Origin: Desulfosudaceae bacterium
Lineage (GTDB): Bacteria; Desulfobacterota; Desulfobacteria; Desulfobacterales; Desulfosudaceae
Direction of reading: 5' to 3'
DNA length: 64,000 bases
Assembly: GCA_963674745.2 (NCBI GenBank)
Contig: CAXXDV010000003.1
Location: 32,001 to 96,000 of the forward strand
Shown: one piece after another, positions 1-64,000 of the stretch
How the letters are laid out: every line of letters begins with the position of its first letter
Numbering within the stretch: position 1 is the first letter of the stretch
Program-made: the position numbers and the translations under genes
The notes under the pieces: model-generated
Told to the model about the DNA's origin: nothing
The model's input: only the letters and a program-made list of their open reading frames with translations
The model's database searches: none

Positions 1-20
1 AGTGACGGTGGACGTTCGGC
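1..20 (+). repeat. attC right end (partial, cut by window edge)
   Basis: GGTGGAC-GTTCGGC. GTTCGGCATC is complementary to GATGCCGAAC at 394-403. Confidence 0.8.
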
Positions 21-36
21 ATCAAATGAAAATATA

Positions 37-444
37 ATGGAGCAAATTAAAACAGAAAACCAGATCGCAATCGAGAAAATTTCTGCTGGATTAAAAGATT
101 TATCCCTATCGGTATTTTTGATGACAATTGCCCTTGGAGTCTTATTCTATATCATTTATCATAATGATTTAGATACTCGTAAGGGAGAATATTTGTTATT
201 TTATTCTCTTGTTCCATTTGGTGCGACATTGATACTATCGATAATATCAATCTACAAAATTGGAAAAACTTTACAGAAGAATGTTGATGTTTGGTTTTTG
301 GCCAGTATTATCTTTCCGATAGTTATTTTTATTGCGATACTTTATTTCTTTATCATCGCAGTTTTCCAAATAATAAAATTAAAATTAAGCAAGGATGCCG
401 AACAAGGCAGCGCAAAAAGACAACCAGGGCAGGTGCGTTTCTGA
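37..444 (+). CDS. Cassette 1: hypothetical membrane protein (about 3 TM); ORF ends inside attC
   Basis: ORF track; hydrophobic segments; fills the cassette. Confidence 0.75.
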   Translation: MEQIKTENQIAIEKISAGLKDLSLSVFLMTIALGVLFYIIYHNDLDTRKGEYLLFYSLVPFGATLILSIISIYKIGKTLQKNVDVWFLASIIFPIVIFIAILYFFIIAVFQIIKLKLSKDAEQGSAKRQPGQVRF

Positions 445-524
445 ACATTCGGGGGAATTGAATATCAAACAACTTTAAGGAAGGCGGAGGACGCCCTGGC
501 TGCTTTTGGCTGCCGCCGTTATAT
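397..524 (+). repeat. attC, family A
   Basis: GCCGAAC...CCAGGGC...GCCCTGG...GTTATAT; similar to sites at 2026, 5138 and 5532. Confidence 0.9.
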
Positions 525-546
525 TTTAAAGGGTAAATAAATTATT

Positions 547-996
547 ATGGCCTTGAGCCTTTCCGAAAGAATGGACTTGTTCCAAAGATTTAAGGATAAG
601 GACATTGATAAGTTGCTCAAATTATCAGTAACTTTTAAGGCCAACAAAAATTATGATAAGGCCCACCTTACTGATTTGCTGATAAAAATTAAAACCCAGG
701 ATATTGATGGCTTAAAACGGCTAACCAAAGAATTATCACGTTCTGGAGCTTTGATGGAATCAGTTTATGCTGATTCTCTGTTACAAGAAAAATTATCGAG
801 AAAAACAGAAGAAAGAAAACAAGCGAAAAAACAGAAAAAGATGGCCAAGCGCGAGAAGAAAGAAGAACCCGAAGAAGATAAGTCTATACCGCCATTTGGG
901 CTAACAGATGAGGTTTATGAGGCTATGTCGAAAAGAATTGCACTTAACTCACAAAGACATAAGGACAGGATAAAAGGAGCCTCAGAGACAGAATAA
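547..996 (+). CDS. Cassette 2: hypothetical Lys/Glu-rich soluble protein
   Basis: ORF fills the cassette; stop lies just before the attC. Confidence 0.75.
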   Translation: MALSLSERMDLFQRFKDKDIDKLLKLSVTFKANKNYDKAHLTDLLIKIKTQDIDGLKRLTKELSRSGALMESVYADSLLQEKLSRKTEERKQAKKQKKMAKREKKEEPEEDKSIPPFGLTDEVYEAMSKRIALNSQRHKDRIKGASETE

Positions 997-997
997 A

Positions 998-1121
998 ATA
1001 TAACAACGCCACTCACACAGACTCGCAGGGGCGCCCTGCCTTAGTTTTTGCATAGTGTGGTGTTGAACTAACATTTAAGAAGTCCGCAAACCCTGCTCGC
1101 CGGTGGTGGCGGACGTTATAT
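998..1121 (+). repeat. attC, family B
   Basis: ATATAACAACGCCAC...GTGGCGGACGTTATAT. Confidence 0.92.
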
Positions 1122-1178
1122 GCTTTAATTGATTTTCTTTAAAGAAATTCTGCTCTTGTGGATATATAATGACAAAGT

Positions 1179-1436
1179 ATGATTGAGACTAAATCAGACT
1201 TTCGGGAACAAAAGGGATTTAAATCCGACGATCTTGTGTGCCATTGCTTTGGGTACACGAAAAAAGATATTGAATTTGACCTGAAGGAAAATGGCAAATC
1301 CCTTATCCTTGAGAGAATAGCTCTTGAGAAAAAAGCTGGCGGATGTAATTGCGTTTCGAAAAACCCATGTGGCGAATGATGTTTAGCTGATGTCCGCCAG
1401 GTGGTGGAATCATTTAAAAAGAAAAACAGCATATAA
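1179..1436 (+). CDS. Cassette 3: BFD/CopZ-like [2Fe-2S]-type protein, probable selenoprotein (UGA at 1377-1379), 85 aa
   Basis: VCHCF...CNCVSKNPCGE-UGA-CLADV matches the NPxGxCC motif. The frame continues to a TAA inside the attC box, and a SECIS-like hairpin follows the UGA. Confidence 0.8.
1388..1412 (+). promoter_or_regulatory. Bacterial SECIS-like hairpin
   Basis: TGAT-(G)-TCCGCC[AGGT]GGTGGA-ATCA; the loop starts 19 nt after the UGA and has G at loop position 2. Confidence 0.7.
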
Positions 1437-1554
1437 CAACACGTTGGTGAGGGACCGCAAGGGGCGGTCGGTTTTGGCACTTATCAAATAATTCAAAAAC
1501 GTGTCTTCGGCGGCGGCCCGTTTCCCTTGCGGCCCCACACCGTGGACGTTAGGA
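1431..1554 (+). repeat. attC, family C (single copy here)
   Basis: ATATAAC...CCGCAAGGG...CCCTTGCGG...GTTAGGA palindrome. Confidence 0.88.
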
Positions 1555-1566
1555 ATATAATATTTT

Positions 1567-2031
1567 ATGAAGCTACCCGACATGTTGATGGCTTTAATCC
1601 TTATTGCGCTTGGCTCTTTCCTTTTTATGGTTTCATATCATCATCTAAATAATTCAAAAGCCACAGAAAAATGGGTAAAACATAAAGGAGTTGTTTTAAA
1701 TATTGATTACGAGCGTACCTCAATGGGACGTAGAATTAGCAATAGTCCTGTTGTTAAATACAAGTACGAAGTAGATGGAAAAACTTTTCGATCAAATGAC
1801 AGGGAGTTCCCGGATGGGCTAGAAGATGAGGATATATTTGGGCTATATAAAAAGGATAATATAATTGCAATCTACTATAATCCGAATAAACATGCTGAAT
1901 CCTCGCTATTTATTGGCACTAATACAATGAATTATATTTTTCTGTGTTTTTCAGCAATTATTGCTATTGTCGGATTGTTGTTTTTATTTTTTATAGCCAT
2001 TAAAGCAAAAATACAGAGTATGAATTCCTAA
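1567..2031 (+). CDS. Cassette 4: DUF3592-like membrane protein
   Basis: TM, then W-x3-GVV...PVVKYKYEVDGK...IYYNP, then TM. Confidence 0.75.
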   Translation: MKLPDMLMALILIALGSFLFMVSYHHLNNSKATEKWVKHKGVVLNIDYERTSMGRRISNSPVVKYKYEVDGKTFRSNDREFPDGLEDEDIFGLYKKDNIIAIYYNPNKHAESSLFIGTNTMNYIFLCFSAIIAIVGLLFLFFIAIKAKIQSMNS

Positions 2032-2153
2032 CAAGGCATCGCAAGAGGATCGCCAGGGCACTCGGGTTTTGAACATTCGAAGAAAATTGGCCATAATACA
2101 ACTTTAAGTCAGTCGGAGTAAGCCCTGGCGCCCTTTGGCTGCCGACGTTATAT
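2026..2153 (+). repeat. attC, family A
   Basis: TCCTAAC...GTTATAT. Confidence 0.9.
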
Positions 2154-2158
2154 GCAAT

Positions 2159-2458
2159 ATGAATGATACAAATATCAAAAATTTGAAAGAAGCTGTTGGC
2201 TTGGCATGTGACGCATCGTACACGCCAAATATTTTGAAGGGGAGAGATATTATTCTCTCAATGCCAAAAAAATGGGTTCTTGAAAATATCGAAAATGTTG
2301 CGGCGGAAACGCTGAACTTATCCGACGAATGGCATTTTAGGCGGCTTCTGGAAGTTTACGAAACCCTTGATCAAGATTTGGTTACAAAATTAGTTGAGTT
2401 TGGTCTTAAAAGCACAAACGAAGAAATCGTTGAAGCCGCAACTGATTTTAAGAAATAA
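2159..2458 (+). CDS. Cassette 5: hypothetical helical protein (99 aa)
   Basis: First ATG after the attC crossover; the track start at 2135 lies inside the attC. Confidence 0.75.
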   Translation: MNDTNIKNLKEAVGLACDASYTPNILKGRDIILSMPKKWVLENIENVAAETLNLSDEWHFRRLLEVYETLDQDLVTKLVEFGLKSTNEEIVEAATDFKK

Positions 2459-2467
2459 TATTTTTGC

Positions 2468-2591
2468 ATATAACAACGCCACCCACACGGACTCGCAGGG
2501 GCGGGCCGCCTTGGCTTTGGCGTATTTTGGAGTTAAACTCACTTTAGCGAAGTCCGCAAGCCCTGCTCGCCGGTGGTGGCGGACGTTAGAC
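2468..2591 (+). repeat. attC, family B
   Basis: ATATAAC...GTTAGAC. Confidence 0.92.
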
Positions 2592-2592
2592 C

Positions 2593-2949
2593 TTGAAAAT
2601 TATTTTTATGGGCATCCACCTCCTTACCCGATATCGACGAAAACTATATTTTGTTCTGGGTTTTTTTCTTATTGTTTATGCACTTAATATTTTTGTTTTT
2701 GCAAAAAATCTCAGAGAATTTACATATATGTCATTTTGGTTGTTCATGTTCCCTGGTTATATTACAGGATATCTGTTACTGCTGGTCGCTTTAGAATTTA
2801 CATTGAGAGGAAAAAGAGGAAAATATTTACGAACGGTCGAGAATATTTTTTTAGGAGTATTTTTTTGTGCATTAACAATAATCTTTTTACTCTCTGCATG
2901 GCACTTCGGTGGCGTAGGATATGTTTGGAATATAATAATGCCGGTCTAA
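2593..2949 (+). CDS. Cassette 6: hypothetical membrane protein (about 3 TM; alternative ATG at 2608)
   Basis: Stop TAA overlaps the GTCTAAC box. Confidence 0.75.
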   Translation: MKIIFMGIHLLTRYRRKLYFVLGFFLIVYALNIFVFAKNLREFTYMSFWLFMFPGYITGYLLLLVALEFTLRGKRGKYLRTVENIFLGVFFCALTIIFLLSAWHFGGVGYVWNIIMPV

Positions 2950-3067
2950 CAACGCCACTCACGCAGACTCGCAGGGGCGGGCCGCCTTGGATTTGGCGTA
3001 ATTTTGAGTTAAACTCACTTTAAAGAAGTCCGCAAACCCTGCTCGCCGGTGGTGGCGGACGTTGTGC
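2944..3067 (+). repeat. attC, family B
   Basis: GTCTAAC...GTTGTGC. Confidence 0.92.
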
Positions 3068-3085
3068 AGCATAAAACGGTATTCT

Positions 3086-3673
3086 ATGCGAAAAATATTA
3101 TTAATCTTAATTCCGTGCTTAACTCTTTATGCTTGTGGGTCAGGTTCACCGGTTTACACTGTGATGGAAGGTAGTGAAGCTATCATTACTCAAAAGGGAG
3201 AAATAGTTAGAGGCCCTGTTAAACCCGGGCTTCATTTTAAATTACCTTTTGCCGAAAACGTTCATGAATTTAAAGTATGCAGAATTGAACAAATACCGAT
3301 AAAATTAAACAGTTTTCCTGAATATACTGCTTCTATTCTCTGGAAAATCCAAGAGCCAAAGGCTTTTTATTATGCCACTCGAGATAAAGACATAAAAATA
3401 GTTTTAGATAGTCTCTCAGATAAATTTCAAAAGGCGCTAAAGAACATTGAAACTGATAAGATTGCACAAATCGCTGAGGGACAGGAAAGCGATTGCAACT
3501 ATTCAAATCATATGTACGAAAATATTAAAGAGAGCATACAAAGCCAAGCCAAATCGATTGGTATAGAAATCTATAGTATAATTTTTAAAAAAGTTAATGC
3601 GGCTGCACAACAACGCCACTCACACGGACTCGCAGGGGCGGCCTGCCTTAGTTTTAGCATAGTGTGGTGTTGA
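3086..3673 (+). CDS. Cassette 7: SPFH/HflC-like domain lipoprotein; ORF ends inside attC
   Basis: LYAC lipobox; YTV-x-EGSEAIITQKGEI...PGLHFKLPF is HflC-like. Confidence 0.7.
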   Translation: MRKILLILIPCLTLYACGSGSPVYTVMEGSEAIITQKGEIVRGPVKPGLHFKLPFAENVHEFKVCRIEQIPIKLNSFPEYTASILWKIQEPKAFYYATRDKDIKIVLDSLSDKFQKALKNIETDKIAQIAEGQESDCNYSNHMYENIKESIQSQAKSIGIEIYSIIFKKVNAAAQQRHSHGLAGAACLSFSIVWC

Positions 3674-3728
3674 ACTAACCCTTAAAAAGTCCGCAAACCC
3701 TGCTCGCCGGTGGTGGCGGACGTTATAT
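3605..3728 (+). repeat. attC, family B
   Basis: GCACAAC...GTTATAT. Confidence 0.92.
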
Positions 3729-3761
3729 GCTTTGAACTTAAATGCACAAAAATAATTTCAC

Positions 3762-4142
3762 ATGTTCAAAAAAAGATTACTAAACATTCAATGTCCAGAT
3801 TGTAGTGGAGAATTCGATCTGAACTCCGAAGCGATGAAGCAAAGAAAAAACCGTCGTAATTTTTTTTATTTATCTGAAATTGAATGTCCATTATGCAATT
3901 CTATTTTAATTCCAAATATAAATGCCAGAAGAAGAGCCATTTTCATGTTATCACTTTTTGTTCTTGCTTTTATATGGATTATTTTGGGAGTTATTTCCGA
4001 TCTGACAAGCTTTGGGATCAATTATAATTTATATAAATACGTATCAATTTCTCTTTTGGGTTTATTTGGTTTTGCTACCATATATATTAGATTTAAATAT
4101 TCTACATATGAACTAATAAGTAGAAAGAATAATGGCATATAA
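3762..4142 (+). CDS. Cassette 8: zinc-ribbon (CPDC...CPLC) plus 2 TM protein
   Basis: Two CxxC pairs and hydrophobic helices; stop lies in the attC box. Confidence 0.75.
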   Translation: MFKKRLLNIQCPDCSGEFDLNSEAMKQRKNRRNFFYLSEIECPLCNSILIPNINARRRAIFMLSLFVLAFIWIILGVISDLTSFGINYNLYKYVSISLLGLFGFATIYIRFKYSTYELISRKNNGI

Positions 4143-4261
4143 CAACGCCACTCACCCGGACTCGCAGGGGCGGTCGGTTTTGGGTTTTAGCATAGTGTGG
4201 TGTTAAACGAACATTTAAGAAGTCCGCATCCCCTGCTCGCCGGTGGTGGCGGACGTTATAT
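4137..4261 (+). repeat. attC, family B
   Basis: ATATAAC...GTTATAT. Confidence 0.92.
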
Positions 4262-4345
4262 TTTTTATAAAGATGAAATTGATGAGATAGTACTGATTTT
4301 TTGGCTATTGATATTTAAAACTAAAAGCGAATTGGAACAATTGTT

Positions 4346-4609
4346 TTGATAGCCGAATACAAATCCAAAGCAAATATTGGTGTAGGAGTAGGTTTTCTCC
4401 TTCAAGCGTTGAGCATTGTAATGCCCCGTTTCGGAAATGCCGGGGAGTTGATCGGCACTATATTTGCCGCGGTAGGAGGAATTCTCTTCCTATGGGGCTG
4501 TTGTATGTATGCGAAAGGCAAGGGACATCACAGCGCATGGGGTTTGCTTGCATTTTTGTCGCTTCCTGGATTATTGGTCTTGGTTCTTTTTAAAGACGAG
4601 CATAAGTAA
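4346..4609 (+). CDS. Cassette 9: small membrane protein (YAKGKGH-x-SAWGLL type)
   Basis: ORF track; about 3 TM. Confidence 0.7.
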   Translation: MIAEYKSKANIGVGVGFLLQALSIVMPRFGNAGELIGTIFAAVGGILFLWGCCMYAKGKGHHSAWGLLAFLSLPGLLVLVLFKDEHK

Positions 4610-4622
4610 ATTATTCCGAAAA

Positions 4623-4746
4623 ATATAACAACGCCACCCACACGGACTCGCAGGGGCGGGCCGCCTTGGCTTTGGCGTATTTTGGAGTTAAACTCACTTT
4701 AGCGAAGTCCGCAAGCCCTGCTCGCCGGTGGTGGCGGACGTTAGCT
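4623..4746 (+). repeat. attC, family B (identical up to the crossover GTT to the site at 2468)
   Basis: Base-by-base reading. Confidence 0.92.
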
Positions 4747-4757
4747 TTATAAAGTCG

Positions 4758-5201
4758 ATGATAAAAAAATATTTCATATCTGCTTTTTGGGGGCTATTCG
4801 CAGTACTGATACCTTATTCCGTTTTGGTTTTCATTGTTGGAAAGTACACCCCGTCAAATATTTATGGATTAGTTGCCAGTATTTTAGCCCTGATGATAGG
4901 TTTCATTCTCTTGTTTTGTGGGGGGTATATTTCCGGAAGTCTGCTTGGAAACGAAAAAAATGAACGAATTGAAATTTTGAAATTATTACTGGTGACACCT
5001 GGTTTATACATAAGCATTTTTGCCTTTGTGTATATTTCTTTTTGTGATCGTCATAATGTTTTTCAATTTTTTATGATGCTCTTTTTGATATTTTTTTCAA
5101 CGATGGGATCATTTTTGGGATATAAAAACAAATCAAAAGCTAACAAGGCATCGCAAGAGGATCGCCAGGGCACTCGGGTTTTGGACAATTTTGGGGATTG
5201 A
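4758..5201 (+). CDS. Cassette 10: hypothetical membrane protein (about 4 TM); ORF ends inside attC
   Basis: First ATG after the attC; hydrophobic. Confidence 0.7.
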   Translation: MIKKYFISAFWGLFAVLIPYSVLVFIVGKYTPSNIYGLVASILALMIGFILLFCGGYISGSLLGNEKNERIEILKLLLVTPGLYISIFAFVYISFCDRHNVFQFFMMLFLIFFSTMGSFLGYKNKSKANKASQEDRQGTRVLDNFGD

Positions 5202-5264
5202 ACTTAAAACACCTTTAAGGCAGTCAGAGAAAGCCCTGGCGCCCTTTGGCTGCCGCCGTTGTGC
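5138..5264 (+). repeat. attC, family A
   Basis: AGCTAAC...GTTGTGC. Confidence 0.9.
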
Positions 5265-5538
5265 GTATAAAACGCTTTTTGGAAAATCGAGCTACTCGAT
5301 AATTTTTGGCAGGATGAATTTGAAACAAAGGGGGAAAAAGATATAATTTTCATCTTTGCGAATGAACCACCGGCATCGATCAGATCATGCGTTTCTGATC
5401 AGCCGGAAATTGGATTTTTTGAATTCGCCAGTCAATCCGGAAAAGATGAAAAACGGTTTCTGTAATTTTTTGCAAAACTTTGTAACGAAAAGCCCTGCAA
5501 ATTTTTGTGAATCACTATAAAATATATTTTCGCACAAC
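5258..5538 (+). other. Cassette 11: apparently non-coding cassette with a multi-stem structure
   Basis: Ends GTTGTGCG / CGCACAAC; no ORF of 60 aa or more with a canonical start; nested complementary segments at 5347-5452. Confidence 0.7.
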
Positions 5539-5656
5539 AATGCAGCCCAAATGACAGCCAGGGCACTCGGGTTCGAAAATTCGGGGAAAATTGAACTTTA
5601 ACCATCTTTAAGGCAGTCGGAGAAAGCCCTGGCTACTTTGGCTGCAGACGTTATAA
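5532..5656 (+). repeat. attC, family A
   Basis: GCACAAC...GTTATAA. Confidence 0.9.
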
Positions 5657-5683
5657 GACAAATCAGAAATAGAAAAAATCGAA

Positions 5684-6013
5684 TTGGTTGACCATAAAAA
5701 GAAAAATAGATTTTATAATATCCAATTAATCCTAATAATCCCGAGCATGTTTATTTCGTTTTATGTGATTTGGCAATACAAGCAAGGTTTTTTGAGCAAA
5801 GATACAGTAACTTTGTGGTTCGCAGTCTTGTTTTGCCTAATATCATTTTTGAGCGCTTTCTTTTCAGTTGTCTCTGGAAGAGCCTGGGCGTCAGGAGTTG
5901 CTATCGATAAAGAAAAAATGCCTAAACTGTTCAATGTTCTGGTGTCTTTCTACTTTCTATTTTCAGCTTTATGTTTTGTAACTGTCTTATATTATATAAA
6001 CATAATCTTATAA
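5684..6013 (+). CDS. Cassette 12: hypothetical membrane protein (about 3 TM)
   Basis: Stop overlaps the TTATAAC box. Confidence 0.75.
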   Translation: MVDHKKKNRFYNIQLILIIPSMFISFYVIWQYKQGFLSKDTVTLWFAVLFCLISFLSAFFSVVSGRAWASGVAIDKEKMPKLFNVLVSFYFLFSALCFVTVLYYINIIL

Positions 6014-6086
6014 CCATTCAGCGCAAAGGATCGCCAGGGCATTCGGGTTTTGAACATTCGGGGGAAATTGAACAATTAAAATCTTT
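6008..6086 (+). repeat. Truncated attC (family A left arm only)
   Basis: TTATAAC...GGATCGCCAGGGCA...; similarity stops near 6086, with no right arm or GTT box. Confidence 0.8.
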
Positions 6087-6124
6087 ATCCCGGAAAGATT
6101 ATGATTTGGGTCTTTCTGGCAACC

Positions 6125-6205
6125 CAAACCGGCGCGGCTATTAAAATCAAAGCCAAGAATGTTGTCAAATTCAATGCTGGGAAGAAGTTGAGCGACGCTG
6201 TATAA
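6125..6205 (+). pseudogene. 3' remnant of an HU family DNA-binding protein gene
   Basis: Translates QTGAAIKIKAKNVVKFNAGKKLSDAV*, the HU C-terminal pattern. Confidence 0.75.
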
Positions 6206-6242
6206 ACTGTCTTGGCTCTTATTCCTGTTGTTGCTTAAAGAT

Positions 6243-6276
6243 AAAAAGGCTTCCTAGATGTTGGGGGAGCCTTTTT
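6243..6276 (+). terminator. Rho-independent terminator
   Basis: AAAAAGGCTTCC...GGGAGCCTTTTT. Confidence 0.75.
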
Positions 6277-6588
6277 CCGTTACGTGCCGTTACGTACGAA
6301 ATTACAATAATATATCGTATCGACCCTGTTCGCCCCTCCTCTGTTCATACATAAATCTGGGAAATGGGTCTATATAGCGAACGGAATTTTAGGGCGGATA
6401 TGGGTACTGGAAGTCAGGTCTTTGCCATAGTTAATGGTTAAAATTTGGTATGACATAATTCTGACATAGTTTGCGCAAATCTATTGAATTTTTTGCTGCT
6501 GATTGAATGTATTGAATGAAAGTTTTTTCAGCCTAACTGCTGGTAATCAAAAGAGAAGCCATGTATTCCGGCTAATTAGAAAATTTTT

Positions 6589-6621
6589 GGGACAGCGGTT
6601 CAACTCCCGCCGCCTCCACCA
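6589..6621 (+). other. tmRNA (ssrA) 3'-end fragment, probable island att site
   Basis: GGGACAGCGGTTCAACTCCCGCCGCCTCCACCA (T-arm plus acceptor 3' strand), followed by an IHF-like site. Confidence 0.75.
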
Positions 6622-6819
6622 ATTTACCCATAATTTCAATTATTTATAAATAATAGGCGCAAAATTGTGTCTATTATTCTTTTTCCTGTTTTTTCTGTCG
6701 GTATTTCTGCTATTTGTTGTATCGTTCCCATGATCAATTCCATATGCTACGAAAACGGGTTTTGCTTGATTAAAATAAATTACTTGACAAATTTTGCAAG
6801 TTAATATATTTAAGCAAGT

Positions 6820-7875
6820 ATGAAGGCTTTAATTGAAAAACAGGCTATAGCGGAGTTGCCCGGCATTCTGGCAAATTTGCTCGAGATTCCGGAAAGCAAA
6901 GTGACTGTCAGGCGCCCAAAGGGTAAGAATGTACCTGACTTTATCTTGAAGGCACCCGGCTACGAGTTGCTGGCGGAGTTTAAAAGTACGTCTGCGCGTG
7001 CGCCATTGCTGATGGCCCGACAAAAAATTTCAGAGTTTAAAAAAGCATTAAAGAAGTATGCGATTCCTCTGATCGTGGTGCCCTATATGGGAAAATCAGG
7101 AATCGATTTTTGCCGGGATCATAACCTGTCATGGATCGATCTTTCGGGAAATGTTTACATGAAGGCACCGGGACTCTTGCTTCATGTTGAGGGGAGACCC
7201 AACCGGTTTAAAAGTGCCGGTCGACCGGCCAATGTCTTTGCACCCAAAAGTTCACGTATTGTGCGGCAACTGCTCATCGAACCTGGAAAAAGGTACAGTC
7301 AGCGTGAGCTTTCTCAAATCACCGGTCTGGATGAAGGCCAGACCAGCCGTATTGTCCGCAGACTGGAATCCCAAGGCCTGATCGAGAGGGATGATCGAGG
7401 GGGTTTGAGCCCCTCAGCTCCGGATCAGTTTCTCGACGCATGGCATGAAGTTTACGATTTTTCCAGGCATCAGATCATCAAAGGACACATTGCCGCGAGA
7501 ACGGGCGAAGAGCTCCTTAAACGGGTATCCAAATCTTTGTATGAAAAAAACATCAATTATGCAGCCACGGGTTTGGGAGGGGCCTGGCAATACACCCATT
7601 TCGCCAAATTCCGTCTGGCCACCTTTTATTTGGCCGAACCGCCCCAAAAGAATTTGTTTGACCTGCTTCATTTCCGGGAAGATGACAGCGGTGCCAACAC
7701 CTGGCTTGTTATCCCGAATGACCAAGGCGTTTTTCATGGGACCTCGACAAAAGATAATATAATATGTGTACACCCGGTACAGATATACCTTGATCTCAAA
7801 GGACATCCGGAAAGGGCGAAAGAGGCCGCCGCTATGCTTCGCAAAGATATTCTAAAATGGAGGCAGAATGCCTGA
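6820..7875 (+). CDS. AbiEi-like (type IV TA) antitoxin/regulator with MarR-type HTH
   Basis: PD-x-AEFK N-terminus, SQRELSQITGL HTH, VHPVQIYLDL...ERAKEAA C-terminal motif. Confidence 0.75.
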   Translation: MKALIEKQAIAELPGILANLLEIPESKVTVRRPKGKNVPDFILKAPGYELLAEFKSTSARAPLLMARQKISEFKKALKKYAIPLIVVPYMGKSGIDFCRDHNLSWIDLSGNVYMKAPGLLLHVEGRPNRFKSAGRPANVFAPKSSRIVRQLLIEPGKRYSQRELSQITGLDEGQTSRIVRRLESQGLIERDDRGGLSPSAPDQFLDAWHEVYDFSRHQIIKGHIAARTGEELLKRVSKSLYEKNINYAATGLGGAWQYTHFAKFRLATFYLAEPPQKNLFDLLHFREDDSGANTWLVIPNDQGVFHGTSTKDNIICVHPVQIYLDLKGHPERAKEAAAMLRKDILKWRQNA

Positions 7876-8722
7876 AAAACCCATATTCGCTTCTGATTAT
7901 ACAAAAGAAAATGTCGAGCTGGTGCGGCAGACCGCCCTGTACGTCGCCACAAAGATTGGTGACCTTCTGGATCATTGCGTCATTGTCGGAGGGCTGGTGC
8001 CGTCGCTGTTGATTCCGGATGAATCGTTGCCGGCGGATGAAGATGTCCATATCGGAACCATGGATCTGGATCTGGGCCTTTCATTGGCCTTACTCGATAC
8101 GAAACGATATGAAGATCTCAAGATAAGGCTTGTAAGAGCCGGCTTTAAACCGGATGAAAATGAAGACGGGAACCCCACTTTACAAAGGTGGCAAATTTCA
8201 CCGGCCTCAGGCTTGAAGGTGACTGTTGATTTCTTGATCCCTCCAAGCCTTGATGATGACAGAGGAGGGGAGTTGCGTCATATAGAGCAGGACCTTGCTG
8301 CAGTCATAACACCAGGTCTTCATCTGGCTTTTAAGGATAAGCAGGAAGTGCCCTTGGAAGGGGCCACACTGCTTGGTGAAAAAGCGAGCCGTCATATCTG
8401 GATATGCGGTCCGGGAGCGTTTGTCGTGTTGAAAGCCCTGGCCTTTGATCAGCGGGGTGAAAACAAGGATGCATATGATCTTTATTTTGTGATTCGAAAT
8501 TATGGAAGTGGCGTCAATGATGTCTACAGCCACCTTGCTCCATTACTTAACAAGGTGGAAACAAAAAAGGCTCTTGAAATCCTGAGCCGTGATTTTTCGG
8601 AGCCGGATCTGATCGGTCCAAGTCGAGTTGCTCAATTCCTATATCAGAGCCCGCAAGCAAATCTCCAGGCCGATGTTGTAGGCTTTGTTCGAGAACTGTT
8701 AATAAAATGTGGCCAAATATAG
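7868..8722 (+). CDS. AbiEii-like nucleotidyltransferase (putative toxin)
   Basis: IVGG...H-x-GTMDLDL and K...KDAYD motifs; overlaps the antitoxin stop. Confidence 0.72.
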   Translation: MPEKPIFASDYTKENVELVRQTALYVATKIGDLLDHCVIVGGLVPSLLIPDESLPADEDVHIGTMDLDLGLSLALLDTKRYEDLKIRLVRAGFKPDENEDGNPTLQRWQISPASGLKVTVDFLIPPSLDDDRGGELRHIEQDLAAVITPGLHLAFKDKQEVPLEGATLLGEKASRHIWICGPGAFVVLKALAFDQRGENKDAYDLYFVIRNYGSGVNDVYSHLAPLLNKVETKKALEILSRDFSEPDLIGPSRVAQFLYQSPQANLQADVVGFVRELLIKCGQI

Positions 8723-8842
8723 TGACACAAAATTATTCATGATGATGAATAATGACAAAAGGCAGAATGAGACGCTGCTTAAAATTATTTATAAATTACT
8801 GTTATTGTGGGAAAAAATATCAATGTGCCTTGGTGGAAAAAC

Positions 8843-8867
8843 CGGGGTTCAACTCCCGCCGCCCCCA
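8843..8867 (+). other. Second, degenerate tmRNA 3'-end fragment
   Basis: GGGGTTCAACTCCCGCCGCCCCCA, followed by an IHF-like site and TTGTGACCAAA repeats. Confidence 0.65.
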
Positions 8868-8922
8868 ATAATTCTTTAATTATTTCAATTTGTTATAAAA
8901 CAAATTGAAGCCATTTTTGCCG

Positions 8923-8959
8923 ATTGTGACCAAATTGTGACCAAATTGTGGTCACAATT
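8923..8959. repeat. Direct plus inverted TTGTGACC repeats (integrase arm-type-like)
   Basis: TTGTGACCAAATTGTGACCAAATTGTGGTCACAA. Confidence 0.55.
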
Positions 8960-8998
8960 TTTTTTGCCCTGCATTCTCATTCTTCTCCCTGTAAACCC

Positions 8999-9055
8999 GG
9001 GCAATGACAGAGGTGGGCGTCAGGCAATGACATCAAAGGCAAGTCGGGCAATGAC
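8999..9055. repeat. Three (G/A)GGCAATGAC units at 23-24 bp spacing
   Basis: Units at 8999, 9022 and 9046. Confidence 0.8.
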
Positions 9056-9074
9056 GTGGAGGTAAAGGCTGCTA

Positions 9075-10151
9075 TCAGGCAGCCTTTTTTACGTAGTAAT
9101 GATTAAGCAGTCCGCCGAGAAGAGGCTGACAGCGGATGTCTTCGGGATCGGCGGGTTTGTCGGGAAAATCAAACCCGTCTGGTATGCGATTGTTTATACC
9201 CTGGTGAGGTCGTTGTTGATTGTGATGCGTTTCAATGCATTTAAGAACATGCCGAAAATGCCTTTCCCCCAAAGGGATGATATCGTTCAGAGTCTCTCTG
9301 GCTTCCCGGACAAATCGTTCGGCATAGGCATTACACATAGGCGTTTTGGGTGGTGTCTTGACGATTTTGATGCCGTCGGTTTTGATGATTTGATCAAACG
9401 GTATAAAACTTGAATCCCGATCATGAATAATATACCTGCAGGGCGCCTGGTCATCGGCAAGTTTCATGGACAGGTTTCTGGCCTGCTGTTTCATCCAGGC
9501 AGCATTCGGGTGAGGCGTGCAGCCGGCGATATGCACGCTACGGGTGCCAAGGTGAATGAAAAACAGCACGTAGAACGTAACCAAGCCTCTTGTTGTCCAG
9601 ACTTCCTCGGTAAAAAAGTCGGTGGCCCAGATAACGTTTAAATGAGACTTAATGAAGGTTGCCCAGGGCAGGCCTTTGCGTTGAGGTGAGGGCGGCAGGC
9701 CGTGCTTTTTTAAGATGTTGGCCACAGTAGTGGGTGAAAGGCAGTGGCCCAGTTTCATCAGCTCACCGGCGATACGGATATAGCCAATATTGTTTTCATG
9801 GGCGATCTTCAAGGCCAGGATTTCCGTCTGTTCCGGCGTCTTTGGCCGCCCTGGTTTTTTACGGGTATTGTCATACGTCCATTTGGATTTTTTCATGCGC
9901 CGGTGCCAGGCCAGCAAAGTCTCGGGTTTTACAATAGAGATGATCTGGGCCAGCCGATCCTTTATGGGCATACCAACGCTGACCAGAATCCGGCGTTCCG
10001 CGTCTGTCAATGGAACGCGCTTGCCGATTTTGCTGCGCAGGATTTTATTCTCCTGCCGCAGGTAAGCATTCTCAAGAGCGATGCGGGATTTGAACAATCG
10101 GCCGATAGCCGCTAAAAACTGTGTTGCCTGAAGCGATAACTTGCCTTCCAT
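9075..10151 (-). CDS. Integrase-core (rve) DDE transposase
   Basis: WATDFF, IHDRDS, NAYAERFV and RPHQG motifs. Confidence 0.9.
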   Translation of the reverse strand: MEGKLSLQATQFLAAIGRLFKSRIALENAYLRQENKILRSKIGKRVPLTDAERRILVSVGMPIKDRLAQIISIVKPETLLAWHRRMKKSKWTYDNTRKKPGRPKTPEQTEILALKIAHENNIGYIRIAGELMKLGHCLSPTTVANILKKHGLPPSPQRKGLPWATFIKSHLNVIWATDFFTEEVWTTRGLVTFYVLFFIHLGTRSVHIAGCTPHPNAAWMKQQARNLSMKLADDQAPCRYIIHDRDSSFIPFDQIIKTDGIKIVKTPPKTPMCNAYAERFVREARETLNDIIPLGERHFRHVLKCIETHHNQQRPHQGINNRIPDGFDFPDKPADPEDIRCQPLLGGLLNHYYVKKAA

Positions 10152-10232
10152 GGCTTTCTTTCATATGAGAAGGTTTTGATGTTTTAGGGTTCGTTATTGA
10201 CTGTGGTTCGGCATTATCATGGTAGAGAAAGT

Positions 10233-10301
10233 CATGTCAATATCTCTGATTTGAAAAAGATCCGCAGTAAATGCCATCCACGGGAGAGGGACCCAGTTTG
10301 A
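10233..10301 (+). pseudogene. XerD-like tyrosine recombinase C-terminal remnant (short copy)
   Basis: HVNISDLKKIRSKCHPRE; near-identical to 16359-16427. Confidence 0.65.
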
Positions 10302-10413
10302 TTCGGGAAACAAAAAATACTTTTGATTATCGAGAAAATATGATTTATTAAAATCATAATTAAATTAACTGGTTGGCATATTTTATGGGTTTGGTATGTA
10401 TGGCCGACTTTTC

Positions 10414-10442
10414 TTGACAAGAAGTTTAGCGGGGCTTATTCT
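10414..10442 (+). promoter_or_regulatory. Sigma70-like promoter for the candidate sRNA
   Basis: TTGACA-17 bp-TATTCT. Confidence 0.55.
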
Positions 10443-10448
10443 TAATGC

Positions 10449-10513
10449 TGTTAATTACCCCTACGGTTTCGACCTAGGGCGCGGGGCTGCTTCGGCAGCC
10501 CCTGCTTTTTTTT
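10449..10513 (+). ncRNA. Candidate ~65-nt small RNA (two UUCG hairpins; the second is a terminator)
   Basis: CCCTA(C)GGT[TTCG]ACCTAGGG, then GCGGGGCTGC[TTCG]GCAGCCCCTGC plus T8; no ORF. Confidence 0.5.
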
Positions 10514-10660
10514 GGCCTTCCATGAAAATATAGATTTATGCTGAAAGAGATCCTGTCTGATTCGGTAGAAGGTTGTACTTTTTAGGTGATTTTAGCAGGA
10601 AGCGGAAGCCACGCCAATAAAGATAATAAGCGTGGCTGAAGCCCGAGCACGGAGACCTAC

Positions 10661-10751
10661 CTTTCTGATGATAAAATGTTGGTTATCTGTAAAAGATTGA
10701 CGCCGTGATTTTATGGGTATATATGGGTAATATTACGGGTATGAAAAAGGG
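10661..10751 (+). repeat. ~90-bp direct repeat, copy 1 (fic promoter region)
   Basis: Matches 11942-12031. Confidence 0.85.
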
Positions 10752-10759
10752 GGCAAATC

Positions 10760-11809
10760 ATGAAAGAACCTTCTGTAACTATCACAAAAGAGATATTGAG
10801 TTTGATTACCGGGATAGACGAGTTCAAGGGTGAGTGGAAGGCCCTTGGTAATCTGGCTCCCGACCGGCTCAATGCTTTAAAAAGAGTTGCCACAATAGAA
10901 TCCATTGGATCGTCAACGAGAATTGAAGGTGTAAGATTGACGGACCAGGAAATAGAACAACTCTTATCCGGGCTTGATAAAAAATCTTTCAGCTCAAGAG
11001 ATGAAGAAGAAGTCGCCGGGTATGCCGAAGTAATGAACATTGTTTTTGAATCGTTTGAAGATATTCCGCTGACGGAAAATTATATTAAGCAGCTGCATAA
11101 AATTTTGTTGAAATACAGTTCAAAGGACACACGCCATCGAGGACAATATAAGAAAATGCCGAATCATGTGGAGGCGTTTGATAATACCGGCAAAAGCCTG
11201 GGGATTATTTTTGAGACCTCGACGCCTTTTGATACGCCGAAGGATATGACCGCGTTGTTCAAGTGGACAAACAGCAAACTTGAAGACAAAGAACTTCATC
11301 CATTGCTGATTATTGCGATATTTGTCGTTCATTTTTTGGCCATACATCCCTTCCAGGACGGCAATGGGAGATTGTCCAGAATACTGACGACACTGCTGCT
11401 TTTAAAAAGCGGCTATGCGTATGTGCCTTACAGTTCCCTGGAAAGTGTTATTGAGCGAAACAAGGAAAATTACTATCTGGCATTACGGAGAACCCAGAAA
11501 ACTTTCAAATCAAAGAACGTCAAACACGACGCGTGGATACTGTTCTTTTTGAAATCGCTTAAAGCCCAGAAAGACATGCTTGCCCAAAAAATCGAACGAG
11601 AAAAAATAATTACAAAACTTCCAAAGATATCAAAACAGATCATTGGACTGATAAAAGAACATGGAGAATTGTCAATATCTGAAATTGAAACCATGACAAA
11701 AGCCAACAGGAATACAATAAAAGTAAGGTTGCGTGAACTTGTAGCAGATGGGTATTTAGTCCAGCAGGGAAAAGGAAAAGGAACCAGATATACAATCGGC
11801 ATCAGATAA
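10760..11809 (+). CDS. Fic family protein with C-terminal wHTH
   Basis: HPFQDGNGRLSR catalytic motif; STRIEG inhibitory-type motif. Confidence 0.95.
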   Translation: MKEPSVTITKEILSLITGIDEFKGEWKALGNLAPDRLNALKRVATIESIGSSTRIEGVRLTDQEIEQLLSGLDKKSFSSRDEEEVAGYAEVMNIVFESFEDIPLTENYIKQLHKILLKYSSKDTRHRGQYKKMPNHVEAFDNTGKSLGIIFETSTPFDTPKDMTALFKWTNSKLEDKELHPLLIIAIFVVHFLAIHPFQDGNGRLSRILTTLLLLKSGYAYVPYSSLESVIERNKENYYLALRRTQKTFKSKNVKHDAWILFFLKSLKAQKDMLAQKIEREKIITKLPKISKQIIGLIKEHGELSISEIETMTKANRNTIKVRLRELVADGYLVQQGKGKGTRYTIGIR

Positions 11810-11842
11810 CCTGCGTGGGCGGACAGCTTCCGCAATTATTCT

Positions 11843-11941
11843 TTACCCGAGTTTCTTCTTTAGCAGTACGTTTTCTATAAACGTATCAATCGTTTTGAGG
11901 AAGGGCTTTTGTCGGCCTGCCGGTAGTCTCTCGATCTTTTT
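11843..11941 (-). pseudogene. Possible C-terminal remnant of an XRE-type regulator
   Basis: KKIERLPAGRQKPFLKTIDTFIENVLLKKKLG*; resemblance judged by eye only. Confidence 0.35.
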
Positions 11942-12031
11942 CTTTCTGATGAAAAATGTTGGAGATCTGCAAAGGATTGACACCGTGATTTTATGGGTAT
12001 ATATGGGTAGTGTTGTGGGTGTGAAAAAGGG
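11942..12031 (+). repeat. ~90-bp direct repeat, copy 2
   Basis: Matches 10661-10751. Confidence 0.85.
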
Positions 12032-12175
12032 CGCTGGCTTTTTTTTTCGACCACCTACACCTATGAATCAACAAGAATTTTTGAAAAGCAGCTCTTTGAC
12101 AATCAGAAAAATTTTAATAAACAATCGATACCATTAGAAGAATTCGGTTGGTCAAAAACGACCAAGGCAATTCTC

Positions 12176-12964
12176 AACGCCGAAAACCGCCATACCTCGG
12201 TTGCTCCGCAGACGCCTGCCTCGGGTGATACCAAGGTCGAATTTTTGTATGACTACATGGGCCGGCGGGTTAAGAAATCCCTGTCATCATACAACGGCAC
12301 CGACTGGTCAGAAACTTCCATTACGCTGTTTGTCTACGACGGCTGGAATCTAATCCAGGAACTTGACGGCACGCAGACTACCCCGACCGTTCAGAAATCC
12401 TATGCCTGGGGGCTTGACCTTTCTCAGAGTCTGCAAGGCGCGGGCGGAGTCGGGGGCCTGTTAGCCATGACCGACGGCACAAGCACCTATCTCTACTGCT
12501 ACGACGGCAACGGAAACGTCGGCCAGATGATTGATACTTCCGGTTCCCTGGTTGCCAATTATCAATACGATCCGTTCGGAAAGATGATTTATTCCGATGG
12601 CCTTCTAAAAGACAACAATCCTTTTGGGTTCTCGACTAAATATGCAGATCCTGAAACTGGACTGTATTACTACGGTTACAGATATTACTCAAGTGAGTTG
12701 GGGAGGTGGTTGAGAAGAGATCCAATAGGAGGGATTGGTGAGTTTGATTTATATTTATTTAATTTGAACAACGCCATCGGCCACATTGATGTTTTAGGGC
12801 TCAAACGGAGAGATAGGTTACCACCTAATTATGACTGGCGATATGGTAATCCTTACTATAATAGACTCGGCCAATCTATGAAACTGAGCATGACAAAGCC
12901 TTCATCGGGAAAATCTATTCAATGGTCTCTTATTAAAAATTTTATGGCTCTTCCGGCATTCTAA
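12176..12964 (+). pseudogene. Rhs repeat-associated core fragment; toxin tip cut by ISL3
   Basis: NAENR...YDYMGRR...GAGGVGGLL...YGYRYY...GRWLRRDP...DVLGL; N-terminus absent. Confidence 0.9.
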
Positions 12965-13445
12965 TGGGTCTATATAACATATTGTGTTTCAGCTATAAAG
13001 AATTCCATGGATGATAAAACATTATATACAAAGATATTAGGGTTAAAGCCACCCTGGTTCATCACAGAGGTGGCAGTTAAAGAAAAACAAAATCGTATTG
13101 ACATCTGGGTAAACCATGAGCCTGGCATACGCGTACGGTGTCCTGTGTGCGAGAAGTTTTATGGCGTATATGACCACGGTCCTGAACGCGTATTTCGTCA
13201 TTTGGACACATGCCAGATGAGCACGTTTATTCACGTAAGATTGCCGCGGGTCAACTGTCCGGATCACGGGGTTAAGCGTATAGACTCCGAATTTGGAGAA
13301 AATGGTTCGGATATGACCTTTGCCTTTGAAAGCTTTGTTATTCGTGTGGTTCAAGAATGCAGTATGGAGGCAAGTTCGCGCCTTTGCGGATTGAGCTGGG
13401 ATCGATGCTGGAATGTGGTGACCAGAGCAGTCAATCGAGGCCTCA
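12946..13445 (+). mobile_element. ISL3 family element, left end plus truncated transposase (ORF 13007-13522)
   Basis: GGCTCT end; ILGL-x-PPW, CPVC, RHLDT and PRV-x-CPDHG motifs; homology ends near RAVNRGL. Confidence 0.85.
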
Positions 13446-13713
13446 AGCTTAAGGGGGAAAAAATGGGGACGTCTATGCTTTTATGCGTTTCTCACAGCGT
13501 TTTCATGTGTGTTAGTGGGTGACGGTTTTTTTGCCCAACGGCCATAGGGAATGTTATCAATCTTATGGTCAAAAAAACTCAAAAACCCTGGAATGTACAA
13601 TGTGGGAGGTCAATTTGTATATTCCAGGGTAAGCGTCAAGTTAACCCCATCTTCACAAGCTGGGCGAGCCGTGTCAAGATAGCGCCAAAAATTTAATTCG
13701 GAAAGGCGCTATT

Positions 13714-14043
13714 ATGAAAAACAAGAAAATTAACCGCGAACAGGAACGAGCGGAGAAACGACGGTTCTGGGAACGGCATATTCAGATGTGGCGGGCCAGT
13801 GGCCTGAGCCAGACGGAATATCAGCGAAAAAACAATTTGTCTAAATGGCAATTTGTGTACTGGAAGAAAAAGTTCGAACAACCGGTTTCATCAGATGTCT
13901 CCCTGGTTCCGATTTCCTTGCCGCAAGCCATGCCGTCCGCACCGTTAAGCCTGGTCGTTAATAACCGATACCGGATAGAAGTATCCGAAGGATTTCAGCC
14001 GTTGGTTCTGGAGCAGGTTCTGGAAGTAGTGGACCGGCGATGA
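13714..14043 (+). CDS. tnpA: IS66 accessory protein TnpA
   Basis: W...WRASGLSQ...YWKKK HTH. Confidence 0.9.
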   Translation: MKNKKINREQERAEKRRFWERHIQMWRASGLSQTEYQRKNNLSKWQFVYWKKKFEQPVSSDVSLVPISLPQAMPSAPLSLVVNNRYRIEVSEGFQPLVLEQVLEVVDRR

Positions 14044-14393
14044 TGTTCTTTCCCAGCCAAACGCGGGCTTTTCTGGTGATGGGTCATACGGATATGAGAA
14101 AATCCATCAATGGCCTGTCCATTATGGTGGAAGGCCAGATTGAACTTGACCCGTTTTCCGGCCATTTATTTGTTTTTTGCAATCGGCGTCAAACGATCCT
14201 CAAAATATTATACTGGCATCGGAACGGTTTTTGTCTATGGCACAAGCGTCTGGAGAAAGAAAAATTTCGCTGGCCAGAGTCGTATGATGAGGTTATGGAG
14301 ATCGGTTCCCGGCGTTTGGGGTGGTTGCTGGACGGGCTTGAGATTACCCAGGTTCGGGGACATGATAGGCTTCAATATTCCACAGTCATTTAA
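14040..14393 (+). CDS. tnpB: IS66 accessory protein TnpB
   Basis: TDMRKSINGL, LFVFCNR, KRLEK. Confidence 0.95.
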   Translation: MMFFPSQTRAFLVMGHTDMRKSINGLSIMVEGQIELDPFSGHLFVFCNRRQTILKILYWHRNGFCLWHKRLEKEKFRWPESYDEVMEIGSRRLGWLLDGLEITQVRGHDRLQYSTVI

Positions 14394-14461
14394 GTAAAAA
14401 ATTACTACATAATCATAAAACAGGCTTGACATTGCATGATGGTTTTGTTATGTAAACCATT

Positions 14462-16054
14462 ATGAACAGTGAGTCTGCACAACTTCAGAATACCATAAAA
14501 GATCTCAATAAAGTCATTCAGTCAGACAATGAATTGATTCAATTTCAGCATACCCGTATTGAGCATTTAGAAAAACAGAATCGTCTTCTAAGAGCCAAGC
14601 TGTTCGGCAAAAAATCAGAAAAGCACATATTTGACACCGATGACAAGCAGATGACCCTGTTTGACGAGGCCGAGGATATTGCTGAAGATGCCGACGAAAA
14701 AGAAGAAAAGATAGCGGTTACCGGGCATTCCAGGAAAAAAGGCGGTCGCAAGCCCCTGCCTGATGACCTGCCGCGCATAGACGTTATTCACGATATTCCG
14801 GAAGAAGAAAAGATGTGCGCCTGCGGCTGTGAAATGAGCCGTATCGGCAAAGACATTTCCGAGAAACTGGATGTTATTCCGGCCAAAGTACAGGTTATTC
14901 GCCATATTCGATACAAATACGCTTGCAAACAATGTGAAGGCGTAGAATCCGAACAAGGAGCAGTCAAGACAGCGCCGCTACCGCCGCAACTTATTCCGCA
15001 AAGCATCGCCACACCGGGCCTGCTAGCCCATATCCTGACAGCCAAGTTTGCCGACAGCCTGCCGTTTTACCGCCAGGAAAAGCAGTTTACCCGGATCGGG
15101 GTCGATCTTCCCCGGGCTACCATGGCCAACTGGACCATTCAGGCGGCAAAAAGGTGTCAGCCCTTGATTGACGGCCTATGCCAAGAGATCCGATCCGGTC
15201 CATTGATCGGCATGGATGAAACCACGGTTCAGGTTTTGAATGAACCCGGCCGGAATAATACCAGCAAATCCTATATGTGGGTTTTCCGCGGAGGTGATCC
15301 GGATAAACCGGCGCTGATCTATCAATATCACCCCACGCGATCCGGAGAGGTTCCTAAGAATTTCATAAACGGCTACGAGGGCTATATCCAGACTGATGGT
15401 TATAAAGGTTATAACAGCCTGGAGCAAGCCTCCAATATTATTCACATCGGCTGCTGGGCGCACGCACGCCGTAAGTTTCATGAAGTGATTAAGGCCCGTC
15501 AGCCGGTAAAAAAAGGGAAGCCGCAGAAACCCGGCAGCGCGGAAAAGGCCATGAGTTTCATCGGCAAACTGTACCAAGTGGAAAGCCGAGCCGATAAAGC
15601 GGAACTTTCCCCGGATCAACGGCGCGAGCTTCGACAGGCTGAGGTCTTGCCAATCTTGGAATCTTTTAAAAAGTGGCTGGACAAACGCAGTCAACAGACA
15701 CCGCCTCAAGGACTGCTGGGAAAAGCTATCAATTACACTCTGGACCAATGGGACCGGCTGACCGGCTATGTTCAGGACGGACGTCTGCGACCCGATAACA
15801 ACCTGGTGGAGAACGCCATTCGGCCCTTTGTTTTGGGACGAAAAAACTGGTTATTTTCCGGGCATCCCCGGGGTGCGGCCGCCAGCGCCGCCATCTTCAG
15901 CCTGATCGAAACGGCCAAGGCGAACGGGCTGGAACCTTATGCGTACTTGCGATATATTTTTGAGCAGATTCCACTGATCGACGGCACCCCGGAAGAATAC
16001 AAAAAATTACTGCCGCAACACCTCGATCCAGCCGCTCTGAGTTCCCCGACCTGA
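14462..16054 (+). CDS. tnpC: IS66 transposase TnpC
   Basis: MDET, QTDGY, CWAHARRKF, DNNLVENAIRP. Confidence 0.96.
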   Translation: MNSESAQLQNTIKDLNKVIQSDNELIQFQHTRIEHLEKQNRLLRAKLFGKKSEKHIFDTDDKQMTLFDEAEDIAEDADEKEEKIAVTGHSRKKGGRKPLPDDLPRIDVIHDIPEEEKMCACGCEMSRIGKDISEKLDVIPAKVQVIRHIRYKYACKQCEGVESEQGAVKTAPLPPQLIPQSIATPGLLAHILTAKFADSLPFYRQEKQFTRIGVDLPRATMANWTIQAAKRCQPLIDGLCQEIRSGPLIGMDETTVQVLNEPGRNNTSKSYMWVFRGGDPDKPALIYQYHPTRSGEVPKNFINGYEGYIQTDGYKGYNSLEQASNIIHIGCWAHARRKFHEVIKARQPVKKGKPQKPGSAEKAMSFIGKLYQVESRADKAELSPDQRRELRQAEVLPILESFKKWLDKRSQQTPPQGLLGKAINYTLDQWDRLTGYVQDGRLRPDNNLVENAIRPFVLGRKNWLFSGHPRGAAASAAIFSLIETAKANGLEPYAYLRYIFEQIPLIDGTPEEYKKLLPQHLDPAALSSPT

Positions 16055-16264
16055 TGGGGTGGGGTTAACTTGACGCTTACATTCCAGGGTTTTTGCCTTT
16101 TTGCGCCACGCCCGCAAAAAGCGCACCCATTCTGCCGGCCGTCCTCGCCTGTTGCCGTGCGGGTAAGCGTTTCTTTCATATGAGAAGGTTTTGATTTCGG
16201 GATTTGTTAATGACTGTGGTTCGGCATTATCATGTGAGTGCAAGTCATGTCAATGGAAGAGATC

Positions 16265-16427
16265 TGCGCTACAGGCATGCTAAAGAATAATGCGAACATC
16301 CGGGCTGTCCAGGAGCTTTTAGACCATGCTATTTCTTGACGCCACGCAGACCTACACGCATGTCAATATCTCTGATATGAAAAAGATCCACAGTCAATGC
16401 CATCCACGGGAGAGGGCCCCTGTATAA
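16265..16427 (+). pseudogene. XerD-like tyrosine recombinase C-terminal remnant, frameshifted
   Basis: CATGMLKNNANIRAVQELLDHA / LDATQTYTHVNISDMKKIHSQCHPRE (box II with catalytic Tyr). Confidence 0.8.
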
Positions 16428-16479
16428 GAGAAAATTATTCTGTTGGGAAGAAGGGTAAGATAGTTTTTTGATGTGATGA

Positions 16480-16707
16480 TTATGTTGAATTGTCGTTGAA
16501 GTCCTTTTCAGGTATATCAGCCTGTTTTAAGATAGTCTTAAGCGTCCAGCGATCTATCTCTTTATGATCGGGGACAATTAGGACCTGCCCTGTAGTGTAG
16601 TTTTTTATTTTGATGTGGCTTCCCTTTTGAGAAACTTTTTCATACCCAAGCTTTTGCAATACCTTGATCAGTCTGCGCCCGGATATCAGGTGCGGCTTGG
16701 GACTCAT
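16480..16707 (-). CDS. hicA: HicA family toxin
   Basis: QKGSH motif; VPDH. Confidence 0.92.
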   Translation of the reverse strand: MSPKPHLISGRRLIKVLQKLGYEKVSQKGSHIKIKNYTTGQVLIVPDHKEIDRWTLKTILKQADIPEKDFNDNST

Positions 16708-16910
16708 ACAGAAAGCTCACTGACTTTATACTGGTCTTTGGGAAGCGGAAAGTCCACCGGGTCTACTTCGAGGTAAAGCTCTATGGCTTCTTTGAGGTTT
16801 TTGAGTGCTTCTTCTTCTGTTCGTCCCTGAGTCACACATCCTTTAAGGGCGGGACAATAGGCCGTAATGTAACCGTCCATTCCTTGCTCTAAAACAATTT
16901 TAAGCTTCAT
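16704..16910 (-). CDS. hicB: HicB family antitoxin (short form)
   Basis: CPALKGCVTQGRTEEEALKNLKEAIELYL. Confidence 0.92.
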   Translation of the reverse strand: MKLKIVLEQGMDGYITAYCPALKGCVTQGRTEEEALKNLKEAIELYLEVDPVDFPLPKDQYKVSELSV

Positions 16911-17183
16911 TTTGTTGCTCCTACAAATCACTTTGCCTGAAGTGCTGTGTTCTCATCAGGTAAAGGGCTCACCTTAAATCACTGTTTAACATCTACAATC
17001 AATTATTATTGATAATAGCAGGCATGTCAAAGAATATTTGTCGATTTTGATTGTGGAGAGGGAAACCAGCCTTATACTATGCAAAAATTCGTACGGAGAG
17101 AGAAATAGCCATACTAAGGGCTCAAAAAGAAAAAGGCAGAAATATTTCATCCGTTTTTGTGCTTTGCTTGACCTGTTTGATGA

Positions 17184-17396
17184 CTGGATTAGTCGGTCAA
17201 GCCGAGTAATGACTCCTTTGCACGTCATCATCCGGCTCGACCGGATGATCCAGAGTATAATTGGCTGTATTCAGAATAACTGGCCTGTCGGATTTGCTGG
17301 ATTGCCCGGTCAAGCCGGGCAATGACATCAAAGGTAAACCGGGCAATGACAATAAGGTTGTCGGGCAATGACATCAAAGGCAAGTCGGGCAATGAC
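17184..17396. repeat. REP-like palindrome cluster plus GGGCAATGAC tandem units
   Basis: 30-bp palindromes at 17184, 17224 and 17297 in alternating orientation; units at 17317, 17341, 17363 and 17387. Confidence 0.8.
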
Positions 17397-17415
17397 GTGA
17401 AGGTAAAGGCCGCTA

Positions 17416-17966
17416 TCAGGCAGCCCTTTTTACGTAGTAGTGATTAAGCAGGCCGCGAGCAGGGATTGACAATGTACTTCTTCGGGATTGGCGGGTTTTT
17501 CCGGATAATCAAATCCGTCTGGTATGCGATTATTTATACCCTGGTGAGGGCGTTGAGTATTATGATGGGTTTCAATGCAGCGCAGGACATGCCGAAAATG
17601 TTTTTCTCTCAGAGGGATGATCTTGTCCAGCGTCTCCCTGGCTTCCCGGACAAACCGTTCGGCATAGGCATTACACATGGGTGTCTGAGGTGGGGTTTTT
17701 ACGATTTTAATGCCATCGGTTTTAATAATGTGATCCAACGGTATAAAACTTGAGTCCCGGCCATGAATAATATACCTGCAGGGAACCTGGTCGTCGGCAA
17801 GTTTCATGGACAGGTTTCTGGCTTGTTGTTTCATCTTGGCGGAGTTCGGGTGGGGCGTGCAGCCGGCGATATGAATGCTGCGGGTTCCCAGATTAATAAA
17901 AAATAACACGTAGAACGTAACGAGCCCTCTTGACGTCCAGACTTCTTCAGTAAAAAAGTCAGTCAC
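17416..17966 (-). pseudogene. Second rve transposase copy, 5'-truncated and frameshifted near the 3' end
   Basis: Highly similar to the C-terminal half of 9075-10151. Confidence 0.88.
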
Positions 17967-18059
17967 CCGTCCAACCGGCTCGTTTCTAGTTGACGGCTTT
18001 TTGACGGCCCGTTATGTCATTATATGGTCTGGTAGAATATTGGCAGAATTGAAAGGAAT

Positions 18060-18197
18060 TCATTGAATTCTGTGGCATCTATTGAACGTATTGAATTAAT
18101 GTTTTGTCTGTTTAAATGCTGGTAATCAAAAGAGAAACAATGTATTTCGGCTACTTGGTAGAAAGGGCAGTTAAATATTCGACTCCCGCCACCACCA
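18060..18197 (+). other. Third island-end region ending in a degenerate tmRNA 3' fragment
   Basis: ATTGAA repeats and GCTGGTAATCAAAAGAGAA are shared with 6481-6575; ends TTCGACTCCCGCCACCACCA. Confidence 0.65.
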
Positions 18198-18477
18198 TGT
18201 ATTACATCTATATTCTCCATATCTGCGCACGCAGGTGGTTGACACGACCAGATGATGAGCGGCCTGTAAACTTTGTGTCTTTTGTCAACAACGCCTCTAA
18301 TTCCTCGATAACGAACCTTTCCCTCAAATTTATTGGGGTTAAAACGACCAGCAGTTGACTGAAAAGGTTCCAATGTCGTACCATCTCTTATTTTCCTTGA
18401 GGTTTGGGGGCTTTTTATTCTGTTTTAGAAAAAGACATTTTATAAGATGATGACACCCAAAAAAGACAGCCGCATAC

Positions 18478-20949
18478 ATGGCACGAACAAAAAGTAAAGC
18501 GCCCTTGACTGAATTGGCAGGGATTTTTTTTATATCTGCAGCCCTTTTAGCCCTTGAAATCTGTCTGACACGTATCTTTGCCGTAATGATATGGTTCCAT
18601 TTTTCTTTCCTGGCCCTCGGCATTGTCATGCTGGGATTTGCCTTTGCAGGGATTGTGCTGGTCCTTTTTCAGAAAATCGAAAAAACGCGAGCGACTGCCG
18701 CTATTGCCGGGTTGGGTTTCGCTTTGGCCTCGGGGCTAGGCGTAGCCTTGATGATATGCCAATCGATGATTTTCGACCATTTCTACAAACTGAAGGCGAT
18801 ACATTACTTTCTCGTGCTTTCTACTCCGGTTTATATGATCCCTCTGTTCCTTTTTGCCCTTCTTATGGTTGTCGTATTTACCTCAGGCTTCACCTGTGCC
18901 GGTGTGGCGGTTGCGGTAATGTTTGCCGGAAGGCCGCGGGATGTCGGTCGCCTGTATTTTGCCAACCTGGTCGGCGGAGGGCTGGGAAGCCTTTTAATCC
19001 TTCCTCTTCTTGCACGGGTAGGCGCCCTGGATGCCATACTGGCCATCATCCTGATTATCCTTTTAGGGACTTTTTGTTTCATTGGCTCCAATCTCCGACG
19101 TTCCGGCTGGAAGTTCGCAGCCTGCATTGCATTTGCGGCAACTGTCATTGCCGTCATGGGAATAACCGACAGCAACACACCGTTTGCCGAAAGCCTTCTG
19201 GTCCGTCAGGATGTTACGAAAGAAAACCGGCTTTTTCGAAAATGGAATTCATTCTCCTGTGTGGATTTCTATCTAGTGGACAAAAAGGATCCGCTTTATC
19301 GTGAATCATTGTGGGGGTTGAGCAGAACTTATCAGGGAGATACCCCGGAACTGGTCAAAATGATCATAGATTCATGGGCTGTTACGGCCGCCTATCGAAT
19401 GAATGATAATACCCTTGACCTTCCTTTTTACGAATACCTGCCGACAAATCTGGCTTACAATATTCTTTCCCGTCCTTCGGTTCTGGTGCTTGGTGCGGGC
19501 GGCGGTGTTGATATCCTCTCTGCTCTTCATTACCGGGCATCCTCGGTGACCGGGGTGGAAATCAATCCATCTATTGTCGAAGCCATGAGAAATGAACTGG
19601 CCGGCTTTTCCGGAGACCTATACAACCGATCCGATATCGCGGTCCATGTTGCCGAGGGGCGCCATTGGCTGAGTCGGGACCGAAACACCTATGATTTGAT
19701 TCACCTGTCCGGCGTGGACTCACTTTCCGGTGCCCTGTCATCCGCTTACTGTTTTTCGGAGAGCTACCTCTATACGATTGATGCCTTCAGCGATTACCTG
19801 GCGCATTTAACTGATGACGGTATCGTTTCTCTACTCAGGGCCGCTTTTACCCCGCGCATGGAGATGGAGATGCTTCGACTTCTCACTACTGCCTCAGAGG
19901 CCCTCAATCGCAGTGGCATCAAGTCTCCGGAACGTCATCTGATGATTGTCCATTCCAATGTGAACCTTTTTGCGGTGTTATTGGTGAAAAAGAAACCTTT
20001 AACCCCGGCACAGATGCATGCTATTGATATCGCTTGTAAAAATAAAGGTTTTTCAGTCCTTTACAGCCCTGACCGTCGGCTGGAAAACGCTTTTTATTCT
20101 TTTTTCAGGGCCTCCGATAAGAGACATTTTTATGACCGCTATCCTTTCAAGGTTACGCCGGTCACAGAAGACAAACCCTTCTTTTTTAATTTTGCAAAGG
20201 TTTCCAATGTTTTCAGGCCGCCCGATATGGTCTATTTGCTTTACTTCATAGGCGAGATGGTGCTTTGGGGCGGAACTTTTCTGGCTTTGATCCTTTTACC
20301 CGTTTTTGTCGTATGGCCGGTTAAGTATTTTCGAAAACGAAAAATCCCTGTTCGCCGTCCCTGGGTATTGATGACATATTTTATGGGTATTGGAATCGCG
20401 TTCATGATGGTGGAGAATATTTTTATCCAAAGGTTTACCATCTTTCTCGGTCAACCGGTCTACTCCCTGTCACTGGTGCTTTTCTGCATGATGGTGTTCG
20501 CGGGGATGGGGAGTTACTGGTCGGGGTTGTCCCGGGAAAAAAGATGTCAGCGGATACTCGTGGCATGCGGGATACCGGCGTTATTGCTGGTCACCTTCCT
20601 GATCGCAGAAATCGTTTTTTCGGTTTTGTTACATGCCGGCCTGTTCACACGCCTGATGGCCTCGGCGGTTATGCTGGCGCCCTGCTGTTTTCTTATGGGG
20701 CTACCTTTCCCGTATGGAATTCGACGTCTTGAAATAAATGAGACTCGTGCTATTCCCTGGGCCTGGGCATTAAACAGCTATGCCTCGGTGCTCGGTGCTT
20801 TTCTCGCCGTTATCGGGAACATTAACCTGGGATTCACCGCCACATGTACTATTGCGGCTGTCATTTATGCTGCCTGCGGGGCTCTTTTGTTCCAATGGCG
20901 GCCCCTGAAGAACGGCCATTCTTTTTCCGGGTCAAACCCTCCGTTATAA
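18478..20949 (+). CDS. Polytopic membrane protein with central SAM-dependent (spermidine synthase-like) domain
   Basis: VLVLGAGGGVD...VEINP...EGRH...YDLI flanked by TM blocks. Confidence 0.85.
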   Translation: MARTKSKAPLTELAGIFFISAALLALEICLTRIFAVMIWFHFSFLALGIVMLGFAFAGIVLVLFQKIEKTRATAAIAGLGFALASGLGVALMICQSMIFDHFYKLKAIHYFLVLSTPVYMIPLFLFALLMVVVFTSGFTCAGVAVAVMFAGRPRDVGRLYFANLVGGGLGSLLILPLLARVGALDAILAIILIILLGTFCFIGSNLRRSGWKFAACIAFAATVIAVMGITDSNTPFAESLLVRQDVTKENRLFRKWNSFSCVDFYLVDKKDPLYRESLWGLSRTYQGDTPELVKMIIDSWAVTAAYRMNDNTLDLPFYEYLPTNLAYNILSRPSVLVLGAGGGVDILSALHYRASSVTGVEINPSIVEAMRNELAGFSGDLYNRSDIAVHVAEGRHWLSRDRNTYDLIHLSGVDSLSGALSSAYCFSESYLYTIDAFSDYLAHLTDDGIVSLLRAAFTPRMEMEMLRLLTTASEALNRSGIKSPERHLMIVHSNVNLFAVLLVKKKPLTPAQMHAIDIACKNKGFSVLYSPDRRLENAFYSFFRASDKRHFYDRYPFKVTPVTEDKPFFFNFAKVSNVFRPPDMVYLLYFIGEMVLWGGTFLALILLPVFVVWPVKYFRKRKIPVRRPWVLMTYFMGIGIAFMMVENIFIQRFTIFLGQPVYSLSLVLFCMMVFAGMGSYWSGLSREKRCQRILVACGIPALLLVTFLIAEIVFSVLLHAGLFTRLMASAVMLAPCCFLMGLPFPYGIRRLEINETRAIPWAWALNSYASVLGAFLAVIGNINLGFTATCTIAAVIYAACGALLFQWRPLKNGHSFSGSNPPL

Positions 20950-21274
20950 AAAACAATACATCAACTAAGCGGCTTTTACGCCTTGCCAATCATAGATTTG
21001 TCGTGTTAAAAAAAATACGACAAACGGCAAGAAGTTTTTTTATTATAATATAACTAATTGATCTGTTGAGAAATTAAATGAATTTTGTCGCACTTATCCG
21101 TGGCTTTCGTAAAACATAACGGGTAAAAAATATTTAAATTTGTGGATATACATCTGCTGTGTCGATTCAATCATATTGCAAGAAAATCCCAGGCGTGGAT
21201 TTACCACCGGGCTACCTGAAAAGCATAAACAAGACGAAAACCGGATATTCAACCTGACTTCGAGAGGAACTCTA

Positions 21275-23110
21275 ATGACCAGACTGAAATTCATGCTGAT
21301 ATGGATTGTCTTCATGCTGCCCCTGATACAGACCGCCGCCTTCGCTAATGCTGCGGAAACCGCTGATGACGGTTACCGGTTCGATGAAATCGTGGTCACC
21401 GCCACCCGCCGGGAAATCCCCAGACAGGATGTGGCGGCGAATATTACGGTCATCGACCGTGAGGCCATCGATCGCGTGCCCGCGAGCACGGCCGGGGAAG
21501 TGCTTCAGTATATTCCCGGTGTATACGTAGAGTTCAACGGGGGGCCGGGGGCCATGGCCACGGCCCGGATCCAGGGGGCTGAAACCCGGCATGTGGCGGT
21601 CTATGTGGACGGCGTGCCTCACAACATCCTGGCCAACCCCCTGACGGATCTCACCGGACTGCCGGTCGAGGCCATTGAGCGTATCGAGGTTTACAAAGGC
21701 GCGGCCTCCTCGGCCTGGGGGTCATCCCTGGGCGGGGTCATCAACATCATCACCCGGACGCCGGACCCGGACAAGGCCATCGGGGCGTCTGCCCGCGCCT
21801 CCTTTGGCAAGGCCGACACCACCAGAAACTGGGTCCAGCTCACCGGCACAAAGAACCGGTTGGGGTATTTTTTGTCCGCCAGCTACAATGAGAGCGATGG
21901 CTTTACGGACAATTCCGCCTATGACCAGACCGCTTTCTACGGCAAGCTCAATTATGATATCACGGATGCCACCCAGGTGAATTTCGTCTGGAGCGATGAT
22001 GACGGACACAATGAAGATCCGCTCTTCAGTTTTCCGGAATTCTGGGACGACATCTACCGGGACCGGTCCTACCAGCGGCTGCTTTTTGAAACCTTTTTAA
22101 CCGACCGGCTCGGCTTCTCCGTGGAAGGCCGCCATCACTATTTTGATGCCCTCATCGAAGATGTTTACGCCGACCGCCGGGAAATCTTCAATGATTACGA
22201 GGAAACCACCTGGGGCGGGAGCGCCAGGCTCCTGTGGACCCCGAATCCGGCCCATGACGTCAACCTGGGAGTCGACGGCGACCGGGGGCGGTTCGACTGG
22301 ATTTACTACACCCGAAAATATGACACACGGAACTGGGCGGTCTATGCCAACGACACCTTCACCCGGGACAGATTCACCGTCAATGCCGGGCTGCGCTACG
22401 ACGACAACCGGGATTTCGGGTCCGCCGTGAGCCCTTCGGCGGGCGTTGTCTATCGCCTGTTTGACGATCAGGCCCTGGTGCGGGCCCAGGTGGCCAAAGG
22501 GTTTTCCGCGCCGCCCGCCGCCTGGGTCAAGGATCCTGTTTACGGCACCGAAGACCTGGACCCGGAAACCGCCGTGAACTACCAGGTGGGCACGGAACTA
22601 CGCTTCTGCCGAATCCTGCGGCTGGAAATCAACGCCTTTTACGCGGATGTGGAGGACCTCATCCGCTATGATGCGGACACCCGCAAATACGAGAATATCG
22701 ACGAGATCACCCGCAAGGGCCTGGAAGGCACCTTTGCTGCGGCCTTTGACTTCGGCCTGGACCTTTCCGTTTCCGGAAGTTTCACCGACGTGAAAGATGG
22801 AACCACCCGCCAGGAGGTAAAGGACATTCCCAGGCAACAGTACCAGGTATCCGCGATTTACAACCGGCGCTGGATGACCCATTCCCTGCTGGGAAAATAC
22901 ACGGATTACAACTCCACCTTTCCGGAAACCAAAGACAAAAAATTCGTGTTCGACTATCTGTTCAAGGCCCGGCTGCCGGAAATCCGGTACCTGGACCAGG
23001 CCGAGGTGTTCTGCGCCGTCTATAACCTGTTCAACTCAAACACCGTCTACCGCATCGACTGGCCCCAGCCGGGCCGGTGGATGGAGGCGGGGATCGAACT
23101 GGTTTTTTAA
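21275..23110 (+). CDS. TonB-dependent receptor
   Basis: Signal peptide, DEIVVTATR TonB box, IERIEVYKG...GGVINIIT plug, terminal Phe. Confidence 0.93.
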   Translation: MTRLKFMLIWIVFMLPLIQTAAFANAAETADDGYRFDEIVVTATRREIPRQDVAANITVIDREAIDRVPASTAGEVLQYIPGVYVEFNGGPGAMATARIQGAETRHVAVYVDGVPHNILANPLTDLTGLPVEAIERIEVYKGAASSAWGSSLGGVINIITRTPDPDKAIGASARASFGKADTTRNWVQLTGTKNRLGYFLSASYNESDGFTDNSAYDQTAFYGKLNYDITDATQVNFVWSDDDGHNEDPLFSFPEFWDDIYRDRSYQRLLFETFLTDRLGFSVEGRHHYFDALIEDVYADRREIFNDYEETTWGGSARLLWTPNPAHDVNLGVDGDRGRFDWIYYTRKYDTRNWAVYANDTFTRDRFTVNAGLRYDDNRDFGSAVSPSAGVVYRLFDDQALVRAQVAKGFSAPPAAWVKDPVYGTEDLDPETAVNYQVGTELRFCRILRLEINAFYADVEDLIRYDADTRKYENIDEITRKGLEGTFAAAFDFGLDLSVSGSFTDVKDGTTRQEVKDIPRQQYQVSAIYNRRWMTHSLLGKYTDYNSTFPETKDKKFVFDYLFKARLPEIRYLDQAEVFCAVYNLFNSNTVYRIDWPQPGRWMEAGIELVF

Positions 23111-24766
23111 TCGTGCTTGAGTAATACGATAAAGACCGGGGTAGCCAAAAGAAAAAGGGCCGTTCATTACGAACCGTCTGGACATGGCATCGATATAGGT
23201 TTTTTGAAACAAAAAGCTGCCCGGCGCCAGATCGGCGATCAGGCGGTCAAACTGCTGAAAATATATTTGCCGGGTCTCCGGGTCTTTTGCGTTCAAGGCC
23301 AGGTGCGCCAGGCGGGCGGCCTCCGGCGAGTCAAAGCCGCCGGCTATGGATCGTGTTTCTTCCGTCTTGACCCACAAGTTGAGGACTTGTTCCGGTCGAC
23401 GACCGTGAGTGGACAGGCTGGTCAGCACGGCCTGAAAGGCCGTGTTTTGAAAATAGCGGGCAAGGAGTTCATCAATCGTCAAAGACCTCAGATGGACCCG
23501 AATGCCCACATCATTCAGGCAGAGTTGAATATACCGGGCGATTTTAAGGTCGGTTTCGTTGCCGGAAGGCAGCAGCAGCTCAAATTCAAAACATTTCCCG
23601 TTTTTCATCAGGCATCGGGTTTGCGGGTCCAGGGTCCAGCCAGCCTTTTCAAGCAGTGCCAGAGCATGGGACGGATTATAGGGAAGGGGTTTAAGATTTG
23701 GATCATGCCCGGCAGACTTGTTGCCCATGGGACCCGCAGTTACCTCGGCCATGCCGTCCAGCATGCATTGGACCATATAGTCCCGGTCAATGGCTTGGGT
23801 CAGGGCCCGTCGGACCTGTGGATTTTCAAACAAAGGATGGTGGGTATTATACAGCAGTATCTTGTAATACGGGTAAAGGCCTATTGAAAAGTAAAACCGG
23901 TCGCTATATTGTTTAATGATTTTATAGTCTTTCAATGTCAAATCATCGGCAATATCGGTATCCCCTTTGATCAGGCGGAGCCAGGATGCCTCCCGGTCTT
24001 GAATATAATAAAAAATCACCTGGTCAATAGCCGGTCGGCCGTTGTAATAATTCTCATTGGCCGCAAGGATCACCTGTCCGTCAGCCGTGTGCTCGACAAA
24101 CTTAAAATGGCCGGAGCCGATGGGTGACTCGTCCGTATTCAGGTATGCCTGACAAGCCGGAGAAGGAATAATTTCCATATCCCATATATTATCCAGTAAC
24201 TCAGGAACATCCTGTTTCATGCGGATTTCCAGCTCATGGGTATCGATTGCCTTCAGGCTTGCGATGATATTACCCAGGCTTTTATTCCTGTTTTCAGTAG
24301 TCGATCGGATTGAAAATAGTACATCATCGGCCGTTAGCGGATCCCCGTTGTGAAAAAGAGCATCCCTTCTTAAGCGGATCCGCCAGGTAAATATTTTTGG
24401 ATCATAATTCCAGGCTGTTGCCAGATCCGGTTCGAGGCCCCCTTCCGTGTTCGGCATGAAAAGATAGCTGTAAATAAACGGGAACACATAGGTTGAACCC
24501 GAACAGTCCACCTTATGCGGGTTAAAGGAACCAAAATCGTAGTCCACATCGAATCGTAGGATATTGCCGGGAGCATCGGTGGCAGGAGGGGCATCATGAT
24601 CTTTGTCCAGGGAGCAGGCGGGCAGCAGAAGGAAAAGTGCCATAAACCATGCAACATAAAATATCCGCTGTGAGAATGTCCGCACTATCAATCCGGATTC
24701 GTAATTAGTATTCGAGATTTTCTTAAAGCAGGTGCCATGATAGCTCAAATTAATCGCTATCGTCAA
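23036..24766 (-). CDS. ABC transporter substrate-binding lipoprotein, family 5 (true start probably downstream of 24766)
   Basis: LPAC lipobox; PDLA..W, FHNG.PLTADDV and VRRAL.AIDR motifs. Confidence 0.85.
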   Translation of the reverse strand: MTIAINLSYHGTCFKKISNTNYESGLIVRTFSQRIFYVAWFMALFLLLPACSLDKDHDAPPATDAPGNILRFDVDYDFGSFNPHKVDCSGSTYVFPFIYSYLFMPNTEGGLEPDLATAWNYDPKIFTWRIRLRRDALFHNGDPLTADDVLFSIRSTTENRNKSLGNIIASLKAIDTHELEIRMKQDVPELLDNIWDMEIIPSPACQAYLNTDESPIGSGHFKFVEHTADGQVILAANENYYNGRPAIDQVIFYYIQDREASWLRLIKGDTDIADDLTLKDYKIIKQYSDRFYFSIGLYPYYKILLYNTHHPLFENPQVRRALTQAIDRDYMVQCMLDGMAEVTAGPMGNKSAGHDPNLKPLPYNPSHALALLEKAGWTLDPQTRCLMKNGKCFEFELLLPSGNETDLKIARYIQLCLNDVGIRVHLRSLTIDELLARYFQNTAFQAVLTSLSTHGRRPEQVLNLWVKTEETRSIAGGFDSPEAARLAHLALNAKDPETRQIYFQQFDRLIADLAPGSFLFQKTYIDAMSRRFVMNGPFSFGYPGLYRITQARLKNQFDPRLHPPARLGPVDAVDGV

Positions 24767-24904
24767 TTCGTGAACTCTGCTTGCGTCTCCTGTCTTAAAT
24801 ACGATATTAATATATTTTTATGGTTTGTACCCGACAACATTCCCGGCCGGCAGAAAGCCGGGGCGGCTGAAAAGCCGATGTATAAGATCCGGGGAGAAAA
24901 CAAT

Positions 24905-27664
24905 ATGTCCGATATTCAATGGCACCGCCTGACAATAGAAGCCATTACCGCGGAACTGGGTGTGGATGTGCGCAACGGCCTGGACAGCGCCGAAGCAGAA
25001 AACCGGCTGGCCGAATACGGCCCCAACGAACTGGAAGACCGGGGTGGCAAACACCCGCTTAAAATCCTGCTGGAGCAGGTGACCAGCACCATGGTCCTGA
25101 TCCTGATCGTGGCGGCGGTGATTTCCGGTTTTCTGGGCAAGCCCACCGAAACCATCGCCATCGCTGCCATTGTCGTACTCTTCGCCCTGCTGGGATTCAT
25201 CCAGGAATACCGGGCGGAAAAAGCCATGGCCGCCTTGAAAAAAATGACCGTTCCGACCGTGCGCGTGCGGCGCAACGGGGAGGCTCTGGAAATTTCGGCC
25301 CGTGACCTGGTGCCGGGAGATGTGGTGGAACTGGAGGCCGGCGACCTGCTGCCGGCGGACTTGCGCCTGGTGGAAAGCGCCAACCTTCGTATCCAGGAAG
25401 CGGCACTGACCGGGGAATCGGAACCCGTGGACAAGCACGCCGATCCACTTGACCGGGATGACATTGCCCTGGCCGACCGGCGAAATTGCGCCTATATGGG
25501 CACGGTTCTGGCCTATGGCCGCGGCGCCGGTATTGTTACGGCCACGGGTATGCGGACCGAACTGGGCCGCATCGCAGAAATGATTACCGGGGTGACCGAC
25601 CCGCCCACACTGCTTCAGAAACAGCTGGACGCTGTCGGCAATTATCTGGCCCTGGCCGGCAGTGTGGTGGCCGCCGTTGTGATGGGCATCGGCCTGTTAA
25701 AGGGTGAATCCCTGAGTGACATGTTCCTCATCGCGGTCAGCGTGGCCGTGGCCGTGGTGCCCGAAGGCCTGCCGGCGGTGGTGACGATTACCCTCGCCCT
25801 GGGCGCCCAGCGCATGCTCCGGCGCAATGCCCTGATCCGGAAACTGTCGGCGGTGGAGACCCTGGGGTCGGTGACCGTTATCTGCTCGGACAAAACCGGA
25901 ACACTGACGGAAAACCGGATGACCGTGACGCTTCTCGATGTGGACGAGCATCGCCTTGATCTGGGCGATATGGAACAGCCTGTGCCCGGATCGGCCGCGG
26001 AAGAAGAACAGGAAGCGGTTTTATGCGGGCAGTCGCCGGCCATCTGTCTGCTTTTGGGGTGCGGTGCCCTGTGTAACGATGCCTACCTGCTGCCCGACCC
26101 GGATACGGGCGGTTACGCGGTAACCGGTGACCCCACGGAAGGGGCCCTGCTGGTGGCGGCCGCCCGGGCCGGACTCACCCGTAGAACACTTGAAAAAAGC
26201 CTGCCGCGTAGCGATGAAATCCCTTTTGATGCCGAGCGCCGTTTGATGACCACCGTGCACGATTTGCCCCGTAATATTCAGGATGTTCCACCGAACATGA
26301 ACGCATTGTCACGACTGGACACATCCCGGGTGGTCATTACCAAAGGGGCGGTGGACAGCCTGCTGCCGGTTTGTGACCGGATCTGGTCGGTTGACGGGCC
26401 GGTGGCAATGGATGAAGCCGGCCGCAAGCGAATCGAGGCGGCCAATGTCCGCATGGCGAAAAACGGCATGCGCGTTCTGGGCCTGGCCGTCAAGGGCAAA
26501 TCTGAAAAAGAAAGCGATGTTGAAGAGATGCCCCTTGAAGCAGGCCTGGTCTTTCTGGGCCTGTTCGGCATGATCGATCCGCCCCGGCCGGAAGTCAAAT
26601 CCGCGGTTCAGACCTGCCGGACAGCAGGCATCCGGCCGGTCATGATTACCGGTGACCATCCCCTGACCGCCCGTTTTATCGCCTACGAGCTGGGCATCAG
26701 CCCGGACGGCGAGGTGCGCACCGGGGCTGAGCTTGATAAGATGACCCCGGCGGAACTGGCCGCAGCTGTGGACCGGGTTTCGGTTTTTGCACGGGTTTCG
26801 CCCGAACACAAGCTTCGCATCGTGGACGCCCTGCAGGCCAAAGGCCACGTGACGGCCATGACCGGTGACGGTGTAAACGATGCGCCGGCCCTGAAAAAGG
26901 CGGACATCGGTGTGGCCATGGGCATCACCGGCACGGATGTCTCACGTGAGGCCGCCCGTATGGTGCTGCTGGATGATAATTTCGCCACCATTTTGGCGGC
27001 CGTGGAAGAGGGCCGGACCATTTACGGTAATATCCGCAAGTTCGTTAAGTTCAGTGTGGCCGGGAACCTGGGCAAAGTCCTGGTTATGCTGCTGGCGCCC
27101 CTGACGGGGATTTCCGTGGCCCTGCTGCCCCTTCAGCTGTTGTGGCTGAACCTGCTCACGGACGGCCTGCTGGGACTTGGTCTGGGGCTGGAGCCGGCCG
27201 AACCGGGTATCATGGAAGATCCGCCGCGTTCTCCCCGGGAAGGTTTTTTCAGCGGGGGCATGACAGGGCAGATTCTGCGTATCGGCACGGTCATCGGCCT
27301 GACCGCCCTGGTCCTGGGGGTGGTGTATTACGATCCTGCCGATTCCGCGAACAATGTCTGGCAGACCATGATGTTTACCTCTCTGGCCTTTCTGCAGGTC
27401 GGTCAGGCCCTGGCTTCCCGATCGACACGGGCAAGCTTTTTCTCTCGAAAACTTGAACCGAATCATGTTCTGACGGCGCTCAGCCTGGTCGTTGTGCTGC
27501 TGCAGCTGGCGGCCGTGTATCTTCCATACGTCAACGGTTTTTTCGGCGCTCAGCCACTCACCGTCCGACAACTTCTTCTGTGTGCGGCATCAGGAACGGC
27601 TGCCTTTATCCTGATCGAGGTGGAAAAATATGTCCGTTTTCAACGTTTCAAGAGAACCACCTGA
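24905..27664 (+). CDS. Cation-translocating P-type ATPase (P2A/Ca2+-like)
   Basis: TGES, VPEGL, DKTGT, GDGVND. Confidence 0.95.
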   Translation: MSDIQWHRLTIEAITAELGVDVRNGLDSAEAENRLAEYGPNELEDRGGKHPLKILLEQVTSTMVLILIVAAVISGFLGKPTETIAIAAIVVLFALLGFIQEYRAEKAMAALKKMTVPTVRVRRNGEALEISARDLVPGDVVELEAGDLLPADLRLVESANLRIQEAALTGESEPVDKHADPLDRDDIALADRRNCAYMGTVLAYGRGAGIVTATGMRTELGRIAEMITGVTDPPTLLQKQLDAVGNYLALAGSVVAAVVMGIGLLKGESLSDMFLIAVSVAVAVVPEGLPAVVTITLALGAQRMLRRNALIRKLSAVETLGSVTVICSDKTGTLTENRMTVTLLDVDEHRLDLGDMEQPVPGSAAEEEQEAVLCGQSPAICLLLGCGALCNDAYLLPDPDTGGYAVTGDPTEGALLVAAARAGLTRRTLEKSLPRSDEIPFDAERRLMTTVHDLPRNIQDVPPNMNALSRLDTSRVVITKGAVDSLLPVCDRIWSVDGPVAMDEAGRKRIEAANVRMAKNGMRVLGLAVKGKSEKESDVEEMPLEAGLVFLGLFGMIDPPRPEVKSAVQTCRTAGIRPVMITGDHPLTARFIAYELGISPDGEVRTGAELDKMTPAELAAAVDRVSVFARVSPEHKLRIVDALQAKGHVTAMTGDGVNDAPALKKADIGVAMGITGTDVSREAARMVLLDDNFATILAAVEEGRTIYGNIRKFVKFSVAGNLGKVLVMLLAPLTGISVALLPLQLLWLNLLTDGLLGLGLGLEPAEPGIMEDPPRSPREGFFSGGMTGQILRIGTVIGLTALVLGVVYYDPADSANNVWQTMMFTSLAFLQVGQALASRSTRASFFSRKLEPNHVLTALSLVVVLLQLAAVYLPYVNGFFGAQPLTVRQLLLCAASGTAAFILIEVEKYVRFQRFKRTT

Positions 27665-27675
27665 AACCGGATTGT

Positions 27676-28767
27676 TCATGGTTGGCAGGTCACATGACAG
27701 ACGCCGGTCGGTGTCTGTACGGCGTGAGGAAAATATTTTCGTTTAAAGAACAGCGCCACGTTGACCAAACCGATTAATACGGGGACTTCCACCAGCGGCC
27801 CGATGACCGCGGCAAAAGCCTGCCCCGAATCAAGACCGAAAACCGCCACGGCTACGGCAATGGCCAGCTCGAAGTTGTTTGAGGCGGCCGTAAACGACAG
27901 GGTGGTGGTCTGTTCATACGTTGCGCGGGCCTTTGTGGAAAGCCAGAAAGAAACAAAGAACATGATCACAAAATAAACGCACAGGGGAATGGCCACTCGG
28001 ACCACGTCAAGGGGCAGCTCGACGATATATTCGCCTTTTAAGGAAAACATGACCAGGATGGTGAACAGCAGGGCAATCAGCGTGATGGGGCTGATTTTAG
28101 GGATAAAGTTTTTTTCGTACCGCTCGGCGCCCACGGTTTTCAAGCCGATCAGGCGGGAAAGCACGCCCGCAATAAAAGGGATGCCCAGGTAGATAAACAC
28201 ACTTTGGGCGATCTGCCCCATGGAAATATCCACCGCCATGCCTTCCAGTCCCAGCCATGCCGGCAGGATAGTGATGAAAACATAGGCGTAAACCGGGAAA
28301 AAAAGAACCTGGAAGATGGAGTTGAAGGCCACCAGCCCGGCACAGTATTCGCGGTCGCCCGATGCCAGGTCGTTCCAGACGATGACCATGGCGATACAGC
28401 GGGCCAGGCCGATCAGGATCAGGCCGACCATATATTCCTGGTGACCGGATAAAAACGAGATGGCCAGCAGAAACATCAGGATCGGGCCGATGATCCAGTT
28501 CTGCACCAGGGAAAGGGCCAGGACTTTTACATCGCGAAACACAAATCCCAGCTTTTCGTATTTCACCTTGGCCAGGGGCGGATACATCATCAATATCAGG
28601 CCGATGGCGATGGGGATATTGGTGGTACCCACTGAAAAACGGTTGATGAAATTCTTTATTTCAGGGTACAGATAACCACCGCCCACGCCCACGGCCATGG
28701 CCAGAAATATCCACAGGGTCAAAAATCTGTCCAGAACACTTAATCTTTTTATGGCGGTATCGTTCAT
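27676..28767 (-). CDS. acr3: Acr3 family arsenite efflux transporter
   Basis: [24 protein letters not shown]. Confidence 0.95.
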
Positions 28768-28780
28768 ATTACCTCTTTCT

Positions 28781-29485
28781 TCAGGTTGTAAACAGGTTGA
28801 CGCCGAACAGATAGGTGATCATAAAATATATGCCGATGCCGATAAAAACAATTGCCGTCAAACGACGCAGATATCGCTCAACCAGTGTCAGCCCGTTGAT
28901 GAACCGGGACGCGAAACGTGCACCGAAGGCCATCAGCAAGGCAAACCCGATGACCGGCAGGGCCGTACCGATGCCGAACCATAAGGGCAGCCAGATACTG
29001 GACTTGAATTTTAAAGCCAGGGGAATGACACTTCCGAAAAACAGGGCGGCTGAAACCGGGCAGAACGAAAGCGCGAAAACAAACCCCAGAAAAACCGCAC
29101 CCGGTATGCCGCCCTTGCCCAATCGCTGAATGAAATTCGAATTCCCGTTACCGATTGCCGGCAGGCGCAGGGGAATGAGATCCAGGATAAGAATACCGGC
29201 CATAACCAGTACCGGACCCAGCAGTTTGTTCATGTACTGCTGCAGAAACATGGACACACCGGGTATGGAGAACAGTCCGGCCACAACCGCAAAACAGATC
29301 AGGATATAGGCCGCTGACCGGCCGGTGGTATAGGCGGTTCCGGCCACAAGGCTGCCGTAGCGGGTGTTGATCTGTTTGCCGATAAAGGTGGTGGCCGCGA
29401 TATTGGTGGCCAGGGGGCAGGGCGAAATCGATGTCAAAATGCCGAACCACAGGGCTGAGATCATGGGTAGAGCAGATATGTCCAT
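28781..29485 (-). CDS. arsG: ArsG-family aromatic organoarsenical efflux permease (CcdA/DsbD-like)
   Basis: [12 protein letters not shown] and LSFCP motifs; ars operon context. Confidence 0.75.
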
Positions 29486-29940
29486 CAATTATTCTCCATG
29501 AATTTTCGGGTTTTTCCGGCCACATAATCGATAAATTGATTCTGGTCGTGGGCGAGCTTCCAGATGTCCGGGAGGTTCATCCAGCGGACCAGTTTGCCGT
29601 CTTTATATTCGGTGACAATCACGGACTTGGTGTAAAGCTGGAAATCTTTTACAAAGTGTTTATTCTCCGGTTCGTCGATGTCCAATGCCTGCCATTTCAG
29701 GCGGCCGGCTTCTACATGTTCTCTTAAATCATCCTTTACGGCCATCGCCGACCATTCTTCGATTCTCAAACAGGTGCTGCACCGCTTGCCCATGAAAAAA
29801 TAATAAACGATGTATTCAGCAGAAATTTCTGCTATTGGGGCGTCCGTTTGGCTGCAACGTCCTGCCGAAGACCAGGCAAGCGACAGGAACGTGATGGCGA
29901 GGGATACAACAATCAATCTGAGTAAGCGGCATTTTTTCAT
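29485..29940 (-). CDS. arsF: ArsF-family periplasmic CxxC protein
   Basis: Signal peptide; VYYF-x3-RCSTC-x2-IE; context. Confidence 0.72.
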   Translation of the reverse strand: MKKCRLLRLIVVSLAITFLSLAWSSAGRCSQTDAPIAEISAEYIVYYFFMGKRCSTCLRIEEWSAMAVKDDLREHVEAGRLKWQALDIDEPENKHFVKDFQLYTKSVIVTEYKDGKLVRWMNLPDIWKLAHDQNQFIDYVAGKTRKFMENN

Positions 29941-30185
29941 TTGGTCTCCTTTTCCCTGATCCAGGATATGACCTCCTCTTTTTTGGGGCTTTTGCCCGCG
30001 CATTTCACATCACCGTCAAGGATGACCGCCGGTGTGGCGAACACGCCGTAGCCCGCGATTTTCATCAGATCGTGAACCATTTCAACCTCTGCAGGCACAT
30101 CCGCTTCTTCCACGGCTGCTCGGACGATTTTTTCCGCCTGTCGGCATTTGGCACAGCCGGGGCCCAGTACTTTGATTTCAATCAT
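29937..30185 (-). CDS. arsE: Small thioredoxin-like protein (MTH895/ArsE family)
   Basis: IKVLGPGCAKC...YGV..TPA. Confidence 0.78.
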   Translation of the reverse strand: MIEIKVLGPGCAKCRQAEKIVRAAVEEADVPAEVEMVHDLMKIAGYGVFATPAVILDGDVKCAGKSPKKEEVISWIREKETK

Positions 30186-31039
30186 GATTTTTCCTGTTTA
30201 ACGGCTGTGATATCCAGGCTGGTGATGTAGTCACCCGGTCCGGCATTTGCCGGAAGGCCGTTGGTGATCTCCTGATAAAAGGGTTCAGCCCATTTGGTCA
30301 TCTGGTTGATATAGTCGGATTTCATTTTGAGATCGGTCTCAACCAGTCCGACCGATCGGATCATTTCCCGGGTTTCCGCCACCGGTACGGCGCCGGCGAT
30401 GCAGCTGACCAGTGCCTGTACGGAATTTTTGACCGCTTCGGGCAGGGGCTTTAAAAGCGCCAGGTCGGAAACCGATACCCGGCCGCCGGGCATTAACACC
30501 CGGGCGATCTCTTTCCATACCTGGTTTTTATCCGGCGAAAGATTGATGACACAGTTGGAAATGATGACATCCACGCTGGCATCGGCCACCGGCAGGTGCT
30601 CGATTTCTCCCAGGCGGAATTCAACATTGTCAAGGCCGCTTGATTCAAGGAAGACTTTTGCGTTTTGTCTGACTTTGTCGATCATGTCCGGTGTCATGTC
30701 GACACCGATGACACGACCTGTGGGGCCGACTTTACGGGCCGCCATAAAAGCGTCAAAACCGCCACCCGCGCCGAGGTCAAGCACCGTTTCTCCGGGCTTC
30801 AGTGATGCCATGGCGGTCGGATTCCCGCATGACAGCCCCATGTTGGCGCCGTCAGGGAGGGCGGCCAGATCATCGTCGCTATATCCCACAATCTCGGCAA
30901 CCGAACCGGCGATCGTCATTCCGTTGTTCAAGTCCGGTCCGCAGCATAGTGCTCCCTGACGTGCAATCTTACCGTATTCTTCACGGACGGTTCCGCGGAC
31001 ATCCATATTTTCTTCATGGTTTGAATTATGATGCATCAT
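30182..31039 (-). CDS. arsM: Arsenite S-adenosylmethyltransferase
   Basis: GLSCGNP, VLDLGAGGGFD, ISNCVINL, SCIAGA. Confidence 0.93.
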   Translation of the reverse strand: MMHHNSNHEENMDVRGTVREEYGKIARQGALCCGPDLNNGMTIAGSVAEIVGYSDDDLAALPDGANMGLSCGNPTAMASLKPGETVLDLGAGGGFDAFMAARKVGPTGRVIGVDMTPDMIDKVRQNAKVFLESSGLDNVEFRLGEIEHLPVADASVDVIISNCVINLSPDKNQVWKEIARVLMPGGRVSVSDLALLKPLPEAVKNSVQALVSCIAGAVPVAETREMIRSVGLVETDLKMKSDYINQMTKWAEPFYQEITNGLPANAGPGDYITSLDITAVKQEKS

Positions 31040-31048
31040 TGGTTTCCT

Positions 31049-31423
31049 TTACCGTTGGCATTTTCCTGTTATTCTCCTGCATATATCCTCCGGATCGCAT
31101 GACAAGATTTCCCGTAATTTTGTTTTATCCTGCAAGGCCGTCGGCGAGGCACCGGCGGTTTCAAATGCCCATTGAAGGGCTGTTCTGACTGCTTCCGGCG
31201 CATTTTCTCCGGCCACACGATAATAAGCCCAGCGTCCTTCTTTGCGCATATCGACCAGGCCGGCATGTTTTAAAATGGACATATGCTTTGATACGGTCGA
31301 CGGCGCCAGTCCGAGCAGTTCAATGAGTTGACAGACACACAGCTCTCCTTTTTCAAGTGACAATAAAAGGCGAACGCGGCTTTCATCGGCAAGTGCCTTT
31401 GTGATGGTAATGAATTCTTTCAT
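31049..31423 (-). CDS. arsR: ArsR/SmtB family repressor
   Basis: KALADESR...ELCVC...VSKH. Confidence 0.92.
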   Translation of the reverse strand: MKEFITITKALADESRVRLLLSLEKGELCVCQLIELLGLAPSTVSKHMSILKHAGLVDMRKEGRWAYYRVAGENAPEAVRTALQWAFETAGASPTALQDKTKLREILSCDPEDICRRITGKCQR

Positions 31424-31695
31424 GCCAATCCCCATTTCGTTATATGGCGAATTATAGAAATGAAATCTGTTCCTGTCAAGCCTGTTTTACACCAAAACAG
31501 AAAATTTTATTTCAACCCGTTGCCTTGCAAAGGCCGGGTCGAACTGATATCACCCCATGAAACGCCTGATGATCTTAAAACAGAGGTGTTTCACATGACA
31601 CCGGACAAATTGATATATAAATGCGGCTTTGCTATGGGCAAAGGCCTTAACCTTCAACAGAACAATCAATTTCAGCTTTTCTGGATCACACGGTC

Positions 31696-32763
31696 ATGAA
31701 GAACCCGACTGATATACGTTTTCACCGCTACGGCATCTGGAACAGGAACCTTTATCTCTGGTGGGATTACTATAACGACCTTTATCTTAAAGGCGGTCTG
31801 AAGCGGCCGGTGATCCGGCTGTCTTCGTTTAAAGGCGCTTTGGGAAAATGGGAGGCGGCCACAAGGGCCATTACATTGTCCATCGCTCACATCGAGACGG
31901 ATGACTGGCTCTGCGTTATGGAAACCCTGCGGCATGAGATGGCCCACCAGTACGTGGACGAAGTCCTTCGTCCGGTGAATGAAACCGCTCATGGACGGGC
32001 GTTTCAAGAGGCCTGTCAAAGACTGCGATGCGGTAATGGCCGGTCCGGCCAGGATGCCCCGCCGGAAGAGGACCGCGCCCTGCGACTTCTGAAGAAGGTC
32101 CTTTGCCTGGCGGCCAGTCCGAATGAGAACGAAGCCCAGTCGGCGGTTCAGAAAGCCCATGAACTCATGCTCAAGTATAATCTTGACCGGGTGGCCCTGG
32201 ATCGTGACCGTGACTTTTCCTGCCTGACACTGGGCGCCATAAAGGCCCGGCACACGGCTGCGGAGTTGAGAATGGCCTCTCTGCTGGGGCGGTTTTTTTT
32301 CGTGGAAGTATTGTGGCAGTACTCATATGATGCCGGGCGTGACAAAACAGGTACGATCCTGACTGTTTACGGGACACCTCACAATCTTGAGATGGCGCAT
32401 TATGTGTATGATTACCTGTGGACGGTGATGGGTTCCCTGTGGAAAGAGTACAAAAAAGCCCGGAAGATTTCAGGCAACCGTCAGCGGCAAAAATACTTTG
32501 CCGGTGTGCTTGACGGTTTTTACAAAAAACTGGAGTGGCAGGAACGCGTGATTCGGACGACGCAGGCCCTGGTGTGGAAGGGCGACCCCCGCCTGACGAC
32601 ATACTTCAGGTATCTGAACCCCAGGATCCGCACCAGTTACGGTGGGCGTCTGAATGCTACGGCCGCTTACCAGGCCGGGGTCAGCGATGGGCGAAACGTG
32701 ACCCTCCACAGGCCGGTCGAGGAGAAACAGTCTTTTCAGGGTAGATACCTTACGCGTGACTGA
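31696..32763 (+). CDS. SprT-like metalloprotease domain plus DUF2786-like domain protein
   Basis: HEMAH (HExxH); LAASPNENEA..A..KA.ELM.KYN. Confidence 0.8.
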   Translation: MKNPTDIRFHRYGIWNRNLYLWWDYYNDLYLKGGLKRPVIRLSSFKGALGKWEAATRAITLSIAHIETDDWLCVMETLRHEMAHQYVDEVLRPVNETAHGRAFQEACQRLRCGNGRSGQDAPPEEDRALRLLKKVLCLAASPNENEAQSAVQKAHELMLKYNLDRVALDRDRDFSCLTLGAIKARHTAAELRMASLLGRFFFVEVLWQYSYDAGRDKTGTILTVYGTPHNLEMAHYVYDYLWTVMGSLWKEYKKARKISGNRQRQKYFAGVLDGFYKKLEWQERVIRTTQALVWKGDPRLTTYFRYLNPRIRTSYGGRLNATAAYQAGVSDGRNVTLHRPVEEKQSFQGRYLTRD

Positions 32764-32927
32764 TGTCTTGTGCACGGCCGTATGGACACAGAAAAAAGGT
32801 TTAATTTCCGGAAGATTAATATATATAGGGAAATAGCAGGCTGGTCGATTTAAACGCGATGGCAGCGAAATTATAAATATCGGTTGTCATTGTAAATGTT
32901 CATTTTTTTCATCCCCCATATCAAGAG

Positions 32928-33746
32928 GTGAAAGTCATGGAAATTTTTATCGCTAAGGTTCAGGAGCTGGCCCCTTTGTACGGTATGAAATTCCTTGCGG
33001 CGTTGATTATCTTTATCGTCGGGAATTACGTGGCCAAGGGGACACGCTATTTTCTGCGGCGGATGCTCGAGAAGGGAAAGGTCGAGCAGACACTGATCGC
33101 TTTTACGGTTAATGTTACTTATGTGGCTGTAATGGCTTTTGTCGTCATTGCCGCCCTCAGCAAGCTGGGCATTCAAACCGCGTCGTTTATTGCGGTTCTG
33201 GGTGCCGCCGGCCTGGCGGTCGGACTGGCGCTTCAGGGATCCCTGTCCAATTTTGCCGCCGGGGTGCTGATGATTATCTTCAAACCCTTTAAAGTAGGCG
33301 ATTTGATTGAAGCCGGCGGGGAGTCGGGGGTGGTGGAAGAAATCGGCATTTTTGTCACCGAAATCCGTTCACCGGACAATAAAAAAATAATCATTCCCAA
33401 CGCCCAGGTCACCGGCGGCAGTATAATCAACCACACCGCCAAGGATACCCGCCGGGTGGATATGGTGGCCGGGGTAAGTTATAACGACGATCTGGACAAG
33501 GTCCGCGGTGTGCTGGAATCCATTCTGGCTGAAGATGAGCGGATTTTAAAAGACCCGGCGCCGATGATCGTCTTGCTGGAAATGGCCGACAGCAGTGTCA
33601 ATTTCGGTGTCCGGCCCTGGGTGAAGACAAAAGATTACTGGAACGTTTATTTCGATACCCAGGAAAAAATCAAGAAACGTTTTGACAAAGAAGGCATCAG
33701 CATACCTTTTCCGCAGCAGGATGTGCATTTGCACAAGGTCGGGTAA
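32928..33746 (+). CDS. mscS: Small-conductance mechanosensitive channel
   Basis: LGAAGLAVGLALQGSLSNFAAG; IPFPQ. Confidence 0.95.
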   Translation: MKVMEIFIAKVQELAPLYGMKFLAALIIFIVGNYVAKGTRYFLRRMLEKGKVEQTLIAFTVNVTYVAVMAFVVIAALSKLGIQTASFIAVLGAAGLAVGLALQGSLSNFAAGVLMIIFKPFKVGDLIEAGGESGVVEEIGIFVTEIRSPDNKKIIIPNAQVTGGSIINHTAKDTRRVDMVAGVSYNDDLDKVRGVLESILAEDERILKDPAPMIVLLEMADSSVNFGVRPWVKTKDYWNVYFDTQEKIKKRFDKEGISIPFPQQDVHLHKVG

Positions 33747-33809
33747 ACCGGACCGGGTAGCCTGATTCAATAAAAAGCGTTATTTATTTTATGAATGGAG
33801 GAATAAACG

Positions 33810-34328
33810 ATGAGAACAAAAGTGATCGTAATGTCGATGGTGATGATAGCGGCTATGGGCACAATGATGCTGTTTGCCGGTACCGTTTGTGCGGAGACAT
33901 CTGAGATGGGTTTAACAGGCGCCATGGGACTGGTCAAAACACTGACCGGTCAGCTCGATGTCACGGAAAAGCAGGCCACCGGTGGCGCGGGTGCGCTTTT
34001 TAACATGGCCAGAGGGCTTCTTCCCGAAACCGAATACGGCCAGGTCGCCGGTGCGATCCCGGGAATCGGTGATCTGATAAAAGCGGCACCAGATATCTCC
34101 AAGGCCTCGGCCCAGGCGTCCGATAAAATTTCCGGGCTGACCCGGGGGTTGGGCGCCGTCACCAGTGCCGTTGACAACGCCCAGAAATATACCGCAGTCT
34201 ATGAACAATTCAAGGCCCTGGGCCTTGATACAGAGATGGTTTCAAAGTTCGTCCCGGTTATTCTTTCGTTTGTCCAGTCAACAGGCGGAGAGGCCGTGGT
34301 GAATATTCTCAAATCCGTCTGGGAATAA
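33810..34328 (+). CDS. DUF2780-like exported protein
   Basis: Signal peptide; QATGGAGALF, F..LGL...MV..F.PVI. Confidence 0.75.
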   Translation: MRTKVIVMSMVMIAAMGTMMLFAGTVCAETSEMGLTGAMGLVKTLTGQLDVTEKQATGGAGALFNMARGLLPETEYGQVAGAIPGIGDLIKAAPDISKASAQASDKISGLTRGLGAVTSAVDNAQKYTAVYEQFKALGLDTEMVSKFVPVILSFVQSTGGEAVVNILKSVWE

Positions 34329-34573
34329 CGGTCGATGTAAAATCCTGTGAACTGGGATTTGTAAAAACGGATGTCCCGAAGACGGCATAAAAATCAGTGT
34401 ACAACAAGATGTTAAGCTGAAAAGTCCTATTTTGTGTAGATTTACGGTGGTTCGCCCGTGTCGATCAGCTGCTGGTTGGGATTTCCCAAAGTTAATAAAA
34501 ACAAAATGAAAACGATAGAAATGATTGACATCGGATGAAAAATATGCTTAAATAATAGTAAATAAATCAGAAA

Positions 34574-34658
34574 TTCATGCCAAGGCCAAACTCCGGGTGA
34601 CCTGAGGACGGAAAGCTGCGGGTCTTTCAAAAAGAAAGACAGCCGGGCTGCCATGATT
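34574..34658 (+). ncRNA. Cyclic di-GMP-I (GEMM) riboswitch
   Basis: GGCCAAACTC...GAGGACGGAAAGCTGCGGGTCT...AGACAGCCGGGCTGCC, with TCATG/CATGA as P1. Confidence 0.9.
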
Positions 34659-34671
34659 TAAGGAAGTTTTC

Positions 34672-34709
34672 AGCCGGATTATCTTTGGCAAAGATGACCC
34701 GGCTTTTTT
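34672..34709 (+). terminator. Intrinsic terminator (riboswitch expression platform)
   Basis: AGCCGG..ATCTTT/AAAGAT..CCGGCT plus T-run. Confidence 0.8.
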
Positions 34710-34736
34710 AATTGCCTGCATGGGAGAGGGGGGGCC

Positions 34737-37700
34737 ATGAAACCAAAAAAAACAACTGAGCGAGTGGCGTGTATTGCTTTAGCACTGCTTTTTGTTTGCA
34801 TCCCGGCTTTTGCCACTGTTCATGAAGATTCATCCGGCAATGTCTCTCCGGCCAGGGGAAATGACCTGCTGCAGTTTACGGCTGGAGGTCATGTCCTTGG
34901 CTTTGAGAAAACCGGGGTCTATACGGCCACCGGAACGCATGTGCTGCGGATCAGATTTGGCGGTACGAAAGGTGTTATGCCAGAGGCAGCTGACATCAAC
35001 GGAGAAAAGGGCAATGCAGCGCCCCTCCGGGAAGTTCGGTATCCTGAACTGTGGACGGGAATCACGTTGACATACACCCCTGCCGAGGACAGTATTTTCG
35101 AGAGTATTTATTATGTAGCGCCTCACGGAGATGTGAGTGCTATTCGCCTGATATACAATGTGCCGGTTGAAACAGGGGAAAACGGCGCCTTAACGATGAA
35201 ATTCCAAACCGGGATCATGACCGAATCCGCACCGATTGCCTGGCAGGAGATCGATGGGCAAAAGGTGCCGGTGAAAGTGGCGTTCCGCAAAACAGGTAAG
35301 CATGAAGCCGGTTTTAAGGCAGGTGCGTACAATCCGGACTACCCTTTGATTATCGACCCGGAACTGGCCTGGAACACATTTCATGGGGCGCTTTTCGAAG
35401 ATTATGCCCGTGATATAGCAGTCGACAATGCGGGAAACGTTTATGTGGCCGGTAGGAGCACATATTCGTGGGGTACACCGGTCAGGGCCAAGTCTGACCA
35501 GTATGACGGGTTTGCCGCTAAATTTGACAGCAGCGGCAACCTGGTTTGGAATACTTTTCTGGGGACCATATCCAATGACGCGGCCAGCCACATATTGCTG
35601 GATGATTCAGGAAATATCTATGTATTCGGTTCAAGTGTCTGGTCGTGGGGTACGCCGCTTGCCGAACCGGGAGATGGTAGTGGCGGTGCCTTTCTCGTTA
35701 AACTGGACAATGACGGTAATTTGATCTGGAATACCTTCCTGGTTTGGGGTTCGTTTACTTCCGTCGTAATGGACGGGGCAGGGAATTTTTACGGGACCGG
35801 CTATTCCACTTCGACCTGGGGAACGCCGATCAGCCCCAAAGTGGGAGATGAACACACTTTTAATGCCGTTGTTGCCAAAATGAACAACACCGGATCCGTG
35901 ATTTGGAACACCTTTCTGGGAGGTTCCCTTGTGGGCGCAGAGGGCCATAGCATTGAACTGGACGCTTCCGGAAATATCTATCTGGCCGGCAGAGCCGGAG
36001 AGAACTGGGGAACGCCGATTGTTTCCCATACCGGGCATCCGGGCAACGTTTATTACGCCGATATCTGGGTCGCCAAAATGGACAACAATGGCCAGGTATT
36101 GTGGAACACCTTTATGGGCGCGCTGGGCACTAACGAATGGATTGATTCCCTGTGGTCCCGGGCATTGGCACTTGACGGATCAGGAAACATTTATGTGACT
36201 GCTTACAGTGAAGCCGCCTGGGGGACGCCGCTCAACGCCTTTGCCGGTGGAATTACGGATGCTTTTGTCGCCAGGCTGGACAACAACGGCAACCGGATCT
36301 GGCACACGTTTATGGGGTGTACAGATCAGGATGTGACCAGTGGTATCGCAGTGGATGAATGGGGCGATATATATGTCTGTGGCGAAAGCCTGGCCACCTG
36401 GGGCACACCGATTAATGCTTTTGTCGAAGGCGATGCCGGGCTTACGTATGCGTTTGACGCTTTTGTTGCCAAGCTGAACAGCAGCGGCATTTTGCAATGG
36501 AATACCTTCATGGGGTCATCAAATCGCGACTATAGTGATCATTTGGCGCTGTTTGGATCCGGAAGTGTATATGTAACCGGTCATAGCTATGCCACCTGGG
36601 GGACCCCGGTCAACCCCATTTTTGATAACCCTGATTATTGTGATTTTTTTGTTGCCCGACTGTCCGGCATTGATTTCGGTGATGCCCCGGATACGTATCC
36701 GACCACCCTGGCCGATAACGGCGCCCGCCACGCGATCCAGGACGGTTATTACCTGGGCAACGGTGTGGACGAGGAAGCCGACGGCCAGCCGAACGCGATC
36801 GCCACGGGTGATGATGCTGACGGCGGTGCTGATGAAGACGGGGTCGTTTTTGACAGCCTGCTTCTCGCCGGTCAGAACACGGACCTGACAGTTACGGCCT
36901 CGGACGCCGGGTTTCTGGACGCCTGGATTGATTTCAACAGTGATGGCGACTGGGACGACGCCGGCGAACAGGTATTTACCAGCCAGGCGCTGGCGGCAGG
37001 CGCTAACAGTTTAAGCGTTGCCGTACCGGCCGGTGCGGATACCACTGCCCCGACCTTTGCCCGTTTCCGGTTCGGCTCCGCGGGAGGGCTCTCCTGTGAC
37101 GGTGTGGCCGGTGACGGCGAGGTCGAAGATTATGAGGTGCTCATCCTGGCTGATGCCGATGGTGACGGAGAGCCGGACATAACCGACGGTTGCCCAAACA
37201 ATCCTGCCAAGACAGATCCCGGCGTCTGCGGGTGCGGTATAGCGGACACGGATAGCGACGCGGATGGATCGCCGGACTGTAATGATGGCTGTCCCAATGA
37301 TCCGAACAAGATGTCCTCAGGTGTCTGCGGTTGTGGCATCCCGGATGTGGATGCCAATGCTAACGGCATCATCGACTGCCTGGAAACGCCTGTAGAAATT
37401 TGCGACGGTATTGATAATGACAATGACGGTTTAATAGACGAAGGCTGTTCGATCTGGTATCAGGATAGCGACGGAGACACCTACGGTGATCCGGCCGTGT
37501 CCGTCGTTGACACGGTTCAGCCGGCCGGCTACGTGGTCGACAACACCGATTGTGATGACACCGATGCCGGTATCAATCCCGGCGCCGCAGAGATCTGCGG
37601 CAACGGTATTGACGAGGACTGCTCGGGTGCCGACCTACCCTGTTGCGGCAACGACCTGCCGCCGGTCGCCGATGCCGGTGAGGACCGGCTCGTTCAAGAG

Positions 37701-38828
37701 AATACGGTGGTCACCCTGAATGGTTCGGATTCCTATGACCCGGACGGCAGCATCGTGACCTATGCCTGGACGCAGACCGGCGGACCCGGGGTGACCCTGT
37801 CCGATGCGGCCGCTGCCCAGCCGACATTTAGCGTGCCCGACAATTCGGCGGGACAGTCGCTGACGTTTAAACTGGACGTTACGGATGATTGCGGCGCGAG
37901 CGATATGGACAGGGTCCAGTTGATTGTCGATGAGGAAGCCTGCAACTCGCAGCCGGATCCGCCCGTTCTGGTCTCACCGGAAGACGGTGCTGTCGATGTC
38001 AGTCGCAAGCCGACATTGCAGACAGAACCCTACAGTGAACCCGAACAATGCAGCACCCACTTTAAAACCCGCTGGCAGATCAGCGATCAGGCGGATTTTT
38101 CAGGATTGACCTATAATGCCAACACCTTTTTCCCGAACCTGACTTCCCACCGGGTGACCAAAAAGGTGCTCAAGCCGGACACCACCTACTACTGGCGGGT
38201 CAAGTTCTGGGGTGATCACGGCATAAAATCCGAATGGTCGGAAGTGCACAGCTTTACCACCGCGCCGTGCAACTCGGGATGCAACCAGGGCCGGGTGCCG
38301 GACGGCCAGGACACGGATGTGAACGGCAACGGCATACCGGACTCCCAGGAGCCGAACCTGCGGGCGCTGGTGACCCCGGATGGAACGACCCTTATTGGTG
38401 TTGAATTCTCCGATAATGTTACGTCCATAGATATTGAAACACTGGATGCCGATGAGGTCGGCGATTCGGACAACATGCCCGCCAATCTCATTTACGGGCT
38501 GATCTCGTTCAGGGTAGAGGTGGAAAATCCCGGCGATACCGCCAGCTTTACGGTTTTTCTGGCGGAACCGGCGCCGGTCGACGGGGTCTGGTACAAATAC
38601 GACACGGTCAACGGCTGGTATGACTTTACCGGTCAGGTGACCTTCAGTGCGGACCGCAAATCCCTGACCTTTGAATTGACCGACGGCGGAACCGGAGACG
38701 CCGACGGCGTGGCCAACGCTGTCATCGTTGATCCGGCAGGCCTGGCGGCGGACGCGGAAGAAGCATCTGACTCGTCTGGACACAGCAGCGGCTCGACCTG
38801 CTTTATCGATACCGGTCAAAGAAATTGA
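34737..38828 (+). CDS. Large multidomain cell-surface protein (SBBP-like propeller, GEVED, Ca-binding/Cys repeats, PKD-like, FN3-like, choice-of-anchor-U-like)
   Basis: Signal peptide; repeated WNTF.G/D.SGN.Y units; DFGDAP...GEVEDY; DxDxDG; PVADAG; C-terminal CFI motif. Confidence 0.85.
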   Translation: MKPKKTTERVACIALALLFVCIPAFATVHEDSSGNVSPARGNDLLQFTAGGHVLGFEKTGVYTATGTHVLRIRFGGTKGVMPEAADINGEKGNAAPLREVRYPELWTGITLTYTPAEDSIFESIYYVAPHGDVSAIRLIYNVPVETGENGALTMKFQTGIMTESAPIAWQEIDGQKVPVKVAFRKTGKHEAGFKAGAYNPDYPLIIDPELAWNTFHGALFEDYARDIAVDNAGNVYVAGRSTYSWGTPVRAKSDQYDGFAAKFDSSGNLVWNTFLGTISNDAASHILLDDSGNIYVFGSSVWSWGTPLAEPGDGSGGAFLVKLDNDGNLIWNTFLVWGSFTSVVMDGAGNFYGTGYSTSTWGTPISPKVGDEHTFNAVVAKMNNTGSVIWNTFLGGSLVGAEGHSIELDASGNIYLAGRAGENWGTPIVSHTGHPGNVYYADIWVAKMDNNGQVLWNTFMGALGTNEWIDSLWSRALALDGSGNIYVTAYSEAAWGTPLNAFAGGITDAFVARLDNNGNRIWHTFMGCTDQDVTSGIAVDEWGDIYVCGESLATWGTPINAFVEGDAGLTYAFDAFVAKLNSSGILQWNTFMGSSNRDYSDHLALFGSGSVYVTGHSYATWGTPVNPIFDNPDYCDFFVARLSGIDFGDAPDTYPTTLADNGARHAIQDGYYLGNGVDEEADGQPNAIATGDDADGGADEDGVVFDSLLLAGQNTDLTVTASDAGFLDAWIDFNSDGDWDDAGEQVFTSQALAAGANSLSVAVPAGADTTAPTFARFRFGSAGGLSCDGVAGDGEVEDYEVLILADADGDGEPDITDGCPNNPAKTDPGVCGCGIADTDSDADGSPDCNDGCPNDPNKMSSGVCGCGIPDVDANANGIIDCLETPVEICDGIDNDNDGLIDEGCSIWYQDSDGDTYGDPAVSVVDTVQPAGYVVDNTDCDDTDAGINPGAAEICGNGIDEDCSGADLPCCGNDLPPVADAGEDRLVQENTVVTLNGSDSYDPDGSIVTYAWTQTGGPGVTLSDAAAAQPTFSVPDNSAGQSLTFKLDVTDDCGASDMDRVQLIVDEEACNSQPDPPVLVSPEDGAVDVSRKPTLQTEPYSEPEQCSTHFKTRWQISDQADFSGLTYNANTFFPNLTSHRVTKKVLKPDTTYYWRVKFWGDHGIKSEWSEVHSFTTAPCNSGCNQGRVPDGQDTDVNGNGIPDSQEPNLRALVTPDGTTLIGVEFSDNVTSIDIETLDADEVGDSDNMPANLIYGLISFRVEVENPGDTASFTVFLAEPAPVDGVWYKYDTVNGWYDFTGQVTFSADRKSLTFELTDGGTGDADGVANAVIVDPAGLAADAEEASDSSGHSSGSTCFIDTGQRN

Positions 38829-39004
38829 TTGGTGCCCTAACAGGGCATGCCCGGGAACCAAACCGATTAGTAATAGCGCCACCTGTAAGTTTTGGTGATT
38901 ATGTGGTTAAGTGCTTATGTGATTAGGTCTCAAGTCGTCCGTTTTTTGGGGATCAGCTCAAAAAGTTAAAATTGTTTTGTTGTTTAGAAGCGCAAACATT
39001 ACTG

Positions 39005-39047
39005 AAAAGGGGGCTGACATGCATCAAATGTCGGCCCCCTTTTTTTT
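39005..39047. terminator. Bidirectional intrinsic terminator
   Basis: AAAAGGGGGCTGACAT...ATGTCGGCCCCCTTTT. Confidence 0.85.
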
Positions 39048-39081
39048 CTGGCTTTTTTAGACAACCCTGCAATGGTACTTA

Positions 39082-40479
39082 TTATTCGTAGGAAAATATG
39101 ATGGCCGGTTTTATTTTACTGCCGGTGGCATTGGGATATTTTTCATATTTATGGGCCGGCTGCTTGCTTTCCAGCAGGTGTCCGGCTTCTTCCATAAATG
39201 AATTATAGCGTTTTTTACATTCATAGAAACCATGCCACCAGGCGTAATCCGGCGCCATCATGGCCGTACCCATGCGGGCCCGCCGGCCTTCGTGATGCCA
39301 TAGTTCGTAAAACTCGACTTCCAGGGCTTCATCAAAAAACCGGCTTTTATCCAGAAGGTCGTTTTCATAGAGCTTGTCCAGCATGGCCCTGGCCGGGGCA
39401 TAATATACTTCGTTATATTCGGCGATGACCTTGTCCATTTTTTCATAATGGTCGTCCACCCATACGTTCCCGTGGCATTGGATACATACCGCCTTCATTT
39501 TGTCCCTTTCCTGCTGCCAGTTGGTTTTGGCCGGAAAAGCCGCAAAATCCTCGGGGCGGATGGTTTTCGGCGCCTGCAGCTCCCAGGACAGGCGCTCGGT
39601 TACGTCATGACTGGTTTTGACCGTACCGGCGCCGGACATGTGGCAGGAGGCGCAGGTAGGACCCCGGAAGTCCACCCCGGCCGACCATGTGCCGGGGGCG
39701 GCGGTCCAGTTGTAATCGTCGCCGAAAGCGGTGTAAATATCACCGTGTTTGGATTCCATGTAAATTTCAATCTGGGGATGGTCCGGGCCCAGATGACACT
39801 GACCGCAGGCTTCGGGTTTGCGGGCTTCCATAACGGAAAAACGATGGCGGGTATGGCAGCTGGAGCAGCTGCCTTTACTGCCGTCGAGGTTGATGCGGCC
39901 CACACCGACATTGGGCCAGGTTTCGGCGGTCAGCCTGCCCTGGACATCTTTTTCCAGAATCGTGCCGTGACAGTAAAAACACCCCGAGGTGCGTTCGGCT
40001 TCGCTGTTCATGCCGTCATTCAGCCAGGGGTCGATCTTCCAGATGATTTCCAGGGTGTTGGCATGTTTGCTGCGGTGGTATTGTTCGGCTTCATTGGGGT
40101 GACAGCGGGAGCAGTCCTTGGGTGTCACCACTCCGGTGACCGGGACCCGGTAAGCGGCTTTGGCGAAGGGGTCGTCGGCATTTTCATACTGTTTATAGTG
40201 GGCCTGGCTCACGTCCGCGTCATGTTCTTCGGCCCGATGACAGTCGATACAGGTGATATTGGCATTGGCATGACGGCTGTTGGCCCAGTCGGCGAAAATA
40301 CCGGGATGTTCCCGTTTATGGCATTGGATGCAGGCTGCGCCGGCTTCGGAAATACTGCGCTCGATCCGGAACTCTTTTTCTTTGGAAAAATCGGCACCGG
40401 ATTCAGCCGCCGTTATTTCCGGCACAACCGCCAGGATCAGCATACCCGCCAGAAGACTTAATGCGACAAAAGATTTCAT
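39082..40479 (-). CDS. Octaheme cytochrome c, HAO family
   Basis: Signal peptide; 8 CxxCH; CHTRHRFS...CGQCHLGPDHPQ. Confidence 0.92.
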   Translation of the reverse strand: MKSFVALSLLAGMLILAVVPEITAAESGADFSKEKEFRIERSISEAGAACIQCHKREHPGIFADWANSRHANANITCIDCHRAEEHDADVSQAHYKQYENADDPFAKAAYRVPVTGVVTPKDCSRCHPNEAEQYHRSKHANTLEIIWKIDPWLNDGMNSEAERTSGCFYCHGTILEKDVQGRLTAETWPNVGVGRINLDGSKGSCSSCHTRHRFSVMEARKPEACGQCHLGPDHPQIEIYMESKHGDIYTAFGDDYNWTAAPGTWSAGVDFRGPTCASCHMSGAGTVKTSHDVTERLSWELQAPKTIRPEDFAAFPAKTNWQQERDKMKAVCIQCHGNVWVDDHYEKMDKVIAEYNEVYYAPARAMLDKLYENDLLDKSRFFDEALEVEFYELWHHEGRRARMGTAMMAPDYAWWHGFYECKKRYNSFMEEAGHLLESKQPAHKYEKYPNATGSKIKPAIIFSYE

Positions 40480-40505
40480 GGCCCCCTCTCCTTGATCTTG
40501 TCTAT

Positions 40506-41051
40506 TTATAAAGGCTCAAACTGTTTATACCGGTAAATGGGTGTTGGGTTATGGACCAGGTCCCGATGACAATCCACGCAGCGTTTTTCCCGGCCCGGCA
40601 GGGCGTAAACCACTTCCCGGTGGGCCAGCATGGCCCCGCGCTTGTCAGGGATATAGAGTATATTGCGATGGCATTTCTGACACTGCTCGTTATCAAACGA
40701 GGCATAGGCTTTTTCCCGGTTTTCCTGATGATCGTATTCGTCTTTCACAAAATGGGCAATCACGTCTTTGAGGCCGTGTATGGTCTTGGTATAAAAGAAA
40801 TTCACTGTATCGTGGGGCGCCGGCAGATGGCAGTCCATACAGTCGGCCACAAATCCCTGGGCATTGTTGACATGGGTGGAGGTGCGCCAGGTATCAACCG
40901 CATACTGGATTTCATGACAGGAGGCGCAGAACTGGGGCGTTGATGTCCGCACCATGGTGTAGTAGGTCATGCTGAACAGCGGAAAGCCGAGCATAATGCC
41001 CAGGCCGATCAGCAAGACAATTTTTAATGTTTTTTTGGAGATGATAATCAT
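40506..41051 (-). CDS. NapC/NirT family tetraheme cytochrome c
   Basis: N-terminal TM; 4 CxxCH. Confidence 0.92.
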   Translation of the reverse strand: MIIISKKTLKIVLLIGLGIMLGFPLFSMTYYTMVRTSTPQFCASCHEIQYAVDTWRTSTHVNNAQGFVADCMDCHLPAPHDTVNFFYTKTIHGLKDVIAHFVKDEYDHQENREKAYASFDNEQCQKCHRNILYIPDKRGAMLAHREVVYALPGREKRCVDCHRDLVHNPTPIYRYKQFEPL

Positions 41052-41250
41052 TCAGCCGAAAACAATTACAGTTTAATCAAGCCGATCACCAGAAAGGGAA
41101 AGAATAAATATATATTTAATTTTATGGCAAAATTGACATTTCATGTCAATGGGATTAAACTTTCTGCCATAATCCCTTATTAAATCCAGAGCCTCATAAT
41201 ATAACGCTTTCCACCGGTCAAATAAAAAAAATACGTTTTTTTTTACCGAC

Positions 41251-41264
41251 TTGACTTAAATCAA
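41251..41264. promoter_or_regulatory. Fnr/HcpR-type box upstream of hcp
   Basis: TTGACTTAAATCAA. Confidence 0.7.
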
Positions 41265-41343
41265 GGAAACAGCACGACCTTTGGCATAGAGTGCTTCTAA
41301 ACGACGGAAAAAAAATATCAATCTATAACAAGGAGGCGCTACC

Positions 41344-42987
41344 ATGTTTTGTTTTCAATGTCAGGAGACAGCCAAGAATAAGGGCTGTACGGTCAGAGGC
41401 GTGTGCGGCAAGCCCGAGGAAACAGCGGACCTGCAGGACCTGCTGATTTACGTCTGCAAAGGGATCGCAGTATATGGAGAACTGTTGCAAAAAGCCGGAA
41501 CCCTGGATAATGAGGCGGCCCGTTTTATCTGCCGCGCCTTGTTTACCACCATTACCAATGTGGCCTGGGACGATGACGTGATCATCGACCGGATCAGGGA
41601 AGGCCTGGCGGTTCGAGATGCCATCAAGGCAAAGGCCGGGGACGTGACCGGCGCGCTTCCGGATTGTGCCGTCTGGTCGGCTGCTGACAAACCGGCCATT
41701 ATGGCCAAGGCCCTGTCCGACGAGGTCCGTATCACAGCCGCAGAGAACGAGGACGTGCGCTCTTTGCGGGAGCTGCTGATTATCGGCTGCAAGGGCATTG
41801 CCGCCTATGCCGACCATGCCGCCATCCTCGGATTTGAAAAAGACGACATTTACGCTTCTCTTTTCGAAGCCCTGGCGTCTACAACCAAAGAACTGTCCGT
41901 GGACGACATGATCGGCCTGGTCCTGAAGGCCGGGGAAAACGCGGTCAATACCATGGCTCTGCTGGACGAAGCCAATACTACCACCTACGGTCATCCGGAA
42001 ATTACTGAAGTCAACATCGGCGTCGGTAAAAACCCCGGTATTCTCATTTCCGGTCATGATTTGAAAGACATGGACGAGCTGCTCAAGCAGACCGAAGGCA
42101 CGGGGGTGGATGTCTATACCCACGGTGAAATGCTGCCGGCCAACTATTATCCGAAGTTCAAGAAATACGGTCATTTTATCGGCAACTACGGCGGATCTTG
42201 GTGGCACCAGAACAAGGATTTTGAGACGTTTAACGGCGCCATTCTGCTGACCACCAACTGCCTGATTCCGATCCGAAAAGACAATACCTATAAAGACCGG
42301 CTGTTTACCACCGGTGTGGTTAATTATCCCGGGGCCGCCCATATCGCGGACCGGACGGAGGGTAGGAAAAAGGATTTTTCCCGGGTAATTGAAAAGGCCA
42401 AAACATGTGCGCCACCCCAGGAAATAGAAACCGGCAAAATCGTCGGCGGATTTGCCCATAACCAGGTACTGGCCCTGGCCGACAAGGTGGTCGAGGCCGT
42501 CAAGTCCGGGGCCATCAAGCGCTTTGTGGTCATGGCCGGGTGCGACGGTCGCCAGAAAGACCGGAATTACTTTACCGAAGTGGCCGAGAATCTGCCCCGG
42601 GATACGGTCATCCTGACCGCCGGTTGTGCCAAATACCGCTACAATAAACTCGCCCTGGGCGATATCGGCGGTATTCCCCGGGTGCTCGACGCGGGCCAGT
42701 GCAACGACTCTTACTCTCTGGCCGTGATTGCCCTGAAGCTCAAGGAAGTGTTCGGTCTGGAGGATATCAATGAACTGCCGGTATCCTACGACATCGCCTG
42801 GTACGAACAGAAAGCCGTGGCCGTGCTGCTGGCCCTCTTGCACCTGGGGGTCAAGGGCATCCGCCTGGGACCGACGCTGCCGGGTTTTTTGTCTCCGACC
42901 GTGGCCGGTGTGCTGGTAGAAAAATTTGATATCAAACCCATCGGCACCGTCGCCGACGATATCGCCGCCATGATGGACGGTAAATAA
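41344..42987 (+). CDS. hcp: Hybrid cluster protein (hydroxylamine/NO reductase)
   Basis: MFCFQCQET...GVCGK; SGHDL, THGEM, GCDG, GQCND. Confidence 0.97.
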
Positions 42988-43049
42988 TGAGGCTTTTTTA
43001 ATCGGTCTTCGCGTACATCGGTTACAGGCTCATCGATAGGGCTTGATGT

Positions 43050-43730
43050 TTACAGCCGGCCTGTCTCTGCCAGCATTTCCAGCCCTTCAGTATCCAGAAG
43101 CGAAATGGAAGAACCGTTGACGCCGATCAGGCCGGCATCTTTCATTTTGCTCAGAATGCGGGAGAGGGTTTCCGGAATGGTTCCCAGCAGGCTGGCCAGC
43201 TGGCCTTTGGAAATGCTCAGTTCTACATGTTGGCGGTTATTCTGTTCCTGCGCCAAAAACAGCAGGTAGCCGGCCAGACGGCCGGGCACCTCTTTTAATG
43301 ACAGATTCTCTACTTGAACGGTAAACTGGCGGAGACGACGGGATAAAATGGCCAGCATGTTGAGCACCAGGGGGGTGTTTTCCTCCAGCAGCCGGACAAA
43401 GGCCTTCTTGGGGAAAAACAAAAGCCGGCTTTTTTCAAGGGGCACGGCGTTGGCCGGAAAAACACCGCCGGAAAACACCGGTACTTCACCCACGGGTTCG
43501 CCGGGGCCGAAAATATGAAGAATCTGCTCCTTGCCTTCGGAAGAGAGTTTAAAAACCTTGATCCGGCCCTGTGCGACCACGTAAAAGCCATCAGCATCCT
43601 GACCGTCGGAAAAAATCAGAGCGTCTTTTTTAAAGTCTTTCGGCAGCGCAATGCAGGCGACTTTTTCCAGCTGATCGGGCGGCAGACCGTCAAAAAGCGG
43701 GGCAGCGGAAAGAATGGAAACCGGATCCAT
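43050..43730 (-). CDS. hcpR: Crp/Fnr family regulator (HcpR-like)
   Basis: cNMP-binding domain plus LGTIPETLSR HTH; adjacent to hcp. Confidence 0.85.
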   Translation of the reverse strand: MDPVSILSAAPLFDGLPPDQLEKVACIALPKDFKKDALIFSDGQDADGFYVVAQGRIKVFKLSSEGKEQILHIFGPGEPVGEVPVFSGGVFPANAVPLEKSRLLFFPKKAFVRLLEENTPLVLNMLAILSRRLRQFTVQVENLSLKEVPGRLAGYLLFLAQEQNNRQHVELSISKGQLASLLGTIPETLSRILSKMKDAGLIGVNGSSISLLDTEGLEMLAETGRL

Positions 43731-43782
43731 GAGTATGTATCTCCTTAAATTTTGTGCCTTCAGGCAGAAAAAGTGCAGGATT

Positions 43783-43796
43783 TTGATTTAAGTCAA
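43783..43796. promoter_or_regulatory. Fnr/HcpR-type box in divergent promoter
   Basis: TTGATTTAAGTCAA, the exact reverse complement of the hcp box. Confidence 0.7.
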
Positions 43797-43903
43797 TGCG
43801 CATTTTTTGTGATCAGGTTATCCTGTAACCAAAAACATAACAAGCCCGCCGGCTGAATAAAAGGGAAAACCCACCGGCGGTTGTATTCCGAGGAGGGTAA
43901 AAT

Positions 43904-44638
43904 ATGAAATGTCCGGGACAGGATACCAGATACTGGAAAGGCCGGGATATCTACGAGGCCGAATGCCCCAAGTGCGGCGCAGGAGTGGAGTTCTTCAAGG
44001 ATGATACCACCCGTATCTGCTCTGCCTGCGGGCACCGTTTTTTAAACCCCGGTATGGATTTCGGGTGCGCGGCCTACTGCCCGCATGCGGCCCAGTGTAT
44101 CGGCAATCTGCCGCCGGAACTGGTCGCCCAGCGGGAAAATCTGCTCAAAGACCGGGTGGCCGTGGAAATGAAGCGCTTTTTTCAAAAAGATTTCAAGCGC
44201 ATCGGTCATGCCACGCGGGTGGCCCGTTATGCCGAGGAGATCGGCAAACAGGAGGCGCCCGCCGGTCTGGCCGTAATCCTCTGCGCGGCTTATCTGCATG
44301 ATATCGGCATTCACGAAGCCGAGCGCAAGCACAACAGCACCGCGGCAAAATACCAGGAAGAGGAGGGCCCGCCCATTGCCCGGGCCATCCTGGAGAAGGC
44401 CGGGGCGCAGACGGAATTGATCGATGAGGTCTGCGATATTATCGGCCATCACCATCATCCCAGAGACGATGAAACCACCAACTTCAAGGTGCTTTACGAT
44501 GCCGACCTGATTACCAATCTGGAAGAAAAGCAAAAAGATCAGGCGTCCGATCCCCGGCGCCTGGAGAATCTGATTGAGACCGGTTTGTTTACGGAAATCG
44601 GCAAGCAGGTAGCCCGTCGGGTGTTACTGAAGGAATAA
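43904..44638 (+). CDS. HD-domain phosphohydrolase with N-terminal Cys-rich region
   Basis: CPGQD, CPKC, CSAC; H...LHDIG...HH...DAD. Confidence 0.88.
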   Translation: MKCPGQDTRYWKGRDIYEAECPKCGAGVEFFKDDTTRICSACGHRFLNPGMDFGCAAYCPHAAQCIGNLPPELVAQRENLLKDRVAVEMKRFFQKDFKRIGHATRVARYAEEIGKQEAPAGLAVILCAAYLHDIGIHEAERKHNSTAAKYQEEEGPPIARAILEKAGAQTELIDEVCDIIGHHHHPRDDETTNFKVLYDADLITNLEEKQKDQASDPRRLENLIETGLFTEIGKQVARRVLLKE

Positions 44639-44654
44639 TGACAGGAGAAATTCC

Positions 44655-45398
44655 ATGAAAGTAAGAAGAAAGATTATTCAAATAGATGAAGAACGATGCA
44701 CCGGATGCGGTCAATGCGTTATTGCCTGTGCCGAGGGTGCCATTAAAATCATTGACGGCAAGGCAAAAGTCATTTCAGACAATCTGTGCGACGGGCTGGG
44801 GGCCTGCATCGGCGAATGCCCGGAAAACGCTTTGCATATTATCGAGCGGGAAGCCGAAGCGTTTGACGAGGAAGCCGTGGAAAAACATCTGGAAATGCTG
44901 CAGGATCAGCCTCAACCGGAAACGCTGGCCTGCGGCTGCCCGTCCACCCAGGTGCAGACGCTGGCCGTTGAAACACCATGCCAGGCCGCCAACAGGCCGG
45001 TTGCCACCACTTCTGCGTCATCGGCCCTGTCCAACTGGCCGGTCCAGATTCACCTGGTGCCGCCCACTGCCCCATTTTTAAAAGGCGCCCACCTGCTGGT
45101 CGCTGCCGACTGCGTGCCCGTGGCCTTTCCCCGGTTTCAGGGGGAACTGTTGCCGGGTAAAACCGTCATGATCGGTTGCCCCAAGTTTGATGACAGAAAG
45201 AGTTATGTGGAAAAGTTCAGCCAGATATTCAAAACCGCCGGCATTAAAAGCATCACCTGCGTGCGAATGGAGGTCCCCTGCTGTTCGGGCCTGCCCATGA
45301 TTTTAAAAGACGCCATGCAATCGGCCGGTGTGGATATTCCCATGGACGAAATGGTCATTTCCGCCCGGGGTGAGGTCCTGGAAAAAAGCGGGAAATGA
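44655..45398 (+). CDS. 2x[4Fe-4S] ferredoxin-domain protein
   Basis: CTGCGQC..C, CDGLGAC..CP, ADC, CPKFD, EVPCC. Confidence 0.9.
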   Translation: MKVRRKIIQIDEERCTGCGQCVIACAEGAIKIIDGKAKVISDNLCDGLGACIGECPENALHIIEREAEAFDEEAVEKHLEMLQDQPQPETLACGCPSTQVQTLAVETPCQAANRPVATTSASSALSNWPVQIHLVPPTAPFLKGAHLLVAADCVPVAFPRFQGELLPGKTVMIGCPKFDDRKSYVEKFSQIFKTAGIKSITCVRMEVPCCSGLPMILKDAMQSAGVDIPMDEMVISARGEVLEKSGK

Positions 45399-45403
45399 AA
45401 ATG

Positions 45404-46432
45404 TCACACCGGCAGGTTTAATCCGGTTTTATGATTTACGGCCGTGGCGACCCGGGACAGCATCAGTTTTGTATAGGGATACTTCCGAAAGGACTTGATT
45501 CTGCCGATGATCGGATTTTTAAACCGGATTCTTTCCGTATACGTATTGTGATTGATTAAAAAGCACTCCCGGCAAAAGGCGTAATCGCCGGCTTTTTGTG
45601 TTGCCCGAAAAAAAGTTTCGGAGTTGATTTTTTCGAGGATCTGCTTTTCGGCAAAGGCATTGTCTTTGACGACCGGTTTGTCATGATGGGGACTCATGCA
45701 GCACAACTGGATGTCGCCGTCATAGGACAGGATGCCGACCGGTGTGTGTTTGAAGTCACATTCAGCCGGCGTGTCCCGTTTGACGTTCCGGAATTTACCG
45801 TTGACGGGAAACCAGTCCGTGGTTTTGAATAGGTCGTCAATAATGGTCGAAAAGTGAACCCCATCCACGTCAAGGCCTTTGGCCATGTCGATCAGTCTGT
45901 CATAATCGTTTTCATTATGGCGGCTGATAAGGGTCTCCATATATATTTCGGGGAAAACGGAATTTTGTCTTTTCTTTTCCCGGACCAGGGTCTTGATGTT
46001 GTTTAAGACAGTTTCCAGGTCTGCTCCGACCCTGTATAACGCGTGCTGTGCCTGGGTGATGCCTTCGATATCAAAGGTGATACGGTATAAACCGGACTTT
46101 ACGATGCGTACGGGATCCAGGGGGTTGGTGCCGTTTGTAAAAAGCGCGACGATTTTTTTAAACCCCACGGCGTATTCCACAAAATCCATAAGCCTTGGAT
46201 GCAGCGTGGGCTCTCCACTGCCCAGAAAGCCGATGGAATCAAAAACAGGATGACAGGAGCCCATGAATATTTTGAAATGTTCAAAGTCCATCAACCCCTT
46301 TTTCTTTTTATTGGTTCCGGTTCCCGTGCTGCAGAGCGGACATTTCAGGTTGCAGGTGTTGGTCAACTCGACATTGATATCCCGCCTGGTGTATTTTTTT
46401 CTTATTTTTCTTATTAATTCGTCACGCTTCAT
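45404..46432 (-). CDS. Radical SAM protein with SPASM/twitch-like C-terminus
   Basis: CNLKCPLC; GEPTLH; C...CC...CREC. Confidence 0.9.
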   Translation of the reverse strand: MKRDELIRKIRKKYTRRDINVELTNTCNLKCPLCSTGTGTNKKKKGLMDFEHFKIFMGSCHPVFDSIGFLGSGEPTLHPRLMDFVEYAVGFKKIVALFTNGTNPLDPVRIVKSGLYRITFDIEGITQAQHALYRVGADLETVLNNIKTLVREKKRQNSVFPEIYMETLISRHNENDYDRLIDMAKGLDVDGVHFSTIIDDLFKTTDWFPVNGKFRNVKRDTPAECDFKHTPVGILSYDGDIQLCCMSPHHDKPVVKDNAFAEKQILEKINSETFFRATQKAGDYAFCRECFLINHNTYTERIRFKNPIIGRIKSFRKYPYTKLMLSRVATAVNHKTGLNLPV

Positions 46433-46582
46433 CCCGGTTTCCTTTCTGCCTTCCAGGCAGAGGCCTTTTCTGTGGCTGATCACTTGTGACTATGGCACAG
46501 ACAGCATTTAACCAGAAGGTTCCATCTGTTCTCTGTGAGCGCTTGTAAATAAGAAGGGCGCTTTATGGCCGCTTCTTAAAGG

Positions 46583-47158
46583 CTATAGCGGACGGACAAA
46601 GGTAAAGTAGAACAGGACAGCATAAACAGCCGTGACCGCTATCATATTGATCAGGGCGTTGTTTTTGGCAAAGCTTTCGCTGTTGAACGACCACAACAGT
46701 TCCGGGCGCCATTTGCCGAATGTGGGCAGGTAAGGACGGACTTCTTTCTGATAATCGAGATAATCTTCGCCGAACAGTTCCGTGAGCAGGGCTTCTTCCC
46801 GCCTGACCCGGTTGGTCATATAGAACCAGTATATGATCGTAAAAATACCCAACAGCCAGGGAATGGCCGCCATCATGAGGATGCCGAAAATCAGAAAAAA
46901 ACGTCCGATGTACATGGGGTTGCGTACAAACATATAGGGCCCGATAATGGTCAGCTTTTTATGGGTTTTTATGGTAGAGAAGCACCAGACCTGCAGCATC
47001 TCTCCCAGAATCGAAACGATCAGTCCCGGGAGAAACCAATCCTGGCGGGTATGCGGCAGAAAGACAATAAAGAGCACCAAAGCAATGGGCAGTCGCAGTT
47101 TCAGCAGAAATTTGCGGATTTTTCGGTTGTTGAACAGTTCGTTAATATATGAAATCAA
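46583..47158 (-). CDS. Isoprenylcysteine carboxyl/phospholipid methyltransferase family membrane protein
   Basis: GPY..VRNPMY; REE..L...FGEDY. Confidence 0.85.
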   Translation of the reverse strand: MISYINELFNNRKIRKFLLKLRLPIALVLFIVFLPHTRQDWFLPGLIVSILGEMLQVWCFSTIKTHKKLTIIGPYMFVRNPMYIGRFFLIFGILMMAAIPWLLGIFTIIYWFYMTNRVRREEALLTELFGEDYLDYQKEVRPYLPTFGKWRPELLWSFNSESFAKNNALINMIAVTAVYAVLFYFTFVRPL

Positions 47159-47539
47159 TTTTGTGTATCCTTTTTTTTCAGGTCAATCCAAATGTGCCGA
47201 ACGGTTGGCGGTAACCGGCCGATGTGTTGGTTATTTTATGGAATATTTTTTTGTTTGCAACCATTTGTTTTATTTTGGTCGGATTTTATGAAAAGGCTGT
47301 CCGGCCAGGCGTATTTGCAGCCCGCTTTCGATGGGCACTTGAACGGCCCTGTAGAAGGTGGAAACGTTTATCCAGGCACATTCCCAGGCCGAATTCAGCC
47401 ATGGCATCTGTCCGGATTGTTTACAAAAATATTATCCCGAATATTCCAAGAAGATATTATCGCAACTTGAGGATGGTAACGATTCTCCGGTTTCTCTTAA
47501 AAAGTGCGTCAAAAAAAAATAGTCGTTCCAAAATTTGTT

Positions 47540-48925
47540 TTAAACTCCCAGCATTAATTTAATGGTAGTGAAATAGATCAGCAAACCGGTGATGTCCACG
47601 ATGGTTGTCAGGGCAGGGCTGGCCACCACGGCCGGATCTTTTTTCATGAGGGCGGCCCCCAGCGGAAGTACCGCTCCGATCATTGTCGCCGTAATGACCT
47701 GAAGGCCCAGAGCGATAGCGATGGCGAGGCCGATGGCGGATAAAGAATAGCCTTCCGGTGTGGAGGAGGCGCCGCCAAAGGAGATCACACGGACAAAAGC
47801 GATTAATGCCAGCATAATACCCAGAATGACCGATACCTTTAATTCCTTGGACAGTATCCGGAATAAATCCCGGGGGGATACTTCATTTAAGGCCAGCGCC
47901 CTAACGACCAGGGTGGCCGACTGGCTGCCCGTGTTGCCGCCTGTGTCGGCCAGCATGGGCATGAAGGTGGCAAGGATGGCAAAATGGAGCAACAACCCCT
48001 CGAAGCTCTGTACGATAAAACCCGAAATCATGCCCAGCACGGCCAGCAGGACAATCCAGGGGGACCGGTTTTTGAAATGAGTCCAGGCTGAGGTTTTGAG
48101 ATATACCCCGGCTTCGTGGCTTCCGGCGATAGCCATGAATTTTTCCATGTCTTCGGTTTGTTCCTGGGTGATAATATCCAGGGCATCATCATGTGTAATG
48201 ATGCCTACCAGTGTTTCGTTTTCGTTAATGATCGGCAGGGCCAGCAGGTCGTATTTCTGAATTATCCGGGCTGCTTCTTCCTGGTCGTCTGTTACTCTGG
48301 AAAAAATCACTCCGGTATGCATGATGTCGCCTATCAGAGCATCCCGCCGGGCCACGATCAGGTCTTTAAGAGAAACGAATCCCTGGAGTTTCCGGTTTTC
48401 GTCCACCACGTAACCGTAATAAATGGTCTCTTTGTCCGGTGCTACCTTTCGCAGGTGCTCGATCGCCTGGTAGGCTGTCAGGTGCGGGGGCAGGGTAACG
48501 TAATCTGATGTCATGACAGCGCCGGCAGTGCCTTCTTTGTATGCGGTCAGACGACGGATATCTTCACGCTCCGCCTGGGCCAGGGCCGGCAGGACCGATT
48601 CCTGAAGGCCTTCGGGTAAGGCTTTAAACAGGTCGGCCCGGTCATCAGGAGGCATATCCGACAGCAGGCGGGCCACCTCCATCCTAGGCAGAAAACCCAT
48701 GATTTCAATCTGGAGATCTTCGGCCATATGGCTGAAGATTTCGGAACGAAGCGGCATTCCGGCATGCCGGAGTACTTCCCATGCCTCATTTCCCGGAAGG
48801 GCGGAGATCATCTCGGCAACCATTGCCGGATGCCCCGTGCCGCAGAACGTCTGAAGTGATGTGATGTCCTCTTTTGCGAGCATTTCCCGCAGTTCGGGGA
48901 CAAGAAGCGGATTTTTGGCTCTCAT
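47540..48925 (-). CDS. mgtE: Magnesium transporter MgtE
   Basis: N-domain, CBS pair, GGNTGSQ, DPA..S.P.LTT..D. Confidence 0.95.
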   Translation of the reverse strand: MRAKNPLLVPELREMLAKEDITSLQTFCGTGHPAMVAEMISALPGNEAWEVLRHAGMPLRSEIFSHMAEDLQIEIMGFLPRMEVARLLSDMPPDDRADLFKALPEGLQESVLPALAQAEREDIRRLTAYKEGTAGAVMTSDYVTLPPHLTAYQAIEHLRKVAPDKETIYYGYVVDENRKLQGFVSLKDLIVARRDALIGDIMHTGVIFSRVTDDQEEAARIIQKYDLLALPIINENETLVGIITHDDALDIITQEQTEDMEKFMAIAGSHEAGVYLKTSAWTHFKNRSPWIVLLAVLGMISGFIVQSFEGLLLHFAILATFMPMLADTGGNTGSQSATLVVRALALNEVSPRDLFRILSKELKVSVILGIMLALIAFVRVISFGGASSTPEGYSLSAIGLAIAIALGLQVITATMIGAVLPLGAALMKKDPAVVASPALTTIVDITGLLIYFTTIKLMLGV

Positions 48926-49126
48926 GGTTCACCTCCATTGCGGCCGCGGCGGTTAACCAACCAGGCGCGGCCGGGGGTGAACCGGCGGTTACGTCCGGAT
49001 GGCGCTTGGACCGTTCATTTTATCGATCGCAGAAATAGAACAAAGCGATCCTGGATCATCTGGTTCGTTACGTGCTGATTTTTTAATCATGGTGCGTCGA
49101 CAGGGAGTTCCATCCGATTCGTTCAT
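48926..49126 (-). promoter_or_regulatory. mgtE leader: SD-sequestering hairpin and upstream ORF(s)
   Basis: GGTTCACC/GGTGAACC and CGGCCGCG/CGCGGCCG pairing; uORF at 49126-48989. Confidence 0.55.
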
Positions 49127-49399
49127 CGGTCATCCTTCTGCTGGTTAATATCAAGCAAAGCCATAGTCATTATGATCGGGTATATAATGGAGAAAAATAG
49201 TTTTTTCAAGTGTTTTCTGGGTGATTCGGACCAATATTTTACCGCTACATATTGTATATAAATATGTTGTTTCCGTTGTAGTATGGGTATATGTTGTGTT
49301 TGCGTGTTGACAAGCGAGCGCCTTTGGCCTATAATCTTAAAAATTTATATTACCCTGGATCATCAGTGCATTCAGGGCTTGATCATCAGGAGCAAAGCC

Positions 49400-50140
49400 A
49401 TGATTGGCCCATCGCCCGGATTGGAAATTATTGACGCCTGCAGGTTGCTGTTCCCTGCCACAGTCGCTGTTGATGCCGGCTTTTTAAATACCATCGCCAG
49501 TGAAGACGTAAAAGCGGCTTTTCGCAAAAAAGCCTTAAAAACACATCCGGACAGGTCAAAAGTACTGGGTCGCAGCAGGGAAGAGTTAAGCCGGATGTTT
49601 CAGGAGGTGTCTTCCGCCTATCACATCCTGGAAACTTACTTTATTCAACGCGCTAATGGTAAGTCCGGCCCTGAGGCCTGTCCCAAGTCCCGTCGTCCGC
49701 CGTCTTCTGCCGGAAATTCACGGCGGCCCAAACCGAATGATTATTTTTATACGGGCGTGGTGCCTTGGCGCCAACTGCGGCTGGGCGAATTTATGTACTA
49801 TTCGAAAGTGATTTCCTGGCGGACACTGATCAATGCCATTGTCTGGCAGAAAAAGCGGCGGCCTCTATTCGGGCAGATTGCCCGGCAGTGGTCGTTTCTT
49901 TCCGATGATGATATCCGGCTCATCCTGCGGCATAAATCCCGGGATGAAGTATTCGGTGAATTCGCCCGGCGACACGGTTTTCTCACCCGTTACCAGCAGA
50001 TGGCGATTACCGGCCGACAAAGGCAGCTCCAACCTTTAATCGGTATGCATTTTATTGAAAAGGGGTTGCTGACGGTTGTTCAGGTTAAGATGCAGGCAAG
50101 GAACCAGGAACAGCATAACCGCCGTATCCGGTATAATTGA
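49400..50140 (+). CDS. J-domain (DnaJ-like) protein
   Basis: KAAFRKKALKTHPD; AGGAG before the ATG at 49400. Confidence 0.88.
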   Translation: MIGPSPGLEIIDACRLLFPATVAVDAGFLNTIASEDVKAAFRKKALKTHPDRSKVLGRSREELSRMFQEVSSAYHILETYFIQRANGKSGPEACPKSRRPPSSAGNSRRPKPNDYFYTGVVPWRQLRLGEFMYYSKVISWRTLINAIVWQKKRRPLFGQIARQWSFLSDDDIRLILRHKSRDEVFGEFARRHGFLTRYQQMAITGRQRQLQPLIGMHFIEKGLLTVVQVKMQARNQEQHNRRIRYN

Positions 50141-50160
50141 TTCTTTAACCCGCCCGAGTA

Positions 50161-50484
50161 TTATTCGATATCGATAGCGAAAATGTCGAACTGTATGCCG
50201 ACACCGTCATTCGTTATACGCACCACTTTGCCGTTCATTTTGATACGGCGGTCCTGGTTGGCAAAGGGAAGTGAAATTTTGACCTTCTGTCCAGGGGCTA
50301 ATTTCTCGCTGGTTTCCACAAAGATGCCCCCCAGGCTGATGTCTCGTGCATTATACTGCTTGCTGGCTTCTCCATGAGACATCCTGACGCATAGTCGGAA
50401 CGCCTTTCTCGGATGGTGCCTTTTTTTTACCATTTTGTCTTCTTCTGTCTGATCCGACAGGTTTTGATGATCATCAGCTGTCAT
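50161..50484 (-). CDS. PilZ domain protein
   Basis: RxxxR and DISLGG motifs. Confidence 0.9.
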   Translation of the reverse strand: MTADDHQNLSDQTEEDKMVKKRHHPRKAFRLCVRMSHGEASKQYNARDISLGGIFVETSEKLAPGQKVKISLPFANQDRRIKMNGKVVRITNDGVGIQFDIFAIDIE

Positions 50485-50514
50485 CGATGCGCCCCGCCTT
50501 TGTAATTGTCTTTT

Positions 50515-51069
50515 TCAGAAAAGCTCTACGGTGTTCTTGTTTTTCTCTTTCGCTCTGCGCGTATCCGCGATATCCAGGGCTTCTTTAACACTGGCACCGT
50601 TCAATATGGCGTTAAACATCTGCCGGTCAGCGTCTATATAATACTTTGATTTTATCATTTCCTGCAAGCCTCTCCATTCATATGGCGAATAAAGGCGATG
50701 TTTGTCGTTGATCAAATCCCCCAGGGCAGAGAGGTTGAGGCTGACATGGGACAATCGCTGGGTCAGTTTATCGTAAAATTGAAAGGCGACAATAACTTCG
50801 TTTACCATTTCCGATACGCTTTTGCAGTTTTCCAGAACAGCGGTTTTTTCGCGGCTTTCTGCCAGGCCTTCTGCTGCCATACGGATCACCTGCAGTTTTC
50901 CCATTAACGTGGTGAAGAGTTTTGTCAGGGCGTTAATCGACTCATCTCCCTCGGTCATGGAACGTTCCACCTGCGCCAGAGCAACATTCAGCATGAGAAC
51001 GGTTTCTCTTATCTGGCTCCAGTCAAGATCAGGGTTGTTGGCATCTGATGGCATTTTTTTTTCTGACAT
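50515..51069 (-). CDS. Hypothetical coiled-coil protein with CheZ-like DxxxQ motif
   Basis: AFQFYDKLTQRL. Confidence 0.55.
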   Translation of the reverse strand: MSEKKMPSDANNPDLDWSQIRETVLMLNVALAQVERSMTEGDESINALTKLFTTLMGKLQVIRMAAEGLAESREKTAVLENCKSVSEMVNEVIVAFQFYDKLTQRLSHVSLNLSALGDLINDKHRLYSPYEWRGLQEMIKSKYYIDADRQMFNAILNGASVKEALDIADTRRAKEKNKNTVELF

Positions 51070-51092
51070 GTCCCATCCTTTCTACATTTTCT

Positions 51093-52682
51093 TCAAGCCA
51101 GGCAACAGGTTGAGGCACGTGGCAGGTGATACAACGCCGGAAGGTCGTCGTTTATTCTCATTCTAATGCTGTCAAATTCATTCAGGTTGGCGGCAAAGGC
51201 CTCCACGATTTCCGGATCAAATTTTTTACCCTTTTCTTCCAGGATTATTTCGACCGCTTTTTCATGGGTATAGGCGTCTTTGTAGACTCTTTTGGTGGTC
51301 AGGGCGTCATAAACGTCGGCCATCGCCACGATTCTGGCCGATAACGGAATGGCTTCTCCTTCCAGCCCTTCCGGATATCCGCTGCCGTTCCAGGCTTCAT
51401 GGTGATAGTAGGCAATCTCTTTTCCCAGCGTCAGAAATGACTGCTCTTTTAATTCGGCGTCCACAGCCGCCAGGGCATTCCCACCGACAATGGTGTGCTG
51501 CTTGATAATATCAAATTCTTCGGGAGTCAGGGGCCCGGGTTTGAGTAAAATGGCGTCCGGGACGCTTACTTTTCCGATATCATGCAGAATTGAAGATAGA
51601 TAAATGTCATTGACATAGGCCGTTGTAATATAATGCTCATATTTAGGTAATTGTCTGATGGCCCTGGTGATCATCCGGGAATACTCCCGAACCCGCTCCA
51701 GGTGGCCGCCGGTACAGTCATCTCTGGACTCGGCAAGTTTTGCCAGTCCCAGGATGGTGGCATTTTTGGTGTTTTCCAGCCGTTTTTGAGGGGTGATATC
51801 TCTGACAATATTGATGATGCCTTCAATTTTATTGCTTTTCAATATCGGTTTGGCCTGGGTTTCAATGTAAATCCTGGAACCGTCTTTGTGAAAGGTTTCC
51901 ACCTCAAAAGCCGGAAAGGGAACATCCGTGACGGCATTTTTGTAAAGTTCAAGGGCTTGTCGATAGTCAAAACCCAGAAAATCGTAATCACTGAGGTCTT
52001 CTCCCAGTACTTCTTCCCGTGACAGGCCAAAGACGTCGAAAATGGTCTCGTTGGTGTTCACCACGTAGCCGTCCCGGTTAAGATGTATAATGGCATCGCG
52101 GGTGTTTTCAAACATGATGTTAAAGGTCTGCTGATTTTTACGGGACATGTTTTCAACAGATACCCGCTTGTGTTTTTCTTCAGCCAATTCTTTCCTGGTG
52201 GTGTTTAATCTGGACGTCAACCGGGAAATGGTGCTTTCTGATTTTCGGAGCGCGTCCTCCAGCCGTTTCCGGTTTTCCCGATCAACGTGGCGGCGCTTTG
52301 CCTCCTCAAAAGCGCGGTTAAGGGTGTGCGCAAGCGTCTTGTCAATTATAAATGGAACGGTCAGGCAGTCAAATGCACCCATTTGATATGACAGGCGGAC
52401 GTCTTCGGCAGAGGTTTGTTCATTGCAGAAGGTAATGACGGGAAGGTCGGGTGAAATTTCGGATATCCGGGACAGGACATGCGGCCATTGGTATTCGTTA
52501 TCATTAATGTTCAGAAAAATAATGTCCGGACCCGTTTCACGCACCATGTCCAACCCGCTTTGGGCGTCGGTGGCTTCATTGATGATGAACCCCGGTCCCG
52601 GCCGCTCCAGGGCCTTCTTTAAGGTCGTATCGCGGTTTTCCTTATCGTTTATAATCAGTATGGATATGGCTTTTTGCTGCAT
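51093..52682 (-). CDS. REC-PAS-HD-GYP c-di-GMP phosphodiesterase (receiver appears degenerate)
   Basis: HDIGK, HHE.W.GSGYP, ADVYDAL. Confidence 0.92.
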   Translation of the reverse strand: MQQKAISILIINDKENRDTTLKKALERPGPGFIINEATDAQSGLDMVRETGPDIIFLNINDNEYQWPHVLSRISEISPDLPVITFCNEQTSAEDVRLSYQMGAFDCLTVPFIIDKTLAHTLNRAFEEAKRRHVDRENRKRLEDALRKSESTISRLTSRLNTTRKELAEEKHKRVSVENMSRKNQQTFNIMFENTRDAIIHLNRDGYVVNTNETIFDVFGLSREEVLGEDLSDYDFLGFDYRQALELYKNAVTDVPFPAFEVETFHKDGSRIYIETQAKPILKSNKIEGIINIVRDITPQKRLENTKNATILGLAKLAESRDDCTGGHLERVREYSRMITRAIRQLPKYEHYITTAYVNDIYLSSILHDIGKVSVPDAILLKPGPLTPEEFDIIKQHTIVGGNALAAVDAELKEQSFLTLGKEIAYYHHEAWNGSGYPEGLEGEAIPLSARIVAMADVYDALTTKRVYKDAYTHEKAVEIILEEKGKKFDPEIVEAFAANLNEFDSIRMRINDDLPALYHLPRASTCCLA

Positions 52683-52743
52683 TGCTTTTCGAACTGTTTA
52701 TGTTTTTATCGGTTGGTCTTTCTTTGCGGTGAGAAGAGGTTTT

Positions 52744-53115
52744 TTATGCTTCGGGCATTACCTTTTTGACCACCCCGATCAACTGGTCCGGTTTAAAGGG
52801 TTTGGTGATCCAGCCGGTGGCACCGGCGGCTTTACCTTCTCTTTTTTTCTCTTCCAGCGATTCCGTCGTCAGCATGACAATCGGTGTAAACCTGTATTGG
52901 TCCATTGCTCGAACAGAACGGGTCAGTTCAAAACCATTCACATGCGGCATGTTCAGATCCACAATAAACATGTTGACCGGCGACCCGTTTAGTTTTTCCA
53001 GGGCGTCCAGGCCGTTTTCCGCCTCGACAACAGTGTATCCGGCATTTTCCAGTGTAAAAGCCACCATTTTTCTCACGCTGGTCGAGTCATCAACCACCAT
53101 TATCGTCTGTCCCAT
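52744..53115 (-). CDS. cheY: CheY-like response regulator
   Basis: VVDDS, DLNMP, LTTES, KPF. Confidence 0.9.
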   Translation of the reverse strand: MGQTIMVVDDSTSVRKMVAFTLENAGYTVVEAENGLDALEKLNGSPVNMFIVDLNMPHVNGFELTRSVRAMDQYRFTPIVMLTTESLEEKKREGKAAGATGWITKPFKPDQLIGVVKKVMPEA

Positions 53116-53199
53116 CTATTGCTCCCTCCCGAATTGAAAAGAATATTTCTTTTTTCGGTGTTCCATACGGCAGCAGGTTCTTTACCTGTCTGTTGGATT

Positions 53200-55122
53200 T
53201 TAAAACAACTCTACATTGTCACTCAGGGTTACGTCCAGGGTAGTGATATCGCCGTTTTCCCTGATGGTTCGTTTGGCTTCTTCAAACAGAATTATATTGT
53301 TCGGCTGGTCGGCCGCGTGCTTACCCGGCACATGGGCACCGTTTTCCAGTTCCACGCTCAGCAGCAGTGCCTTTTGCTCCGGTCCCTGGGCGGTATCAAT
53401 CAATCGGTCCCGGTATTCAATAATTTTCCGTGACAGGCCGTTAAAGAACTCCAGGCTGGCCAAAGTCGTGTCCGTCGCTTTTTTTAGTTCTTTTGCCCGG
53501 TTATAGGCGGCCAGGGAGCTATCCCTGAAATTTTCGTATTCCATGGAAAGATCATTGATGACCGTTGACAGACTGGTGATGGCACTGTTCTGGTCATCCG
53601 TCTGGTTCGTTTCTTTGTTGTCCTTCCGGCTGATCTCTTCGGCCGCGAATATAATCGAAGTGATGATGTCTTCCACCTCACTGGAAAAGCCATCCGACTG
53701 GGTGGCCAGGTCGTTCATTGCCTGGGCCAGCAGTTTGAGGGCGCCGCCTTTTTCCCCCTCCCGGTTGGCGGCAATAATGGAGTTGATGGCTTTATTATGG
53801 GTATCAGCGCTGATGCTCCGTACGATACCCAGCAGCTTTGAAAGGTCGGCCGCAATATCGGAAACCTGATCGGCTGCTTTTTGTATTTGTTGATAAAGCG
53901 CCTCGCCCCGGTGCAGCAGATCATGAAGCTGGGTCAGGGCATCCTTTAAGTGGGAAAAAGGATCCTGGGTGAAGGTGTTGGACTGGAAGCCCTTTTCGTC
54001 GGGTAACATCGGGCGAAGTCCCTGGAGAAGGTCATCTACTTCTCCTTGTATCTTTTTTAAGGCGATCCGGTTTGTTTTATATACGCTGTCGAGTTCAAGG
54101 TTGATGCTGTCCAGTTTGTCGGCTTGGGCACGGATAATTAAAGAAGCCGGATTTTTTATTGTATCTTTGTCCGACGCATCCAAATGGCCGTTTAGCTCTG
54201 GTGCGGATAAGACGTCATCCAGTATATCGGTTACATTTACAATTCGCTGTTTCATGTTGTCGTGGAACTGTACGCCGACCACAATTTCCGCTACTTCCAG
54301 GGATATCGCCCGGGATCGCCTTCCCGATTCTTCAATGATGTCAACTGAAAAGCGCATTAATTCTTCAGTATCATGAGTCGATTCCTGAACAGTTGCCCGT
54401 ATCCGATTGGTCAGGGATTCCAGTCGGCTGATTCCGGTGAATATCTCCTCCCGGGTGATACTATGGACACCCTGGGCTTTCTCCACGTTTTTATAAACGT
54501 CATTGGCAATATTGCTGATGTTGAGTGAAAGATCCTTGATCTCCTGGGCGACATCGGAAAAAATATTAACAGACCTGTCGATGGTTCGTGCGTTTTCGAC
54601 CAGCATCGTCAGCGCGACTGTTTTAAGCCACTTGGCGAATTTTTTGATCTGCTTGCTGGTCGTGTGAAGCTTTTCAATATCATGCATCAGTGCGTTGATC
54701 CGGTCCAGATTTGCCTTGACCTCACTCTGACGGGCCTGAATTTCAGCCATTGATTCATTAAGGATTCTTCGGCCCCGGTCCAGAAAACCGCCCTGGGTAT
54801 CGCTGCCCATACGTTTGACAGTTCCGAGCATCAGTTCGGTCAATTCCGTTACATTGGCATGAACGGTTCTCAAGCCGATTCCCAGCAGCATAAAATCGGA
54901 TTCCGCATCCTGTACGCATATTTCAAGAGAATCTATCTCTTCCGGGATAACCGTTTTAAGCACCTCAACGGCCGATTGGTGGGTATCGGCCACCTGCTGT
55001 TCACCGGCGGCCAGAACCGCTTTTTCAGTTGATTCCCAGACCTCAAAGTCATGGTTATCCATCTGATTTTGTGTCTTTTTTTTGAATAATGAATTTAATT
55101 TCATAATTAACCAGTCAATCAC
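53200..55122 (-). CDS. Soluble, divergent methyl-accepting chemotaxis-like protein (start uncertain)
   Basis: Two degenerate signalling hairpins; no TM segment. Confidence 0.65.
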   Translation of the reverse strand: MIDWLIMKLNSLFKKKTQNQMDNHDFEVWESTEKAVLAAGEQQVADTHQSAVEVLKTVIPEEIDSLEICVQDAESDFMLLGIGLRTVHANVTELTELMLGTVKRMGSDTQGGFLDRGRRILNESMAEIQARQSEVKANLDRINALMHDIEKLHTTSKQIKKFAKWLKTVALTMLVENARTIDRSVNIFSDVAQEIKDLSLNISNIANDVYKNVEKAQGVHSITREEIFTGISRLESLTNRIRATVQESTHDTEELMRFSVDIIEESGRRSRAISLEVAEIVVGVQFHDNMKQRIVNVTDILDDVLSAPELNGHLDASDKDTIKNPASLIIRAQADKLDSINLELDSVYKTNRIALKKIQGEVDDLLQGLRPMLPDEKGFQSNTFTQDPFSHLKDALTQLHDLLHRGEALYQQIQKAADQVSDIAADLSKLLGIVRSISADTHNKAINSIIAANREGEKGGALKLLAQAMNDLATQSDGFSSEVEDIITSIIFAAEEISRKDNKETNQTDDQNSAITSLSTVINDLSMEYENFRDSSLAAYNRAKELKKATDTTLASLEFFNGLSRKIIEYRDRLIDTAQGPEQKALLLSVELENGAHVPGKHAADQPNNIILFEEAKRTIRENGDITTLDVTLSDNVELF

Positions 55123-55136
55123 TGTATTATAAATAA

Positions 55137-55152
55137 AGCAAGAAATGTGCCC
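55137..55152 (-). promoter_or_regulatory. Sigma54 promoter
   Basis: GGGCAC-ATTTC-TTGCT. Confidence 0.6.
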
Positions 55153-55462
55153 GTTGGTTGAGTGCCAAAATTATCAATAAAAACAATGGTTAAGAAAGCA
55201 AGGGCAGGATGGGAAACACGCCGCCCCGCCGGAACGATTAACCAGGAAACCTGTGCCGCCCAACCTTTTTGTTAACTTATTGATAATAATATCTTTTAAG
55301 GCAATCTCCCGCAGCCGGTGCGTTAAAGCCTTTTCCAGAAAAATGGAACACTGTCCTGAAACATTAGACACTACGGCCAGGGGACAGCAGTAACTTATTA
55401 AATTGTCCGCAGATCATTATTATAATTATAAGATTTCAGAAAAACAATAGAAATCACAGGTG

Positions 55463-56590
55463 TTACAGAATACTACCGGCTCTGTTGAGTTTCTGCGTTG
55501 ATTGGTAAAGCCTGATAACTTCAGTGGAAATTTGTTTCAAAGGTAATATCTTATCAACCCCGCCTTTTTTGACGGCTTCTTTCGGCATGCCGTAAACCAC
55601 GCATGATGCTTCATCTTGAGCGATTGTGTAAGCACCGGTGTCATGCATTTCCAGCATGCCCCGGGCACCGTCGTCTCCCATACCGGTCATGATGACACCG
55701 ATAGCGTTACTGCCGGCGTAGCGGGCGGCCGATCGAAAAAGCACATCTACCGAAGGACGATGCCTGGACACCAGGGGACCGTCTTTTACTTGAACCATGT
55801 ATTTGGCCCCGCTGCGTTTCAGCAGGATATGCTTGTTACCGGGAGCGATCAGTGCGTGTCCCTTGAGTACCGGGTCCCTGTCTACTGCTTCTTTTACTGA
55901 AATGCTGCAAATGCCGTCCAGCCGTTTGGCAAAAGCCGTTGTAAAATGTTCGGGCATATGCTGAACAACGACAATACCCGGCGCGTCCAGGGGCATGGAT
56001 TCAAGAAGAATGCGCAGGGCCTCGGTGCCCCCGGTTGAAGCCCCCACGACCAGCACTTTGTCACTGGTTTCGAAAACCCCTTGCCCCGGTTTTATACCGG
56101 GCATAATCGCATCGGCCGTTAATTTCGGCTCTACCTTTCGTGCCGGCAGGGAAGGGGGGACGGCCCTTTTTCTACCGCTTATTTTGGCGTTGGCTGCTGC
56201 TTTGATGACATCGGTAATACGGATACGGGCTTCTTCGAAGAATTGTCTAACGCCCAGCCGGGGTTTATTAATGATCTCTACCGCACCGTTTTCAATCGCT
56301 TTTAAGGCCAGTTCCGAATTTTTTTCCGTCAGCGAGGAGCAAATGACCACCGGCATGGGGTGCTGGGCCATAATCCGGTTCAAAAAGGTCAGGCCGTCCA
56401 TGCGGGGCATTTCAATATCAAGGGTCAGTACATCCGGAAAGCTGGCGTTCATTTTTTTTACCGCCAGATACGGGTCCGGTGCCGTGCCTATGACCTCAAT
56501 TTCCGGATCGGCTTCGAGAATTTCTTTTAAGGTCTGCCTTACCAGTGCGGAGTCGTCAACAACTAATACCCGGATACGACGTTTGCTCAT
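55463..56590 (-). CDS. cheB: Chemotaxis methylesterase CheB
   Basis: REC plus GASTGG, QHMP, GMGDDG. Confidence 0.96.
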
Positions 56591-57144
56591 GATTGGTTCA
56601 CGTTCTGATTAAGGGTTCGGTTAATCTTTTTCACCCAGACATCACCACGATGGGCAAAAAAGAGCAGCTTTCTGCCCTGGGTTCCTCCCACATCGGTGGC
56701 CGTTATATTTAATCCAAGCTCCTGAATGGTCTTTAAGGCGGTTTCCACGTTTCTGCGGCCGATGTTCAGTGTTGTATTAACCGATTTTCCCGGAATCGGC
56801 AGAAACATCTGGCCGCCACCGAAAATTTTGACTTCCATGGTTCTGGAATTTACGCCAAGGTTCATCATTCGCTCGTACACATGCCTGACGCTGAGATTGA
56901 CATAACGACCGATCTGGTTGGTATCGTTACGAACCCCGGGTAACGGGAAGGGGAGCAGGGAGTGGGTGATGGCGCCAATGTTGAAAACCGGGCAGAACAT
57001 GGTGACCGTTACACAGGATCCCAGAACGGTCCTGATGCGCACCGGGCCGCCGTCGGAAATATAGTACTCTCCCTGCTTTATATAGATGTTCGGCCAGTCG
57101 GTATTGCCGTTTTGCTGGTGCGCAATATCCGTTTCGGATTTCAT
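56587..57144 (-). CDS. cheD: Chemoreceptor glutamine deamidase CheD
   Basis: TVLGSCV, H.LLP, KIFGG, DVGG..GR. Confidence 0.93.
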
Positions 57145-57149
57145 TCAGA

Positions 57150-57590
57150 TCAACTCCATTGGCTTTGGTTGTCCCTGTTACCGTTGCGACTGGTGTCGAT
57201 TTTAAGTCCATTATTTCTCAAGGTTTGTAAAACCGTTTCTTCGGTAAAGGGTTTAGCGATATACGCGTCGGCACCGCATTCATACTGGGCGATCAGAATC
57301 CGTGACGGATCCTTGATGGTGGTGGCAATAATGATGGTCAGCGTATTGTCCCCGCTCCAGCCTTTTTCTTTTTCAAATTCACGAATTTCCTTGACGGCAG
57401 TCAGGCCGTCTTTTTCCGGCATGATGACATCCATCAGCACCAGGTCAAAACTTTTGCCCGGTTTTGCTTTGATCAGGTCCACCGCTTCCTGGCCGTTGAC
57501 GGCCACATGACATTCAGCGACCGGTGACAGGATGGCGGTAAGTTGTTCGCGGACGGACGCACTGTCGTCAACGATCAGTATTTTCTGCAT
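57150..57590 (-). CDS. Single-domain response regulator
   Basis: IVDDS, LMDVIMP, KPF. Confidence 0.88.
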   Translation of the reverse strand: MQKILIVDDSASVREQLTAILSPVAECHVAVNGQEAVDLIKAKPGKSFDLVLMDVIMPEKDGLTAVKEIREFEKEKGWSGDNTLTIIIATTIKDPSRILIAQYECGADAYIAKPFTEETVLQTLRNNGLKIDTSRNGNRDNQSQWS

Positions 57591-57608
57591 GATTTCCTCC
57601 GATCAGCA

Positions 57609-58493
57609 TCATATTCTCTGGTATACGGTCGGGCGAACCTGGCGCAGGGGCAGGTCCATTCCGTTGAGCGTTTCGGAATGGCCGATAAACAGGTACCCGT
57701 TTCGTTTAAGATGGTTACAGCATCGTGAGAATAACTGTTCCTGAATTTTTCGTTCAAAATAGATAATCACATTACGACAGAAAATAATATCGTTTTCTTT
57801 GGGATAAGGGCCGTCTTTGAGCAGATTCAGGCAGTTAAAGGATACTTTTTTTCTCAATTCCGGAACAATGCGGACCAGTTTCTTCCCGCGATCTTTACTT
57901 TTCAGCAGGTATCGTTTTTTTAAACCTACGGGAATGATTTCCGTTTTGTTTTCGCTGTAGATCGCTTTCCGGGCTTTTTCAACAGCTTCCCGGGAAATGT
58001 CGGTAGCGGTGATTTCAAAATTGAACCCGGGTTGAACCCGGGAGAATTCGTTTAATATCATGGCCAGGCTGTAAGGCTCTTCGCCGGTGGCGCATCCGGC
58101 GCTCCAGGCCCGGAAAATCAGTTTCCCACCGGTGTTCTGAATCCAGCCCGGTAATAATGTTTCATAAAGCATATCGAAGTGAGCGCGTTCCCGTAAAAAA
58201 TCCGTTTTATTGGTGGTGACCACGTCTATCATGAAGGGTATTTCCTGTTTCATCCCTTCAGGGGAAAACAGGTATTCCTGATATTCGCGGTAGCTGCTCA
58301 TATTCATCGCCCTTAACCTTTTTGTCAGGCGTGACTGCAGCATGACTTTTTTGGCCGGCGGCATTTTAATGCCGAACTCGGCCTGAATGAATCCGCCAAT
58401 GGCATTGAATTCGCTGGTGGTCATGGGTGATGACGGCGGTGTCCAAACAGGGGTTTCCATTTTTTCAGCGTTTTCTGGAGGCATATTCATCAC
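57609..58493 (-). CDS. cheR: Chemotaxis methyltransferase CheR
   Basis: TTN.T.F.RE, WSAGCATGEE, IFCRNV.IYF. Confidence 0.95.
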   Translation of the reverse strand: MMNMPPENAEKMETPVWTPPSSPMTTSEFNAIGGFIQAEFGIKMPPAKKVMLQSRLTKRLRAMNMSSYREYQEYLFSPEGMKQEIPFMIDVVTTNKTDFLRERAHFDMLYETLLPGWIQNTGGKLIFRAWSAGCATGEEPYSLAMILNEFSRVQPGFNFEITATDISREAVEKARKAIYSENKTEIIPVGLKKRYLLKSKDRGKKLVRIVPELRKKVSFNCLNLLKDGPYPKENDIIFCRNVIIYFERKIQEQLFSRCCNHLKRNGYLFIGHSETLNGMDLPLRQVRPTVYQRI

Positions 58494-58508
58494 CGGTGCT
58501 TATCGGTT

Positions 58509-59021
58509 TTAAGCGTCCTGCTCGGTTTCATTTTCCTGCTGATGGACGCTGGAAATCATGGAGAGTTCCTGGCTGGAAAAGATGTCCTGGATGTCGAGCA
58601 GGATGACAAAACGTTCACCCAGCTTGCCGATACCCTGGATAAACCGGGTATCGATTCGACTTCCCAACCTGGGTGATGCTTCAATCTGTTCCGGCGCGAT
58701 GTCCAGCACCTCCTGAACCCCATCAACCAGCGCACCCATGGTGGCAGATTCCCCTTCAATTTCCAGCTCAACAATAATGATGCAGGTATTGACGGTTTGT
58801 TCGATTGTTTCCATGCCGAATTTTTGCCTCAAATCAATAACCGGTACCACGTGTCCGCGGACATTGATGACGCCGCGCATGAAGTCCGCCGTCATGGGCA
58901 CTTTGGTGATGGCCGTATACTCAAGAACCTCCCGCACCAAAAGAATATTCAGTCCGAACAGTTCCTCATCCAGGTAAAAGGTGAGATAGGTGCTATTTTG
59001 GTTTTTTGAGGTTTCGTTCAT
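58509..59021 (-). CDS. cheW: Chemotaxis protein CheW
   Basis: YLTF, GVINVRG.VVPVIDL. Confidence 0.95.
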
Positions 59022-60657
59022 GGTTGTCTCCTATTAAACCGGTTCCGGCTGTCTTGAAAAATCCCATGCTGGCCTGAAGTTGTTGAGCCTGGGAGGCGAG
59101 TCCTTCGGCTGTGGAAGAAACCTCTTCAGCAGAAGTGGCGTTCTGTTGCACAACCTGGTCAAGCTGAGCAATGGCCTGGTTGATCTGGGCCGCCCCCGCT
59201 CTCTGTTCTTTGGAGGCGGCGCTGATTTCCTGAATCAGTTCGGCGGTTTTGCGGATGTCGGGAACGATTTTTTTCAGCATTTTCCCAGCCTCTTCCGCTA
59301 CTTCTACGCTGGTGACGGAAAGCTCCCCGATTTCTTTGGCTGCCTGGCCGCTGCGTTCAGCCAGTTTACGAACCTCGGCCGCTACCACGGCAAAGCCCTT
59401 GCCGGCTTCACCCGCACGGGCCGCTTCAATGGCCGCGTTCAAGGCCAGCAGGTTTGTCTGGCGGGCGATTTCTTCCACAATTGAAGTCTTGTCGGCTATG
59501 TCTTTCATGGCCCGGACGGTGTTACGTACCTGTTCCCCTCCCGCTTCAATATCCTGAGACGCCTGGCGGGCGATCTTTTCAGTTTCCATGGCATGGTCTG
59601 CGTTCTGGTTGATGTTGGCACCCATCTCTTCCATGCTGGAGGTAATCTCTTCCAGGTGGGAGGCCTGTTCAGTGGCGGCCTGGGACAGTTCTTCGGAAGA
59701 GGAACTCATCTGTTCACTGCCGACGGAAGCTTCGCTTGAAGCGGTTTTAACCTGGTAAATAATGTCATTCAGGCTTTCCTTCATCACGGCCATGGCATTG
59801 GTGATATCCTGAAGTTCATCTGCTACAGCCGTCCGCTGCACTTCAGCCATGAGGTCACCAGCGCCGACATTGCGGGCTGTATCTTTTACGGCGGCCAGTT
59901 TTAACGAAATACTTTTGATAAGCAGAAAAGAGAGCATGAAGGCAAGCGAAATACCGATGATGGAAATAACAATGATCTTATTCACAAGGACATTTATTTC
60001 AATATTTGGTGTCGTGATGTACACTAGAAAATAAGAGAGCAGCAGTAAAAAAGGGGTTGTCGCAGCCAGCAGAAAAGCGACCGCCATTTTTGTGGAGGTG
60101 TTTAACCGCGGCAGTTTAAGCTGGTCGATCCATCGAGGGAATGCGCCGATATTGAGATGTTTCTGGGTATGCAGCTCCATGGTGAAAAAGTAAATAACCG
60201 TTCCCAGCGAGATGGCGATAAACAGCAGAAAAACAATATTGACGATCTGTATCGCCGATACATCAGTGTAAATGAACAAAGGGATGAAAACGATTGCCAG
60301 GCCGGTGACCCAGTTAAAGGCACCGTTAAAGGCTTTTCTGTAAGGCAGCAGCAGAAAGTTTTTCAGGGCCTTTTCGTATTCGTTGTCTTTGATCGTCCGG
60401 CCGGATAAATATCGATTAAAATAATCTCTGACAGGCTTTAACATGGTGTAGTTAAAGTAGACCGTCGGAAGAAAGGAAAAAAGAACGCCGGCGGGAATGC
60501 TGAAGATCAGGATACCGAGCTGTTCCCCCGAAACGGAGATATTGGACCAGACGTGAAAAGCCACAACAGGGACAAGGAATAAATAGGCAATGCCTTCATT
60601 GATCAATAATGAGTTAATTATAAAACGTCTGAGTTTTTGGTTTTGCTCGGTCTTCAT
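58993..60657 (-). CDS. Multi-TM methyl-accepting chemotaxis protein
   Basis: TM block, [22 protein letters not shown]. Confidence 0.95.
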
Positions 60658-60769
60658 TCAATCAATTCCTTTCCTGAGCTCTCCAGGGGCCGACCCTCAT
60701 AATGCATAATTTAAAGAACGCCATACTGTCATACATCTGTAAGGATGGGTGGTGAGGCCATCTTATTGT

Positions 60770-62935
60770 TTATGCCCTTTTTTTTTCATGACGCAGATTG
60801 TTTTCCGCTTTGAGTATCAACGGTTCTACATCCAGGATGAGGGCGATGCTTCCATCTCCCTGGATGGTTGCCCCGGAGACGCCCTGGATATTTTTATAGG
60901 CGTCACCCAGGTTTTTTATGACGGTCTGCTGCAGGCCGATGACTTCATCTACCACCAGGCCGACCAGGTGTTTATCCGAGGCGACAATCACCAGCTGTTC
61001 TTTTCCCGGTTTCTGTTCGTCGACGGAAAACCATTCTCTCAGCCTTAAAAACGGCACCAGCTGGTCTCGCAGATTGATGAACCTGTTTTCATGTGAATCG
61101 TAGTTTTTCTGTTCCATCTCCAGGCACTCACTGACAACCGCCAGGGGGACGATATAATGTTGTCCGGCAATTGAGACCTCTAGGCCGTCGATGATGGCCA
61201 GTGTCAGGGGAATGGTCATCCTGATCGAAGAACCCAGGCCCTTTTCGCTGTTTACCGATACTTTTCCCCTTAAGGCGGTGATACTCTGTTTGACCACGTC
61301 CATGCCCACGCCACGGCCGGAAATGTCGCTGACCTGCCCGGCGGTTGAAAAGCCGGGCTCGAATATAAGATTGAGCAGATCTTTCGCATCCGGATTCGCG
61401 TCCGGCGGCAGAAACCCCTTTTCAATGGCTTTGGCTTTAATGATTTCCGGGTCAATTCCCCGGCCGTCATCTGATATGGTGATAATGACATGGCCGCCTG
61501 AATGTTCGGCCGAAAAAACAATTTTGCCCTGGGGGGGCTTACCGGCCCTGGTTCTTTCTTCCGGTGTTTCGATGCCGTGATCGATACTGTTCCTTAACAA
61601 GTGAACAAGTGGGTCGTCCAGCCTTTCGATAACCGTTTTGTCCAGTTCTGTGGCCGCGCCTTCAGTTACCAGTTCTACTGTTTTCCCTCGCTGGGTAGAC
61701 ATATCCCAGACCACGCGTTTGAATTTTCCAAAGCTGGCGCCAATGGGGAGCATGCGTATATCCAGCGTGTTTTCCCGCAGGTCATTACTTAACCGCTCGA
61801 TGACCTCGGCGATTTCGATCAACTCCAGGTTTTCTTCATGATCAGCCAGTCGTGTCAGACGGGTTTGGGCGATAACCAGCTCGCCGACCAGGTTGACCAG
61901 TTGGTCGAGTTTGGCTGACTGTACGCGCATGCTGGAAATCGTGCCGGCAGCCCCTGCTCCTCTCCGGTCTTTACCCGTACGTCGGTCCCTTGATGAACGG
62001 CGGTCCTGTGCGGTTCGCCGTTCTTTTTCGGCGCTCTGTTTAACCGGCCCGGCATCGTCTGTACTGTCTTTTGCTTGACGGTTTTCTAAAGGCGTCTCGG
62101 CTTCTGCTTTGGCATCAGAAAAACATCTGCGCAGCGCCTCAATGTCCATTTTTTCGTCATCCAACAGCATGAGCGACAGTTCGTCAAAAGCCGATGCCTC
62201 CTGTCCGGGTTGAATGTTTTCGGCAATAACGGCAATCGATAATTCACAGTCATGTTCGACAAAGATAAAAACATCCCTGATCGCGTTGATATTCTTATCT
62301 GTGGCCAGGAGGATGTCCCACCAGACATAACAGGCTTCGGGGTCAATGGCGTCCAGGAGCGGAAGGCTTCCGGTATGCGCTAAAATCCGGGTACTTCCCA
62401 GCTCATTCAACTCATCCAGAAGAAACAGCGGGTTGGTGCCGTTGTTAAAGATTCCCGGGTGGGGTTTGAAGCGGATATGAAAAGCCGTCCAACTCAGAGA
62501 AACAGCGTCCTGGCCGGTGTCTGCCTGTTCCGTCATGACGTCCGGGCCGGTTTCTTTTTTTTCCCCGATCTCCCTGAAAAAACGTGCCAGCGCGTCAATC
62601 GTTGCGGCAGCTACTGCGTCAGGGTCGTCAATCAGCAGTTGAAACTGGTCTTTGGCTTTTAGGGTTAATTCCACCAGTGAGTGGTCGATCCGGTAAAGGC
62701 CGTCCCTGACGCTGTCAAAAACCGTTTCCACTTCGTGAGCCAGTTCCGCAAGCCGGTCAAAACCGAACATGGCACCGGAACCTTTCAGGGTATGCAGAGC
62801 CCTGAAGGCCCGGTTAATCAATTCCGGATCATCCGGGTTTTTGTCCAGTTCCAGGAGGCTGTTTTCCAGTTCCGGCAGTAACTCATCCCGGGCTTCATCA
62901 ATGAATATCTGTCTGGCTTTTAAGATTTTTGACAT
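60770..62935 (-). CDS. cheA: Chemotaxis histidine kinase CheA
   Basis: Hpt HTLKG, HLLRNSIDHG, SGRGVGMDVV, CheW domain. Confidence 0.97.
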   Translation of the reverse strand: MSKILKARQIFIDEARDELLPELENSLLELDKNPDDPELINRAFRALHTLKGSGAMFGFDRLAELAHEVETVFDSVRDGLYRIDHSLVELTLKAKDQFQLLIDDPDAVAAATIDALARFFREIGEKKETGPDVMTEQADTGQDAVSLSWTAFHIRFKPHPGIFNNGTNPLFLLDELNELGSTRILAHTGSLPLLDAIDPEACYVWWDILLATDKNINAIRDVFIFVEHDCELSIAVIAENIQPGQEASAFDELSLMLLDDEKMDIEALRRCFSDAKAEAETPLENRQAKDSTDDAGPVKQSAEKERRTAQDRRSSRDRRTGKDRRGAGAAGTISSMRVQSAKLDQLVNLVGELVIAQTRLTRLADHEENLELIEIAEVIERLSNDLRENTLDIRMLPIGASFGKFKRVVWDMSTQRGKTVELVTEGAATELDKTVIERLDDPLVHLLRNSIDHGIETPEERTRAGKPPQGKIVFSAEHSGGHVIITISDDGRGIDPEIIKAKAIEKGFLPPDANPDAKDLLNLIFEPGFSTAGQVSDISGRGVGMDVVKQSITALRGKVSVNSEKGLGSSIRMTIPLTLAIIDGLEVSIAGQHYIVPLAVVSECLEMEQKNYDSHENRFINLRDQLVPFLRLREWFSVDEQKPGKEQLVIVASDKHLVGLVVDEVIGLQQTVIKNLGDAYKNIQGVSGATIQGDGSIALILDVEPLILKAENNLRHEKKRA

Positions 62936-62998
62936 GTTCTACCTGTGAATCCGGTTTATGTTTTAGATGGTTGTATCCTTTGCAGCGGCCTCTGCCGG

Positions 62999-63328
62999 TT
63001 ACTGTTGGTCTCTATTGCAAAACGCCTGCTTGAACAGGCAGGCTGAATTATCGCAATCTTCGCATGCCTGGATAAAGCCCACTTTTCTGAATCTTTCCGC
63101 CACAGCGGGTGGCGGTTGGTTTCGTAATACAAGTCGTTTGTTCTTTTTCGAATAGCTTCGGCAGGCCGAACAGATGAGTTGAAAAAAAGCCGTGTCGCAT
63201 TTACCTGTAGCCGACATATCGACTTCAACCTTATCTTCCGGCCCGTTTAAAAAATGAAGCAGCAGTTTATGCAGCTTCTCCCACCCGGTTTACCAGGCCA
63301 GTCACCATGCAGAATGATTTCCTCCCAT
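62999..63328 (-). pseudogene. STAS-domain gene with apparent frameshifts (possibly sequencing errors)
   Basis: AAGGAG then ATG. Removing three single-base insertions gives MEEIILHGDWLVNRVEKLH...VDMSATGKCDTAFFQLIC. Confidence 0.65.
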
Positions 63329-63371
63329 TATTGGCGTGTCTCCTTTATTCCCCCCAACAGCCTGTCATCGT

Positions 63372-63761
63372 TTAAAAAGATACGGATCTTTTAATGTTAT
63401 TGTTTAGTCGCTGCTCAATCAGGGATATATAATCGTATCGTCTGCTTCATCCGAAGTCATATATCTCGGATAGAGCTTGAGCAGTTTGCGCCATTTGTTC
63501 ATGGGACGCCGTTTCATTAAAGATGAGAATAATATTCAATTCCTTCAGGTCGTTCTGGAATTCGAGCAGACCCGCAACCGGTGAATCACAGCCGACATGA
63601 ATGACCATGATCTCAATGTTATACATAGAGGCCCGGAGTCGTTCCCGCAGGTCTTCCAGACTGTATAAGTACTCAGTATTAAAAGGAAAATTGAGCCTAA
63701 TCAGCCCTTCAAGTCCGTTTTCCCGTTCCTTAGGATCGCATAAATTGGCATAAACAATCAT
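63372..63761 (-). CDS. Hypothetical degenerate receiver-like protein, probable frameshift near 63490
   Basis: Track ORF ends at 63447; the alternative frame continues KLLKLYPRYMTSD...SVSF*. Confidence 0.5.
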
Positions 63762-63809
63762 TTACAAATTTCCTCATGATATAAGAATTATCTCATTGTG
63801 AAGAAAATT

Positions 63810-63825
63810 AGCAATAATTGTGCCT
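63810..63825 (-). promoter_or_regulatory. Sigma54 promoter for the che operon
   Basis: AGGCAC-AATTA-TTGCT. Confidence 0.65.
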
Positions 63826-64000
63826 TTTTTATGCGGTGTTTAAAATATATAGCAAAATCAAATCATTAAACTTAATTCTCGGCCTGTCCGACCGCTTGTG
63901 AAGCGGGCGGACAAGATTGCGGCCATAAAGTACCATTTGTCCTGGCGGTCAAAAAAACCGATTAATGCTTTATATATAATGGTTTACGGATTTTCGGCCG

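Follow-up and report, generated by a model that had tools for sequence, protein, structure and literature searches.

The question raised by this locus is whether a TGA codon at which gene callers end a short open reading frame is a stop codon, or whether it encodes selenocysteine (Sec) in a gene carried as integron cargo. The locus lies near the start of the window, by which we mean the whole 64,000-nucleotide stretch of DNA that was analyzed. In the list of open reading frames the plus-strand frame 1179..1379 encodes 66 amino acids and ends at the TGA (1377-1379). If the TGA is read as Sec, the frame encodes 85 residues, MIETKSDFREQKGFKSDDLVCHCFGYTKKDIEFDLKENGKSLILERIALEKKAGGCNCVSKNPCGE-U-CLADVRQVVESFKKKNSI, passing through the context KNPCGE-U-CLADVRQVV and running for 18 further codons to a TAA at 1434-1436. 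The original prediction was that the 66-residue frame stops where a cysteine is expected within a family motif NPxGxCC, and that the longer frame ends in an attC box where other cassettes also stop. Coordinates and translation were re-derived, and these points stand. Some homologs have cysteine at this position, and these Cys-form relatives carry NPSGRCCL, NPSGHCCL and similar sequences. The TAA falls inside ATATAAC (1431-1437), which is the R'' box of the attC of this cassette, and several other cassettes of the array also have their stop codon in the R'' box, for example those of ORFs 1567..2031, 2593..2949 and 3762..4142. The features of the locus are collected in Table 1.

Table 1. Features assigned to the cassette and its surroundings, in window coordinates.
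Feature	Position	Strand	Basis
attC of the preceding cassette, family A; R' box GTTATAT 1115-1121	995..1121	+	cassette boundary G1115/T1116
Cassette, 433 bp: 63-nt leader, one ORF and its own attC	1116..1548	+	G|TT boundaries, ORF in the orientation of the array
Predicted selenoprotein gene, CopZ-N-terminal/BFD-like [2Fe-2S], motif G-E-U-C, 85 codons	1179..1436	+	read-through translation, alignments
TGA, almost certainly read as selenocysteine, residue 67	1377..1379	+	conserved column in homologs, agreement of contigs
Bacterial SECIS hairpin, within the coding region	1388..1412	+	folding, covariation, published constraints
attC of the cassette, family C; R'' box ATATAAC 1431-1437, R' box GTTAGGA 1548-1554	1431..1554	+	boxes, fold

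An error of assembly at the TGA can be set aside, since Logan contigs from two runs of one sample span positions 1100-1600 with no differences, retaining TGA and not TGT or TGC; the sample is probably the source of the assembly, and the agreement is to that extent not independent of it.

A word-indexed protein search returned only three near relatives, of 66, 65 and 55 amino acids, all ending at the position of the TGA, in ...NPSGK or ...SPSGK. These database proteins resemble gene calls that have been cut at the TGA. When 401 genomes of the phylum were searched in six frames, 43 of the 45 rows with E <= 1.4e-12 (the window's own match being excluded) contain an in-frame TGA, and two do not. 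The TGA is found at the same column in 30/30 loci from this search, the window's own included, of which 29 were recognized by a first pattern and L038 by a looser one. The consensus around the codon is NP-x-G-x-U-C-[LIVM]-x-[DE]-V. The same column holds TGA in all seven metagenome loci and in six of the seven loci from genome collections; the match of the remaining one, L081, is confined to residues 17-40. L078 and L073, whose contigs are of equal length, may be one and the same record.

An exhaustive search with HMMER yielded 975 proteins at E <= 0.001, 101 of them at E <= 1e-10. We aligned 31 from the 150 matches listed; 24 extend past query residue 74 and seven stop at residue 65. In the 24 full-length relatives among those 31, the column corresponding to Sec is occupied by Cys in 14, Trp in seven and Arg in three. 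The pairing of Cys with UGA at residue 67, which had been suggested as a check, is thus observed. We infer that the Trp forms are TGA codons that a pipeline has translated under a code in which TGA is read as tryptophan. In the nucleotide alignment, the first and second positions of the codons following the TGA are invariant and the third is variable. This codon-periodic variation indicates that translation continues past the TGA.

These data bear directly on the simplest alternative, that the TGA is an ordinary stop. In that case the cassette would hold a gene for a 66-residue protein or one in decay, and chance or the attC would account for the 18 open codons. Gene callers do end the frame there. 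But homologs outside integrons keep the TGA and continue with C-L-x-D-V-R/H-x-V, varying with codon periodicity as described, and the Cys forms run straight through the column. Two further observations, on the RNA downstream of the codon and on the host, are also against an ordinary stop.

The RNA following the UGA can form a hairpin of sequence UGAU-G-UCCGCC-AGGU-GGUGGA-AUCA. It has a lower stem (1388-1391 with 1409-1412), a bulged G1392, an upper stem (1393-1398 with 1403-1408) and an AGGU loop (1399-1402) that begins 19 nt after the UGA. The calculated minimum free energy (MFE) is -11.6 kcal/mol (z = -3.04), and 3/200 shuffled sequences were as stable. The 60-nt stretch starting at the UGA gives -13.6 kcal/mol (z = -2.09), with 10/200 shuffles as stable. 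In the bacterial SECIS model given in PMC13188914, the loop measures 3-9 nt and the upper stem 4-16 bp, a G occurs among the first two loop nucleotides, 16-37 nt from the UGA, and the MFE is <= -7.5 kcal/mol. The hairpin agrees with all four constraints, having a 4-nt AGGU loop, a 6-bp upper stem, a spacing of 19 nt and a free energy of -11.6 kcal/mol. That an AGGU-loop hairpin at this distance fits the bacterial SECIS model had been claimed from the sequence, and the comparison with homologs strengthens the claim. When 45-nt stretches from 29 homologs were aligned, each of the five core pairs (columns 17-21 with 28-32) proved standard throughout, in 145/145 cells. Compensatory changes are seen in the pair 20-29, which is GU in 14, AU in eight and GC in seven of the homologs; the pair 18-31 is CG in 25, UA in three and UG in one, and the pair 19-30 is CG in 28 and AU in one. 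The observed covariation score lies above those of all 500 shuffles and of every slid register. When the partner strand is slid by 1-3 columns, pairing falls from 87.7% to 28.6-61.1%. Of the loop positions, U26 never varies, and the conservation of G25 is 90% or higher.

The hairpin overlaps the codons for D-V-R/H-Q/R-V-V/A-E/D (DVRQVVE here), and because these are conserved, part of the conservation of the hairpin is driven by the protein. The combinations of residues that are seen nevertheless preserve pairing, His occurring with Val, and Ala only with Arg. A search of positions 1100-1600 against Rfam (E <= 10) gave no SECIS family and four matches at chance level, and this could be taken in favor of an ordinary stop. 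Covariation of the hairpin argues the other way.

The genome encodes the machinery for Sec insertion, which the original prediction had named as a check, and every component scores above its curated cut-off. For tRNA-Sec the score is 75.1 bits (cut-off 47), and ARAGORN calls it as tRNA-SeC with anticodon tca. The corresponding values are 607.9 bits against 267.9 for selA, 369.8 against 242.25 for selB, and 368.6 against 125 for selD. The selD gene itself contains one in-frame TGA, at a ...VAGAG-U-ASK... (GAG-U) site. UGA is thus read as Sec in a gene of the host, selD itself, and this too speaks against an ordinary stop in the cassette. We conclude that codon 67 is almost certainly selenocysteine, and that an ordinary stop is extremely improbable.

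Expression of the Sec form would follow the standard bacterial mechanism. When a ribosome arrives at the UGA, host SelB carrying Sec-tRNA-Sec would bind the hairpin, Sec would be inserted, and the remaining 18 codons would be translated to the TAA in the R'' box. If Sec were not decoded, translation would yield a 66-residue fragment missing the Sec-Cys pair and the last helix. The prediction is that function depends on the Sec competence of the host and on the supply of selenium, and it is a reasonable inference that the cassette is host-restricted and selenium-conditional.

What kind of protein is encoded? The BFD-like [2Fe-2S] model of Pfam (Fer2_BFD) matches with E = 0.0035 and 18.1 bits, below its cut-off of 26. 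The best NCBIfam model is NF047645 (CopZ_Nterm_CC), named 'putative iron-sulfur cluster-binding metallochaperone', with E = 1.8e-13 and 50.9 bits over profile positions 70-137, below its cut-off of 100. A profile of the family matches the N-terminal domain of Archaeoglobus fulgidus CopZ (2hu9_A) with E = 5e-4, and the two share a C-x-C ... C ... NP-x-G-x-C-C pattern (PDB 2HU9). In this alignment C21, C23 and C58 correspond to C75, C77 and C109, and U67-C68 to C118-C119. A PDB search with the single sequence gave mostly beta-2-microglobulin at E ~0.3-0.6, which we took as noise, with 2hu9 at E = 0.52. An AlphaFold2 model has a mean pLDDT of 85.7, and its top Foldseek matches are 2hu9 and Bfd at E = 0.7-1.1. 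These structural scores are modest, being consistent with the sequence evidence but not proof. The conserved cysteines are at positions 21, 23, 56, 58 and 68, with Sec at 67; C58 is invariant and C21, C23 and C56 are present in at least 90% of 32 aligned sequences. The 85-residue protein is predicted to be cytoplasmic and, by similarity, to have a BFD-like fold that binds a [2Fe-2S] cluster, for which Cys56, Cys58, Sec67 and Cys68 are among the candidate ligands. The Sec-Cys pair would lie at or beside the cluster, where it could ligate the cluster or provide a redox-active or metal-binding selenol-thiol site.

The original prediction held that the family is probably not new, and this is so. 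The available text of two reviews by Zhang and colleagues (PMC9312934 and PMC13188914) lists a '(2Fe-2S)-binding protein (CopZ family) form 1, GxUC', to which that of the 2026 review (PMC13188914) adds the domain cd10141, the motif GxUC and a single Sec. There, form 2 of the CopZ-family (2Fe-2S)-binding proteins is the Csac_0668 CU family (NF045877). Our sequence scores 18.4 bits against the form 2 model, for which the cut-off is 190, and has the GxUC motif as G65-E66-U67-C68; it therefore belongs to form 1. It shares with form 1, as described in the available text, the G-E-U-C motif, the single Sec and occurrence in deltaproteobacteria-type anaerobes, and probably also a small CopZ-like/BFD-like domain. 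With Csac_0668 it has in common the superfamily and the positions of the adjacent residue pair, but Sec is the first of the pair here and the second in form 2. Among the sequences compared here, this copy alone has Cys64 and Glu66 (NPCGEUC), creating an additional CxxU spacing. The available main text of the GOS paper cited by PMC13188914 for the family contains none of the terms 'CopZ', '2Fe-2S', 'copper chaperone' or 'BFD'.

This gene also differs from form 1 of the reviews in being an integron cassette; the available text of PMC9312934 and PMC13188914 does not contain integron, plasmid or mobile. That the gene is carried as a cassette was part of the original prediction, and the anatomy of the locus agrees with it. 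An integron integrase gene (intI) without internal stops is located at C3:27977-28915 on the minus strand, ~3.1 kb before the start of the window and 4.2 kb from the gene. It scores 414.7 bits with TIGR02249, for which the cut-off is 265. The array comprises 17 attC-like sites, all on the plus strand, extending from C3:29806 to C3:38087, and the attC of this gene is the eighth. The cassette runs from T1116, following the G of the previous GTTATAT, to G1548 of GTTAGGA. Its 5' TTATAT is complementary to its own R'' box, as expected for a cassette that circularizes. The bottom strand of its attC folds with the ends paired at -23.6 kcal/mol (z = -2.18; 5/200 shuffles). The GC content of the ORF is 39.1%, similar to the 38.5% of all inter-attC DNA of the genome, which as a whole has ~50%, so that the gene shares the composition of the resident cassette pool.

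It might be argued that the unit is not a mobile cassette, and that the gene merely lies between species-specific palindromic repeats that resemble attC sites. The attC calls do depend on BLAST with the array's own sites and a crude folding filter, and mobility is deduced from anatomy. Yet the array is headed by an intact integrase that scores above its curated cut-off. The repeats are co-oriented, ~120 nt in length, begin with an AAC-type R'' box and end in GTTRRRY. The units have a median length of 558 bp and mostly contain one ORF, and the 5' end of the cassette is complementary to its own R'' box. A contig from a sludge metagenome contains the same attC type, with two differences over 114 nt, joined to other DNA. 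We consider simple palindromic repeats very unlikely. As a cassette, judged by its anatomy, the unit could be mobilized by IntI.

It had further been suggested that the family-C attC, being the only one present, hints at a different donor. It is single only within this array. BLAST with the 15 attC sites of this array gave 244 attC-like sites in 16 clusters in the genome, of which 11 are best matched by family C. In a DNA search of the genome, family C recurs as ten further copies (78-91% identity) outside this array, in other arrays, and some of these are close to the genome's two other integrases. This attC type is therefore resident and carries no signal of a donor, and the suggestion is dropped. 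Nor did the gene itself point to a donor, as the best relatives have 67% identity over residues 1-77 (L070) and 64% (L075), and none is near-identical.

A scan for sigma-70-type sites found no promoter-like sequence on the plus strand in 900-1700, which includes the leader of the cassette. Expression would then depend on transcription from upstream in the array. This raises the possibility that the gene, while a genuine selenoprotein gene, is silent cargo in its present position, made only once IntI has brought it forward or when stress induces read-through. The integrase end of the array is separated from the gene by seven cassettes with their attC hairpins, and none of the RNA runs searched contains the stretch (one run matched at a 0.03 share of words). 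However, the frame, the SECIS element and all the conserved cysteines are intact, the query has no match in this genome other than the cassette copy, and the scan was limited to promoters of the sigma-70 type. We regard silent cargo as possible but rather unlikely. Our reading, which we hold to be very probable, is that 1116-1548 is a promoterless integron cassette, the eighth of 17 behind an intact intI, and encodes a form 1 (GxUC) selenoprotein with Sec inserted at the UGA. Transcription from upstream would drive the gene, and IntI could move the cassette.

How common might such cassettes be? We surveyed the 244 cassette intervals of the genome with a crude filter, selecting ORFs of at least 25 codons that end in TGA and are followed by at least six open codons and a SECIS-like hairpin. 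Twelve candidates were obtained, comprising this gene, six copies of one repeated ORF and five without a Cys context. By this rough filter, this gene is the only convincing Sec cassette among the 244 intervals.

The homologous loci elsewhere (about 40) were examined with a crude attC finder, which recovered 11/15 known sites of this array and none on the opposite strand, its sensitivity being gauged on this array. By this finder none of them is a cassette. There is no attC beside the gene in L022-L050, where the match rate of the finder is like that of control loci L001-L020, nor in L068-L074, nor on the plus strand, the only one searched, in L075-L077 and L079 (L078, L080 and L081 were left out). 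Three candidate elements were considered and rejected. A match at 867-931 of L076 overlaps the 3' end of the read-through frame and was read as a terminator-like hairpin. A 75-nt inverted repeat after the gene in L073 was dropped as an attC, since a C-GCAxxG-C-C gene abuts upstream with no attC. The GTTATAT upstream of the gene in L071 was dropped as a cassette boundary, having no repeat ahead of the motif. A Pfam search of 111 ORFs of at least 100 amino acids at 29 homolog loci detected no integrase.

No description of an integron cassette that encodes Sec came to light in the literature covered by a full-text search; the candidate papers concern selenocysteine lyase, an enzyme that is not itself a selenoprotein. 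Both the protein family and integrons are well known, so that this is an instructive example that joins recoding with cassette mobility, not a new kind of system. What is unusual is the selenoprotein gene as integron cargo. The bacterial SECIS is part of the coding sequence, which allows a recoded gene to travel in this way; the 433-bp cassette brings everything except the Sec machinery of the host. It also exposes a blind spot of annotation. Since the three nearest database proteins all appear cut at the TGA, catalogs of cassettes based on ordinary ORF calling would under-report such genes or give them the wrong size. More speculatively, the cassette pools of Sec-using anaerobes might regularly carry UGA-recoded genes with built-in SECIS elements that ORF callers miss, and their exchange might be partly partitioned by the Sec trait. 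Such cargo would be functional only in hosts that are Sec-competent and supplied with selenium. In this tentative and broader picture the present copy, with the C-x-x-U-C triad that its unique Cys64 creates, would represent a metal(loid)-binding variant adapted to the cassette, and its host would have no other member of the family.

The gene has no functional neighbors in this genome, and evidence on its role comes from homologs in other genomes. A Pfam scan showed that an ArsP_1 permease adjoins the gene in six of 29 loci (L028, L031, L040, L044, L045 and L050), accompanied by an LMWPc/ArsC-like gene, TauE, ArsR or a CDF transporter. Four of these six are from a single family (f97), making about three independent cases. 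By NCBIfam the permeases are nearest to SaoE and the SO_0444 Cu/Zn efflux protein, below cut-off, and the regulator is above the cut-off of an ArsR/SmtB model. Together with the Metal_resist genes and the HMA-like fusion noted below, these neighbors suggest that the protein may be a small redox partner or chaperone in the handling of metal(loid)s, for which we put the chances as about even.

Alternatively, the protein could be a general electron carrier of the Bfd type, serving iron mobilization or a partner oxidoreductase, with the ars-like neighbors being incidental. Bfd is among the best structural matches, and the remaining neighborhoods are heterogeneous and mostly unrelated, including MFS, DUF302, Usp and photolyase genes. 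Compared with Bfd (PDB 4E6K, 6E6Q; PF04324), however, the protein has ~10 extra residues ahead of the last helix and an additional conserved cysteine, Cys56, and has the Sec-Cys pair where Bfd has its second Cys pair; the bacterioferritin context is absent here. In three families the neighbors recur, namely ArsR, an ArsC-like reductase, a SaoE/SO_0444-like permease and a CDF transporter, and the name of the nearest NCBIfam model is that of a metallochaperone. A general Bfd-type carrier seems unlikely. Two further features of the homologs point to metal(loid) handling. Metal_resist genes lie near the gene in three of 29 loci, and in one relative (L024) an HMA-like domain, assigned by reading of its motif, precedes the gene in the same frame.

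The residues preceding Sec67 distinguish the window copy from its homologues. Codons 64 to 66 (window 1368–1376) generate the motif NP-C-G-E-U-C. Cys64 is absent from all 42 of the remaining homologue loci (29 from the phylum, 7 from metagenomes and 6 from the genome collection, likely with duplicates among them), where the position is occupied instead by K, S, R, A, T or L. The window copy also has Glu66 where the homologues usually have Arg or Lys. The combination of Cys64 and Glu66 thus creates a C-x-x-U spacing that adjoins the U-C pair.

In L024 (G169:C55, about 1297–1779) the homologue domain is preceded in the same frame by an HMA-like domain, assigned by reading of its motif. TGA replaces both cysteines of its GMT-C-xx-C motif (GMT-U-MS-U), and in-frame TGA codons total three within the single reading frame. 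The selenoproteins catalogued in a 2026 review (PMC13188914) include a metal-binding UxxU family. In L073 a gene for a (seleno)protein of the C-GCAxxG-C-C family (2607–2954) lies ∼45 nt upstream of the homologue, and scores 69.7 bits against TIGR01909 (cut-off 47.4). From its position, this neighbor hints at a redox pairing of the two proteins.

With two mismatches, the 5′ arm of the SECIS hairpin (TGATGTCCGCC, window 1388–1398, − strand) is similar to the end of the family-A attC read as its reverse complement (TAACGTCCGCC). The same arm is common to homologues outside integrons, and the likeness is therefore taken to be coincidental.

A contig from a sludge metagenome (run X3) matches window 1434–1550, comprising the family-C attC with two differences over 114 nt; the sequences flanking it differ from those of the window. 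Further metagenome contigs match 1371–1409 only, corresponding to the UGA-SECIS section of relatives.

The cassette reservoir of the whole genome (G000) is unusually large. Its 244 attC-like sites fall into 16 clusters, among them arrays of 88, 45, 25, 24, 21 and 17 sites (examples are tabulated), and three integron integrases score above the TIGR02249 cut-off. The DNA between attC sites (∼136 kb) has a GC content of 38.5%, compared with ∼50% genome-wide. Six cassette intervals, all longer than usual, carry copies of one ORF (...APFRPSPG-TGA-VLRVYF...), which probably represents an insertion element repeated within the arrays. Just past the end of the window array there is an ORF of 358 aa that, on reading its translation, looks like a putative integrase-core-type transposase.

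Coordinates of arrays and ORF-containing features in the genome (contigs C1 and C3) and the window
Feature	Sequence	Position	Strand
attC array (example)	C1	1480177–1531326	
attC array (example)	C1	2100026–2116420	
attC array (example)	C1	2266567–2289172	
attC array (example)	C3	1821282–1853060	
attC array (example)	C3	2330341–2347583	
Region with APFRPSPG ORF interval(s)	C1	1482491–1486224	
Region with APFRPSPG ORF interval(s)	C1	2101227–2102523	
Region with APFRPSPG ORF interval(s)	C3	1847212–1857188	
358-aa ORF	window	9075–10151	−
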